Counted from the first letter of the stretch, positions 1-64,000 are shown. The stretch is DNA of 64,000 nucleotides from Octopus sinensis (GCF_006345805.1 NC_043022.1:20770001-20834000), one strand, 5' to 3'. Notes: generated by a model not told the origin, from the sequence alone. Made by a program: numbers and translations.

Positions 1-153
1 ACGCGGTGGGAAGGGGCTGTTGACACAATCGTTTCATTCACAAATTTGAATTCGGTGATACTAGTGAGGATTCCAGCTCGCTCGATACTGAGTTGAGTTG
101 GTGCCTCTCTAGTATCTCAAAATTCAATATATAATCATTTATGATTATGGTAT

Positions 154-260
154 TCCACGCTGAAGAGAAAAGAAGTTTCGGTAAGATAGAATTATTTAAT
201 ATTTAATATTTTAATTCTTATGCTTTCCTAAAACTTGATTTCGAAACGTACGTCCGTGGA
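154..260 (+). ncRNA. Type I hammerhead ribozyme, monomer 1
   Basis: Stem I TCCACG(154-159)/CGTGGA(255-260); core CTGAAGA 160-166; long imperfect stem II 167-242 (GAAA/TTTC, AAGTTT/AAACTT, GAATTA/TAATTC); GAAA 243-246; palindromic stem III ACGTACGT; GUC cleavage triplet, cut after 254. Confidence 0.9.
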
Positions 261-751
261 TAACTTTAAAAATGTTTGATAGATTGCGGTTAATTCATTC
301 TCTTTACCTGTTTGTGTCAGCCTTCCAATTGCTGTTTTTACTGAGATCTCCCTTTTTAGTAGAAGAAATAGCTATAACCCTTTGACTGCTATTTCTAAAT
401 TCGGTATGTGGTAAGGCAATTCGTTGCTGACCCTTATTGCTTAGTATTACTTAAATTTTCCTCAAATGAGGCTTTTACATGCCGAAGACTACTTGGTGTA
501 ATTGATAATTATTCCAAATTAATTAATTTCACCCTTCATTATACGGATAACCATATTTTATCTCAGTAGATGACTACAGCATCTTGTTTTGGCTACACGC
601 GGGTGGGAAGGGGCTGTTGACACAATCGTTTCATTCACAAATTTGAATTCGGTGATACTAGTTGAGGATTCCAGCTCGCTCTGATACTGAGTTGAGTTGG
701 TGCCTCCTAGTATCTCAAAATTCAATATATAATCATTTATGATTATGGTAT

Positions 752-858
752 TCCACGCTGAAGAGAAAAGAAGTTTCGGTAAGATAGAATTATTTAATAT
801 TTAATATTTTAATTCTTATGCTTTCCTAAAACTTGATTTCGAAACGTACGTCCGTGGA
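752..858 (+). ncRNA. Type I hammerhead ribozyme, monomer 2
   Basis: Same motif as 154-260: CTGAAGA 758-764, GAAA 841-844, cut after 852. Confidence 0.9.
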
Positions 859-1352
859 TAACTTTAAAAATGTTTGATAGATTGCGGTTAATTCATTCTC
901 TCTTCCTGTTTTGTGTCAGCCTTCCAATTGCTGTTTTTACTGAGATCTCCCTTTTTAGTAGAAGAAATAGCTATAACCCTTTGACTGCTATTTCTAAATT
1001 CGGTATGTGGTAAGGCAATTCGTTGCTGAACCCTTATTGCTTAGTATTACTTAAATTTTCCTCAAATGAGGCTTTTACATGCCGAAGACTACTTGGTGTA
1101 ATTGATAATTATTCCAAATTAATTAATTTCACCCTTCATTATTACGGATAACCATATTTTATCTCAGTAGATGACTACAGCATCTTGTTTTGGCTACACG
1201 CGGGTGGGAAGGGGCTGTTGACACAATCGTTTCATTCACAAATTTGAATTCGGTGATACTAGTTGAGGATTCCAGCTCGCTCTGATACTGAGTTGAGTTG
1301 GTGCCTCCTAGTATCTCAAAATTCAATATATAATCATTTATGATTATGGTAT

Positions 1353-1458
1353 TCCACGCTGAAGAGAAAAGAAGTTTCGGTAAGATAGAATTATTTAATA
1401 TTTAATATTTTAATTCTTATGCTTTCCTAAAACTTGATTTCGAACGTACGTCCGTGGA
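1353..1458 (+). ncRNA. Type I hammerhead ribozyme, monomer 3 (GAAA reads GAA)
   Basis: CTGAAGA 1359-1365. CGAACGTACGTC lacks one A of GAAA, either a homopolymer error or an inactivating deletion. Confidence 0.75.
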
Positions 1459-1880
1459 TAACTTTAAAAATGTTTGATAGATTGCGGTTAATTCATTCTC
1501 CTTACCTGTTTGTGTCAGCCTTCCAATTGCTGTTTTTACTGAGATCTCCTTTTTAGTAGAAGAATAGCTATAACCCTTTGACTGCTATTTCTAAATTCGG
1601 TATGTGGTAAGGCAATTCGTTGCTGAACCCTTATTGCTTAGTATTACTTAAATTTTCCTCAAATGAGGCTTTTACATGCCGAAGACTACTTGGTGTAATT
1701 GATAATTATTCCAAATTAATTAATTTCACCCTTCATTATTACGGATAACTATATATATATATATATATATATCATGGCTATAATGCATACGTGCATATAT
1801 GTGGGTATACATTCATATATGTAAGTATTCGTATGTTGTGCTTATATATATATATGTATTTATGTTTCTCTTCTATGTGT

Positions 1881-1939
1881 ATTCTACTGACGAGGCAAAG
1901 CATTCCTAAATGCAAAGCCAGAAATCCGGGATCTAGAAT
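1881..1939 (+). ncRNA. Type I hammerhead ribozyme, different family, with one extra A before GAAA
   Basis: Stem I ATTCTA/TAGAAT; core CTGACGA 1887-1893; stem II GGC/GCC plus GCATT/AATGC; extra A1920; GAAA 1921-1924; stem III ATCC-G-GGAT; AUC triplet, cut after 1933. Confidence 0.75.
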
Positions 1940-2535
1940 TATCCAGTAATTTTTTACTAGTTTCATCTTGTCTCTTTGTTTTCTCTCCGTGTTCATATAC
2001 GGACAATTTAGGTAGTTTTAGAGTCAGATCATGGCTGCTATTTTCAGCATGGTGGTATCTAGTAGATACCCTAATTTATAATTTTAATAATTATTACCTT
2101 TGAAGGTTATTTTTTCCATGCTCACCACTTTGATAGAATCGTTATTTTATTTTTAGATTAACGATTTTATCTTTATTTATATAAATATATATTTATATAT
2201 CTACACATTAAATTCAGCTTACATTGAAAGTCAACAAAGTTTGTTTTAGAAGCATTGAGATGTATTGAAAGATACAGATAAGGAAATAAATTTATTCTCA
2301 AACACAAGATAATGCTAATAATATAACACTGACAGGATAAACTATCCATATTTTGCAGAAAAATCTGCAAAATTTGGATAGATTCCATATAAGATTTGGA
2401 ATCTTATATGTATACCATTCTGCCTAAGTAATGAATCTACAAATGCAATATCCCTGCATATCTCACATTCCTCCACTTCACTCTCTATTTGATATCTTAT
2501 CTAAATTAACTATTGCTTAACCATTTCCTCATACT

Positions 2536-2583
2536 GTCTCCAATGAAGGGATATAAAAAATATCCTGGAAATAGCTGTAAGAC
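2536..2583 (+). ncRNA. Degenerate hammerhead-like motif
   Basis: Stem I GTCT/AGAC; core CCAATGA (2 mismatches to CTGANGA); stem II GGGATAT/ATATCCT; GAAA 2568-2571; near-palindromic stem III ATAGCTGT; GUA triplet. Confidence 0.4.
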
Positions 2584-2619
2584 CTTCTATTTATAAATGT
2601 TCTAAAATCTTCACAGCAT

Positions 2620-2692
2620 TGGATTTTGGCGCAATGGATAACGCGTCTGACTATGGATCAGAAGATTCCAGGTTCGAATCCTGGCAAGCTCA
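2620..2692 (+). pseudogene. tRNA-Arg(ACG)-derived pseudogene, anticodon mutated to ATG
   Basis: Body TGGCGCAATGGATAACGCGTCTGACTA[T]GGATCAGAAGATTCCAGGTTCGAATCCTGG matches the metazoan tRNA-Arg-ACG sequence as I recall it. The 5' acceptor strand TGGATTT pairs poorly with CAAGCTC. A T7 run follows. Confidence 0.85.
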
Positions 2693-2704
2693 AATTTTTT
2701 TAGC

Positions 2705-2972
2705 CAGCTTCGTCTGGTCCCCATGCCGATGGCACGTAAAAAGCACCATCCGATCGTGGCCGTTTGCCAGTCTCGTCTGGCACCGTGCCGGTGGCACGTA
2801 AAAAGCACCCACTACACTCACAGAGTGGTTGGCGTTAGGAAGGGCATCCAGCTGTAGAAACACTGCCAGATCAGACTGGGCCTGGTGCAGCCTTCTGGCT
2901 TCCCAGACACCAGTTGAAACGTCCAACCCATGCCAGCATGGAAAGTGGACGTTAAATGATGATGATGATGAT
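2705..2972 (+). mobile_element. SINE family C (RTE-like tail GGCGTTAGGAAGGGCATCCAGCTGTAGAAAC, (GAT)n end)
   Basis: Sequence recurs more than 10 times in the window in both orientations. Confidence 0.8.
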
Positions 2973-3284
2973 ACGGCAAATAAGAAAATGAAGAGGATAC
3001 AAAAACAACATTCAAGTATGTATATTTATTCCAAAGTATTATATTGTATTAGAAGAATACATACACATGTAATAACTATGTATTATACACACATGTACTT
3101 GTGATTGTGACCTCCTTCGGTCATGAATGACCATGGAATTGCACCTAGAAAGTTACCCTCCGAGGTACAAGTCTGGGCAAGGTTGTTTATGGAAGACCAG
3201 CAGTCGCCCATGCATACCAGCCTCCCCTCTCCACACCACCGATGTTATCCAAGGGAAAGGCCGATACAGCTTGGCACCAGCTCA

Positions 3285-3600
3285 TTTATTAACGTGCAAG
3301 TGGTTGAGCACTCCACAGACACGTGTACCCTTAACGTAGTTCTCGAGGAGATTCAGCATGACACAGAGTGTGACAAGGCTGGCCCTTTGAAATGCAGGTA
3401 CAACAGAAACAGGAAGAAAGAGTGAGAGAAAGTTGTGGTGAAAGAGTACAGCAGGGTTCACCACCACCCCCTGCTGAAGCCTCGTGGAGCTTTAGGTGTT
3501 TTCGCTCAATAAACACTCACAATGCCCGGTCTGGGAATCGAAACTGCGATCCTCTGACCGTGAGTCTGCTGCCCTAACCACTGGGCCATTGCGCCTCCAC
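3285..3600 (-). mobile_element. tRNA-derived SINE family D
   Basis: Minus strand has A-box TGGCCCAGTGG and B-box-like GTTTCGATTC. Related copies at ~13295-13470(-), 37495-37790(+), 59880-60165(+). Confidence 0.75.
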
Positions 3601-3666
3601 ACACACATGTACTAATATTACAGAAAAGATTAGATTGACAATATCTACACACATACACACACTTAC

Positions 3667-3760
3667 GGGTTGTTACATTGTCCTCTTCTAGTAAATTTGA
3701 ATTTTGGTACGATGCCAGCTCTTTCTGTAGAGACTCGATAACTTTCTCTGACTGATCCAC
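3667..3760 (-). CDS. CCDC30: CCDC30-like coiled-coil protein, coding exon 5 (VDQSEKVIESLQKELASYQNSNLLEEDNVTT)
   Basis: Acceptor ttgcatAG, donor GTAAGT. Phase 0 in matches the preceding exon; phase 1 out. Downstream exons not placed. Confidence 0.75.
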
Positions 3761-3929
3761 CTATGCAACAAAAGACAGAGAAAAAAAAGATGCACATGGC
3801 AATATAAGGAAAGGTTATGCAGGCAGGGAGTCAAGCAATGCAGTCTTGAGCCTAAGACACAAAATACAAACACACACACACTCAAGTGTGCACACATGCA
3901 TGCACAAATCTGCGCACACACACACACAC

Positions 3930-4560
3930 ATCATCATCATCATCATCATCATCATTTAGCGTCCACTTTCCATGCTAGCATGAGTTGGACGGTTCAACTG
4001 GGGTCTGTGAAGCCAGAAGGCTGCATCAGGCCCAGTCTGATCTGGCAGTGTTTCTACGGCTGGATGCCCTTCCTAACGCCAACCACTCCGTGAGTGTAGT
4101 GGGTGCTTTTTACGTGCCACCCGCACAGGTGCCAGACGGAGCTGGAAAACGGCCACGGACGGATGGTGCTTTTTACGTGCCACCGGCACGGGGGCCAAGT
4201 GAGGCTGGCAACGGCCACGAACGGATGGTGCTTTTATGTGCCACCAGCACGGGGGCCAGGCGAGGCTGGCAACGGCCACAAACGGATGGTGCTACGTGCC
4301 ACCGGCACGGTGGCCAGGCGAGGCTGGCAACGGCCACGAACGGATGGTGCTTTTTACGTGCCACCGGATCGAAGGCCAGTCGGGGCGGCGCTGGCAACGG
4401 CCACGATCGGATGATTCGCTTACTTGTCACCGGCACTGGTATCACAGCTGCAATTTCCATTGATGTTGATCGACTTCGATTTTGGTTCTGCTTTCTGATA
4501 TCTGATTTGATTTGGTTTGATTTTGATTTTGATTTTGATTTTCACTTGCCTCAACGGGTC
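3930..4560 (-). mobile_element. SINE family C copy with about 5 internal ~60-bp tandem units
   Basis: GGTGCTTTTTACGTGCCACCGGCAC recurs every ~60 bp from 4100 to 4410. Confidence 0.8.
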
Positions 4561-4890
4561 TTCACAAGTGGAGTTTTGTGTCCCAAGAAGGAAAGGTATG
4601 TATAAGTCGACTGGCTACATACCAGGTAGAGGCCACGGGTTATGGTCTCACTAGTCTTGCCGGGTCTTCTCACGCACAGCATACTTCCATAGGTCTTGGT
4701 CTCTAGTCATTTCCTTGGTGAGACCTAAAGTTCGAAGGTCGTGCTTCACCACCTCGTCCCAGGTTTTCCTGGGTCTACCTCTTCCACAGGTTCCCTCAAC
4801 TGCTAGGGTGTGGCACTTTTGCACACAACTATCTACAGCCATTCTCGTCACATGACCATACCAGCACAAACGTCTCTCTTGCACACCACA
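4560..4890 (-). mobile_element. RTE-clade LINE 3' fragment
   Basis: RRLCWYGHVTRM...GRGRPRKTWDEVVKHDL...DQDLWK is the typical RTE ORF C-terminus. Confidence 0.9.
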
Positions 4891-5627
4891 AGGTTGGAAT
4901 TCCCATCTTGAAATTAATAATCCTTTCTATTACAAGCACAAGGCCTGAAATTTTGGAGGGGGATGGATACTTAATTACATCAATCCCAGTCCTCAATTGG
5001 GACCTATTTTTTCGACCCCAAAAGGACAAATGGCAAAGTCGACCTCGGCGGAATTTGAACCCAGAATGTAAAGATAGGCAAAATACCACTAAGCATTTTG
5101 TCCAGCATGCTAACGATTCTGCCAGCTCGCTGTCTTCATCTTGAAATGAAGAATAAAGTAGGATTCAAAGAGATTTCTATAAACAAAATATGAATAAACA
5201 GTCCACCAACTCCAAAAAAAAGAACAATAAAATTCATTAAACAAAAAAACTAAAACAAATAAAGTAAAATAATTTGCATAATTATTATTTCTTTTAATAT
5301 AATTATCTTGATAACATCATTAACCAGCTTGTTCAAAGCATCAACAAAATTAAAGTGATGTGTGTGTGTGTGTGTGCATGCACTTGTCCCCCACCGCTGC
5401 TTGATAACTGGTGTTAGTGTGTTTACATCCCCATAACTTAGCAGTTTGGCAAATGAGAATGATAGAATAAGAACCAGTACTTGGAAAAAGAAAAAAAAAA
5501 ATTTGGCCTGGGGTTGATTCCTTCGACTAAAAATTCTTCAAGGCTGTGCCCCAGCATGGCCACAGTCAAATGACTGAAACAAGTAAAACACAGAAGACAA
5601 GAATACAATCTAAACCAAAGAACCAAC

Positions 5628-6154
5628 CTTTATTTTTAATTCCGTCAATTCTTCATCCATCCTTTCATTCTCTTCCAGAACGGTGTTCACTTCCTCTTCG
5701 TACTTGTCCTTCATCCGTTTTTCAGACATTTGCCATTTCTCATGGATTTTCTGAAGTTCTTCATCGAAATCTGTCTCCAACTGCTCTTGAAATTTCATTT
5801 CAACCTGGATGGAGATGTCAGTGGTTTTGAGTGATGCTACTGGTGTTGCTGCTATTGCTGCTGTTGCTACCGCTGCTGCAGATGCCTTTACAGGTTCTGC
5901 AGTCTCTGCTACTGTCACTACGGAATCTCTTCCTTCAATCTCAGCATCCTTTGAAATATTGCCATTACATGTAGATGCTTTGTTAACAATAGCTGTCATC
6001 GGCACTTCCAAAGTTTCTGTTTGGATTTTTGATTTTACTTTGGTCTGCAGCTCGGCTCGCTCTGCCAGAAGATAAGCGAACTGATCCTGGCATTTTAAAT
6101 CCAAGATGGTATGAAGATCAGCATCTTCCAACATTTTTCTCAGCTCCTTTTGCA
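5628..6154 (-). CDS. CCDC30: CCDC30-like, coding exon 4 (VQKELRKMLEDADL...DQFAYLLAERAEL...ELTELKIK)
   Basis: Acceptor aaaaacAG, donor GTTGGT; 527 nt, phase 1 to 0. EMLE..L....EQIAYLL.ERA.L-type motif and coiled-coil heptads resemble long CCDC30 isoforms. Confidence 0.8.
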
Positions 6155-6279
6155 CTGTTTTTCAGAAATTAAAAAAAAAAAAAATGTTTTTAAATAAAGA
6201 AACAAAACAAAGATTCAAAAGAAAACAAACAACAAAATACTGAATGACAAAAAAAAATTTATAAAAAATAGTATATAGG

Positions 6280-6439
6280 TGGAAGTGTGGTTGTGTAGTA
6301 AGAAGCTTGCTTCCCAACCACATGGTTCCAGGTTCAGTCCTACTGTATGGCACTTTGGGCAAGTGTCTTCTAATATAGCCTCGGGCCGACCAAAGCCTTG
6401 TGAGTGGATTTGGTAGGCAGAAACTGAAAAAAGGCCATC

Positions 6440-6501
<62 letters not shown>

Positions 6502-7344
6502 ATATCTATGTGTGTATGTCTATGTCTGTGTTTGTTCCCTCATCACTGCTTGACAGCCAGTGATTGATGTGTTTACATCCCAGTAACTTAGTGGTTCAGC
6601 AAAAGAGATTGATAGAATAAGTACTAGGCTTACAAAATAAGTCCTAAGGTTGATTTGTTCAACTAAAAACAAAAAAACCAGCATGGCTGCAGTCAAATGA
6701 CTGAAACAAGTAAAGGAAGAATAAAAAAAGAATGTGTGTGTGTGTGTGTGTGCGTGCATGCGCACATGCAAAGGAGCTGAAAGAACTTTGCTTTTGTTAC
6801 ATTTATTCAAACCCCAAAGAAACCTTCTCAACACATGGCTATGATGCTCCCCTACTATTCTTAATCGTTATCAGGGATACACATATTGTCAGCCACTAAG
6901 GGACATGCTTAAGTGGTTATGGTCAAGCAACTGACAAGCAAATCTGGTATTGAGCAGAATATGTTATAACAATTTTCCTGCTTCAGTAACTCACTGCTAA
7001 ATCTGTCTGAAATGTAATGGAAAATAAATCAGTTTCAAAAAAATTGATGACCAGGTCAGAAAAGCAAAGTGTGAAGGGAATAGTAGTCATTTCCTTTGAT
7101 TTCTAGACAGAAGCAAATAGGAAATAACACTTACTGAACAAAGATAAGAGAAAATTTAAACTGTTATACAGTGGCATAGGAGTAGGAGTGGCTGTGTGGT
7201 AAGTAGTTTGCTTACCAACCACATGGTTTGGTGTTCAGTCCCACTGCGTGGCACCTTGGGCAAGTGTCTTCTACTATAGCCTCGGGCCGACCAAAGCCTT
7301 GTGAGTGGATTTGGTAGATGAAAACTGAAAAGAAGCCCGTCATA

Positions 7345-7376
<32 letters not shown>

Positions 7377-8500
7377 ATATGTGTGTTGTGTGTGTGTGTG
7401 TGTGTGTGTATGTGTGTGTGTGTGTATATCTATGTGTGTATGTCTATGTCTGTGTTTGTTCCCTCATCACTGCTTGACAGCCAGTGATTGATGTGTTTAC
7501 ATCCCAGTAACTTAGTGGTTCAGCAAAAGAGATTGATAGAATAAGTACTAGGCTTACAAAATAGTCCTAAGGTTGATTTGTTCAACTAAAAACAAAAAAA
7601 CCAGCATGCTGCAGTCAAATGACTGAAACAAGTAAAGGAAGAATAAAAAAAGAATGTGTGTGTGTGTGTGCGTGCATGCGCACATGCAAAGGAGCTGAAA
7701 GAACTTTGCTTTTGTTACATTTATTCAAACCCCAAAGAAACCTTCTCACCACATGGCTATGATGCTCCCCTACTATTCTTAATCGTTATCAGGGATACAC
7801 ATATTGTCAGCCACTAAGGGACATGCTTAAGTGGTTATGGTCAAGCAACTGACAAGCAAATCTGGTATTGAGCAGAATATGTTATAACAATTTTCCTGCT
7901 TCAGTAACTCACTGCTAAATCTGTCTGAAATGTAATGGAAAATATCTCAGTTTCAAAATATTGATGTCCAGGTCAGAAAAGCAAAGTGTGAAGGGAATAG
8001 TAGTCATTTCCTTTGATTTCTAAACAGAAGCAAATAGGAAACAACACTTACTGAACAAAGATAAGAGAAAATTAAAAATTGTTATACAAATGCCGTAGGT
8101 GTAGGAGTGGCTGTGTGGTAAGTAGTTTACTTACCAACCACATGGTTCCAGGTTCAGTCCCACTACGTGGCACCTTGGGCAAGTGTCTTCTACTATAGCC
8201 TCGGGCCAACCAAAGCCTTGTAAGTGGATTTGGTAGACGGAAACTGAAAAGAAGCCCGTCGTATATATGTATATATATATATGTACGTGTGTGTATATGT
8301 TTGTGTTTCTGTGTTTGTCCCCCCCAACATTGCTTGACAACCGATGCTGATGTGTTTACGTCCCCGTAACTTAGCGGTTCGGCAAAAGACACTGATAGAA
8401 TAAGTACTAGGCTTACAAAGAATAAGTCTTGGGGTCAATTTGCTCAACTAAAAGGGTGTTGCTCCAGCATGGCCACAGTCACATGACTGAAACAAGTAAA
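6280..8500 (+). repeat. ~910-bp tandem duplication bounded by three family A SINE heads (~6280, ~7185, ~8100)
   Basis: 6510-7180 recurs at 7430-8095. The first part is near-identical; the last ~170 bp has several substitutions. Confidence 0.85.
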
Positions 8501-8610
8501 TGAGTAACAGAGTGTTTTAGTGTAATACATTTTACTATATAAAATTATGTGCAGTTTATGCACAAACATGCAGAATTTGCAATATAATGCGATATCAAAC
8601 ATGATACTAC

Positions 8611-8785
8611 CTGAGCTTTGACTGTCAACTAGCTGTGTGATTCTGTCGTTAAGCTGTTTATTTTCAAACTCCAGGGTCTGTAAGGTGATCTCCCCATCCT
8701 CAGACAACTGCTGAATATGTTCCACATATTGGTCTACTTCTTCCATTTCACGCCGATGACTATCTTCCATCTGGACTTTTTCATC
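8611..8785 (-). CDS. CCDC30: CCDC30-like, coding exon 3 (DEKVQMEDSHRREMEEVDQYVEHIQQLS...DSQSS)
   Basis: Acceptor ttccttAG, donor GTAGTA; 175 nt, phase 0 to 1. EM.EV..YV.HI..LS motif is recognisable as CCDC30-like. Confidence 0.82.
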
Positions 8786-8826
8786 CTAAGGAATTCAAAA
8801 ATTGCTTCATGTATGTGTGTGTGTAA

Positions 8827-8866
<40 letters not shown>

Positions 8867-8889
8867 ATATATATATATATAATATATTA

Positions 8890-9135
8890 ATAAATAAAAC
8901 ATATGCATATATATATACATATATGTACGTACAAACCTCTACATGTATATATACACGCATATATGAGTACAGGACACCAAAAAAACGTTGAACACAATGA
9001 GAAACGAAAACATAGACACAAACCCAAGGAACTGGACATTTTTCTTAAACAACAAAAAAATAGAGTACAGGACAAATAACACAAGGAAAAAACCCTTCTT
9101 CAGTCGCCATGGTTTCATCTACACAATGTTTCGAA
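8890..9135. mobile_element. Fragment of the repeat family also in the 871-bp tandem (53330-53560), probably Penelope-derived
   Basis: Shared GAGTACAGGACACCA...GAACACAA(T/C)GAGAAACGAAAACATA. Confidence 0.55.
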
Positions 9136-9889
9136 AATAATAATAATTATTATTATTATTTGAGGGAATATTATTCCTAACTTACAGGGAAAAATTCAAT
9201 TTAGAAATACTAAATCAAATTTCACAAAATATAATATATATATAAAAATTAGAAAAAAACCACCGTGCTGGTTTTGATTTGGATTTGGATTTTACTTGAC
9301 TCAAAAGGTTCTCTCAAGTGCAGCATATCACCCAATGATTCACAGGTACTCTCCCTGAAAACTGCATTAAGGGTATGCAAGTCTGTGGAGCACTCAACCG
9401 CCTGCATGTTAATTTCACGAGCAGGCTGCTCCGTTGATCAGATCAACTGGAACACTTGTAGTGAAATCACATGGCTCAGTGGTTAGGGTATTCAGCTATT
9501 CTATTGATTCAATCAACCGGAACCAGCATCACCGGAACTGACGGATTGCCAGTTGTTTCCATTGACGATGACATTCATCCATCACTGATTAGCAGAATCT
9601 ATCACCAGATTAAATTATCCGGGGCCCAAAAGCTGACAAGAGAACTCCCAGACTTTGTTAAAGGTAGACATTTAAAGATCAGGTCATAGCATGAAAGATG
9701 ATAACAGATTAAAGTCTACCATCATAATTAGCTAACTCACTAGCTAATTAGTTTCTACATACAACACACATGCTCTTTCTTATTGGTCAACCTTGAGTGT
9801 TCAGGCCTTTGAGCATATGTATCAAAATAAAAGCCCATTCAGTCTTTTATTGTCATATGGTGTCTACCATTTTGTGGTTGAGATGATTG

Positions 9890-9924
9890 CAGTAGTGGTG
9901 GTGGTGGTGGTGGTAGTAGTAGTA

Positions 9925-9966
<42 letters not shown>

Positions 9967-10074
9967 ATGGTGTTATGAGCAATAGTGACGATGGTGGTCA
10001 GAATGCCAGTGATAGCTTGTGCGGTGGTAGTAGTAGGAGTGGTGGTGGTGGTAGTAGTGGTAGTAGTAGTAGGA

Positions 10075-10106
<32 letters not shown>

Positions 10107-10320
10107 GATGGTGGTGTTAGGAGCAATAGTGACGATGGTGGTCAGAATGCCAGTGATAGCTTGTGTAGTAATAGTAGTGGTGGTGGTGGTGGTGGTGGTG
10201 ATGAAAGTAGTAATTGTGAAGGTTGTAGTATCGATGGTCACCTTGTAGTGCCAATGATAGCTTTCAGTATAGTAGTAGTAGTAGTAATAGTTGTAGAGGT
10301 AGTGGTTGTGGTGGTAGTCA
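9890..10320. repeat. (GTA/GTG)n low-complexity tract with an internal ~60-bp duplication
   Basis: Direct reading. The poly-V/T ORFs here are microsatellite artefacts. Confidence 0.9.
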
Positions 10321-10910
10321 TAGCTTTCCTCAAGTATGAACAAAGAGGAGTGCCTATACACCTAAAACCAATTCTCACTACGCACCCCCACCCCACCCGA
10401 AACACTTGCTCCCCCCCACCCACACACACACCACTACCACCACCACTACCTCCACCATCAGGACATTTGAAAGAGAGAAGGCCTAGGTGAGGGGCCAGTA
10501 GGAAGTATGCATATATTGTTGATTGGGACAAGTGGAGGGCAGGAAACCCCACCCACTCCAAGCCCCAACACCCCACCCTGGAGCTCCCCAATCCACCACT
10601 GGCTTGCTTCACCCTTCACCATATACCCCACACCATCATCCACTCGCCCAGATTCTACAAACTTGTCCATACCTGAAATGTTACCTGATCTTACTTTACA
10701 AAGCCTCCTCTACCCACACCTCACTCTCTCTCTCAGTATAGACTTCCTCCCCACCCCCGACTCACCTGGCTGCCACCTCTTCCATTCTACTCCACTCTTT
10801 CAGGTCTTTAATATCCTGACAAACATGCGACCAGCTTTCCCTTCTACTCCACAGGAAATTGCTTTCTGACCTCAATGTACAAAACACATTGATCTGTGTG
10901 TGTGCATGCA

Positions 10911-10960
<50 letters not shown>

Positions 10961-12128
10961 GTGTGTGTGTGATTGAGAGAGAGAGAGAGAGAGAAAGAGA
11001 CTGTCTGTGTGCTTTACAGTTTACAAGTGATTTCAGGAACAAGTGTTAAATGTAGCTCTCCTTCTCCTCAAGACACACAAAAAGCATATACACACATATA
11101 TAAATGAAATATTGTAATTTATAAGTGATTTCAAAAACATGCTAATGTATCAACGCATAAAGGTGTGTGTCGCATAAAGGTGTGTGTCGCATAAAGGTGT
11201 GTGTCGCATAAAGGTGTGTGTGTGTATCAACAATTACATACACACACACTGCAATATATATATATATAAATATATACATTAATATTTACATACATACATA
11301 CATTATATATATATATATATACATACATACATAATACATACACACAAACATAACAAATATATTACATGTACATGCATTTATAATGCATACATACAAGTAT
11401 ATATAGTATAATACATACATACATAACATAATAGACACATATACACACACACACACACACCATGTATATACACTCATATATAAATATAACATATATAATA
11501 CATACATATATATATACATGCACACACACACATATACACCATATATACATAAATATATATAACATATAATACATACAAACATATATATATATATATACAC
11601 ACACACATATACACCATATATATATATATATAAATATATATATACACACACACATACACCATATATATATACATACACATCCAACCATGCCAGAATGTAA
11701 ATCAGATGTTAAATGATGATGATAACGATGATGACGTACTGATTAAATACATGAACACACACACACACACATACGCACATATACACACATACAATTTATA
11801 TACAATTACATATATATATTTGCATGTACACCCACGCACAAACTTATGTTTCTGTGTGCCTGATTGTCTGCTCACTAATTGCAGACAATGGACCTCCCAC
11901 TATTTTCCTCAACTCCTAATGTCTATATGTATGCATGCGTCACTGCAAATCTATAAATGCATATGCACAGGTGCACATGAGGAAATGTGTGTGCATGCTT
12001 GTACAAGCATGTGAGGTTTTGCATATATGTGTGTGTCTGTGTGTGTGCGTGTGAATGGGTATGCTTGATTGAATATGTATTTGTTTCAGGTTCAGTCCCA
12101 CTGTGTGGCCCCTTAAACGAGTGTCTTA

Positions 12129-12173
<45 letters not shown>

Positions 12174-12247
12174 ATTGTGACCTCGTGTGTACCGTTGGCG
12201 ATTTTTTTTCCTCTGTCTTCCCTTCTCTGGATCTTTCCTTCTCCTAT

Positions 12248-12282
12248 GTTTCCGACGAAGAGCTCCGCTCGAAACGTTAAAC
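12248..12282 (+). ncRNA. Minimal hammerhead-like motif (core CCGACGA plus extra A) in a dispersed repeat
   Basis: GTTT-CCGACGA-A-GAGC(TCC)GCTC-GAA-ACGT-T-AAAC. The same repeat occurs at ~29120-29300. Confidence 0.6.
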
Positions 12283-12372
12283 CCTCCTTCTTTCCTTAGC
12301 ATCCAATAATACTATATTTGTTCCATGTCCTCGCGTTGTTGTGTTTTTTTGTGCTTTCTTGTTTGGATTAAC

Positions 12373-12407
<35 letters not shown>

Positions 12408-12615
12408 TTGTTTGTGTCTGTGTTTGTCCCCCACCCATCGCTTGACAACCGATGTTGGTGTGTTTACGTCTCCGTCACTTAGCAGTTCGGCAAAAAGAGA
12501 CTGATAGAATAAATATTAGGCTCACAAAGAATAAGTCCTGGGGTCAATTTAGTCGACTAAAATGGTGCTCCAGCATGGTTGCAGTCAATTGACCAAAAGA
12601 ATAAAAAAAAATAAT

Positions 12616-12658
<43 letters not shown>

Positions 12659-14996
12659 GGAAGGAGGGAGAGCGCATGTGTACATATGTATGACTGCCTG
12701 TGTCAAGACATCACATGATAGTTGTAAACAAGCATCAGTGTCATACAAGCGGTGTTGTTTATTTCTAGTCTTCTGTGGAAACACATCTGGCCAAAAGGAA
12801 ATACCATCTTCTGTGGTGATGGCCAGAGTGGAGGCAGTGATGGTTACAATGGCACTAGGCGTGGTGGTAATGGTGACGCCAGTGGTAGTAGCGATGGTAG
12901 TGGTAGTAGCGATGGTACTGGTAGTGATGGTAGTGGTGGTGATGATAGTGGTGGTGGTGGTGGTGTGGTGGTGGTAGTAGTGATGGCAGGGATGATGATG
13001 GTGGTAGTGGTGGTGGTCATGATAGTGATTGATGGTAGTGGTGATGGTGGTGGTGGTAGTGGTTGTAGTGGTGGTAGTTATGGTGTTAGTGGTAGCAGTT
13101 ACAGTGGTGGTGGTGGTGCTGCAGTTTGTTTGTTTGTTGAGCGAAGCAGTCTTTGTTCTTGGAAGAAGTCCAAAACGTGGTCCTTTGCTATTCGTAAGAC
13201 CCGCAGAAAAGAAAGCAGGTCAACCCCCGACACCGAGAGCATCGACGGATAGATGAATGTGCATCCCGGCTCAGCGGTTGCGTAGGAAGTCGGGGACAAG
13301 AAACAGGAAGAAGGAATGCGAGAAAGTTGGAGTGAAAGAGTACAACAGGGGTCATCACCACCACCTGCAGGAGCCTCTTGGAGCTTTAAGTGTTTTCACT
13401 CAATAAACACACACAACGCCCGGTCTGGGAATCGAAACTGCGATCCTCCGACCACTGGGCCATTGCGCCTCCTGCTGCTGCTGTTGGCAGTGAAATGGTA
13501 ACAACAGTTATATGACTGTTATTAGTTTTTGCGTTGGTTGTTGTCGTTTGTGAGACCTTTTGGATTTAGTTTACCTGTATATGTACATATAAGAGAGTGA
13601 GGTGGAGAGAGAAACTATATACTGCCATCCATGTTCCTTCATACCTCCCGCCACGCCCACCACCTCCACGTCTCTGTAGTCACTTGTTTCCAGGAGCACA
13701 TTATTTCACTTAAGTAGATTTTGCTGTTTCCAACCACATAGCCACCATGGCATAGTTGGCATTCCCTTACAGCCGTCACCTCCACCTCCACTGCAACCAC
13801 CACCACCACCACCACCACCACTACCACCACTTCCTACATTAACACCAACCAACCGACACACACACACACACAAGCTCACAGACATGGCTCTTGCTACTAT
13901 AAAGACCTAAGAGGTTGTTGGTTGCTAACCAACTAGAAAGACTATATGAAAACAAACAAGAAATGGGAGAGAGAGAGAAAAAACAAAGAGAGACAGATAG
14001 AATGAGAAGCCCAAAGAATGAATATATATGCATGTTTCTGTATGTGTGTTTGTGTGTGTTGTGTGTGTGGTGCCAGACGTAACTGTGTTGGAATTGGGGT
14101 GTGGGTGTCGTCCCATGTAGAACTGGAGGTTGTTAACAGGTTCTTACTTTGGACTGCACATCACATTGACACCAACAGAGAACAAAAAAAAAAAACTGGA
14201 CAGAAATTAACTAAAAGCTTCTTGTTATTCTTGTAGCTGTTGTTGTTGTTGTTCTGTCCCAGGCCAAACCCTGATTGAAGAGATCAATGATTGAAAGCCG
14301 GCATGGCTGTGTAGTAAGAAGCTTTTCCATGCTGGCATGGGTCGGACAGATTGACATGGAGCCGGCTAGCCAGAAGCTGTCCAAAACCTAACTGTCATTT
14401 CTGGTATGGTTTCTACAGCTGGATGTCCATTCTAATGCCAACCACTTAACAGAATGTGCTGGGTCGTTTTTACGTGCCACTGGCACAGATGCGTTCACGC
14501 AGCACCAACACAGGTGCCTTTTACATGGCACCAGCACCAAAATCCTGGTTTCAATTCTCAGACTGGGTAGTGCATTACCTTCTTGAGCAAAACGCTTCTG
14601 GAGCAACGGGAAATGAAATGTTTTGCTCAAGAACACAAAGCATCGCCCAGTCCAGGAATTGAAGCCACAACCTTACGATCATGAGTTCAACACCCTAACC
14701 ACTAAGCCACGCGCCTCCACACATACACACACACACAAAAAAAAAACACAAGCAGAAATCACACACAAACATAAAACAAACACACACATGCACAGAATAC
14801 TGACACACACATAAACATGCATACACAAAATAAACACACACACACAAAACAGAGAAAATGCAGACACACACATACACAAAACACAGAAAATACACACACG
14901 CATACAGACACACACACACACACAGATAAAACAAATAAATACATACACAAAACACACGCACACACATACACACAGACATACAAAACCGAACAGTAC

Positions 14997-15116
14997 CTCT
15001 GTTTGTTTGTAGAGTGTCCAGAGATAGAGAAGGCATTCCTGGTTAGGATTGTCGACATCATGTCCAGCTGGAGCAACTTTTTCGTGAACTTCACCAAGAC
15101 TTCCATGTTCTTCAGG
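14997..15116 (-). CDS. CCDC30: CCDC30-like, coding exon 2 (PEEHGSLGEVHEKVAPAGHDVDNPNQECLLYLWTLYKQTE)
   Basis: Acceptor ttttgcAG, donor GTACTG; 120 nt, phase 0/0. L..LW.LY...E motif of the CCDC30 N-terminus. Confidence 0.78.
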
Positions 15117-15292
15117 CTGCAAAACACAAAAGTGCAATCAAATCACCATTCATTGTTACTGCCATCATTTCTCTCCTCTACTCTCTTTTACGTTCCACTG
15201 GCACAGATGCGTTCACGCAGCACCAACAGGACGCCATGATAGATCGTTAGTTACTACACGCATTTTTTCTCTCCTTGTTTTTTTTCTGTGTA

Positions 15293-15330
15293 TCTTTCTG
15301 TCGAAGAGCGTAGGCTCGAAACGTAAAAGA
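15293..15330 (+). ncRNA. Minimal hammerhead-like motif (core CTGTCGA plus extra A)
   Basis: TCTTT-CTGTCGA-A-GAGC(GTAG)GCTC-GAA-ACGT-A-AAAGA; GUA triplet; A6 replaced by T. Confidence 0.6.
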
Positions 15331-16601
15331 CTCTTTCTATTCCTGAGCTGTTTGTACTCCGCCTGCCTTCGTCTTTTGTTTATTTTCATAAACTTCCCTT
15401 TATATATATAATATATATCACATATCATCAAATATATATATATATATATATATCATAATATATATATATATATAATATAATATATATATAAATATATAAG
15501 CATTTTGTTGTTATACTCATTAACATTTAATATCTAATATTTAAGCATGTTTTTCTAATTCATAATTCTAAAGTTGTCTGTTATGAACATTTAAACTTGT
15601 CAACATCAAAATATTTAAACAAGTTAGCAGAGAAGAAGAAGACGGAGAATAATAATGCGGGAGTGCTATGATAGGATGTTAAATGGTCAAGTGCCCTGAA
15701 AGTGACTTGTTGTGGATGGTAGTAGTGATCGAATTCTTGAGATATCTCTTTTGAATGTATTGTTTAAAACGAATGGTTTACACCTGGTAAGGTACCAGGT
15801 TTACACCTGGTAGCTTGCTGGTAAAGCACAGTCACTTTCACAGTGATTGTTATGTATATGGCAAATGAAAGACAGAAGATGGACTAAAGGAGAATTTATT
15901 AATCATGACAATTTTGACACATCTAGCATTGACCCCTTATGGCTGGGACATTCAACAACTGGCGCAGATGTATCTCGTTGGGTGATAAATAGATACAACT
16001 CGTTAAAATAACAGTTCCGCAATGTAACTTCTCGTTTTGTAGAAAGAAAAGCAGCCAGAGGTAGGAAATATCTTCGGTTATATATATTTCTTTACTACCC
16101 ACAAGAGGCTAAACACAGAGGGAACAAACAAGGACAGACAAACGGATTAAGTCGATTATATCGACCCCAGTGTGTAACTGGTACTTATTTAATCAACCTC
16201 GAAAGGATGAAAGGCAAAGCCGACCTCGGTGGAATTTAAACTCAGAATGTAGCAGCAGACGAAATACCGCTAAACATTTTCGCCCGGCGCGCTAATGTTT
16301 CTGCCAGCTCTTCCTTTATATAGAAGATCAAAAATAAAATCACAGATATATGAAAAAAAAGAGAAACAAACACACAATACAGTGAGAAAAGTATTAAAAA
16401 TAACTGTTAAGAAATATAGATGTATAAACGCCCTTGGGCAAGCTGCGTGGTGCAAGTAAACTTGCTCATATAAGCATCTGCGAAAATGGGAGCATACGCA
16501 CACGTGAGGTTTGGTGCACTCATGATCACAAAGTGAGTTAACTATCTACTTAGTGTTTGTAAGAATGGGGCGGTTAAAAGTAAACTTAAGTCATCCATAC
16601 C

Positions 16602-17090
16602 TCAAAGTAAATTAAATTCATTTTCACTGCATTCTGCGAAAGTACAATTATATGCATGTAGGCATCTCAAGAGTCTTTCAGAAATTCTATTAATGATCTT
16701 CTCATTAGTCCACAGAATAGACAGGGATTCCTCGGAGCAGGGATGACATCTCCTGCAAATTATATTGTATGGTTTCACATGCCTTACTATGGACCAAGTT
16801 ATGCTGTACTTCATTTTATCCTCCTTCAGTTGCCATACAAAATCTGCCAAATATGTTGAATGTCTCTTATTGATTGTCTTTAAGCTGACAACATTGTTAC
16901 AATAACGATTCTTAAATGAATCAGCTGTCTGCCCAATGTAAACATATGGCCCTCCCCTTGTGTGCACAGTACATTTATATACAAGATTTGTACTCATACA
17001 GAGATTCATCAAAGGACATTTTGATTTTTCTCTGCATGAGCATTTATAATATTTATTTGTATATAAAGCAGTCCTGACTCCACTTACCAA
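16602..17090 (-). mobile_element. Penelope-like element GIY-YIG endonuclease fragment
   Basis: CPL...C...NLVYKCTV...YIGQTADSFKNRY...STYLADFVWQLK...ITWSI...C..C.EE...IN..SE...C.H follows the PLE GIY-YIG C-terminal pattern. Confidence 0.88.
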
Positions 17091-18400
17091 CGTTGTTACC
17101 GTGTCAGCTGTATCATGAGTATTTCTACTACTATGATTTGGTCATGATTGGTGTTTATCATTGCGATTTACATCTCTTTGTGTGTCTGTGTTTCTCCTCC
17201 CACCAACGCTTGACAACCAATGTCAGTGTGTTTATGTCCCTGTAACTTAGTGGTTCACCAAAAGAGACTGGTAGAATAAATACTAGGCTTACAAAGAATA
17301 AGTCCTGGGATTGAATTGTTTGACTAGAGGTGAAGCTCCAGCATGGGCACAGTCAAATGACTGTGGCAAGTAAAAGAATATATATATTTTTTTCTTTTTT
17401 CTTTCTTTTTTTACTTGTTTCAGTCATTTTGACTGCGGCCATGCTGGAGCACCGCCTTTAATCGAGCAACTTGACCTCGGGACTTATTCTTTGTAAGCCC
17501 AATACTTATTCTATCGGTCTCTTTTGCCAAACAGCTAAGAGACGGGGACATAAACACACCAGCATCGGTCAAGCAATGCTAGGGGGACAAACACAGATAC
17601 ACGCACACACACATATATATATATATACATATATATGACAGGCTTCTTTCAGTTTCCGTCTAACAAACCCACTTACAAGGCTTTGGTCGGCTCGAGGCTA
17701 TAGTAGAAGACACTTGCTCAAGATGGCATGCAGTGGGACTGAACCCAGAACCATGTGGTTGGTAAACAAGCTACTTACCACACAGCCACTCATGCGCCTA
17801 TGATGAGTTTCTTTCAGTTTCCATCAACCAAATCCACTTACAAGGCTTTAATCAATCCAGGGTCATAGAGTAAGTACCATGCAGTGGGACTAAACTTGGA
17901 ACCATGTGGTTTAGGAAATAAATGGCTTAACCACACAGCCATGCCTGGCCTAAGTCTGACCACTTTCCATTAATATAATTAACTGCTACTGACAAAGCTG
18001 GCTGTGTGCAGAAATTTTCTGGTCATGCTTTTTTAACTTAGCCAGAATTTACAGGAAACTGGTAAGCTTTGATCTGGTGATGGTGGTGGAGGTGATGGCA
18101 GCAGAGGTGGCGGTGGCAGTGGTAGTGATGTTAGCTGGAGTGGGGGGACATGTCAGTAGATCAGCATGATGAAAGCATGGATATATGTTGAATACAGCAT
18201 TGATCTAGTCAGAGTGTACATCCGCTATATACATTATATATATACCAGAGTAAGCACATAAATGTGAAACAAGCTTTTGTTAAATTTCTGCTGCTTTTAA
18301 ATAAAGTATATACATATATATATATATATATATTTAAAGCAGCAGAAAATTCAACAAAACCTGTTACTCTGAGTTGAATTTTCTGCTGCTTTAAATAAAG

Positions 18401-18431
<31 letters not shown>

Positions 18432-20550
18432 ACGTAGACACACACATCTCAAAAGTATGTTAAACACAACATCAATTTAGCCAGAGTATACATCTGATAT
18501 ATATATATATATCTTTATATATATATTTTTATTGTTTTACTTGTTTCAGTCATTTGACTGTGGCCATGCTGGAGCACCACCTTTAGTCTAGCAAATCGAC
18601 CCCAGGACTTATTCTTTGTGAGCCTTGTACCTATTCTATCGCTCTATTTTGCTTAACCACTAAGTTACAGGGACGTAAACACACCAGCATCGGATGTTTG
18701 GGGGAACAAACACAGACACATATATATATAAGGCAGGCTTCTTTCAGTTTCTCCCTACCAAATCCACTCACAAGGGTTTGGTCTGCCCGAGGCTATAGTA
18801 GAAGACACTTGCCCAAGGTGCCACATTTACTTTTGAGGGGTGTGATACACACACACACACACACACATGCACACTTACACACTCACTTTCATTCTGTATC
18901 TGGTTTGCAAGATTCTTTATGTGAATTTGTGTCTTGAAACAAATTTTGCTGTCTAGAGAGAGTCATTACGTCAATACTGATTTCAGATTCTGGCACAAAG
19001 CCAGCAATTTCAGGGGAAGGGGCTAGTCATTTACATTGAGTCCAATGCTCAACTGGTACTTAATCTATCAACCCCAAAAGGATGAACGGCAAAGTCGACA
19101 GTATCAGAATTTGAACTCAAAACATAACATACAAAACACAGCAAAGCATCTTGTCTAGCATGCTAACAATTCTGTCAGTTCATTGCCTTAATAATAACAA
19201 TAATAATAATCTTTTCTATTATAGGCACAAAGCCAGTACACAACTGATCAACCCCCAGTACACAACTGGTACTTAATTTATCGACCCCAAAAGGATGAAA
19301 GGCAAAGTCAACTTCGGCAGAATTTGAACTCGGAACATAAAGACAGACTAAATACCACTAAGCATTTTGCCCACCGTTCTAACAATTCTGCCAGCTCACT
19401 GCCTTAATAATAATAATAATAATAATAATAACAACAATGATTTCAAGTTTTGGCACAAAGCCAGCAATTTTGGGGGAGGAAGTAAGTATATTACATTGAC
19501 CCTAATGCATAACTGGTACTTATTTTATCGACCCCCAAAAGGATAAAAGACAAAGTCAAGCTTGGCAGAGTTTGAACTCAGGACATAAAGATGAGCAAAA
19601 TGACGCAAAGCATTTTACCCATCGTGCTAACAATTCTGCCAGCTTACCATTATGCCAACATTAATAATACAATCACTGGTTCAGTTCCACTCCTTTATTA
19701 TTAATCAATTGGTTAAATTAATCAATTGCTTGTTTAACTTGTTGGTTATACACTCAAATGTTTGTTTCTTTTTACTTTTTGTTCATCATCATCATCGTTT
19801 AACGTCCGCTTTCCATGCTAGCATGGGTTGGATGATTTTGACTGAGGGCTGGTGAACAAGATGGCTGCACCAGGCTCCAATCTTGATTTGGCAGAGTTTC
19901 TACAGCTGGATGCCCTTCCTAACGCCAACCACTCCGAGAGTGTAGTGGGTGTGCTTTTTACGTGCCACCGGCACGGGCGCCAGTCAGGCGGTACTGGCAA
20001 CGACCTCGCTCGAATCTTTTTAAATGTGCCACTGGCACAGGTGCCGGTGAAGCGATGTCGATAACGATCATCAAAGTTATTCTATTGCCACCCACAACCT
20101 TTCCTTTCATTTTATTACAGAGGCTGTGTCCGTCTGTCGAAGACAAAAGAATTCACGTAAAGAATCTTGAAAGCCAAATACAAACACGAAACAGGTAGGA
20201 TATTGTTGTGTCTAGGGGGAGTCGTTAAACCAACATTATTAACACACGCGTTTCAATTACACTCCTTTATCGTTAATCAATTGGTTAAATTAATGAATCG
20301 CTTGTTTAACTTGTTGGTTAAGCAGTCACTTGTTTGTTTCTTTTTACTTTTTGTTCGTCAAAGTTATTCTGTTGCCATTTGCAACTTTTTCCAGTGACTT
20401 TTCTCTTGTTTTATTACAGAAGCCACGTCTGCTTATCCAAAACAAAAGAATTCACATAGAACATCTTGGAAACCAACTACAAAAATGAAACAGGTGGAAT
20501 ATTGCTGTGTCGGGGGTGGGGGGTCATTATGCCAATATTATTAACACATA

Positions 20551-20784
20551 AGGCGGCGAGCTGGCAGAAACGTTAGCACGCCAGGCGAAATGCTTAGCGG
20601 TATTTCGTCTCCCTCTATGTTCTGAGTTCAAGTTCCGCCGAGGTTGACTTTACCTTTCATCCTTACGGGGTGGATTAAATAAGTACCAATTACGCACTGG
20701 GGTCGATATAATCGACTTAATTCGTTTGTCTATCCTTGTTTGTCCTCTCTGTGTTTAGCCCCTTGTGGGTAGTAAAAAGAAATA
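20551..20784 (+). mobile_element. tRNA-derived SINE family B (central GTCGAC-GCCTTTCATCCTTTCGGGGTCGATAAATTAAGTACC-type domain)
   Basis: Head GGCGGCGAGCTGGCAGAAACGTTAGC. Many copies, e.g. ~16065-16310, 34985-35222, 47270-47490, 51330-51540 on minus. Confidence 0.8.
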
Positions 20785-20859
20785 GGTCTTAACACACACA
20801 CTGGTTCAATTCAATTCCTTTATTATTAGTCAATTGGTTAAGCTAATCAATTGCTTGTT

Positions 20860-21250
20860 TAACTTGACTGACTTGACTTGACAGCATTCACCTGGAATGG
20901 GTTGAGCTGGCTTCATTCATCCTCAATGCTGCATCTCTCACAAACGCCAACCAGGCGTGGCGATTTGAGGCTAACGACCGCATGATCTCCAACCACTCCT
21001 TATTCCAGCGGCGAACGCCGTAGACATGGGGGCCTAGGTTGGGTTCCAGATCAGTCTTGACTGTCATCAGCCAGGTTTTTCATTGTCCACCACATCGCTT
21101 TCGCCAACCCCAAAGGGCAGCTAGGGCAATTGCTTCGTAGATGAATTCTCCTGGTTGACGACGGAGGGCATGACCCAGCAACGCAGACGTCTCATTAGGA
21201 TGATTTGTCGGAGGGAGATGATTTTGCACTGGTGTCGCACTGAATTGTTG
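20860..21250 (-). mobile_element. RTE-clade LINE 3' end, second family, with (CAAGT)n tail
   Basis: My translation: RLRLLGHALRR...GWRKRCGGQ*KTWLMTVKTDL...YGVRRWNKEW...LASNRHAW; one in-frame stop. Confidence 0.8.
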
Positions 21251-22633
21251 GAGACAAAGTGATGTTTAACTTGTTGGTTAAACAGTCAACTGTTGGTTTA
21301 GTTTTTGTTTTTCGTCAAAGTCCTTTCATTACCATTTGCATCTTTTTCAGTGACTTCTCTTTTAGTCCGTTATGATATCAACCAGACTAGCAGATGTTGT
21401 TACACATCACTGGTCACAATGCACTTTATACTGTTTTAGCTTTTGAATGACCCCACTTTGTTGGCTCAGCGAGCAGGCCAACATTTCCCCTGATCAGGAA
21501 AGTTACGCAAGGCTAGTCTGTCAAAGGGTTACCTATTTACGGTTGAATAAACTGGAGCAATGTGAAGTGAAGTGTTCTGCTCAAGAACACAACATGCTAC
21601 CTGGTTCAGGAATTAAACCTGTGATCTAGCAGTCGTGAGTGCAATATCCTAGCCACTAGGCCACACATAAATCTGTAAGTACATAGGGACAGCGAGCTGG
21701 CAGAATCATTAGTATGCCAGGCAAAATGCTTAGTGACATTTTGTCGATCTTTATGTTCTGAGTTCAAATTCTGTTGAGGTCAACTTGCCAAAGCCTTGTG
21801 AGTGGATTTGGTAGAGAGAAACTGAAAGAAGCTCGTTGTATATATATATATGTATGTATGTGTGTGTGTGTATGTTTGTGTGTCTGTGTTTGTCCCCCCC
21901 ACAACATCGCTTGACAACCGATGCTTGTGTGTTTACGTCCCCGTAACTTAGCAGTTCGGCAAAAGAGACCGATAGAATAAGTACTGGGCTTACAAAGAAT
22001 AAGTCCTTGAGTCGATTTACTCGACTAAAAGGTGGTGCTCTAGCATGGCCACAGTCAAATGACTGAAACGAGTAAAAGAGTAGGCATTCTGCCCAACAGG
22101 CATATGATTCTGCTAAACCTGCCTTAGCAAAATAGTCCTTTCTACTAAATGCACAAGGCCTGAAATTTTGTAGGAGGGGGACTAGTCAGTTACACTGACC
22201 CCAGTGTGTAACTGGTACTTATTTTATTGACTCCGAGACAATGAAAGGCAAAGTTGACCTCAGCAGAATTTGAACACTGACCACAAGGATGGACAAAACG
22301 CTGCTAAGTATTTTGTTGCCTGGAATGCTAACGATCCTGCCAGCTCATAATAATAAAATACATGTATATCATCATTTGTCATCATCTTCATTTAACGTCC
22401 ACTTTCCATGCTGGCATGGGTTGGATGGTTTGATAGGAGTTATGCAGGTAGGAGGCTACACCAAACTTCTGTGTCTGTTTTGGTATGGTTTTTATAGTTG
22501 AATGCCCTGCCCTTCCTAACATCAGCCACCCTGCAGAGTGGACTCGGTGCTTTCTATATGGCATGAGCACAAGTGAGGGCAGTTTTGATATGGTTTCCTT
22601 CCAAATGCCAACCACTTTGTATATACGTATATA

Positions 22634-22699
<66 letters not shown>

Positions 22700-22720
<21 letters not shown>

Positions 22721-23250
22721 TGAATGGATGGACAGGCGGACGGATGGATAGGTAAATGGATGGATGGAGAGGTGGACGGATGGATGGACAGGTGGACAGA
22801 TGGATGGAGAGGCAGATGGATGGATGGATGGAGAGGCAGACGGATGGATAAGTAGATGGATGGAGAGGCGGACGGATGGATGGACAGGTGGACGGATGGA
22901 TGGAGAGGCAGATGGATGGATAGGCAGGCAGATGGATGGATAGGTAGATGGATGGATGGATGGAGAGGTGGACGGATGGACGGAGAGGCAGACGGATGGA
23001 TAGACAGGCAGATGGATGGATAGGTAGATGGATGGATGGATGGAGAGGGGGACGGATGGATAGGTGGACGGATGGATGGAGAGGCAGACAGATGGATGGA
23101 GAGGCAGACAGATGGATGGATAGGTAGATGGATGAATGGATGGAGAGGCGGACGGAGGGATGGAGAGGCGGACGGATGGATGGACAGGTGGACGGATGGA
23201 TGGAGAGGCAGACGGATGGATAGAGACGCGGATGGATGGATAGATAGATC
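22700..23250. repeat. Compound (GGAT)n/GAGAGGCAGAC minisatellite
   Basis: Direct reading. The SIHP/HPS repeat ORFs are artefacts. Confidence 0.9.
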
Positions 23251-23451
23251 ATCATTGGAAAGTATCATGGAGAGAGACAAAAAACCTAATGGTCAGCATT
23301 GGAAAGAATGGAAGTAAGAGGTGGGGCTACAAAGAGGAATACCATATTGTTAGAAGAGAAGCATCAAATGTATTTAGCGTGGAGAGAAGCTGAAAGGCGG
23401 AAGTTTGCTGGTGTTTGGAGCAAGGAGGATCAGAGACAGAAGGTGCTTTAA

Positions 23452-23670
23452 CCCTTTAGTGTTCAGATTATTCAATCAAACATAATGTCTATTGATTCCC
23501 ATTGATTTGAATTAATCATGCATTATCTCATATCTTCAAGATCTTGATGGTGTAATTACTTAATGTAGAATAACATTGTAGGGTAGGTGTGAGAGCCTGG
23601 ATCTGGTCAGTTTGAACATAAAACAGATTAAATATTTTGGCCGGATATGGCCGGTTTAAATACTAAAGGG
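23452..23670. mobile_element. piggyBac-like MITE (TTAA-CCCTTTAG...CTAAAGGG-TTAA)
   Basis: TTAA TSD on both sides, short TIRs. Inverted relative at 62027-62242. Confidence 0.75.
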
Positions 23671-24115
23671 TTAAATTGCAAGGCAGGGTGTCAGGGTGAA
23701 CTAAGATAGTGTTGGTTGAAAACTGTGTCATAGTAGTGCCCTTTCCCAAGAAGAAGGAAAATAAAGGAGCTTAAAGATTCACCCTGAGTGATTGCTAATT
23801 ATGGAAAATGTATGGAGAGAAGAGGATTTTCCAGGTGCTTACCCAAACTGAAGGACCCAGCTACTGAGGGAGATAGTTACATGGACAAAATGGCCATTAA
23901 CCCTTCAGCATTTAAACCGGCCATATCTGGCCCAGATATTCCACTTGCTTTATGCTGAACCTGGTCTGATCCAGCCTCTCACATCTACCCTACAATGTCA
24001 TTCTAAGACTAAACACTCACATCTTCAAAATGTTGAAGCTACAAGATACTACATGGTTAATTTTTTAAAATGTGGATAAATATGCATTCAGACAGAATTT
24101 CACTTTTATTATTAA

Positions 24116-24504
24116 CCCTTTTGTTACCGTATTTCTGCTGAGATGCTCTGTGTTTCTTTCAATTATTTTAAATATAACAAAGAATTTAGCAAAATAACTT
24201 AGTTATCATTAAGCTAGTGTTAGGAACATAAATTGTGACTAAAGTTTGGTGGAAGATTTTAATTCAGAACTTTTGGAAACAAGACATTTGTTATCCATAT
24301 TTCTGTTGAGATGCTCTGTGTTTCTTTCAATTAATTTTAAATATAACAAAGAATTTAGTAAAATAACTTGGTTATCATTCAGCAAGTGTTAGGAACATAA
24401 ATTGTGACTAAGGTTTGGTGGAAGATTTTAATTCAAAACTTATGAAAACAAGACATTTGTACTCAGAGCCAGAGCCGGTTTCAGTCGGGTTGGTAATGAA
24501 AGGG
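24116..24504. mobile_element. piggyBac-like MITE with an internal ~170-bp tandem duplication
   Basis: TTAA-CCCTTT...AAAGGG-TTAA. Relatives at ~41066-41290 and ~43870-44085. Confidence 0.7.
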
Positions 24505-24741
24505 TTAAAGAAGGATTCTTTAGAATATTTGCTGTGTGTATGAGTGATTATGAATGAGTGTCTGCGAGTGACAGTCCGTATGTACCCAAGGGCATGTGTA
24601 TGAGCAAACTTCATGACTGGTGACCAAAAAAAAAAACATTGGAAAAGTTAAAAGTTAAAAATAAAAAGTGAAGGTGCAATGTTTTATCATTGGTACCTTT
24701 ACCTGTCTTCAATCAACAGGTAAACAATAAATGGAACATAC

Positions 24742-24786
24742 CTGAGAATGAGAGCTGTCATCCATAGGAGGTATACTATCAGACAT
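24742..24786 (-). CDS. CCDC30: Candidate first coding exon of CCDC30-like (MSDSIPPMDDSSHSQ)
   Basis: In-frame ATGs at 24786 and 24765, then donor CAG/GTATGT; phase 0 joins the exon at 15116. No homology support for this peptide. Confidence 0.45.
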
Positions 24787-25274
24787 AGTGCTGCTGCTGC
24801 CGCTGCTGTTGTTGCTATTGTTAATGGTGGTTGTATAGTAGTGGTGTTTTTGGAAGTGATGGTTGTGATGGTGGTAGTTGTGGTGGTGGTGGTGGTGGTT
24901 GGGGATGGTGATGTTGGAGATAGGGGTATCCCTGATGGTGGTAATAGTGCTGGCGGATGTAGTAGTGCTGATATTGCAACTTGTGGTAGTGGTGTTTGTT
25001 GTTGTAGTTGGTGTTGCTGTCAGCAGTAGTGGTGATGGTCTTGGTTATGGTGTTATTGTTGTTGTTGCTTGTGATGGCGGTGGTGGTGGTGTTGTTGGTG
25101 CTTGTGGTGGTGGTGGTGGTGATGATGATGTCGTCCGTGGTGTTGGTTTCTTTCATAGAGCCAGAGTGAAAAAGTCTAGGGAAATGGTCGGTCAAGTCCG
25201 TTTCAGGCGATTGTGCACTTGGAACATGGATTGACAACTGACCGATGTGGAACTGGCAGAGAGAATGGACACGG

Positions 25275-25331
<57 letters not shown>

Positions 25332-26339
25332 GATGGGGAAGAGAGATGTAGTGAACAAGCACGCGGGAGACAGAGAAGAAAGATGTAGTGAACACGGGAG
25401 AGAAAGACAGAGAGACAGAGGGAAGGGAAAGCAAAAGAAAAGGAGGGAGAATAAGCGAGGAAGAGGAAGGAGAGAGAGAGTACAGAGAGCGGAAAAGAAA
25501 TACGGGGACGCTGTGGAAAAGAGGAAAGGGAGGAAATGACTGAGTGGGGGAGGGAGAAAAGTGAGAGAGAGGGTACAGTAAGTGAGATACAGAAAGAGAG
25601 AAAGAGGGGGAGATATTACAATTACAGATAGAGAGGGGGTGAAGATGATGGTGCTATAGAGAAGAGGAGCAGGAGAGAGAGAGAGGGAGGAGGAGGCAAA
25701 GAAGAAAAAGAAAGTGTTACTATAGTTAACAACAGTTTGTGAATTGTAAATGAGAAGGGGAGAGGGTGTAATGTAGGTAGAGTGAGGGAGCAAAGACAGA
25801 GAGAGAGAGAGAGAGAGAGGGTGAGTAGAGACAGAGAGGGTGAAAGAATACAGTAGAGAGAGAGGGGGGAATAAGAGAGAGAGACAGGCAGAGATGGTGG
25901 TGTTTGTTGTAGTTGGTGTTTCTGGTGGTGTTCTGGACTATGTTGTTAGTGGTGGTGGTCCTTAGTATTGTTGTTATTGTTGTCGATGGAAATGGTGGTG
26001 CTATAGAGAAGAGAGAAGGGAAACGTGAAAGGAAAGCGTTATTACAGCTAATAACATAAGAACAGTTTGCAAATGAGAGGGAGAGAGAGGTGAGAAAATA
26101 AGGTGTTATGGCAAGTCAGGTGAGAAAATGTTTCCAACAGGAGCGACAAATGGGGGAAAAAGGGATAATGTACACAGTGAGACAGGGAGAAATAGAGAAA
26201 GACAATATAGGGGCGGCTTTAAGGGCAAAGAGAAGAGATATAAAGGGGTATGAAATAAGCGGGTGTCTTAGCGAACTAAAAATAATAAAGGCAACGAAAG
26301 CCAACAGCAAAAAGTCCTTTGGTTAATTGTGTATAAAAT

Positions 26340-26560
26340 GTATATATATTCCCGTTAGCTGTTGTTGCTGTCGCTACCGCCATCGGGTTTCAGACCGGAG
26401 AGTGGTCAACAACCACCGCTTGATCGTCCATCTAACAGCAATGCTCCTCCTGTTTCAACGACCAAAGCATGACTTCCATTTCTTCGTTCCAAAACAAAAC
26501 CAGAAATCGTGTTTTGGGGAGAGCAGCGCCACCTGTTGACCGTCGCTAAGGTGATGGATT
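26340..26560 (-). promoter_or_regulatory. CpG-rich non-repeat island, candidate CCDC30-like promoter or non-coding first exon
   Basis: Locally high CpG; lies ~1.6 kb upstream of the candidate first coding exon; contains a CTCF-like motif at 26524-26539. Confidence 0.35.
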
Positions 26561-26915
26561 AATTTTTATTCATTCGTCCGGTCTACCCAATTCATTCTTT
26601 CGTTCATTCATTCACACGCCTTCCTTCTTTCTCTCTCTCTCTCTCTCTCTCTTCTCTTCTCTTTCTCTCTTATTCCCTTATTCCCTTATTCTCCCTCGTC
26701 AGGTCACCAGACAGTGATGCAACATACTCTTTTACTTGTTTCAGTCATTTGACTGTGGCCATGCTGGAGCACCGCCTTTAGTCGAGCAAATCGACCCCAG
26801 GACTTATTCTATCGGTCTTTTTTTACCGAACCGCTAAGTTACAGGGACGTAAACACACCAGCATCGGTTGTCAAGCGATATTGGGGGGGGGGGACAAACA
26901 GACACACAAACATAT

Positions 26916-26966
<51 letters not shown>

Positions 26967-28716
26967 TACGACGGGCTTCTTTCAGTTTCCGTCTACCAAA
27001 TCCACTCACAAGGCTTTGGTCGGCCCGAGGCTATAGTAGAAGACACTTGCCCAAGGTGCCACGCAGTGGAACTGAACCCGGAACCATGTGGTTGGTAAAC
27101 AAGCTACTAGTACCCAAGCTACTTACCACACAGCCACTCCTGTCCGAAATTAATACTAAACAATTGTTTCTTCTACTTAAGACACAAAGTCTGGAATTTT
27201 ATGGGAGGGTGCTAGTCGATTACATCGACCCCAGGGCTCAAGTGGTACTTATTTTATCGACCCTGAAAGTATGAAAGACGAAGTTGACTTCGGTGGGATT
27301 TGAACTCAGAATGCACAGCTGAAAAGACATGCCGCTAAGTATTTTGCCCGACGTGCTAACCATTCTGCCAGCTCACCCGCCTTGTAACTTACTCCCTCTT
27401 TTGCATGTTTCAGTCATTTGGCTGCAGCCATGCTGGAGCACCGCCTTTAGTCGAACAAATCGACCCCAGGACTTATTCTTTGTAAGCCTAGTACTTACTC
27501 TATCGGTTCCTTTTGCTGAACCGCTAAGCGATGGTGGGGGTACAAACACACACACACACACACACAAACATACATATATATATAGAGAGAGGAGACCCCT
27601 TTCGGTCATGAATGACCATGGGATTGCATCTAGAAAGTTACCCTCCGAGGCACAAGTCCGGGCAAGGTTGTTTGTGGAAGGGAAAAGCAAAGGCCGATAC
27701 AGCTTGGCACCAGTGATGTCGCAGCTCATTTCTACAGCTGAGTTAACATATATATATATTTGTTTCAGTCATTTGACTGCAGCCATGCTGGAGCACCACC
27801 CTGAAGGGTTTTAGTCGAACAAATCGACCCCAGCATCTACTTTTAAACCCTGGTATTTTATTCTACCTGTTGTTTTTGCCAAACCGCCACTAATATTTTT
27901 TCCGAATTTTGGCACAAGGCCAGCAATTTTGAGAGGAACGGTTACAAATACGTCTGCGGGTGGAGCAGATTATAATTATATCGGAATTCATGGTGAAATA
28001 TCTTTTCGGAGACAGGTGGAGAGTGGAATTCCAGATAATTCATAGGGTCCGACTTCGTTTCCCTCATATTTTGAAAAATAGGCGTTTTTCAATGAAATTT
28101 TCTACAGGCGTAGGAGTGGCTGTGTGGTAAGTAGCTTGCTTACCAACCACATGGTTCCGGGTTCAGTCCCACTGCGTGGCATCTTGGGCAAGTGTCTTCT
28201 ACTATAGCCTCAGGCCGACCAAAGCCTTGTGAGTGGATTTGGTAGAGAGAAACTGAAAGAAGCCCGTCGTATGTATGTGTGTGTGTATATGTTTGTGTGT
28301 CTGAGTTTGCCCCCCCTCCCACATCTCTGTGTTTGTCCCCCCCCCATCATCGCTTGACAACCGATGCTGGTGTGTTTACGTCCCCGTCACTTAGCGGTTC
28401 GGCAAAAGAAGACCGATAGAATAAGTACTGGGCTTACAAAGAATAAGTCCCGGGGTCGATTTGCTCGACTAAAGGCGGTGCTCCAGCATGGCCGCAGTCA
28501 AATGACTGAAACAAGTAAAAGGGTAATTAAAACTTCACGTTTTGGCACACACATATAAAAAGAGAGAGAGAGACGTCGGAGAGAGGCGGACGTCGGACTT
28601 AGGAAGCACCAAGTTGGAATTTCTCCGTTTTGACGGGGATTTTTCAGATTTAATTTTCACGGTTCCCCTTGGAAATCTCTGGACTATCGTTGTATCAAAA
28701 AAAATTGCGTAGTGCC

Positions 28717-28950
28717 TATTTCTTTACTACCCACAAGGGGCTAAACACAGAGAGGACAAACAAGGACAGACACACGGATTAAGTCGATTATATCGACCCC
28801 AGTGCGTAACTGGTACTTGTTTAATCGACCCCGAAAGGATGAAAGGCAAAGTCAACCACGGCGGAATTTGAACTCAGAACGTAACGGCAGACGAAATACG
28901 GCTACGCATTTCGCCCGGCGTGCTAACGTTTCTGCCAGCTCACTGCCTTC
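28717..28950 (-). mobile_element. SINE family B with a 12-bp target-site duplication
   Basis: TTGCGTAGTGCC at 28705-28716 and 28951-28962. Confidence 0.9.
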
Positions 28951-29166
28951 TTGCGTAGTGCCACCCCACCATCACCACCACTAAAAAGAAAAATCAGTCC
29001 AGAGAGGAAATGTGGTGGCGGTGGTGTGCGGGGCGACAACATTTTTCGCAGATTTTTTTTTTCAGAATATTTCCAAGGACACCGTGAAAAAACAAAATCT
29101 GAAAAATCCGTCAAAGTCCGATTTTTTTCCTCTGTCTTCCCTTCTCGGGATTTTTCCTTCTCCTAT

Positions 29167-29201
29167 GTTTCCGACGAAGAGCTCCGCTCGAAACGTTAAG
29201 C
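29167..29201 (+). ncRNA. Minimal hammerhead-like motif, second copy of the 12248 family
   Basis: GTTT-CCGACGA-A-GAGC(TCC)GCTC-GAA-ACGT-T-AAGC. Confidence 0.58.
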
Positions 29202-29298
29202 CCTCCTTCTCCCCTTCTTTCCTGAGCGTCCAATAATACTATATTTGTTCCACGTCCTCGCGTTGTTGTGTTTTTTTTTTGTGTTTTCTTGTTTGGAT

Positions 29299-29337
<39 letters not shown>

Positions 29338-30154
29338 AAATAAGGTTGTAGCGGCGATCGTGCATCCTAGCACGCGTTTTAAGAAGGGAAGACGGAAACT
29401 GAAAGAAGCACGTTTCGTGTTTGTGTGTGTGTGTGCCTTTGTGTCTTGGTTCGTCTCCACACCGCCATCGCTTGATAATCGATGTTGCTGTGTTTACATA
29501 TCCGTAACTGAGCGGTTCGGCAAAGGATACCGATAGAATAAGTACTAGGCTTATTGTGGGAGGGGAGATAACTGCACGCTAATCCCCCTCCTGCCAAAGT
29601 TATCGTATCTCCGTACTGTAAAAGCCAAATATAAATACACACAGATTAAAGTTATCAACAGGATATTTCGTCGCTAATCCCCCCACAAAATATCTTGGTC
29701 AAGTATATGAAAAAATCCGGGGCGTTGTTTTATGGCCATTTTTTCCCTTTTTTCCTTCTTCATTCAAAAGGGCGGTGCTCCAGCATGGCCACAGTCAAAT
29801 GACTGAAACGTCTGCCATTCTGTAAACACTTTCTTTATACGACATAAGAATTAAGTTAAGAAGAAAATGAGATTATATCACTACTTACCTTATATGCGTC
29901 GGCATAATCCCATCAATTATAATTTTACATACTATTTTTCCATGTCCCACACAAGACACAAATAAACAAATATGAAGGTTAGTTTGGACAAGGCAGTGGT
30001 TTTAAGTCAAGGGCCCAGGAGTAGGGACCCAATTTTAATCTATGTATGCAGTGGCTTGCTGTCAATAAACGAATAGAGCTCAAATGAATTGTTTCGCCCA
30101 TGGGCTTATAATACAATTAATACGGCCTTGGGACAAGGTACTGCTGGGACAAAC

Positions 30155-30541
30155 GGTACTATTAGCGAACAGTGGTCCCGGTGCGCGCACTCGTGCATCC
30201 GAGCTAGCTAGTCGTAAGTAGTCGATCCTACAACGACTTTTTAACCCTAACCCTAAACTTAATTTTTTAACCTTAATCCTAAACTTAATTTTTTAACCTT
30301 AATCCTAAACCTAATTTTTTAACCTTAGTCCTAAACCTAATTTTTTAACCTTAATCCTAAACCTAACCCTAACCCTAACCTTAGTTTGTTTATAAACATA
30401 ATTTATTTACTTAGTTTAAAAAATTATTTACTTTGCGTTTTATTTACTTTGTTCGAAAAATATTATTTAATTTTCTTTGATATGCATTCAGCCTAGCTAG
30501 CGCGAGTGCGCGCACCGGGACCACTGTTCGCTAGTTGTACC
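30155..30541. mobile_element. MITE with ~39-bp TIRs, 8-bp TSD and telomere-like internal repeats
   Basis: TIR GGTACTATTAGCGAACAGTGGTCCCGGTGCGCGCACTCG (2 mismatches); TSD GGACAAAC; internal (AACCCT)n and a ~30-bp tandem. Confidence 0.9.
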
Positions 30542-31322
30542 GGACAAACTGTTGTTATATGATAGAGAGAGTGGTTGGGGGAACAGGAATATTTATAGCC
30601 TGATTATACTTTTCATCGATTAAAAATATTCTTTTCTACATTTTAAATGACTGAAATTGTCGTTATATAGACACTGCCTACAAAATCCTACAATTTTTTC
30701 TCACACAATAGTTTGTAGTGTTTGATTTCATTGAATAATGAAAGGTATGAAGAGAGAGAAGCGTAGACATTTTTTTTTTTTACGATTTCCAAATGTTTCA
30801 GAATGTGGTATATAATGAAATGTCTAAAAATAACGGGTAAATTTTTTTTTGTTAACGACGGTGGTTGCTGTTTTAGGGGCCGAGGAACAACGTTTCAAAT
30901 ATATGGATTTTAAAAAAATATGTGTTTCAGAATATGGTGTATGATAACGTGAAGGGCAGACATTTAAAAATTATGGATTTAATTTTTTCCCGCCTTTTTA
31001 GGAAAAAACTCCTTCCCCGCATTTAAAAACATCTATTTTTCTGAAAGTTAATGAAGAAGAAAAATTATTGGAGGGTTACACTTGTGTAGAGATACAAAAT
31101 TTTAATTCAAAACTAAAAATAAAAAATGTTTATTTGAGAACATTCCAGCTTCTGCCCCAAACAGAGGGTAGTTGAAATGAAATGGCTTCACTGTGTTGTA
31201 TTAAAATATCTGTACACATTCATGATAAGCACTCATAGTATATATATCAAGGCATACATATATGCTTAAGCCGATGAATAAAATTACATACATAAATAGT
31301 TTAATGATCAGATAATTTTAAC

Positions 31323-31364
<42 letters not shown>

Positions 31365-33038
31365 GAGCAAAAAAAATGTAGGGGATCAAAAGATGGTATT
31401 TATCAACTTTCAGACATAATGTTTTTATGTCTAAATAAAAAAAAATCGTTTTTTATTTCGTATATTTTCATTTCTCTTGCTTATTTTCACACTTTGTTAT
31501 TTTGCTGAATTTTTTCTTGAGAACACATTCTTCGTGGTAAATGGCGAGTTTGACGTCTATTTCTAGCATACAGGCTGTCCACTATTAGTGGTCATTCCTC
31601 TAAATTTTGTATGTATAAAATTTTTAATCTTCGGATTTTTTTTTTAAATATGCTAGGCCACTGGTTTTAATTGATTAATATCAATTTCTACCCTTTATTT
31701 AATTTTAAATTTTATATATATATTCGTTGCCAATTCAATATTCTTTTCTACTCTAGGCACAAGGCCCGAAATTTTGGGGGGAGGGGGCCAATCAATTAGA
31801 TCGACGCCAGTGGGCAAATGGTACTTAATTTATCGACCCCGAAAGGATCAAAGGTAAAGTCGACCTTCTAATTTGAAATTAGAACGTAAAGACAAACGAA
31901 ATACTGCTAAGCATTTCGCCCGGCGTGCTAACGTTTCTGCCAAGAGCAGAAAAAGATATTATTTCATCTAAAAGGCCGGGTCAAATGCTCAGTAGCATTT
32001 CGTCTGTCTTTATGTTCTGAGTTCAAATTTCTCCGAGGTCGACTATACCTTTCATCCTTTCGGGGTCGGTAAATTAAGTACCAGTTGCGTACTGAGGTAG
32101 ATCCAATGGACTGGCCACCTCCCCCAGAATTTCGGGGCTTTGTGCCCAAAGTAAAGGGTAAAGACCCCCTTCGGTCAGGCACTGACCATGGGTTTGCACC
32201 TAGAGGGATACCCTCTGAGGCACAAGTCTGGGCAAGGTTGTTTTATGGAAGACCAGCAGTCGCCCATGCATACCGGCCTCCCCTCTCCACGTCACCGATG
32301 TTGTCCAAGGGAAAGGCAAAGGTCGATACAGCTTGGCACCTGTGACGTCGCAACTCATTTATACAGCTGAGTGAACTGGAGCAACATGAAATAAAGTGCC
32401 TTGCTCAAGAACACAACACGCAGCCCGGTCCGGGATTCGAGCTCACAACCTCACGATCGTAAGCTCGACGCTCTAACCACTGAGCCATGCGCCTTCAGTA
32501 GAAAAGGAATAATCGTTTCCTCTAAAGTCAGCACATGGTCGAAGGGATACAACTCTGACAGTGTTTGAGTGGAGTGAGGCGTTGACTGATGTTTCAAGCA
32601 GTTAGAACGGCAACGATGCGGCTCCGTCATTAATATTATTCTATTACTGGGTTGTAGTTTTTAAAACTTATTCTTATTTACCACCTGTTGGTTAAAACTC
32701 AAGCCGTTTCTGAAAGTAATTAATTATGCGAAGGACCTTTAATTCATGTAACCGGTCTGATTTACAAGAGGGAAAAGTTGTTATCTACACCGCCACACTT
32801 CTGTGTTAATAACTTTAATTAGTTCAATTATATATATAAATAAAATATAAATATATACATATATGTACATACCTACATATATGCGTATATATACATGCAT
32901 ATAAAAAAACGTTAAACCGTTTTTTGATGTCCTGTACCCATATATGCATATATACATATATATAATATATATTACTCTACCACTGGTATTTGAGTACTCT
33001 TTTTTCCACCTTGTTTCACATTTATGTGTTTACTCCGG

Positions 33039-33039
<1 letters not shown>

Positions 33040-33085
<46 letters not shown>

Positions 33086-33225
33086 AATGGTAAAAAGTGA
33101 AAAAACTACAGAAGGCTTGTTTTAAAAGGTTAAAAAATATATATTTGAGTCAATATGTCTGAAGAAACCAACTTTCACAAACCAAACTTTCTCATCTCTA
33201 TATATATATATATATATTTATATAT

Positions 33226-33270
<45 letters not shown>

Positions 33271-33460
33271 TATTTATATATTTATTATATATATATATTT
33301 TATATATATATATATTTATTATATTATATATATATATTTTATATAATATATATATTTTATATAATATATATATTTATATATATATTTATATATTTATATT
33401 ATATATATATAATATATTTATATATATATATTATATATATATATATAATTTATATATTTA

Positions 33461-33498
<38 letters not shown>

Positions 33499-33608
33499 AT
33501 ATTAATATATATATATATCTATATATTTATATATATATATATTTATTATATATATATATTATATATAATATATAATATATATTTTATATATATATATATT
33601 ATTATTAT

Positions 33609-33642
<34 letters not shown>

Positions 33643-33695
33643 TATATATATATATATTTATTATATATATATATTATATATATATATATATTATT

Positions 33696-33737
<42 letters not shown>

Positions 33738-33796
33738 TATTATATATATATATATATATATATATTTATTATATATATATATATATATATATTTAT

Positions 33797-33876
<80 letters not shown>

Positions 33877-33885
33877 TATTATATG
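33040..33885. repeat. Long interrupted (TA)n tract
   Basis: Direct reading. Confidence 0.95.
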
Positions 33886-33941
33886 ATCGAACGCCACGCA
33901 TCCTTTTCTAAGTCAATTATATATATCATGTTTAGTATTTA

Positions 33942-34339
33942 CTAGCAAGTATAGTCCAGCATTGCTCGGGTTTGTTTTCTTTTCGACCCTTTAGAATTGG
34001 AATTTTTGAAAAGTAAAAAATGTTGCATTATGTAGCTTGTTATTCTCTTTAAGTGAACATTTTTCTGCTTGAAATACACCGAAAAATAGCGACACAGCAG
34101 TCAAAAAATTGTAAAAATAGGGATTTTCATAGAAAAAAAAGCAACTTTTTGATGTAAATAATTTTTGGTGTTAACATGGTCCGATTTGAATTTTTTCTTC
34201 TACAGAAGGAAGAGCAAGCCTTCTTCTATCATACTCTCAATTTTGGTCAACTTGTGCGGCAGGGTCTCGGAGGAGATAGTGTTAGTTGAAGGCTACCAAA
34301 CCTGCCATACACAGACATCTTCAGCTTTATATATAGAGA
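33942..34339 (-). mobile_element. Non-autonomous Helitron (TC...hairpin...CTAG)
   Basis: Reverse complement of the 59485-59861 family termini. Partial copy at ~36786-36970. Confidence 0.7.
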
Positions 34340-34406
34340 TTTTCATATTAAGGTGAACGTAGCGACGAGGACAATCTAGTCACACTGGGAACTGGAGTTT
34401 CGCTTT

Positions 34407-34983
34407 GGATACTACTTAAGAAGAGCGGTCCCGATGCGCGCACTCGCGTCCTCGCGCATCCGCGCTAGCTAGTCGTGACTAGTCGATCCTACAACGACTA
34501 CCTAGCAAAGTAAATAAAACACAAAATAAATAATTGGCGATCTTTCGTCTCTAGTAGACCTTTCCGTCGATTTCGGTAAAATTTTTTTTTTTTACATATG
34601 GGCTTGCGGGAACTTTTGAAGTAATATACATACATATACACATACACCGAGTAAAAAATTTCAGTTATCTCTCTCTTTCACACATTACTCTGTCTCTTCA
34701 CACACACTAACAGAAGCACTTCACTTACACAACATACTGTCTGTCTCCCACACCCCATCAAACACACACACACACATATACATCAATGCTTCACATGCAC
34801 GGTAACTTCAAAAGAATTTCCCTCGTCATACAATCGCTTTCTCTTAGTCTCTTTCGCTCTCATTACTTCAACAGTTCCCGCAAGCCCATATGTAAAAAAA
34901 AAAAAAAAATTTTACGGAATTCGACGGAAAGGTCTACTAGAGACGAAAGATTGCCAAATAATTTTCTGTTCGCTAGTAGTACC
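34407..34983. mobile_element. Degenerate copy of the 30155 MITE family, host to a nested MITE
   Basis: Left GGTCCCGATGCGCGCACTCG...GCTAGCTAGTCG; right CTGTTCGCTAGTAGTACC. Confidence 0.7.
34536..34955. mobile_element. 420-bp MITE with ~95-bp TIRs and 8-bp TSD (Mutator-like by long TIR and GG termini)
   Basis: GGCGATCTTTCGTCTCTAGTAGACC.../...GGTCTACTAGAGACGAAAGATTGCC; TSD AAATAATT. Confidence 0.9.
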
Positions 34984-35679
34984 TATTTCTTTACTACCCA
35001 CGAGGGTAGTAAAAGAGGGGACACAGAGGGGACAAACAAGGACAGACATAGGTATTAAGTCGATTACATCGACTCCAGTGCATAACTGGTACTTAATTTA
35101 TCGACCCCGAAAGGATGAAAAGCAAAGTCGACCTCGGCGGAATTTGAACTCAGAACGTAACGACAGACGAAATACCGCAAAGCATTTCGCCCGGCGTGCT
35201 AACGGTTCTGCCAGCTCGCCGCTACTAGTACCACATACCGGCAACAGTGTGACCCCAATCCATCGATTTTATTTCCTCATAACTTCCAGAAAAGGTGGAT
35301 ATTTTGTAATGAAACTTTCTCCAAGTACGCTTCACGTGGTATAGATTCCGATCATATCGGAATTTGTGGTGGATAAAAATTTCCGCGGGTGAGGAAAAGA
35401 GTTCTGGAAAATTCACGTGAGTCGGGTTTGCTTCCCTTATAAATTTCAGAAGAAAATGGGTAATTTTTTGAATGAAATGTTCTACACCTTTCAAAGTGTG
35501 TAGCTTACGATTATATCGGAATTTAATATGCAAAGAAAAATGGTGAGTACTCACACATACATACACACTGACATCAGAATCTTCTTTCGGAATTTCAAGT
35601 TTCCTTTTGTATATGTTTGTGATCTGTTTCGGCATATAAGCACATATAATTTATTAGGGCGATCGCCTTTATTATTTAT

Positions 35680-36170
35680 ACTCATTTACTCTCTCTCTAT
35701 ACATATATCTTTATCTCTCCCTCTCTATCTATCTTTTTCTCTCCCTCTCTATCTATCTTTATCTCTCTCTCTATCTATCTTTATCTCTCTCTCTCTATCT
35801 ATATCTATCTATCTTTCTCTCTCCCTCCTCTCTCCGTATATCGCTCCTATATCTCCCCCTTCTCTCGCTCTCTATCTATCTATCTTTCTCCCTCCCTTTC
35901 TCGCTCTCTCCGTATATCTCCCCCCTCACTCTCTATCTATCTTTTTCCCTCCCTCCCTCCTCTTCATATATCTCTCCTATTTCCCCCATCTCTCTCTTTC
36001 TCCGTATATATCTCCTCTCTCTCTCTATCTATCTTTCTCTCTCCCTCCTCTCTCCGTATATCTTTCCTATAACTTCCCCTCCTCTCTCTCTGTATCTATC
36101 TTTCTCCCTCCCTCCCTTTCTCTTTCCCTCCTCTCTTTTCATATATCTCCTACTCTCTCTCTCTCTCTCC
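35680..36170. repeat. (CT)n/(TCTA)n polypyrimidine tract
   Basis: Direct reading. Confidence 0.9.
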
Positions 36171-37148
36171 AGTAAAAGTGAAGCAATACGCGAATAATCG
36201 TCAGTGAAATGAAAATAAATTATTCTTGATTTAAACATGTCACGAGTTATTTCCCTTAGACCGTAACAAGATTTGATTTCTCGCTTCAAATGTCAGAGTT
36301 TTTGACTCTTTTACTTGTTTCAGTCATTTGACTGTGGCCATGCTGGAGCAACGCCTTTAGTCGAGCAAATCGACCTCAGGACTTATTCTTTGTAAGCCTA
36401 GTACTTACTCTATCGGTCTTCTTTTGCCGATTTGTTTTAATTCTTTCCATCCGTTATTTAAATTAATTCGACGAATATTTTAATTATAATGTTTTATGGG
36501 GGGTGGGGGAGTAATTTGTGAGCTTATTCTTCTTCTACAACTTTTTGTTTATCGTTTTTGAAATTTGAATAAGTTTTACCCCTTTTCAGATATAATGACA
36601 ATAGAGTAAATGGGGGGAGGGGGGATAAAACGAACGAATTTATCTGACAACCTACGACTGCAAAAAATTTGATGAATTTTATACGAGTTATTTCCCTTTA
36701 ACTATAAACCTATTCGCTTGGCTTCGTAAATTATTGCGCGCGAAAACAGGCGCACACATACACACACTAAGCTCTGTATACAATAACTAGCAGTATCGCC
36801 CGATGTTGCTCGGGTTTGTTTCGACCCTTTAGAATTGGAATTTTTGAAAAGTAAAAATTTTCCATTATGTAGCTTGTTATTCTCTTTAAGTGAACATTTT
36901 TCTGGTTGAAATACACCGAAAAATGGCGATACAGCAATCAAAAAATCGTAAAAAATAGGGATTTTCATAGAAAAAAAAGCACCCACTACACTCATGGAGT
37001 GGTTGGCGTTAGGAAGGGCATCCAGCTGTAGAAACACTGCCAGATCAGACAGAAGCCTGGTGCAGCCCCCTGGCTTCCCAGACCCCGGTCGAACCATCCA
37101 ACCCATGCTAGCATGGAAAACAGACGTTAAACGATGAGGAGGAGGAGG

Positions 37149-38465
37149 AATCCCAAGACACTGAGCCTTAAGAAGGAGATGGCAAAAGAGAGAGATACCC
37201 AGCCCCTTGTTGTTCTTAAGAAGGCCCATCCACCGCAGCAGAATTGATACTATTGCTGGTGCCTTATAAAATGCACGGGTGCTCATGCCACAAGCACGGG
37301 TGCTTTTTACATGCTCTGACCCTCCACAAAGTCCTATCAGAAGCAACTGTTATTAGACTTTTCTGCTGGATTCCTAAGCGTAACCAATGGATGTTATCTA
37401 ACCATCTTGTACTTATTTTCGTCAGTTTCTTTTTGTTTAAAAAGGTTGTCAAATGGTGGTGGAGCACAAACACATACAAATATATATATAAGTGGAGGCA
37501 CATGGCCTAGTGGTTAGAGCAGCGGACTCGCAGTCGAGGGATCGTGGGTTCGAATCTCAGACCGGGCGATGTGTGTGTTTATAAGCGAAACACCTAAGCT
37601 CCACGTAGCTCCGGCAGAAGGTAATGGCAAACTTCTGCTGAATCTTTCGCCAAAACTTTTTCTCACTCTTTCCTCCTGCATCTTGCATCTCACCTGTGAC
37701 TGACAAGTGTCCAGGTGGGGAACCTATACACCACAGAAACTGGGAAACCAGCCCTATGAGCCATGCATGGATTGAGAAGGAACAAACAACAATATATATA
37801 TATAAAACAATCCCAAGACACTGAGTCTTAAGGAGATGGCAAAGGACAGAGATACTTGACCCCTTGTTGTTTTTAAGAAGGCCCATCCACCGCAGCAGAA
37901 TTGATACTATTGCTGGTGCCTTATAAAATGCACGGGTGCTCATGCCACAAGCACGGGTGCCTTTTACATACTCTGACCCTCCACAAATCAGAAGCAACTG
38001 CTAATAGACTTTTCGGTTTGAACGGCAGCTTTTTCTAGCGGTGTCATATGAAATTGTCACCCATAATTATGACTCTAGAATCGATCTATTGCATTTCAAT
38101 CTCTTTTAGGGTTAGGGGAAGGGTATCTTTTTTTTCTTCACAAATGTAAATAAACCCAATCTATTTCTTAAACGAGGGACATATTCATATGGCACAGAAT
38201 GCTTTTTACCTCAATGGACGTCATTGATTGGTTGAAATTGAAGAAAAAAACAACAAATATCTTACAAACTATAGAATTTTCTCAATAAAGCCAAGAGAAA
38301 AAGATGTTTTATAAATACATTCTACCAGTATACGAAGTTTAAAATTTTTAGTTACCTAGAAATTATGTTAAAAACTGCCTTTCAAACTGAAAAGATCCGA
38401 CTTTTCTGCTGGATTCCTAAATGTAACCAATGGAGACTATGGATGTTATCCAACCATCTTGTTCT
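37149..38465 (+). repeat. Diverged local duplication (37149-37415 and 37809-38465); the second copy is interrupted by a MITE
   Basis: AATCCCAAGACACTGAG...GGATTCCTAA...CCAATGG shared between the copies. Confidence 0.85.
38015..38398. mobile_element. MITE, TIR (GGATCTTTTC)GGTTTGAACGGCAG, 8-bp TSD GACTTTTC
   Basis: TSD at 38007-38014 and 38399-38406. Empty site at 37356-37363. Confidence 0.85.
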
Positions 38466-38855
38466 TAGTCTACCCCTACACCCCCCACCCAATCAGCTCA
38501 GCTTCAAGAATCCATCTTGCAATTCTTTTCTGTGATATTCTAATCACACGTCCATAGCACCAGAGCTGGGGCCCCTCAATGCAGAGAAGTAGAGGCCTGG
38601 CCTGGAGAGACTCTCCAACCTCTGAGCTATGTACCCTGTCAGGTAACTTTACTCCAAAGATCCTTCAGAGGAACCCTATTTTGGCTGCTTATATTCATGA
38701 TTGCACTTTTCCTATGTTGGTAACATAGTAAACCCGCCATCTACTTTTAACCCTTGGTTAGTCCACAATTACTCCATAAGGGTTATTGAGCCAGTTTCCG
38801 GGTATCTCTGCTGTATATATTCCTCCCTGAATGGAACAATGGTCTGTTGCAGGAT

Positions 38856-39375
38856 TACTCATTTTTGCCAGCTGAGTGGTCTGCAATGTGAAATGAAGTG
38901 TTTTGTTCAAGAACACAATACGTCGTCCAGTCCAGGAATTGAAACCACAGTCTTACAATCATGAGTCCAACACCCTAAATACTCATTTTACCAGCTGAGT
39001 GGACTAGAGCAATGTGAAATGAAGTGTTTTGCTCAAGAACACAATGTACCACCCAGTCCAGGAATTGAAACCACAGTCTTACAATCATGAGTCCAACACC
39101 CTAAATACTCATTTTACCAGCTGAGTGGACTAGAGCAATGGGAAATGAAGTGTTTTGCTCAAGAACACAATGTACCACCCAGTCCAGAAATTGAAACCAC
39201 AATCTTACAATCATGAGTCCATCACAGGATTACTCGTTTTTGCCAGGTGAGTGGAGTGGAACAACATGATATGAAGTGTTTTACTCAAGAACACAACACA
39301 TCACCCAGTTCAGGAATTGAAACCACAATCTTATGGTCATGAGTCCAACACTCTAACCACTAAGCCATGTGTCTC
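38856..39375 (-). repeat. Four tandem ~125-bp units derived from a SINE 5' region
   Basis: TACTC...CAGCTGAGTGG recurs at 38856, 38980, 39106 and 39231. Confidence 0.85.
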
Positions 39376-40212
39376 CACACTTTTAACTTTTACATAGAGA
39401 AAACTGCTTGAGAAGTAAAATGGCTTCTACAGCTGGAGTAAGGGCAGTTCATTTAGAATACTAATATTAACTGTCTGCCACGCATACAGGATTGTCCTTT
39501 CAGGTGCTGTTGCCACATAAACGGCACCTGTGCTGGTGCCTTGTTAATGCACTCGTGTAGGTGATATGTAAATGCACCCATGCTGGTGGTACATAAATAG
39601 CAGCCAACATGCTCTGTTAAGTGGTTGGCATTAGGAAGGGCATCCTGCCACAGAAACCATGCCACAATAGACAGTTTGGACAGCTCCATGTCCAGCTGTC
39701 CATCCCGTGATAGCTTGGAAGCGGATGTTAAAATTTGTTAGTCACTAGAAAAGAAAATGTTCATATAACAGCCATGTTATTTATCACTTTTTTTTTTTTT
39801 GCATTAATTCGTTTGTACTTCGTTAAAAAAACAAAACAACAGCAAAACCATCCCCAAATATTTGATGAAACAATACCTAAAAACCAGCAAAGCATTGTTT
39901 AACAATTGTACAAACATAAATATATGTTAAAAAAAATATAGTAAAACTGCAGAAAATCACAATTATAAGTAATAATTATTATTTAATAACAACATAGGCT
40001 GTCTGTCTGTTTCTCTCTCTCTCTCTTTCATATTCATTTATGCACATAGTTTAGTCTTCATTTTCAAAGGAAACAAGGAAGAAAATATAGTTTTTTCAAC
40101 CATCAATATATCCTTGTACTGAACACAGTTCTTCTGGTTACACTACTGTCTCATGGTGTTGTCGATGTTGTTATATAGTTTTTATCTTGTTCAGTTCTTT
40201 AAAAAAAGTCAC

Positions 40213-40426
40213 TTATACAATTTTATCTAACCAGTCTAACAGAGACTGGAGGTCAACAGGTACATCTTCTTTACTCAGGGCTGTGCACTCAGCAAACTCA
40301 ATTTTCAGTGAATGAACATCAGAGAATTCAAAATCCTTGTTCCTTTTGCCAAGATAGGTGTTGTTGTTTTCGGAGGCACCATCACTTCCTCCCAGGGCAG
40401 CTGAATGTGTTGTTCTTACCACGTTG
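40213..40426 (-). CDS. SRPRB: SRP receptor beta subunit, exon 7 (NVVRTTHSAAL...YLGKRNKDFEFS...IEFAECTA...LLDWLDKIV*)
   Basis: Acceptor cttccAG, phase 2; TAA at 40213-40215. Matches the SRPRB C-terminus. Confidence 0.95.
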
Positions 40427-40728
40427 CTGGAAGCAGAGAAGTTTGTTTATAACTACTTTGAATAACAGAGACAAGTACAAGAGATAGAACAAATTCAACA
40501 GTGGGAAAGTGCTTAGTGTATTAAATTGGCAACAAGCAAAAAAGAAAAAGATGTCTAAAGACTACAAACATTGGTTTCATGTGAAAACGTCCTTCTCCCT
40601 TTGTGCATTTACAATGACGATGACAAGTTAAGTTAATTTTTTGGCTCAAAAAGCAAAAAGCAAGGCCATGTAGGGAGACATGGAGTTATGTACAGGGAGG
40701 GTGTTCATGCAAAGAGTTCAGGCCATTT

Positions 40729-41040
40729 CTAGTCAAGGGAGACTTTGAACTGAGCGGTCGTCGGCATCTTCACTATCCTGTCCGGCAGCTTATTCCACGG
40801 ATCCGCAACCCGGACGGAGAAAGCCCCTCTCCTTCGATTGAGTTGAAATCGTCGCAGATAGAGCTTTTCGGAGTGACCCCGCAGCCGACGCTCTGGAGCA
40901 GGAGTGAAGAACAGCTCTTTCGAGAGGTTACACTTTCCGCTTATGATGTTGTGAGCAAGAATGAGATCACCACGGCGTCGTCGTGGAAATTTCTGCTCCA
41001 AATGATGATTTGGAGCAGAAATTCCAGACATGGAAACCAA
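40729..41040 (-). mobile_element. CR1/L2-type LINE 3' fragment
   Basis: RRRRGDLI...LRGHSEKL...FSVRVADPWNKLP...FKVSLD. Confidence 0.88.
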
Positions 41041-41394
41041 ACCAAGACTTGAATGACCTTAACTCTTAACCTTTTTGTTAGCATATTTCTGTTGAGATGC
41101 TCTGTGTTTCTTTCAATTAATTTTTAATATAACAAAGAATTTAGTAAAATAACTTTATCATTCAGCTAGTGTAAGGAACATAAATTGTGACTAAGGTTTG
41201 GTGGAAGATTTTAAATTCAGAACATTTGAAAACAAGACATTTGTACTCAGGACCAGAGTCAGGTGGGTTGGTATCAGAAGGATTAACAATGGGAAAGTGT
41301 TTAGTCTATTAATTTTATTTCATCTCAGGATATTACAGAAACACTTTTGTATGAATGTGTGTGCGTGTATGTTAGTGTCTGCCAGCGTAATACA

Positions 41395-41601
41395 CAGGAG
41401 TGTAGCTAGGGTAAACGGCACCCAGGGCAAGCACCAAAATTGCCCCCTCCCCCAACCAACCAACCAAACAGCAGAAACACGCATTAAAATAATGAATAAC
41501 TGTTTTGTCTTTCATGGATTAGTTAGGAAATGATCTTGGTCAAATTGCACCCCCACCTCAAAGTGGCGCCCAGGGCATGTGCCCAGCTTGCTACGCCCCT
41601 G
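41395..41601. mobile_element. hAT-type MITE
   Basis: TIR CAGGAGTGTAGC/GCTACGCCCCTG; 8-bp TSD GTAATACA. Confidence 0.85.
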
Positions 41602-41839
41602 GTAATACATAAAAGCTTTATAATTAACCATTTACCTGTCCAAAGCATTTTCATAAGTTTGTCTTAAGTTTCCATGATTGTTTTCAAACTTTTAGTTAAC
41701 CCTTGTCTCACATATTCTGAGAATTTGAACTCAGAACGTAAAGACAGACAAAATGCCTCCATGCACTTTGCCTGGCATGCCAATGATTCTGTCAGCTCAC
41801 TGCCTTAATAATAATAATAATAACAATAACAATAATCAT

Positions 41840-42420
41840 CATCATCATCGTTTAACGTCCGTTTTCCATGCTGGCACGGGTTGGACGGTTCAACTGGGGT
41901 CTGGGAAGCCAGAAGGCTGCGCCAGACCCAGTCTGATCTGGCAGTGTTTCTACAGCTGGATGCCCTTCCTAACGCCAACCACTCCGCAAGTGTGGTGGGT
42001 GCTTTTTACGTGCCACCGGCACAGGTTTCAGGGGAGTCTGGCATCGGCCACACTCGGATGGTGCTTTTTACGTGCCACCGGCACGGAAGCCAGTCAAGGC
42101 GGCGCTGGCATCGGCCATGCTCGGATGGTGCTTTTTACGTGCCACCGGCACAGAAGCCAGTCGAGGCGGCGCTGGCATCGGCCACGTTCGGATGGTGCTT
42201 TTTATGTGCCACCGGCACAGAATCCAGTCGAGGTAGCGCTGGCATCGGCCATGCTCGGATGGTGCTTTTTACGTGCCACTGGCACAGAAGCCAGTCAACG
42301 CAGCGCTGGCATCAGCCACGTTCGGATGGTGCTTTTTATGTGCCACCGACACAGGTATCAGCAACTACTATTTCCATTGATATTTATTTCGATGTTCATG
42401 TACTTGACTCAATAGGTCTC
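41840..42420 (-). mobile_element. SINE family C copy with 6-7 internal ~57-60-bp units
   Basis: Repeated GGATGGTGCTTTTTACGTGCCACCGGCAC. Confidence 0.8.
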
Positions 42421-42470
42421 CTCATGATAATGAATGAAGAAATTCAAATAACGAACAGGGAATTACTTAC

Positions 42471-42599
42471 AGCTCTTTCTCGAGGGTAGACTTTATAGCT
42501 TTTGCACCTTTAGCAAAAGTTTGATCTTGTTTGTTGCAAAGAATCAGGACTGGAGTAATTTTCAGGACAAGAGCATTGCACATCATCGTATACAAGTAC
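42471..42599 (-). CDS. SRPRB: SRPRB exon 6 (YLYTMMCNALVLKITPVLILCNKQDQTFAKGAKAIKSTLEKEL)
   Basis: G4 motif NKQD; AG/GT junctions; phase 2/2. Confidence 0.95.
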
Positions 42600-43094
42600 C
42601 TGTCCATACAAAATTAACAATTAACATTACATAGAAGCCTTACATACACAAACATTACGTGTGTGTGTGTGTGTGAATGTGTGTATAGGAGTGGCTGTGT
42701 GTGAGAAGCTTGCTTCCCAACCACATGCTTCCAGGTTCAGTCCCACTGTGTGGCACCTTGGGCAAGTGTCTTCTACTATAGCCCTGGGCCAACTTAAAGA
42801 AACTGAAAAAAGCCCATTGTATATGTGTGTGTAAATAAAAAGGGGTTTGTATGATTGTGTATAGAGGGATATATATAATTCAAAGGAATTCAATTGAAAC
42901 ATTCCTGTCACAACATGGGACCTTGAAAACTGCTTAAATGCAAGAAAGTATACAAGTCCCTTAATATTTGATATTCAATATTTCATCTATTCAATAAGAC
43001 AATACTTCATTTCATTTTACTATATATTCTATATTCTACATTAATATTATGAAGAATATAAATAAAACATAAAAAACTGACAGAGTTGGAATTC

Positions 43095-43500
43095 CTTTGA
43101 AATATATATATAGGTGCAGGAGTGGCTGTGTGGTAAGTAGCTTGCTTACCAACCACATGGTTCCAGGTTCAGTCCCACTGCGTGGCCCTTGGGCACGTGT
43201 CTTCTACTATAGCCTCGGGCCGACCAATGCCTTGTGGGTGGATTTGGTAGACGGAAACTGAAATATATATACGTGTGTGTGTTTGCGTGTATGTTTGTGT
43301 GTCTGTGTTTGTCCCCCTAGCATTGCTTGACAACCGATGCTGGTGTGTTTATGTCCCCGTCACTTAGCGGTTCGGCAAAAGAGACCGATAGAATAAGTAC
43401 TGGGCTTACAAAGAATAAGTCCCAGGGTCAAGTTGCTTGACTAAAGGCGATGCTCCAGCATGGCCGCAGTCAACTGACTGAAACAAATAAAAGAGTAAAA
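43095..43500 (+). mobile_element. tRNA-derived SINE family A (CORE-like CACCTTGGGCAAGTGTCTT), representative copy
   Basis: Most abundant repeat. Other copies at ~17410-17800(-), 26730-27140(-), 28105-28520(+), 46440-46850(-), 47885-48270(-), 57120-57520(+), 63345-63740(+). Confidence 0.85.
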
Positions 43501-43503
43501 GAG

Positions 43504-43534
<31 letters not shown>

Positions 43535-43616
43535 TTATTTCCCACAGGGGGGACAAACAATAATAATAATAATAAACCAAAAACATTATCAAAAAGCAAT
43601 TAGGAAAATGACTCAC

Positions 43617-43676
43617 TCAGCAACATCCTTGATGCTCTTCTGGTATGTGGTGCTGTCAATCACAAACACAATGGCT
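43617..43676 (-). CDS. SRPRB: SRPRB exon 5 (AIVFVIDSTTYQKSIKDVAE)
   Basis: Matches the AIVFVVDS...KDVAE motif; 60 nt, phase 2/2. Confidence 0.95.
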
Positions 43677-44406
43677 CTGTTCAGGTAGTAAAAAGAAGAT
43701 TTTATGAATAAATAATTAAATAATATATTATTCAAGACTACATACATAGGTACAGGCATGGCTGTGTGGTATTAAGTTTACTGTTAAATTTTCCATGCTT
43801 GCATGGATCAGGAGGAGAGTCATTGAGGCGAATTTTCTACAGCCAGATGCCTGTTTGCCAGCAACATGATATTTAACCCGGCCAAAACCGGCTCTGGCTT
43901 TGTGGTAAAATGTTTTGTTTTCATAAGTTCTGAATTAAAATATTCCACCAAGCCTTAGTCACAATTTACGTTCCTAACACTAGCTTAATGATAACTAAGT
44001 TATTTTACTAAATTCTTTGTTATATTTAAAATAGCTGAAAGAAATACAGAGCATCTCAAAATAAATACAGTAACGAATGGGTTAAACCTAACATGTGTTT
44101 TTTTTTCCACATGTGCCCTGTGCTAGTAGGGTGCTAAGAGCACCATCCGAGTGTGATTGTTGCCAGAGCGGCTAACTGGCTTCCGTGCTGGTGGCATGTA
44201 AGAGGCACCATTCGAGCGGGATCATTACCAGCATCGAGTAAAGAGTAAAGGTGCTCAATTGATATGCACTTGACAGTGAATATAGGTTTACTTGATTGAG
44301 ATTGACCTGGAGCTAAACAATAAAGGGTCACATCCTAAACCCACCCCAGTTACTCCACCAAAATCTTCCTTATACCACACCCAGTTGGCCTTTGGAAATA
44401 ACTTAC

Positions 44407-44489
44407 CTTGTTAGCTTGCCATACTCTTCAAAAGCTTGTGTACGTAACCTCTCATGACCTGGCAAGTCGAATATGCGTATTGTTTTCTT
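44407..44489 (-). CDS. SRPRB: SRPRB exon 4 (KKTIRIFDLPGHERLRTQAFEEYGKLTR)
   Basis: G3 motif DLPGHERLR; 83 nt, phase 0 to 2. Confidence 0.95.
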
Positions 44490-44765
44490 CTGAAAGACAC
44501 AAGATGAAAGGAAAAGAAAAATTGGAATTAACAACTAGCATTATACATACATGAGCAAAATGCCCATTGCCAGTACCGCCTGACTGGCCCCTGTGCCGGT
44601 GGCACGTAAAAGCACCCAGTACACTCTCGGAGTGGTTGGCATTAGGAAGGGCATCCAGCTGTAGAAACTCTGCCAGATCAAGATTGAAGCTTGGTGCAGC
44701 CATCTGGTTCGCCAGCCCTCAGTCATTCATCCAACCTATGCTAGCATGGAAAGCAGACGTTAAAC

Positions 44766-44984
44766 CAGTGGTTTTCAACCAGAGTTCCGTGGAACCTTAG
44801 AGTTCCGCCAGTACAGTCCAGGGGTTCCGCAAGAAGTTACAAAAATGCTAAAATCGTCAGTAATTTTTAATTCTCCTGTGCAGATATGTGTGCATAAGAC
44901 TATTAGATTATTGCACAGGGGTTCCTCGAGCCAGTGGAATGCTTCATTGGGGTTCCGCTCCAGCAAAAAGGTTGAAAAGCACTG
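44766..44984. mobile_element. hAT (Charlie-like) MITE inserted in a family C SINE tail
   Basis: TIR CAGTGGTTTTCAACC/GGTTGAAAAGCACTG; TSD CGTTAAAC. Confidence 0.88.
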
Positions 44985-45971
44985 CGTTAAACGATGATGG
45001 CTGGTTTAAATTTGATTCCTAACCGTTTAGCATTCAGATTACTCTGTCAAATGTAATGCTTATTTATTTCATCAAATCTGAAAGGATGAAGGGCAAAATT
45101 GATCTTGGCAATATTTGAATTCAGAAATGTAAAGGTCCAGAGAAAATGCTGCTAAGCATTTCGTCCAGTGAGGAATGGTTCTGCCAGCTTGTCACCTTAC
45201 CTAATATAATGACACATGTTAGAAATAACTCTACATGGTACAATGAATGGAGGAACACATTAGAGTAGTTTCATTGTCTAGTGATAAGAAAGATGTCTAG
45301 CTTTTCAGAACACAGTGATAGCTAACATGTAGTGTTATACACTGTATTAATGGAAGTGATAAAAGATACATGTAGCATTAAATACAACAATGATGGAGGT
45401 GATGCTGGGTACATGTAGCTTTATACATGGAAATGACGGAAATGGTGCCAGGCATAGGTAACATCACATGAGAATAGTGAAAGCGATAACTAATACATAT
45501 GAGTTTTTACACACAGAATTGAGGATGGAAGAAGTAGCAAATACATGTAGTATTAAACATGGAAATAATGAAAGGAATGCTTGACATGTAACATTACAAC
45601 TGGCAGTGATGGAAGTATTAAAAGACACATGATATCAAACATGTAGCATTAAGCATGGCAATAGTTGAAGTGTGCTACTGGCACATGGAGCTCAACTTTA
45701 AATAGTAATGAAAGTGATAACTGACACATGTGGCTTAGCATTGCATACAGCAATGAGGGAAGTGTCAACAGACACATGTAGCATTAAACACAACAATAAG
45801 GTAGTACATGTAGCTCAGCTTTATACATGGTAAGGATAGAAATGATAGAAAACAATCAACTTCATAACTGATGCATGCAGCTTACAATGATAAATGAAAC
45901 ATGTGAACGCATTGTTGCTGATAAAATGACAGGTTGACGGAGAGCAGACTTTGAATGGGTCGAGCCCTTAC

Positions 45972-46046
45972 CTTTTTAGGGGTGGTAAAAGATCCAGCGT
46001 TGCTTTTGATTGAGGTGTAAGTCTCTTTGAAGCTTTTATGGATCAA
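45972..46046 (-). CDS. SRPRB: SRPRB exon 3 (LIHKSFKETYTSIKSNAGSFTTPKK)
   Basis: G2 region ETYTSI; 75 nt, phase 0/0. Confidence 0.93.
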
Positions 46047-46211
46047 CTGTAGAAAGAAAAATGAAATTAGCACAAGGTTTCACATTTAAAGAAAGAGACA
46101 GAAAAAAAAAAACATTGATTAACCCTTTGGTTATTTAAACTGGCCATATCCGGCCCGGCCCAGATATTCTAACTGTTTTATGCTAAGACTGACCAGATCA
46201 CACCTACCCTA

Positions 46212-46420
46212 CGATGGGGGTGCTAAGAAGTTCCTGGCTTTAGATGAAAAGAAAATACAGGAGAATCAGTTAATTATGATTTCATTCAACACATTCTCAT
46301 TCCAGATTGACACACTTATTGCGGTGATCCTTCAGTTTTTCTAAGCCCTGTAAAAGAACTCTGAAGGTCAGGCCTTTCGCAATACCTTTAAAGCCAGGAA
46401 CATTTTTCAGCACTTCCTCA
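46212..46420. mobile_element. Tc1/mariner-type MITE
   Basis: TA-CGATGGGGTGCTAAGAAGTTCCTGGCTTTA ... TAAAGCCAGGAAC-TTTTCAGCAC-CCTCA-TA. Confidence 0.75.
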
Positions 46421-47519
46421 TATATATATATATATATATATACTCTTTTACTTGTTTCAGTCATTTGACTGCGGCCATGCTGGAGCACCGCCTTTTTTAA
46501 TCGGGCAACTCGACCCCGGGACTTATTCTTTTTGTAAGCCCAGTACTTATTCTATCGGTCTCTTTTGCCGAACTGTTAAGTAACGGGGACATAAACACAC
46601 CAGCATCGGTTGTCAAGCAATGCTAGGGGGACAAACACAGACACACAAACAAACACACATACATATATATATATATACATATATACGACAGGCTTCTTTC
46701 AGTTTCCGTCTACCAAATCCACTCACCAAGCATTGGTCGGCCCGGGGCTATAGCAGAAGACACTTGCCCAAGATGCCACGCAGTGGGACTGAACCCAGAA
46801 CCATGTGGTTGGTAAGCAAGCCACTTACCACACAGCCACTCCTGCGCCTATATATATATATCATCATCATCATTTAACGTCTGATTTCCATGCTAGCATG
46901 TGTTGGACGGTTCAACTGGGGTCTGGGAAGCCAGGAGGCTGCACCAGCCACCAGTCTGATCTGGCAGTGTTTCTACAGCTGATAATGTACAATTAATTCC
47001 AGTCAATGGAAATAAATAAGCAGTACATTTGACAAAGAAATCTGAATGCTAAAGGGTTAAGTTGATTCCAGTATATTACTGGTATTTGTTTTATGGACCC
47101 ATAGAGAAATAAAAAAATCACAGTTGGACCCTGCAGGATTTGAACTCAGAAACATTGGAAGAGAAAACCGATCACTATGAGACGTTTTTCTCATTGCTCT
47201 GTTGTTTTAGTCACTCCAATAACACTATTACAATGTTAAAATTGATGATCATGCAAATAATAATCCTTTCTACTAAAGGCACAAGGCCTGAAATTTGTGG
47301 GGGGGGGCAGACAAACGAATTAAGTCAATTACATCGATCCCCAGTGTTTCACTGGTCCTTAAATTATCGACCCCGAAAGGATGAAAGGCAAAGTCAACCT
47401 CAGTGGAATTTGAACTCAGAACATAGCGACAGACAAAATACTACTAAGCATTTCGCTCGGTGTGCTAACAATTCTGCCAGCTTGCCATGATAATAATAAT
47501 AACAATAATAATAATAATA

Positions 47520-47596
47520 TTTGAGGAAAATTTTCAAAAATTTTTGGGAAAAATTTTCAAAAATTTTTAGGGAAAATTTTCAAAAATTTTTGGGGA
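47520..47596. repeat. ~24-bp minisatellite with palindromic GAAAATTTTC, same motif as the interior of the 49311 element
   Basis: GGGAAAATTTTCAAAAATTTTT x3. Confidence 0.8.
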
Positions 47597-47655
47597 ATAA
47601 TAAACAATATTAATTAAAAGTGGAATGAAATTATGTAAAATAAAAAGTGGATTAC

Positions 47656-47750
47656 CTGAGTAAAAATAAGTGTTTTCCCAGCATCACAAATTCCAGCTAA
47701 TATTATTCCTTGCTTTTTGCTCCTCTTTCCAATAAATATTAGCAATAAAA
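47656..47750 (-). CDS. SRPRB: SRPRB exon 2 (LLLIFIGKRSKKQGIILAGICDAGKTLIFTQ)
   Basis: End of the TM helix plus P-loop GICDAGKT; phase 1 to 0. Confidence 0.95.
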
Positions 47751-49327
47751 CTGGGAAAACAGGAAATAAAAAAAAAAAAATAATGAGGTAGATATACATA
47801 GATAAGTGCTTGTATACATGCATGTGCGTATGTATGTGTGTGTGAGGAGGGATCTCTCTCATCATGTGTAATTTCAATTTACGTTTACTCTTTTACTTGT
47901 TTCAGTCATTTGACTGCGGCCATGCTGGAGCACCGCCTTTAATCGAGCAAATGGACCCCAGGATTTATTCTTTGTAAGCCTAGTACTTATTCTACCGGGC
48001 TCTTTTGTCGAACCGCTAAGTTACAGGCACGTAAACACACCACCATCGGTTGTCAAGCGATGTTGGGGGGACAAACACAAACACATAAACATATACACAC
48101 ACATATACATATATACAACAGGCTTCTTTCAGTTTCTGTCTACCAGATCCACTCACAAGGCTTTGGTCGGCCCGAGGCTATAGTAGAAGACACTTGCCAC
48201 GCAGTGGGACTGAACCCAGATCCATGTGGTTGGTAAGCAAGCTACTTACCACGCAGCCACTCCTGCGCCTATAAACCTTACTGTTTACATTTTTTCTTCC
48301 TTCACTCACCTGCTATTTCCTTTCTTTCACTTCTCCTCCATCAATACCATCATCATCATTTAATGTCAATTTTCAATGCTGATATGAACTAGATGGTTTC
48401 ACCGGAGATGGTAAGCAGGAGAGGTGTTCCGGGCTTCAGACTGTTTTAGCTTGGTTTTTACAGCCGGATGCCCACCACTCTACTGAGTGTACCAGGTGCC
48501 TTTGATGTGTCACTGGCATGAGTACCTTTTACATGTCACTGGCACAAGTGCCTATTATGTGTTACCGACATAGGCGCCTTTTTCATGTCACAGGCTACGA
48601 CCACGATTTCACCTAACTTCACATGTCATCTCAAGCAAGACAAATTACCAAAAATCTTGGTCACTTGTCACTGCTTCCATCTGAACATCACATTTTACCA
48701 CCTCATACCACGTCTTTCTGTGTCTACATCATCATCATCATCGTTTAACGTCCGTTCTCCATGCTAGCATGGGTTGGACGGTTCGACCGGGGATCTGGGA
48801 AGCCAGAAGGCTGCACCAGGATCCAGTCTTATCTGGCAGTGTTTCTACAGCTGGATGCCCTTCCTAACGCCAACCACTCTGTGAGTGTAGTGGGTGCTTT
48901 TTACGTGCCACCTGCACAGGTGCCAGGCGAGGCTGGCAACGGCCACGGTTGGATTAGTGCATTTTACGTGCCACCGGCACAGAAGCCAGTCGAGGCGGCA
49001 GTGATCGGCCACGATCGGATGGTGCTTTTTACATGCCACCGGCACGGAAGCCAGTCCACAATTAGAGATTGACACTTCTTTATGCAGCTGTCCTCTTCCA
49101 TATGCATCACATGACCAAACCAGCAGTCTTCTCTCCTGCATACATCTGATGCATTTTATACCCATTTTTCTCTCTTAAGACACTTACACACTATTGTACG
49201 TGCGTACTGCATCCAAATCAACCCCCATCTCTCATCATCTAATACATTATTTTCACTCAAGTACACTTACCTACTCACCCACCTTTTCTGTTCCTGTATC
49301 CCTCTTTCTGCAGATGCAGCATGGATT

Positions 49328-49378
49328 TTTGTCAGTGAACAGGTCGCAGTCTTAAAGCGACGAAAATATTTTGACAAA
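49328..49378 (+). ncRNA. Hammerhead variant with G3-C8 core (GTGAACA)
   Basis: TTTGTCA-GTGAACA-G-GTCGC(AGTCTTAAA)GCGAC-GAA-AATATT-T-TGACAAA. Confidence 0.7.
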
Positions 49379-49573
49379 TTAAACTTAAATGTTGATGTAA
49401 ATCGAACGGCTTTTGTGTGTTTCTTAAATGGCTTACAAACACCTTCCACGCTGCAATTGTTGGGGAAAAATTTTCAAAAACTTTTTGGGGAAAATTTTCA
49501 AAAACTTATTGGGGAAAAATTTTCAAAAACTTTTTGGGGAAATTTTCAAAAATTTTTCGATGCAGCACGGATT

Positions 49574-49624
49574 TTTGTCAGTGAACAGGTCGCAGTCTTA
49601 AAGCGACGAAAATATTTTGTCAAA
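49574..49624 (+). ncRNA. Hammerhead variant with G3-C8 core, second repeat (one stem I mismatch)
   Basis: Same as 49328-49378 but the 3' stem I strand reads TGTCAAA. Confidence 0.6.
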
Positions 49625-50209
49625 TTAAACTTAAATGTTGAAGTAAATCGAACGGCTTTTGTGTGTTTCTTAAATGGCTTACAAACACCTTCCACGCTGC
49701 AATGGTTGTATCCTCTTTCTGTCTCTCATATTCACCTAGCGGTTAGGCTGTTGCACTCATAATCACTAAATTGTGGGTTCAATTCTCTGATTGGGTGGTA
49801 TGTTGTGTTCTTGAGCAAAACACTTCATTTCATGTTGCTCAAGTTCCCACTTTCAATCATAGGGGAATGTTGACCTGTTCACCTAGCCAGTGGGGTTGCG
49901 TCATTTGAAAATTAAAACAATGCAAAAATGCGCATTGTAACCAGCGATGTGTAACAACATCTGATAGCCTGGTCGGTCATGTGAAATTCACCTTGTATCT
50001 CGCTCTCCAGATGGAGAAGCTGGTCTTACAGAAATAACCTTGTCCGGACTTGTGCCTATGAGGAGAACTTTCTAGGTGCAATCCCAAGGTCATTTATGAC
50101 CGAAGGGGGTCTTTACCATTTTACCTGATTGAGCTGACCTATGACCATAAGCATACAACACACACATATACACAAAAGCCGTTCGATTCACTTCAACATT
50201 TAAGTCTAA

Positions 50210-50260
50210 TTTGTCAAAATATTTTCGTCGCTTTAAGAGTGCGACCTGTTCACTGACAAA
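50210..50260 (-). ncRNA. Hammerhead variant with G3-C8 core, inverted third copy (sense to the SRPRB pre-mRNA)
   Basis: Reverse complement reads TTTGTCA-GTGAACA-G-GTCGC(ACTCTTAAA)GCGAC-GAA-AATATT-T-TGACAAA. Confidence 0.68.
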
Positions 50261-50446
50261 AATCCGTGCTGCATCTGTTTCGTTTCAGCACACGATATAT
50301 ATAATGAAATTATTGTATACAGTGCTCAGGTGCACCGCAACTTGTCAGAAAGTGCATATAAAGTACATGCAGTAATGTAGAAATGTCTGGAAAGTGAACA
50401 ATGTATGAGTCAGATACATGCTTGTGTGTGTATGGAGGGGAGAAAA

Positions 50447-50570
50447 TCAAGTGTAGTGTTGGCGAATCTCAGGAAGCATGGAAGTTTTGAAGGATACAGT
50501 GCTCCGACAACTAACAACCGATGCCGGCAGTTTGTTCCATGCTTCAGCAACTCTCAGCATGCAGATCAAA
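50447..50570 (-). mobile_element. CR1-type LINE extreme 3' fragment
   Basis: LRVAEAWNKLPASVVSCRSTVSFK. Confidence 0.75.
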
Positions 50571-52014
50571 TCACTTACTATGCAAGTACATCTCCGTAAC
50601 ACACACATATGATTCTCCAAAATGAGATGAAAGTGCAAGATAAATAATTATTCTAAAATTCTAACTACCTTCTTTTTCTTACACACACACACACACACCT
50701 ACACCAAACACATACACAAAGGAATAGGGATCTTAAAATCCAGGTGGATACCTTACAAGCACTCTGTTAAAATCCGAACTTGGCTAACCGTATCGAACAG
50801 TAGGGAACGTCAGAAATCGTAAAGAATAAACAATTACAGCTGTATTTCTTTGGATTGGTAAATCCCGAGTTCGCTCCTAGGATCTCGTCTAAAATCCCAG
50901 AGTATATTTGAAAGACATAATAAAGAATGGAAAATTATACAGCTTTAATTATTTGGTGGAAAATTTTAATTAAGATTGTATAATTCTACATTGTTTTTTT
51001 TTCAGGCAAAAATGAGGGTTAATATATAGATCCGCGCCCGGTTTAGAAAAATGGAAAAAAATATGTGTAACAGGTGTAAGGCATCGTATATTGAAGGAAT
51101 ATGACGAAAAAAAAGCGCGCTGACAAAGGGTGGGGTGGGGAGGGGAGTTGTACGTGTATTTCATAAAGCCAGCCTTGTCCCATTCTGTGTCAACGCTAAA
51201 TCTCCTTGAGAACTATGTTAAGGGTTCGCGTACTTGTGAAGTGCTCAGCCACTTGCACAGTAATTTCGCGAGCAGGCTGTTCCGTTGATCGAATCAACTG
51301 GAATCTTCGTCATCATAACGGCCGGAGCATCTGTTTCTTTATTACCCACAAGGGGCTAAACATAGAGGGGACAAACAAGCGGATTAAGTCGATTACGTCG
51401 ACCCCAGTGCGTAACTGGTACTTAATTTATCGACCCCGAAAGGATGAAAGGCAAAGTCGACCACGGCGGAATTTGAACTCACAACGTAACGGCAGACGAA
51501 ATACGGCTACGCATTTCGCCCGGCGTGCTAACGCTTCTGCTAACTCGAGGAGTATCATACGCATATATGGAGACAAAAAAAAAAAGGGAAAAAAAAGCAA
51601 ATAAAAAATCCCCCCTTCCTCAAAATGCGCCAAAATTCTCAACACAATTTTAAATAGGAGAAAGGAAAAATATTTAGATATGATGAATTGTTAGCATTAC
51701 GACTTAAACACAGTCGCAGTTGGGCCTTCGAAGGACAGTTATTTCAGAACTCTACCTTATGAGAGATGAATTTATCGAAGATGCTCCGGTTCACTATAAA
51801 ATTTACTTGTCGATGAAGTTAAAGATCAATTACTCGAAATGAATAACGGATCTACAACGAACCGGTTTTTACAGCTTCTTTCCTCGTGGTTCCATTTATG
51901 CTGATAGAATTTAATGCTTTAACTTCTGCAGGTTGTTTCGAAGCGCAAAAGTAGGCATCGAATGGATTCTAGAATGATGTAGCTCTTGGAAAAGGAGCCC
52001 AATAAAAAAAAAAA

Positions 52015-52435
52015 GGCAATCTTTCGTCTCTAGTAGACCTTTCCGTCGATTTCCGTAAAAAAAATTTTTTTTTTACATATGGGCTTGCGGGAACTTTTGA
52101 AGTAATGAGAGCGAAAGAGACTAAGAGAAAGCGATTGTATGACGAGGGAAGTTCTTTTGAAGTTACCGTGCATGTGAAGCATTGATGTATATGTGTGTGT
52201 GTGTGTTTGATGGGGTGTGGGAGACAGACAGTATGTTGTGTAAGTGAAGTGCTTCTGTTAGTGTGTGTGAAGAGACAGAGTAATGTGTGAAAGAAAGAGA
52301 TAACTGAAATTTTTTACTCGGTGTATGTGTATATGTATATATATTACTTCAAAAGTTCCCGCAAGCCCATATGTAAAAAAAAAAAAAAAATTTACGGAAA
52401 TCGACGGAAAGGTCTACTAGAGACGAAAGATCGCC
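52015..52435. mobile_element. Second copy of the 420-bp long-TIR MITE, opposite orientation
   Basis: Same TIRs as 34536-34955; flanked by A8. Confidence 0.9.
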
Positions 52436-52611
52436 AAAAAAAATATGTTTAAATTGCGATACTCGAACAGATAAATCCCGATTCTAAACGGAGATAATCC
52501 TTAAAAAACCATGCTCGGAGCCCACGCTTTATCCGTCCGTGTGGAAACATACTGTAAAATAAATACGGCGTTTTTCAATATAAATAATAATAATAGACAC
52601 AGAGTACTTAC

Positions 52612-52750
52612 GGATGCTAATCAGACCAACGACTAAAGCAACTAAGAGACCAAGAGTATCTCGATCGAGATTATTAAAAGTGTCTTTTAGAGATTCTATT
52701 GCATTGAATTCCTTCTCGACTTCAACACGTTCCTTCTCCGCGGTCGCCAT
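52612..52750 (-). CDS. SRPRB: SRPRB exon 1 (MATAEKERVEV...TLGLLVALVVGLISI)
   Basis: aaaATGG start, TM helix, donor GTAAGT, phase 1. The 7 exons total 795 nt = 264 aa plus stop. Confidence 0.92.
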
Positions 52751-53049
52751 TTTAGTAACACTAAACACACGTAATCATTTGGTGAGAGTGATTTCCCTTT
52801 CGTCGTTGGTTAGTGGTGGTGGTAATGGGGGAATATAGGCTTTAGTGCACGACTGTTTGTATATATATAAATACAATAAGAGGCTTCCAAATAGGAAAGC
52901 GTTGTGCTAGAAAGAGCAGTAGAAATCTCAAGACCACAAAGGCCACTGGTAATAATAATTTATTATATATATATATATATATATATGCAATTGTTTCATA
53001 CGAACAGATTTATTAAAAGCTGCAAATATTGCAGCAAAAACTCATATGT

Positions 53050-53141
53050 GTTTTGGCTGATGAATACGGGACACTTGTTTTTGCTGCAATATTTGCAGCT
53101 TTTAATAAATCTGTTCTTCGTATGAAACAATTGTACTGAAC
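53050..53141 (+). ncRNA. Type I hammerhead ribozyme, 871-bp unit 1
   Basis: Stem I (G)TTTTGG/CTGAAC with two G-U pairs; CTGATGA 53057-53063; stem II ATACG/CGTAT with inner GCTGCAA/TTGCAGC; GAAA 53124-53127; palindromic stem III ACAATTGT; GUA, cut after 53135. Confidence 0.8.
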
Positions 53142-53806
53142 AACTAATCCATTCTTGTTTATAATCACCCCACATTATTTAATGGTTAATACCGTATAGA
53201 TTTCTGGTGCATCTAAGTTAAGTAACGCATTCATGTGAATTCATTGGAACTCACTTGAATCTTAATTGCTTTTACTGAAAATATATATATATGTGTGTAT
53301 TATAACAATTTAATAAATAAAACATATGCGTACATACATATATGTACATACCTACATCTATATGTATATATACATGCATATATGAGTACAGGACACCACA
53401 AATAAACGTAGAACACAACGAGAAACGAAAACATAAAACCATACAAGGAAACAGACTTTTTTTAACAACGAAAAAAACAGGGTACAAGACAAACAATACA
53501 AGGAATATTCCCCTTCATCAGCTGCCCCTGTTTCGACTCAATGCGTGTTTCGAAGTATATATATATTGGAATGTGTGTGTGTGTGAAAGAGATAGAGAGA
53601 GAGAGAAAGAATGTGAGAACAAATTGTCACCTTAAAAGAACAATTAGAAGTTACAGTTACAAGAGTAGGTTATAGCTGATGTCGAGATTTCAGGTTAATA
53701 CAGATTTAGGGGTAATATAGATAGATAGGAAATCTTTGTATCCAATTTAACGTGGATGTTGTGTTAGTTAGAACACCGGTGTTCTAACACACACACAAAC
53801 ACATTC

Positions 53807-53853
<47 letters not shown>

Positions 53854-53920
53854 ATATGCAATTGTTTCATACGAACAGATTTATTAAAAGCTGCAAATAT
53901 TGCAGCAAAAACTCATATGT

Positions 53921-54012
53921 GTTTTGGCTGATGAATACGGGACACTTGTTTTTGCTGCAATATTTGCAGCTTTTAATAAATCTGTTCTTCGTATGAAACA
54001 ATTGTACTGAAC
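53921..54012 (+). ncRNA. Type I hammerhead ribozyme, 871-bp unit 2
   Basis: Identical to unit 1; cut after 54006. Confidence 0.8.
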
Positions 54013-54678
54013 AACTAATCCATTCTTGTTTATAATCACCCCACATTATTTAATGGTTAATACCGTATAGATTTCTGGTGCATCTAAGTTAAGTAACGCA
54101 TTCATGTGAATTCATTGGAACTCACTTGAATCTTAATTGCTTTTACTGAAAATATATATATATGTGTGTATTATAACAATTTAATAAATAAAACATATGC
54201 GTACATACATATATGTACATACCTACATCTATATGTATATATACATGCATATATGAGTACAGGACACCACAATAAACGTAGAACACAACGAGAAACGAAA
54301 ACATAAAACCATACAAGGAAACAGACTTTTTTTAACAACGAAAAAACAGGGTACAAGACAAACAATACAAGGAATATTCCCCTTCATCAGCTGCCCCTGT
54401 TTCGACTCAATGCGTGTTTCGAAGGTATATATATATTGGAATGTGTGTGTGTGTGAAAGAGATAGAGAGAGAGAGAAAGAATGTGAGAACAAATTGTCAC
54501 CTTAAAAGAACAATTAGAAGTTACAGTTTACAAGAGTAGGTTTATAGCTGATGTCGAGATTTCAGGTTAATACAGATTTAGGGGTAATATAGATAGATAG
54601 GAAATCTTTGTATCCAATTTAACGTGGATGTTGTGTTAGTTAGAACACCGGTGTTCTAACACACACACAAACACATTC

Positions 54679-54734
<56 letters not shown>

Positions 54735-55237
54735 ATTTAATATAATTTTAATTTATATATATATATATATATATATAAGGCAAATAACTGAAACAAGTAA
54801 AGGAATAGTATATATATATTTTCAATCATTCGCCTTTCATGAAACAAATCAACCCCAGGACTTATTCTTTATAAGCCTAATACTTATTTTATCGTTCAGT
54901 TTTGTCGAACTGCTAAGTCACAGGGGCGAAACACACCAACATCAGTTGTCAAGCAATAGTCGGGTTACAAACAAAGAGACACAAATACACACACGGGCTT
55001 CTTTCAGTTTACCTTACAACATCCCTAACAGCTCGATGTGTATTTCACTTTTAGCCATTCTCAATGCCGTGGGCCTTGCCTTGGACGAAGAATTCCGAGT
55101 TTAAACTCAAGTTCATTCGAACACTGTTATGTGTTTTCTATACTAAGCTTATCTAGCTCTCACGCACTGACTGCATGCATGCATGCATACATACATACAT
55201 ACATACAAAATAGCTGATATGAAGGCTTGTTGCAGAA

Positions 55238-55291
<54 letters not shown>

Positions 55292-55473
55292 GGATGGATA
55301 CATACATACATACATATATACAAAATAGCTGATATGAAGGCTTGTTGCAGAAATAGATAGATAGACAGACACACACACACACACACACATACATACATAC
55401 ACACATACATACATACATACATACATACATACATACATACATACATACATACATACATACATACATACATACA

Positions 55474-55504
<31 letters not shown>

Positions 55505-55519
55505 GGTAGAAGCCCTAGC

Positions 55520-55900
55520 CACTCATAATAAAAAGGAGTACTGGATGAATGTGCCAGTGAAAACCTCAATAAAATGTAAGCACAATAGGCCTGTTATAAT
55601 GATCTGGGATAGAGAAGAGAAACTGTACATTTGTGGAAATTAACTGCAAGAGGATGTTAACATAAAGCTGAAGATCAGTGAAAAAGAGAACTACCTATGC
55701 TGAACTATTGAGAAATCTGCAGTTATTCTATCCAGATCACAAGATCAGGATTATACCTGTAATTATTGGGGCACTGGGACATGTAGCACACTGCCTAAAT
55801 ACCAATCTCGAGAAATTAGGCTTCTCAAAACCAGAAAAGAGAAAGCTAATCCAAAGACTACAGAACTAGAACTGTAAAAATTTATAAAACTTTCCAGACA
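55520..55900 (+). mobile_element. R4/Dong-type non-LTR retrotransposon, restriction-like endonuclease remnant
   Basis: WMNVPVKT..KHNRP..IWDR...FVEINC...YAEL..NLQLFYPD.KI.IIPVIIGALG, frameshifted. Confidence 0.75.
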
Positions 55901-56141
55901 TTTATCATTTAAATTTATATGAGCATGTCTAGATATGCAAGTATATGCATGAGAATAAATACATAAAACAAACCATACAAACCTGCACATATACATACAT
56001 GCAAGCAAAAATAGCCTGTTGTTGATGTCCAAATTCCAATGAAGGAACCTTGAATCTAGGTTAGAAACCTACTCTTTCTCTATTAGTAAGAAATCTTGAA
56101 ATAATACATGCATGCATGTTGAAAGTGTTTGATGAAAATGT

Positions 56142-56890
56142 TTGATGAAAATATCTGATGACATTGGATACAATGACCTGATCTACAATAATGCGCTGAT
56201 TGAAATCGAGGATGCCCTGCTCAAAATGGGTGGGGCAGCGTTGAACACATTCAGTTTGCCATCCTCACTACGACAGGATGTTAATATACTCGCACCAATG
56301 TTACTTCTGGAGTTGTCACATGAGGCTGATGGCCTTGCTGAGTACCTGAGAGTAAATGAACCGAAATTGCTCCCTGATCAGAGGCTGGCGTACGAAACTG
56401 TCATCGGTGCTGTTGAAAAACAAGCGGGCGGCATTTTTTTCCTTGATGCTCCTGGAGGTACCGGAAAATCCTTTGAAAACACAATTAATACTTGCTAAGA
56501 TTCATCACAAGAAACAAATTGCGCTAACTGTTGCCTCCTCAGGAATCGCTGCTACGTTATTGCCGGGAGGTAGGACTGTGCACTCAGCATTCAAGCTGCC
56601 TTTGGATTTGGTGAGGGCTGAGGTTCCTACTTGCAACATTGGCAAAAATTCAAAGGAAGCTGAAGTTCTTAGACAGTACTGTCTCATTGTATAGGATGAA
56701 TGCACAATGGCCAATAAGGGTGCCCTTGAGGCACTGGACCGGTCACTGAAAGATATCCGGGATTCTACAGCTTCTATGGGTGGTGTAACTCTATTGCCTT
56801 CAGGAGATTTAAGGCAAGCCCTTCCTGTCATCCCGAAAGGGAGCAGGGCTGATGAAGTGCGTGCATGCCTTAAGTCATCCATGTTGTGGC
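56142..56890 (+). pseudogene. Helitron PIF1-like helicase fragment
   Basis: IFFLDAPGGTGKSF (Walker A); VASSGIAATLLPGGRTVHSAFKLP; IV*DECTM (Walker B with stop); GGVTLL.SGDLRQ.LPV; one frameshift. Confidence 0.92.
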
Positions 56891-59484
56891 CCTGCAATGT
56901 CATTCTAAAATTAAATAATCACATCATCAAAATCTTGAGGGAACAAGATTAATTCAAAACCATGTGAATAGATAAGTATTCTGTATGCTAAAAGGGTTAA
57001 TACTTTAGCATTTACACCAAATTTATACATTCCAAATATCCAACTTGCTTTATGTTCAAATCAATCAGATCTGACCTCTCACACCTACTCTACAATGTCA
57101 TTCTAAAAATAAATCTAGAAGCGCAGGAGTGGCTGTGTGGTAAGTAGCTTGTTTACCAGCCACATGGTTCCGGGTTCAGTCCCACTGCGTGGCACCTTGG
57201 GCAAGTGTCTTCTACTATAGCCTCGGGCCGACCGAAGCCTTGTGAGTGGATTTGGTAGATGGAAACTGAAAGAAGCCCGTCGTATATATGTATATATATA
57301 TATATATATATATGCATTTGTGTGTCTGTGTTTGTCCCCCTAGCATTGCTTGACAACCGATGCTGGTGTGTTTATGTCCCCGTTACTTAGCGGTTCAGCA
57401 AAAGAGACCGATAGAATAAGTACTGGGCTTACAAAAGAAAAAGTCCCGGGGTTGAGTTGCTCAATTAAAGGCGGTGCTCCAGCATGGCCGCAGTCAAATG
57501 ACTGAAACAAGTTAAAGAGTAAAAGAGAGTAAGCTACAAAATAATGCATGGACACTAAACTCTGCTTGCGAAGACCTGTTGAGGCAAATGAAATTGAAAT
57601 CAAATTCGATGACTGGCATCAGTGCTAGTGAAGCACTAAGAGCACCATCCGAGCATGATCGTTGCCAGAGCAACAAGCTGGCCTCCATGCCAATGGCACA
57701 TAAAAAACACCATTCGAGTGTGATCGTTACCTGTGTCGCCTTACTGGCACTTGTGCTGGTGACACATGAAAAAACAATCGCTGGACTGGCTCCTGTGCGG
57801 GTGGCACAAAAAGCACCATTTGAGTATGGCTGTTGCCAGTACCACTAGACTGGCCCTCGTGCCGGTGGCACATAAAAGCACCTATGACACTCTTAAAGCG
57901 GTTGGCATTAGGAAGGGCATCAAGCTGTAGAAACTCTGCCAGATCAAATTGGGGCCTGGTGCAGCCATCTGGCTCTCCAGACCTGTCAAATCGTCCAACC
58001 CATGCTAGCATGGAAAGCGGACATTAAACGATGATGATGATGATGAATACTGCACAGAGCAAGACACTGCCTCACTCACACACATAGTGTTTCAATGCAG
58101 TCAGTACCACTTCCTATAGGCAATGGTTTGTCTGTTTTTCTTTCTGGAATGTGTTGGATGGCTGAGGACTAGCGAACCAGGCTCCAATCTGATGGCAGAG
58201 TTTCTACAGCTAGATGCCCTTCCTAACGCCAACCACTTCAAGAGTGTAGTGGGTACTTTTACGTGCCACCGGTACAAGGGCCAGTCAGGTGGTACTGACA
58301 ATGGCCACGCTCAAATGGTGTTTTTTATGTGCCACCTGCACAGGAGCCAGTCTAGCAGCACTGGCAACGACCTTGCTTGAATGTTTTTTCACGTGCCAGT
58401 AAGGCGACGCTGGTAATGATCATGCTCGAAAGGTGCTTTTTATGTGCCGCCGGCACAGAAGCCAGTCTGCTGCTCTGGCAACGATCATGCTCGGATGGTG
58501 CTCTTAGCGCGCCACTAGCACTAAGAGTACTGTGTTTCCAAATATACCACTCTGAGAAGAATCTATAAATATGCTGTAAAATTCCTTGTATGAAAAATTA
58601 TGCGTGGCTGTGTGGTAAGAAGCTAGCTTCCCATCCACATGGGTCCGTTTCAGTCCCACTGCGTGGCACCTTGGGTATCTTCTACTATAGCTTCGGGCTG
58701 ACCAAAGCCTTGTAAGTGGATTTGGTAGGCGGAAACTGAAAGAAGCTTGGTATATGTGTATATATATATTCATGTGTGTGTGTTTGTTCTCCCTGCCATC
58801 ACTTGACAAACAATGTTGGTGTATTTATGTCCCCCAAAACTTAGTGGTTCAGCAAAAGAGACGATTGATAAGTACTCGGCTTACAAAGAATAAGTCCTGG
58901 GGTTGATTTCTTCAACTAAAGGCAGTGCTCCAGTATGGTTGCAGTCAAATGACAAACGTGTAAAAGAATAAAAGTATACTGAACAGTACTAAATCCATCT
59001 GCAAGGGGTTAAATGATTATGATAATATTGCAAAGAATGTAGCATAGACTAATCCTATGACCCAGTCTTCAGAAATGAAGCAATATCTGTATATATGAAA
59101 GGCAGGATGTGTGTGTGTGTACGTGAATGTAATTTATACACATCCACAAATTAGCACGCATGTTGCTCCAATTTTAGGAGGACATTCGTCATGATCCTTG
59201 CTGTATTTTCGTCAACTTATTTTTACCAGTTGCACCAGCGAATAGCAGTAAAAATTAATTTTCAATCAAAACTTTTAACAATTTTCAAGTTGGAGAAGTC
59301 ACCAGTTTGCAAACAGGAGTTAAGTCCCCTTCTAGCGACGAGTAAGTTTTTGCTGTTTTTATTCCATCAAAGAAAAAAGTGTTTTGTTGATATACGGGCA
59401 ACACACACACACACGAACATGTATGAGTACAAAAAACATGTATACAACAGGTATACGTGCGTATGTGTGTGTGTTGCCCATATA

Positions 59485-59861
59485 TCTCTCTCTATATAAA
59501 CGGCAGTTTGTCTGTGCGTGTTTCTGTGTGTCTGTTTGCTTGTACCCTCACCCTGACCACGGCTTTCAACCGATTCTGATGAAACTTGACACACACATAG
59601 CCCAATGTCATAATTCAAAACTAACGCAGCGAAAATTTTGAAAAGTTCCCCAGTTCTGAAAAAAATCGATAAATTCGACATGGAGTCGAGAATCAGAAAC
59701 ACAAACCGCAAACTGTCTAGGGGACGCAACTCCACCTTTTTTACTAAAATAAAAATTTACCATCATTTTTTCCATGTTTTGCTATTTTTGGCTATAACTC
59801 TCTAAAAATGCTTATAGTTATTTCCCTTACAATCCTGAGCAACGCCGGGCGATACTGCTAG
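59485..59861 (+). mobile_element. Non-autonomous Helitron
   Basis: A^TC start; 3' hairpin CCTGAGCAACGCCGGG then GCTAG^T. Another Helitron-type 3' end at ~60290-60317. Confidence 0.8.
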
Positions 59862-60417
59862 TATATATATATATGTGTGTGGAGACGTAATGGCCCAGTG
59901 GTTAGGGCAGCAGACTCACGGTTTCGATTCCCAGACCGGGCGTTGTGAGTGTTTATTGAGCGAAAACACCTAAAAGCTCCACGAGGCTCCGGCAGGGGGT
60001 GGTGGCGATCCCTGCTGTACTCTTTCGCCACAACTTTCTCTCTCTTTCTTATGCCGGCCTGCTCGCTTAGCCAGCAGGGTGGCGTTCTTTGAAGGCTAAA
60101 ACAATGCAAAGCGCATTGTGACCAGCGATGTATAGCAACATCTGATAGCCTGGTTGGTCACGATGATCATGATAATATATATATATATATGTAAACCAAT
60201 TTCAATGCATTTCACCCACATTTGACGTCAATGTTACTTAGTTTGATTTGAAATAAAGAACTTGATTCACTTAATAATCCTAACTTAATCCCGGTCAAAG
60301 TCGGGTTATACTGCTAGTTATACTGTTATATAAAGATTAATGAAAAACACAAAACACAAAGACAATTGAATTCCATAATTTTATTTACACAGGATAAAAA
60401 AGTATAATTCCAACTAA

Positions 60418-60617
60418 TTATCTATCAGGAAACATGTCTTCAGTGCTGGTGCTGTTATCTCCTATGACTTCCAAACATACAGAAGCATATTCACTAAATA
60501 TGGGTTCTTGCATGGCTGCTTCAATGGCATGGCTTATGTTATCTGATGAGTTTAGTCTAATAAGCATGTCCCGTAGATGCTGGTTGCTGAGAAGCTCATG
60601 TAGTTTCTTAGATGTGT
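60418..60617 (-). CDS. ZNHIT3: ZNHIT3-like last exon (DTSKKLHELLSNQHLRDMLIRLNSS...AAMQEPIFSEYASVCLEVI...)
   Basis: LL.N.HLR.....L...AMQEP.F.E.A..CL motif of the ZNHIT3/Hit1 C-terminal domain; acceptor tttttcAG, phase 1; TAA at 60418-60420. Confidence 0.88.
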
Positions 60618-62026
60618 CTGAAAAATAAAAGATATTGATTTTTAGCAACAATAGAGACATAGTTTTGTGGTCAAAAAGTTCATTTTGCAACAACGAGAAA
60701 TGTGCCACCAGGAATTGAACACAGAACCTTATGATCATGAGCTGGATACCCTAGCCACTAAGCCATGCACCTTCACTGTGGAAGAGGAAGACCGAGGGAA
60801 ACAGTGGAAGAAGTGAGGAAAGCTGATCGCAAGAGGCTGAACATCACAAAGAAATTTTGAGATTAAATCATTTTTCCTACCAATGGTAGAAGGCCTGAAA
60901 ATTGGGGTTGAAAGGGTGGGGGTTAGTGAATTAAATAGGCCCCAGTGCTTGACTGATGCTTTATTTTATTGACCCCAAAAGGATAAAAAGCAAACTTGAC
61001 CACAGTGGGATTTGAACTCAGAAATGTTATCAAGCATTCTGTCCAATGTTCTAATGATTCTGCCACCTTATTGAGATTAATTAATGGTTTCAAATTTTGG
61101 CACAAGGCCAGCAATTTTTTTTTGGTGGGGGGGGGGGATAAGTCAATTACATCAACCACGGTACTCAACTGGTACTTATTTTATCAACCCCCTAAAGAAT
61201 AAAAAGCAATGTCGACCTTGGCAGAATTTGAACTCAGAACATGAAGTCAGATAAAGTGCCCCTAAGCATATTGCCCAGCATGCTACCCTCAATTAGCCAC
61301 ATGCACCACTGGTGGTTTATTGTAAATTTCACACAACCGCCATATGCACCACCAGTGGTACATTTTTATAATCTGAGTAAATATTTTATTCTCTATCTTT
61401 GACATGGTTTCAAGAATATTTAAAGAACATGAGTGCTAAATATGAAAGTTTAATCATAAAATATTGAAAACAATTATATCTCTCAATGACTGGCATCCGT
61501 GCTAGTGGAGCACTAAGAGAACCATATGAGTGAGATTAGGGCTAGAGCAACAAGCTGGCCTCCGAGCCGATACCAAGTTAAAAACGCCATTTGAGCATGA
61601 TCGTTACCTGCGTTGCCTTACTGGCACTTGTGCTGGTGGCACGTAAAAAAAAACATTAAGTGAGGTTGTTGCCAGTGCTGCTGGACTGGCTCCTGCGCAG
61701 GTGGCACATAAAAAGCATCATTTGAGCGTGGCCGTTGCTAGTACCGCCGGACTGTCCCTCGTGCCAGTGGCATGTAAAAGCACTCACTACACTCTTGGAG
61801 TGGTTGGCATTAGGAAGGGCATCCAGCTGTAGAAACCCTGCCAGATCAGACTGGAGCCTGGTGCAGCCATCTAGTTCGCCAGTCCTCGGTCAAATCGTCC
61901 AACCCATGCTAGCATGGAAAGCGGACGTTAAACGATGATGATGATGATGATATGGAAAGTGACCACGTGAAATATGTGGCGTTACCAGTAAGTTCCAGAA
62001 ATAGGCTGTGGCAGTTAATGTGTTAA

Positions 62027-62242
62027 TCCTTTTGCATTTAAACCGACTGTGTCCGGCCAAAATATTCCGTTTTATGTTCAGATTGGCCGGATCTGACCTC
62101 TCGTACCTACCTAAAAAATCTCATTTAAAAAACATAGAATCGCATCATCAAAATCTCAAAGCTACAAGATAATACTCGGTTAATTCGAAGCATCTGAATA
62201 AATAAGCATTGCATTTGACAGAATAATTTGAATGCTAAAGGG
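62027..62242. mobile_element. piggyBac-like MITE, family of 23452
   Basis: TTAA flanks; CTAAAGGG-TTAA end. Confidence 0.7.
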
Positions 62243-62265
62243 TTAAAATAATAAAAACAACAAAC

Positions 62266-63138
62266 CTAATTTCTTGAGCTGTGATGGTAACACTTGATCT
62301 TCTGTCATTTCAACATTTGTTAGATTATATTTACTGCTCTGTTCATCAGGATCATCTCTTCTGGAGTTAGCATTCGGTCGGTCACCATCAGCTAAACTAA
62401 CATCTAATTGATCATCTCTATCTTTAACAGTCTTTCTTTGTTGAACTTCATCAGAATTTATTTCTTCTTCATCAGATAAACTAACAACCTTTTGCTGTTC
62501 GTCTGCATTCAATTTAACATCCGCTGACTTCCCCTTCTCTTCAGTAAGGCTGTTATTATTTCTTTCTTCATTTTCCAGAAAACTAACATTCGTTTTGGTT
62601 CTATTTTCACATTCATCAACATCCGCTTTCCCATCTTCCAAGCTTTTAACATTTATTAATCCACAATCAGTAGTACTGATATTCATTAGTCCATCATCAA
62701 CCTCATCACAGTTTGTTTTTCCATTTTCACATTCTTTAACATTCATTTCTATGTCATCAGCTTTATTAACATTCATTTCTCCATTACCCTTCAAATTAAC
62801 ATTCTCCTGGATATCATCTTCCGGTAAACTATTGTTCCTTTCAATGTCTTCAGCAATATTACCATTTGTCTTCTTACTAATATCCACTTCTCTAGCTTCA
62901 GATATACTATCATTCACTATACCATTTTCAGATTCTTTGGCATTCCTCAGGATGCCTTCAGATTCATTAACAGTCATTTGGCTGTCCTCAGATTCTTTAG
63001 CAGTCATCAGGGAGTCTTCAACCTCTTTAGCAGTCTTCTGGAGGTCTTCAGGCTCTTTAGCAGTTACCTGGATCTCTTCATTTTTTTTAGTCATATCTTG
63101 GTTATCTTCAGATCCTTTAATTTCATTTTGTCCATTTT
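62266..63138 (-). CDS. ZNHIT3: ZNHIT3-like penultimate exon, 873 nt acidic repeat-rich linker ending EDQVLPSQLKKLG
   Basis: Acceptor tttacgtAG, donor GTTTGT, phase 1/1, open throughout. The end matches the ED.V....L..LG motif preceding the last exon. The HIT zinc-finger exons would lie beyond the window. Confidence 0.8.
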
Positions 63139-64000
63139 CTACGTAAAAGAGAAAATAAAATTTAAAACTAAATCAGTTACAGATTTTATATTTGGATAAA
63201 AATACAAAAGTCAATAACTAACAATAAATACAAAATCAAAAACGGCGGTGCATCAGCATGGCCGCAGCTCTGAGCTGAAACTAAAAAAAAAAAAAAACTA
63301 AAATGCTAATCAATAAAATCCTTGCAATAAATAAATTTATTACAATAGGCACAGGAGTGGCTGTGTGGTAAGTAGCTTGTTTACCAACCACATGGTTCCG
63401 GGTTCAGTCCCACTGCGTGGCACCTTGGGCAAGTGTCTTCTTCTATAGCCTTGGGCCGACCAAAGCCTTGTCAGTGGATTTGTAGGCGGAAACTGAAAGA
63501 AGCCCGTCGTATATATGTGTGTGCGTGTATGTTTGTGTGTCTGTGTTTGTCCCCCTAGCATTGTTTGACAACCAATGCTGGTGTGTTTATGTCCCCGTCA
63601 CTTAGCAGTTCGGCAAAAGAGACTGATAGAATAAGTACTGGGCTTACAAAGAATAAGTCCCGGGGTCGATTTGCTCGACTAAAGGTGGTGCTCCAGCATG
63701 GCCGCAGTCAACTGACTGAAACAAGTAAAAGAGTAAAGAGAGGCATGGCTGTGTGAAGGTTCAGGCATGGGCGTGTGGCCAGAAGTTTGTTTCCCAACCA
63801 CTTGGTTCCCGGTTCAGTTCCAGAGCATAGCACCTTGAGCAAATGTCTTTTCAATGCCTTGGGCTGGCCAAAATATTGCGAGTGAATCTGATAGACAGAA
63901 ACTGAAAGAAGCCTGTTGTGTGTGTGTGTGTATGTGTGTGTGTAGGTGCAGGCGTAGCTGTGAGGTAAGAACTTTGCTTCCCAGCCACTAAGTTCCAGGT

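What the first reader, a model, noticed from the sequence alone, without database searches (positions are those of the whole stretch)
1..1750. Tandem ~600-nt monomers each carrying a canonical hammerhead ribozyme: candidate cephalopod retrozyme array
Seen: every monomer has stem I, CTGAAGA, stem II, GAAA, a palindromic stem III (ACGTACGT) and a GUC site. Cuts after 254, 852 and 1452 would release 598/600-nt monomers. The monomer has other strong hairpins (GATACTAG/CTAGTATC extended by TTGAATT/AATTCAA; AGAAATAGC/GCTATTTCT; CCTCA/TGAGG), no ORF of 60 aa or more, and the array ends in (TA)n. Established: tandem type I HHR repeats with palindromic stem III define metazoan non-LTR retrozymes (newt satellite 2, schistosome Sm-alpha, cricket pDo500), which yield circular RNAs and are thought to be mobilised by Penelope-like elements. 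Inference: this is such an element, with a monomer longer than the usual few hundred nt and an unusually long (76-nt) stem II. It lies antisense and immediately downstream of the last placed CCDC30-like exon, probably in an intron.
Basis: partly seen in the sequence, partly recalled or inferred. Interest (0 to 1): 0.92.

Follow-up and report, generated by a model that had tools for sequence, protein, structure and literature searches.

The report
Tandem repeat carrying hammerhead ribozymes
The window starts inside a head-to-tail array of about 599-base non-coding repeats, each carrying a complete self-cleaving hammerhead ribozyme motif with an unusually long second helix; this fits a known kind of animal mobile element (a non-LTR "retrozyme") rather than something new in kind.

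Summary
Window 1-1749 (+) holds 2.9 head-to-tail copies of a 598-600-nt unit. Two copies carry a complete type I hammerhead: a 6-bp helix I, CUGAAGA, a 76-nt helix II, GAAA, the palindromic helix III ACGUACGU, and GUC. The third copy reads GAA instead of GAAA. This is a 1-nt homopolymer deletion, like most differences between the copies, so it may be an assembly error.

The motif is not chance. It gave 0.007 hits per shuffled window. None of 593 scrambled-core decoys on the real sequence matched its helix I or its palindromic helix III. The (+) monomer RNA is highly self-paired (z = -6.0), and its minimum-energy fold brings the two ends together in helix I.

Rfam finds no hammerhead family here even at E <= 10, probably because of the long helix II.

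A second, unrelated hammerhead-like motif with the same design lies at 53052-53140 and is repeated at +871.

Best reading: a non-LTR retrozyme-type array, giving about 600-nt linear and circular RNAs and mobilised by Penelope-like elements. Cleavage, expression, copy number elsewhere, host taxon and the "CCDC30-like" neighbour could not be verified. It is a new member of a known kind, of moderate interest.

The parts
1..1749 (+). Tandem array, 2.9 copies of a 598-600-nt non-coding unit. It is cut off by the window start, so it may extend further upstream.
   Evidence: Alignment; blastn of the monomer against the window, 98-99% identity and no other copy in the 64 kb; longest ORF 55 aa; G+C 0.35.
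154..260 (+). Hammerhead 1 (type I): helix I 154-159/255-260, CUGAAGA 160-166, helix II 167-242, GAAA 243-246, helix III ACGUACGU 246-253, C17 254. Predicted cut after 254.
   Evidence: Sequence; descriptor hit; helices I and II appear in the unconstrained fold, and the full hammerhead fold is within 1.1 kcal/mol of it.
255..852 (+). Full monomer as it would be released by cleavage (598 nt).
   Evidence: MFE -166.1 kcal/mol against -125.4 +/- 6.8 for shuffles, z = -6.0. About 64% of bases are paired, and helix I joins the two ends in both the linear and circular folds.
752..858 (+). Hammerhead 2, identical to hammerhead 1. Predicted cut after 852.
853..1452 (+). Second full monomer (600 nt).
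1353..1458 (+). Hammerhead 3 with a defective core as assembled: GAA (1442-1444) instead of GAAA, so A15.1 is missing. Helices I and II are intact, and the GUC ends at 1452.
   Evidence: Sequence; alignment column 592; the indel lies in an A run; not found by the descriptor.
171..238 (+). 68-nt AT-rich hairpin extension of helix II. It starts at a 2x2 internal loop (A.A, G.G) that follows the four base pairs next to the core, and it takes the place of the usual closed loop 2.
   Evidence: Sequence; fold.
1750..1771 (.). (TA)11 microsatellite at the 3' end of the array. The last unit stops at monomer position ~297, where the full monomer reads CCATATTTTA.
53052..53140 (+). Second hammerhead-like motif, unrelated in sequence but of the same design. 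Helix I 5 bp (2 G-U), CUGAUGA 53057-53063, helix II 60 nt (A-U closing pair), GAAA, palindromic helix III ACAAUUGU 53127-53134, A17 53135. Repeated at +871 (53923-54011).
   Evidence: Descriptor; decoy control; no sequence similarity to the first family. Sequestered in a 146-nt hairpin, -88.4 against -27.7 kcal/mol for the hammerhead fold.

Best explanation
The array is a tandem set of non-autonomous, non-coding repeats of the metazoan non-LTR retrozyme type, the class that includes newt satellite 2.

Proposed mechanism:
1. The (+) strand is transcribed as a multimer.
2. Each unit folds a type I hammerhead. This forms either alone (2-bp helix III with a GUAC loop) or, more stably, as a double hammerhead in which the palindromic ACGUACGU segments of two neighbouring units pair into an 8-bp helix III.
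3. Cleavage after GUC (C254, C852, and C1452 if its core is intact) releases a 598-600-nt RNA with 5'-OH and 2',3'-cyclic phosphate ends.
4. Helix I holds those two ends together in the highly self-paired monomer. This favours closure into a ~600-nt circular RNA by a tRNA-type ligase or by the ribozyme's reverse reaction.
5. New genomic copies would be made by the reverse transcriptase/endonuclease of Penelope-like elements, which favour microsatellite targets such as the (TA)n at the array's 3' end.

Shown here: the array, the complete core in two units, the three helices, non-randomness, the strong self-pairing, the dimer fold and the (TA)n junction.

Inferred from the family's published behaviour: transcription, cleavage, circularisation and mobilisation by Penelope-like elements.
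For: - Tandem structure and 98-99% identity between copies.
- All conserved hammerhead positions are present in copies 1 and 2: C3 U4 G5 A6 N7 G8 A9, G10.1-C11.1, G12 A13 A14, A15.1-U16.1, C17.
- The geometry equals the published canonical metazoan type I motif: helix I 6 bp, helix II 4 bp then a loop, helix III 1-2 bp with a small palindromic loop (PMC4209133). A 2-bp helix III with a tetraloop is called typical of invertebrate retrozymes (PMC7229834).
- Chance is excluded at about 0.007 hits per window by shuffling. With 593 scrambled cores on the real sequence, none reached a 6-bp Watson-Crick helix I or a palindromic helix III.
- The unconstrained fold forms helices I and II, and the hammerhead-constrained fold costs only 1.1 kcal/mol.
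- Two hammerhead segments co-fold at -55.4 against 2 x -21.5 kcal/mol, with an 8-bp intermolecular helix III.
- Monomer RNA z = -6.0 on (+) against -4.6 on (-). Helix I closes the monomer ends.
- No ORF >= 60 aa. G+C 0.35, below the 45% given for the family (PMC7229834).
- The 3' end is at (TA)11. PLE clades show an insertion bias for microsatellites, with (TA)n commonly observed for Naiads (PMC8557442).
- A second, unrelated element in the same window has the same unusual design (long helix II, 8-nt palindromic helix III) and is also bounded by (TA)n.
Against: - No Rfam hammerhead model matches, even at E <= 10.
- The closed loop 2 that normally contacts helix I is replaced by an internal loop plus a 68-nt hairpin, so fast cleavage is not assured.
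- One of three cores is broken as assembled.
- Only one locus of this family is visible, and no other copy was found in the window. None could be retrieved from any searchable collection either.
- The three copies are nearly identical, so there is no covariation evidence.
- No Penelope-like reverse transcriptase was found among the ten window ORFs scanned.
- (TA)n tracts are common here, 40 tracts in 64 kb, so that junction is suggestive only.
- PLE hammerheads tested in vitro cleave poorly. For the one PLE reconstituted in vitro, unprocessed RNA was the main substrate (PMC4209133, PMC11167929).
Confidence: 0.68

Rival explanations
1. A relic or plain satellite. The repeat descends from a hammerhead-bearing element, but the ribozyme no longer works, or never worked with its 68-nt helix II insert. 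The array grew by DNA-level tandem duplication, not through RNA circles.
For: - No Rfam hit.
- Loop 2 is replaced by a long hairpin.
- One broken core.
- Only three near-identical copies at one locus.
- The second array is clearly a DNA-level duplication of a composite 871-bp block.
Against: - The core is perfect in two copies.
- Helix I, helix II and the palindromic helix III are all intact.
- The hammerhead fold is essentially the minimum-energy fold.
- The single defect is of the same kind as the probable sequencing indels.
Confidence: 0.17
2. The units are pseudo-LTRs of an autonomous Penelope-like element whose ORF lies upstream of the window start. The array would then be part of a full element, not a separate non-autonomous retrozyme.
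For: - The window begins inside the array, so its 5' side is unseen.
- PLEs are organised in tandem or partial tandem, with the hammerhead in the pLTR (PMC8557442, PMC4209133, PMC11167929).
- Retrozymes and pLTRs are reported to be close relatives (bioRxiv 10.64898/2026.07.22.740005).
Against: - Three consecutive units follow one another with no ORF between them.
- No reverse transcriptase domain was found among the ten window ORFs scanned.
Confidence: 0.1
3. A chance motif or an assembly artefact. On this view the hammerhead-like pattern is fortuitous, or the tandem copies were created by mis-assembly of noisy long reads.
For: - Differences between copies are mostly homopolymer indels, the signature of uncorrected long-read errors.
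- The window edge cuts the array.
Against: - Shuffle and decoy controls.
- A few true substitutions distinguish the copies, which argues against simple duplication of one read.
- A mis-assembly would change the copy number, not the presence of the motif.
Confidence: 0.05

Closest known systems
Metazoan non-LTR retrozymes (coral, mussel and axolotl repeats; Cervera & de la Pena 2020, PMC7229834)
   Same: Head-to-tail non-coding units, each with one type I hammerhead. Low G+C. Highly self-paired monomer RNA. Helix III of 2 bp plus a palindromic tetraloop, as in invertebrate members. No LTR, PBS or PPT.
   Different: The monomer is ~599 nt against 170-400 nt, though it is within the 51-972 bp range reported later. 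Helix II is 76 nt with an internal loop where loop 2 should be. Expression as circular RNA and multiple genomic loci are not shown here.
Newt/salamander satellite 2 hammerhead (~330-bp repeats)
   Same: A tandem repeat with a type I hammerhead. Its weak, palindromic helix III allows a double-hammerhead between neighbouring units (PMC7229834, PMC4209133). The dimer fold is predicted here too.
   Different: The newt helix III has a single base pair and the conserved loop 1-loop 2 contacts. Here helix III has 2 bp, and loop 2 is replaced by a long hairpin.
Minimal hammerheads in pseudo-LTRs of Penelope-like elements (Cervera & de la Pena 2014, PMC4209133)
   Same: Type I topology, G10.1-C11.1, palindromic 15.2-16.2/loop 3, longer-than-usual helix II, and association with tandem arrangements.
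   Different: PLE motifs have helix II of 6-8 bp, helix I of 4-5 bp, often an extra base before 10.1, and they flank a reverse transcriptase ORF. Here helix I is 6 bp, helix II is 76 nt, there is no extra base, and no ORF is present.
Rfam Hammerhead_1 and the other Rfam hammerhead families
   Same: The same conserved core and three-helix junction, by direct reading of the sequence.
   Different: No match to any Rfam hammerhead family at E <= 10.
Naiad-clade PLE 'HHR_half_core' cases (Craig et al. 2021, PMC8557442)
   Same: The two halves of the hammerhead core are separated by an unusually long spacer (35-50 nt there, 60-76 nt here). (TA)n is a commonly observed insertion site.
   Different: Those cases did not fit any hammerhead stem/loop descriptor and lie in 3' UTRs of autonomous elements. 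Here all three helices are well formed and the unit is non-coding. No link was tested.

Membership tests
Hammerhead ribozyme, type I | Conserved core: C3 U4 G5 A6 N7 G8 A9, G12 A13 A14, A15.1-U16.1, H17 | tested here: met
   Present in copies 1 and 2 at 160-166, 243-246, 246/253 and C254 (and at +598). Copy 3 lacks one A of GAAA.
Hammerhead ribozyme, type I | Three helices around the core, with helix I open-ended | tested here: met
   Helix I has 6 Watson-Crick bp. Helix II is closed by G-C, with 4 bp, then an internal loop, then an extension. Helix III has 2 bp plus GUAC, or 8 bp as a dimer. Helices I and II appear in the unconstrained MFE.
Hammerhead ribozyme, type I | Match to a curated covariance model (Rfam hammerhead families) | tested here: not met
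   No hammerhead family at gathering score or at E <= 10. The likely cause is the 76-nt helix II. This could not be tested because the tool takes no edited sequence.
Hammerhead ribozyme, type I | Tertiary contact between loop 1 (or a helix I bulge) and loop 2 | tested here: inconclusive
   Internal loops lie at the canonical distances: after 6 bp in helix I (U.U, A.A) and after 4 bp in helix II (A.A, G.G). There is no closed loop 2, and the conserved loop nucleotides could not be compared.
Hammerhead ribozyme, type I | Site-specific self-cleavage | not testable with these tools
   Needs transcription and cleavage assays.
Metazoan non-LTR retrozyme | Head-to-tail tandem units, each with a type I hammerhead | tested here: met
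   2.9 units with three hammerhead positions, two of them with an intact core.
Metazoan non-LTR retrozyme | Non-coding, no LTR/PBS/PPT, G+C below 45% | tested here: met
   Longest ORF 55 aa. G+C 0.35. No tRNA-like or other Rfam element in the unit.
Metazoan non-LTR retrozyme | Monomer of a few hundred nt (170-400 nt in PMC7229834) | tested here: not met
   598-600 nt. This is inside the wider 51-972 bp range of bioRxiv 10.64898/2026.07.22.740005.
Metazoan non-LTR retrozyme | Highly self-paired monomer RNA | tested here: met
   z = -6.0 against 100 shuffles. About 64% of bases paired.
Metazoan non-LTR retrozyme | Many copies dispersed in the genome | not testable with these tools
   There is one locus in the window. 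No eukaryotic genome collection is on hand. Searches of protein, metagenome and viral collections found nothing.
Metazoan non-LTR retrozyme | Expressed as linear and circular RNA | not testable with these tools
   No transcriptome access.
Metazoan non-LTR retrozyme | Co-occurrence with, and sequence relation to, Penelope-like elements | tested here: inconclusive
   No reverse transcriptase domain among the ten window ORFs scanned. The host species was not identified. The (TA)n junction is compatible with PLE target bias (PMC8557442).

The most novel reading that the evidence does not exclude
This genome may carry a lineage-specific style of type I hammerhead. In it, loop 2 is replaced by a 60-76-nt hairpin, so the motif escapes the Rfam models; published structure descriptors were not run here. 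It occurs in at least two unrelated (TA)n-associated repeat families. These could be the missing ribozyme partners of (TA)n-targeting Penelope-like elements of the Naiad type, which are currently said to lack canonical hammerheads. They could also be the source of an unrecognised population of ~300-600-nt circular RNAs.
Probability: 0.15. Interest if true: 0.6.

Novelty: new member of a known kind. Interest (0 to 1): 0.42.

Why it matters
It would also be a natural source of ~600-nt circular RNA. Its 76-nt helix II is a natural test of how much the loop 1-loop 2 contact can be remodelled without losing cleavage. It also shows a practical blind spot: standard Rfam annotation misses the motif entirely, so such elements are probably under-counted in repeat-rich invertebrate genomes. 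This is an incremental addition to a well-described family, not a new mechanism.

Tried and rejected
- Rfam, whole window at gathering score and both arrays at E <= 10: no ribozyme family of any class on either strand. The hits were only spurious AT-rich miRNA-like hairpins.
- TRF did not report the array, because its longest period is 500.
- More copies, protein route. Exact look-ups of the 55-aa and 59-aa spurious ORFs of the two repeat families found nothing. A homology search with the 55-aa ORF found nothing.
- More copies, DNA route. Two pattern scans of metagenome contigs and one of viral contigs found nothing.
- Host species. The ZNHIT3 exon search found nothing. The repeat ORF gave only unnamed Logan contigs. 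SINE k-mers and the run accession were absent from the paper library.
- 'CCDC30-like' neighbour. No Pfam match, and three unnamed distant hits that also lack a CCDC30 domain.
- My impression that ORF 16602-17090 (-) is a GIY-YIG nuclease, which would be a Penelope-like hallmark: not supported by Pfam or by a PDB profile search.
- Homology between the two hammerhead-bearing families: none.
- A weak third descriptor hit at 59576 (helices of 3-4, 2 and 1 bp) was treated as chance.

Full report
**1. What is in the sequence**

Window 1-1749 (+) is a head-to-tail array. It holds a partial unit (1-254), two full units (255-852, 598 nt; 853-1452, 600 nt) and a partial unit (1453-1749) that runs into a (TA)11 tract at 1750-1771. 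Copies are 98-99% identical, and the monomer has no other copy in the 64-kb window. The window begins inside the array, so its true length is unknown. Tandem Repeats Finder missed it only because its longest period is 500. The longest ORF on either strand is 55 aa, and G+C is 0.35.

**2. The hammerhead**

Copies 1 and 2 contain, in order:
- UCCACG (154-159), the 5' strand of helix I
- CUGAAGA (160-166)
- a 76-nt helix II (167-242), closed by G10.1-C11.1
- GAAA (243-246)
- ACGUACGU (246-253), with A15.1-U16.1 as its outer pair
- C17 (254)
- CGUGGA (255-260), the 3' strand of helix I

Copy 2 is identical at +598. Every position that defines the hammerhead core is present, and the topology is type I.

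The geometry matches what Cervera & de la Pena (PMC4209133) call the canonical metazoan motif. That motif has a helix I of 6 bp, a helix II of 4 bp followed by a loop, and a helix III of 1-2 bp capped by a small palindromic loop. The one departure is in helix II. After its four pairs there is no closed loop 2. Instead there is a 2x2 internal loop (A.A, G.G) leading into a 68-nt AT-rich hairpin (171-238).

The third hammerhead is not intact as assembled. It reads G1442-A-A-C1445, so one A of GAAA is missing.

**3. The differences between copies look like sequencing noise**

Pairwise comparison of the units gives 1-3 substitutions against 4-6 single-base indels, mostly in short homopolymer runs. 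In the second array (section 7) the two copies differ by 0 substitutions and 5 homopolymer indels. This is the signature of uncorrected long-read errors. The GAA in copy 3 may therefore be an artefact, and the true copies may be almost identical. It also means that no covariation evidence can be drawn from this locus.

**4. Is it chance?**

I wrote a descriptor requiring:
- helix I of at least 5 bp
- CUGANGA
- helix II of at least 4 bp and up to 110 nt
- GAAA
- helix III of at least 2 bp
- H17

On the real window it hits only copies 1 and 2 of this array and one other locus, all on the + strand. Two controls followed.

| Control | Result |
|---|---|
| 300 dinucleotide-preserving shuffles | 2 hits in total (0.007 per window, both strands) |
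| 593 scrambled-core decoys on the real window, which keeps its true hairpin content | 26 loose hits (0.044 per decoy) |

Of the 26 decoy hits, none fell inside either array, none had a 6-bp Watson-Crick helix I, and none had a fully palindromic helix III. The motif is not fortuitous.

**5. Folding**

The unconstrained fold of the hammerhead region forms helices I and II. Forcing the complete hammerhead costs only 1.1 kcal/mol (-27.6 against -28.7).

Two hammerhead segments co-fold at -55.4 kcal/mol, against 2 x -21.5 for the separate monomers. The co-fold has an 8-bp intermolecular ACGUACGU duplex. This is the double-hammerhead arrangement described for newt and PLE motifs (PMC4209133, PMC7229834).

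The released 598-nt (+) RNA folds at -166.1 kcal/mol, against -125.4 +/- 6.8 for shuffles (z = -6.0). The (-) strand gives z = -4.6. About 64% of bases are paired. In both the linear and circular folds, helix I pairs nucleotides 1-6 with 498-503, which brings the two cleavage ends together. That arrangement would favour ligation into a circle.

**6. The negative result**

No hammerhead family appears at gathering score or at E <= 10, and no other ribozyme class appears on either strand. The most likely reason is the 76-nt helix II, which the models must score as a long insertion against a core of only about 15 informative positions. I could not test this, because the tool does not accept an edited sequence. 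A formal membership criterion is therefore unmet, and the ribozyme call rests on direct reading plus my own controls.

**7. A second, unrelated element of the same design**

The descriptor also found a motif at 53052-53140, repeated at +871. It has:
- helix I of 5 bp, two of them G-U
- CUGAUGA (53057-53063)
- a 60-nt helix II, with an atypical A-U closing pair
- GAAA
- helix III ACAAUUGU (53127-53134), again an 8-nt palindrome
- A17 at 53135

It shares no sequence similarity with the first family. It is a weaker candidate. An inverted copy of its 3' half lies just upstream (52988-53045), so a 146-nt hairpin of -88.4 kcal/mol competes with a hammerhead fold of -27.7.

The 871-bp repeat is also a composite block that was duplicated at the DNA level. 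Its interior (53283-53540) is a dispersed repeat that is also found at 8861-9116. The hammerhead-bearing segment proper is about 295 nt (52988-53282), bounded by (TA)n on both sides.

Even so, two unrelated repeats share a long helix II and a perfect 8-nt palindromic helix III, while none of 593 decoys produced a palindromic helix III. This argues that the design is real and recurrent in this genome.

**8. Comparison with what is known**

The features testable here match metazoan non-LTR retrozymes (PMC7229834):
- tandem non-coding units with a type I hammerhead
- G+C below 45%
- a highly self-paired RNA
- a helix III of the invertebrate kind

The monomer is longer than the 170-400 nt first described. 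A 2026 survey reports consensus lengths of 51-972 bp, with an average of 650 bp in ray-finned fishes (bioRxiv 10.64898/2026.07.22.740005), so length alone is not unusual.

That survey and PMC4209133 tie such repeats to the pseudo-LTRs of Penelope-like elements. PLEs show an insertion bias for microsatellites, and (TA)n is commonly observed for the Naiad clade (PMC8557442). This is compatible with the (TA)n junctions of both arrays. However, (TA)n tracts are frequent here (40 tracts of at least 8 repeats), and no PLE reverse transcriptase was found among the ten window ORFs scanned.

In the library I searched, no paper reports hammerhead retrozymes in cephalopods. I could not confirm that the window is cephalopod at all. 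No search returned an organism name. The window is clearly from a repeat-rich animal genome, with:
- SINE-like and LINE-like repeats
- a PIF1-helicase remnant
- a ZNHIT3 exon

The 'CCDC30-like' label for the ORF at 5610-6155 (-) is unsupported.

**9. Verdict**

The interpretation as a retrozyme-type hammerhead array is the best-supported reading (about 0.68). Its functional steps (cleavage, circles, mobilisation) are inferred from the family, not shown. The rivals are:
- an inactive relic or plain satellite (about 0.17)
- pseudo-LTRs of an autonomous PLE lying upstream of the window (about 0.10)
- chance or an assembly artefact (about 0.05)

I file it as a new member of a known kind. Its notable structural twist is the long helix II that hides it from Rfam. 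Interest is moderate.

Noticed in passing
window 52964-54725 (+); motif at 53052-53140 and 53923-54011: Second hammerhead-like motif (CUGAUGA, 60-nt helix II, GAAA, palindromic ACAAUUGU, GUA), unrelated in sequence to the first array. It lies in a ~295-nt (TA)n-bounded segment inside an 871-bp composite block that is tandemly duplicated. A 146-nt hairpin (52988-53133) would sequester the hammerhead fold.
   Followed up: partly
window 1-1749 and 52988-54680: Repeat copies differ mostly (family 1) or only (family 2) by single-base indels, mainly in homopolymer runs. Family 2 shows 0 substitutions and 5 indels. This suggests uncorrected long-read errors in the assembly, so small frameshifts and core 'defects' in this window should be read with caution.
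   Followed up: yes
window 2620-2693 (+): tRNA-like sequence (Rfam tRNA 46.4 bits; ARAGORN calls it tRNA-His with anticodon atg) 0.85 kb downstream of the array. Possibly a tRNA pseudogene or the head of a tRNA-derived SINE.
   Followed up: no
window 53283-53540 and 8861-9116 (+): A ~255-nt dispersed repeat (about 78% identical by blastn) that in both places starts right after a (TA)n tract. (TA)n tracts seem to be general landing sites for repeats in this genome (40 tracts of at least 8 units in 64 kb).
   Followed up: partly
window 56142-56694 (+): Two overlapping ORFs in different frames match the PIF1-like helicase domain (Pfam PF05970, E = 6e-16 for the second). This is probably a frameshifted remnant of a Helitron-type element, 1.4 kb from the second array.
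   Followed up: no
window 60418-60738 (-): ORF with a ZNHIT3 C-terminal domain (Pfam PF21373, E = 6.7e-14), probably an exon of a host gene. No homologue of compatible length was found in the 5.8-billion-protein collection.
   Followed up: partly
window 16602-17090 (-): A 162-aa Cys-rich ORF with four 61-74% identical relatives, all on short Logan contigs, so it is a repeat-family ORF. It has no Pfam or PDB match. My recollection-based resemblance to a GIY-YIG nuclease was not supported.
   Followed up: yes
Only residues 121-178 of the first find distant, unnamed relatives, and no Pfam family matches.
   Followed up: partly
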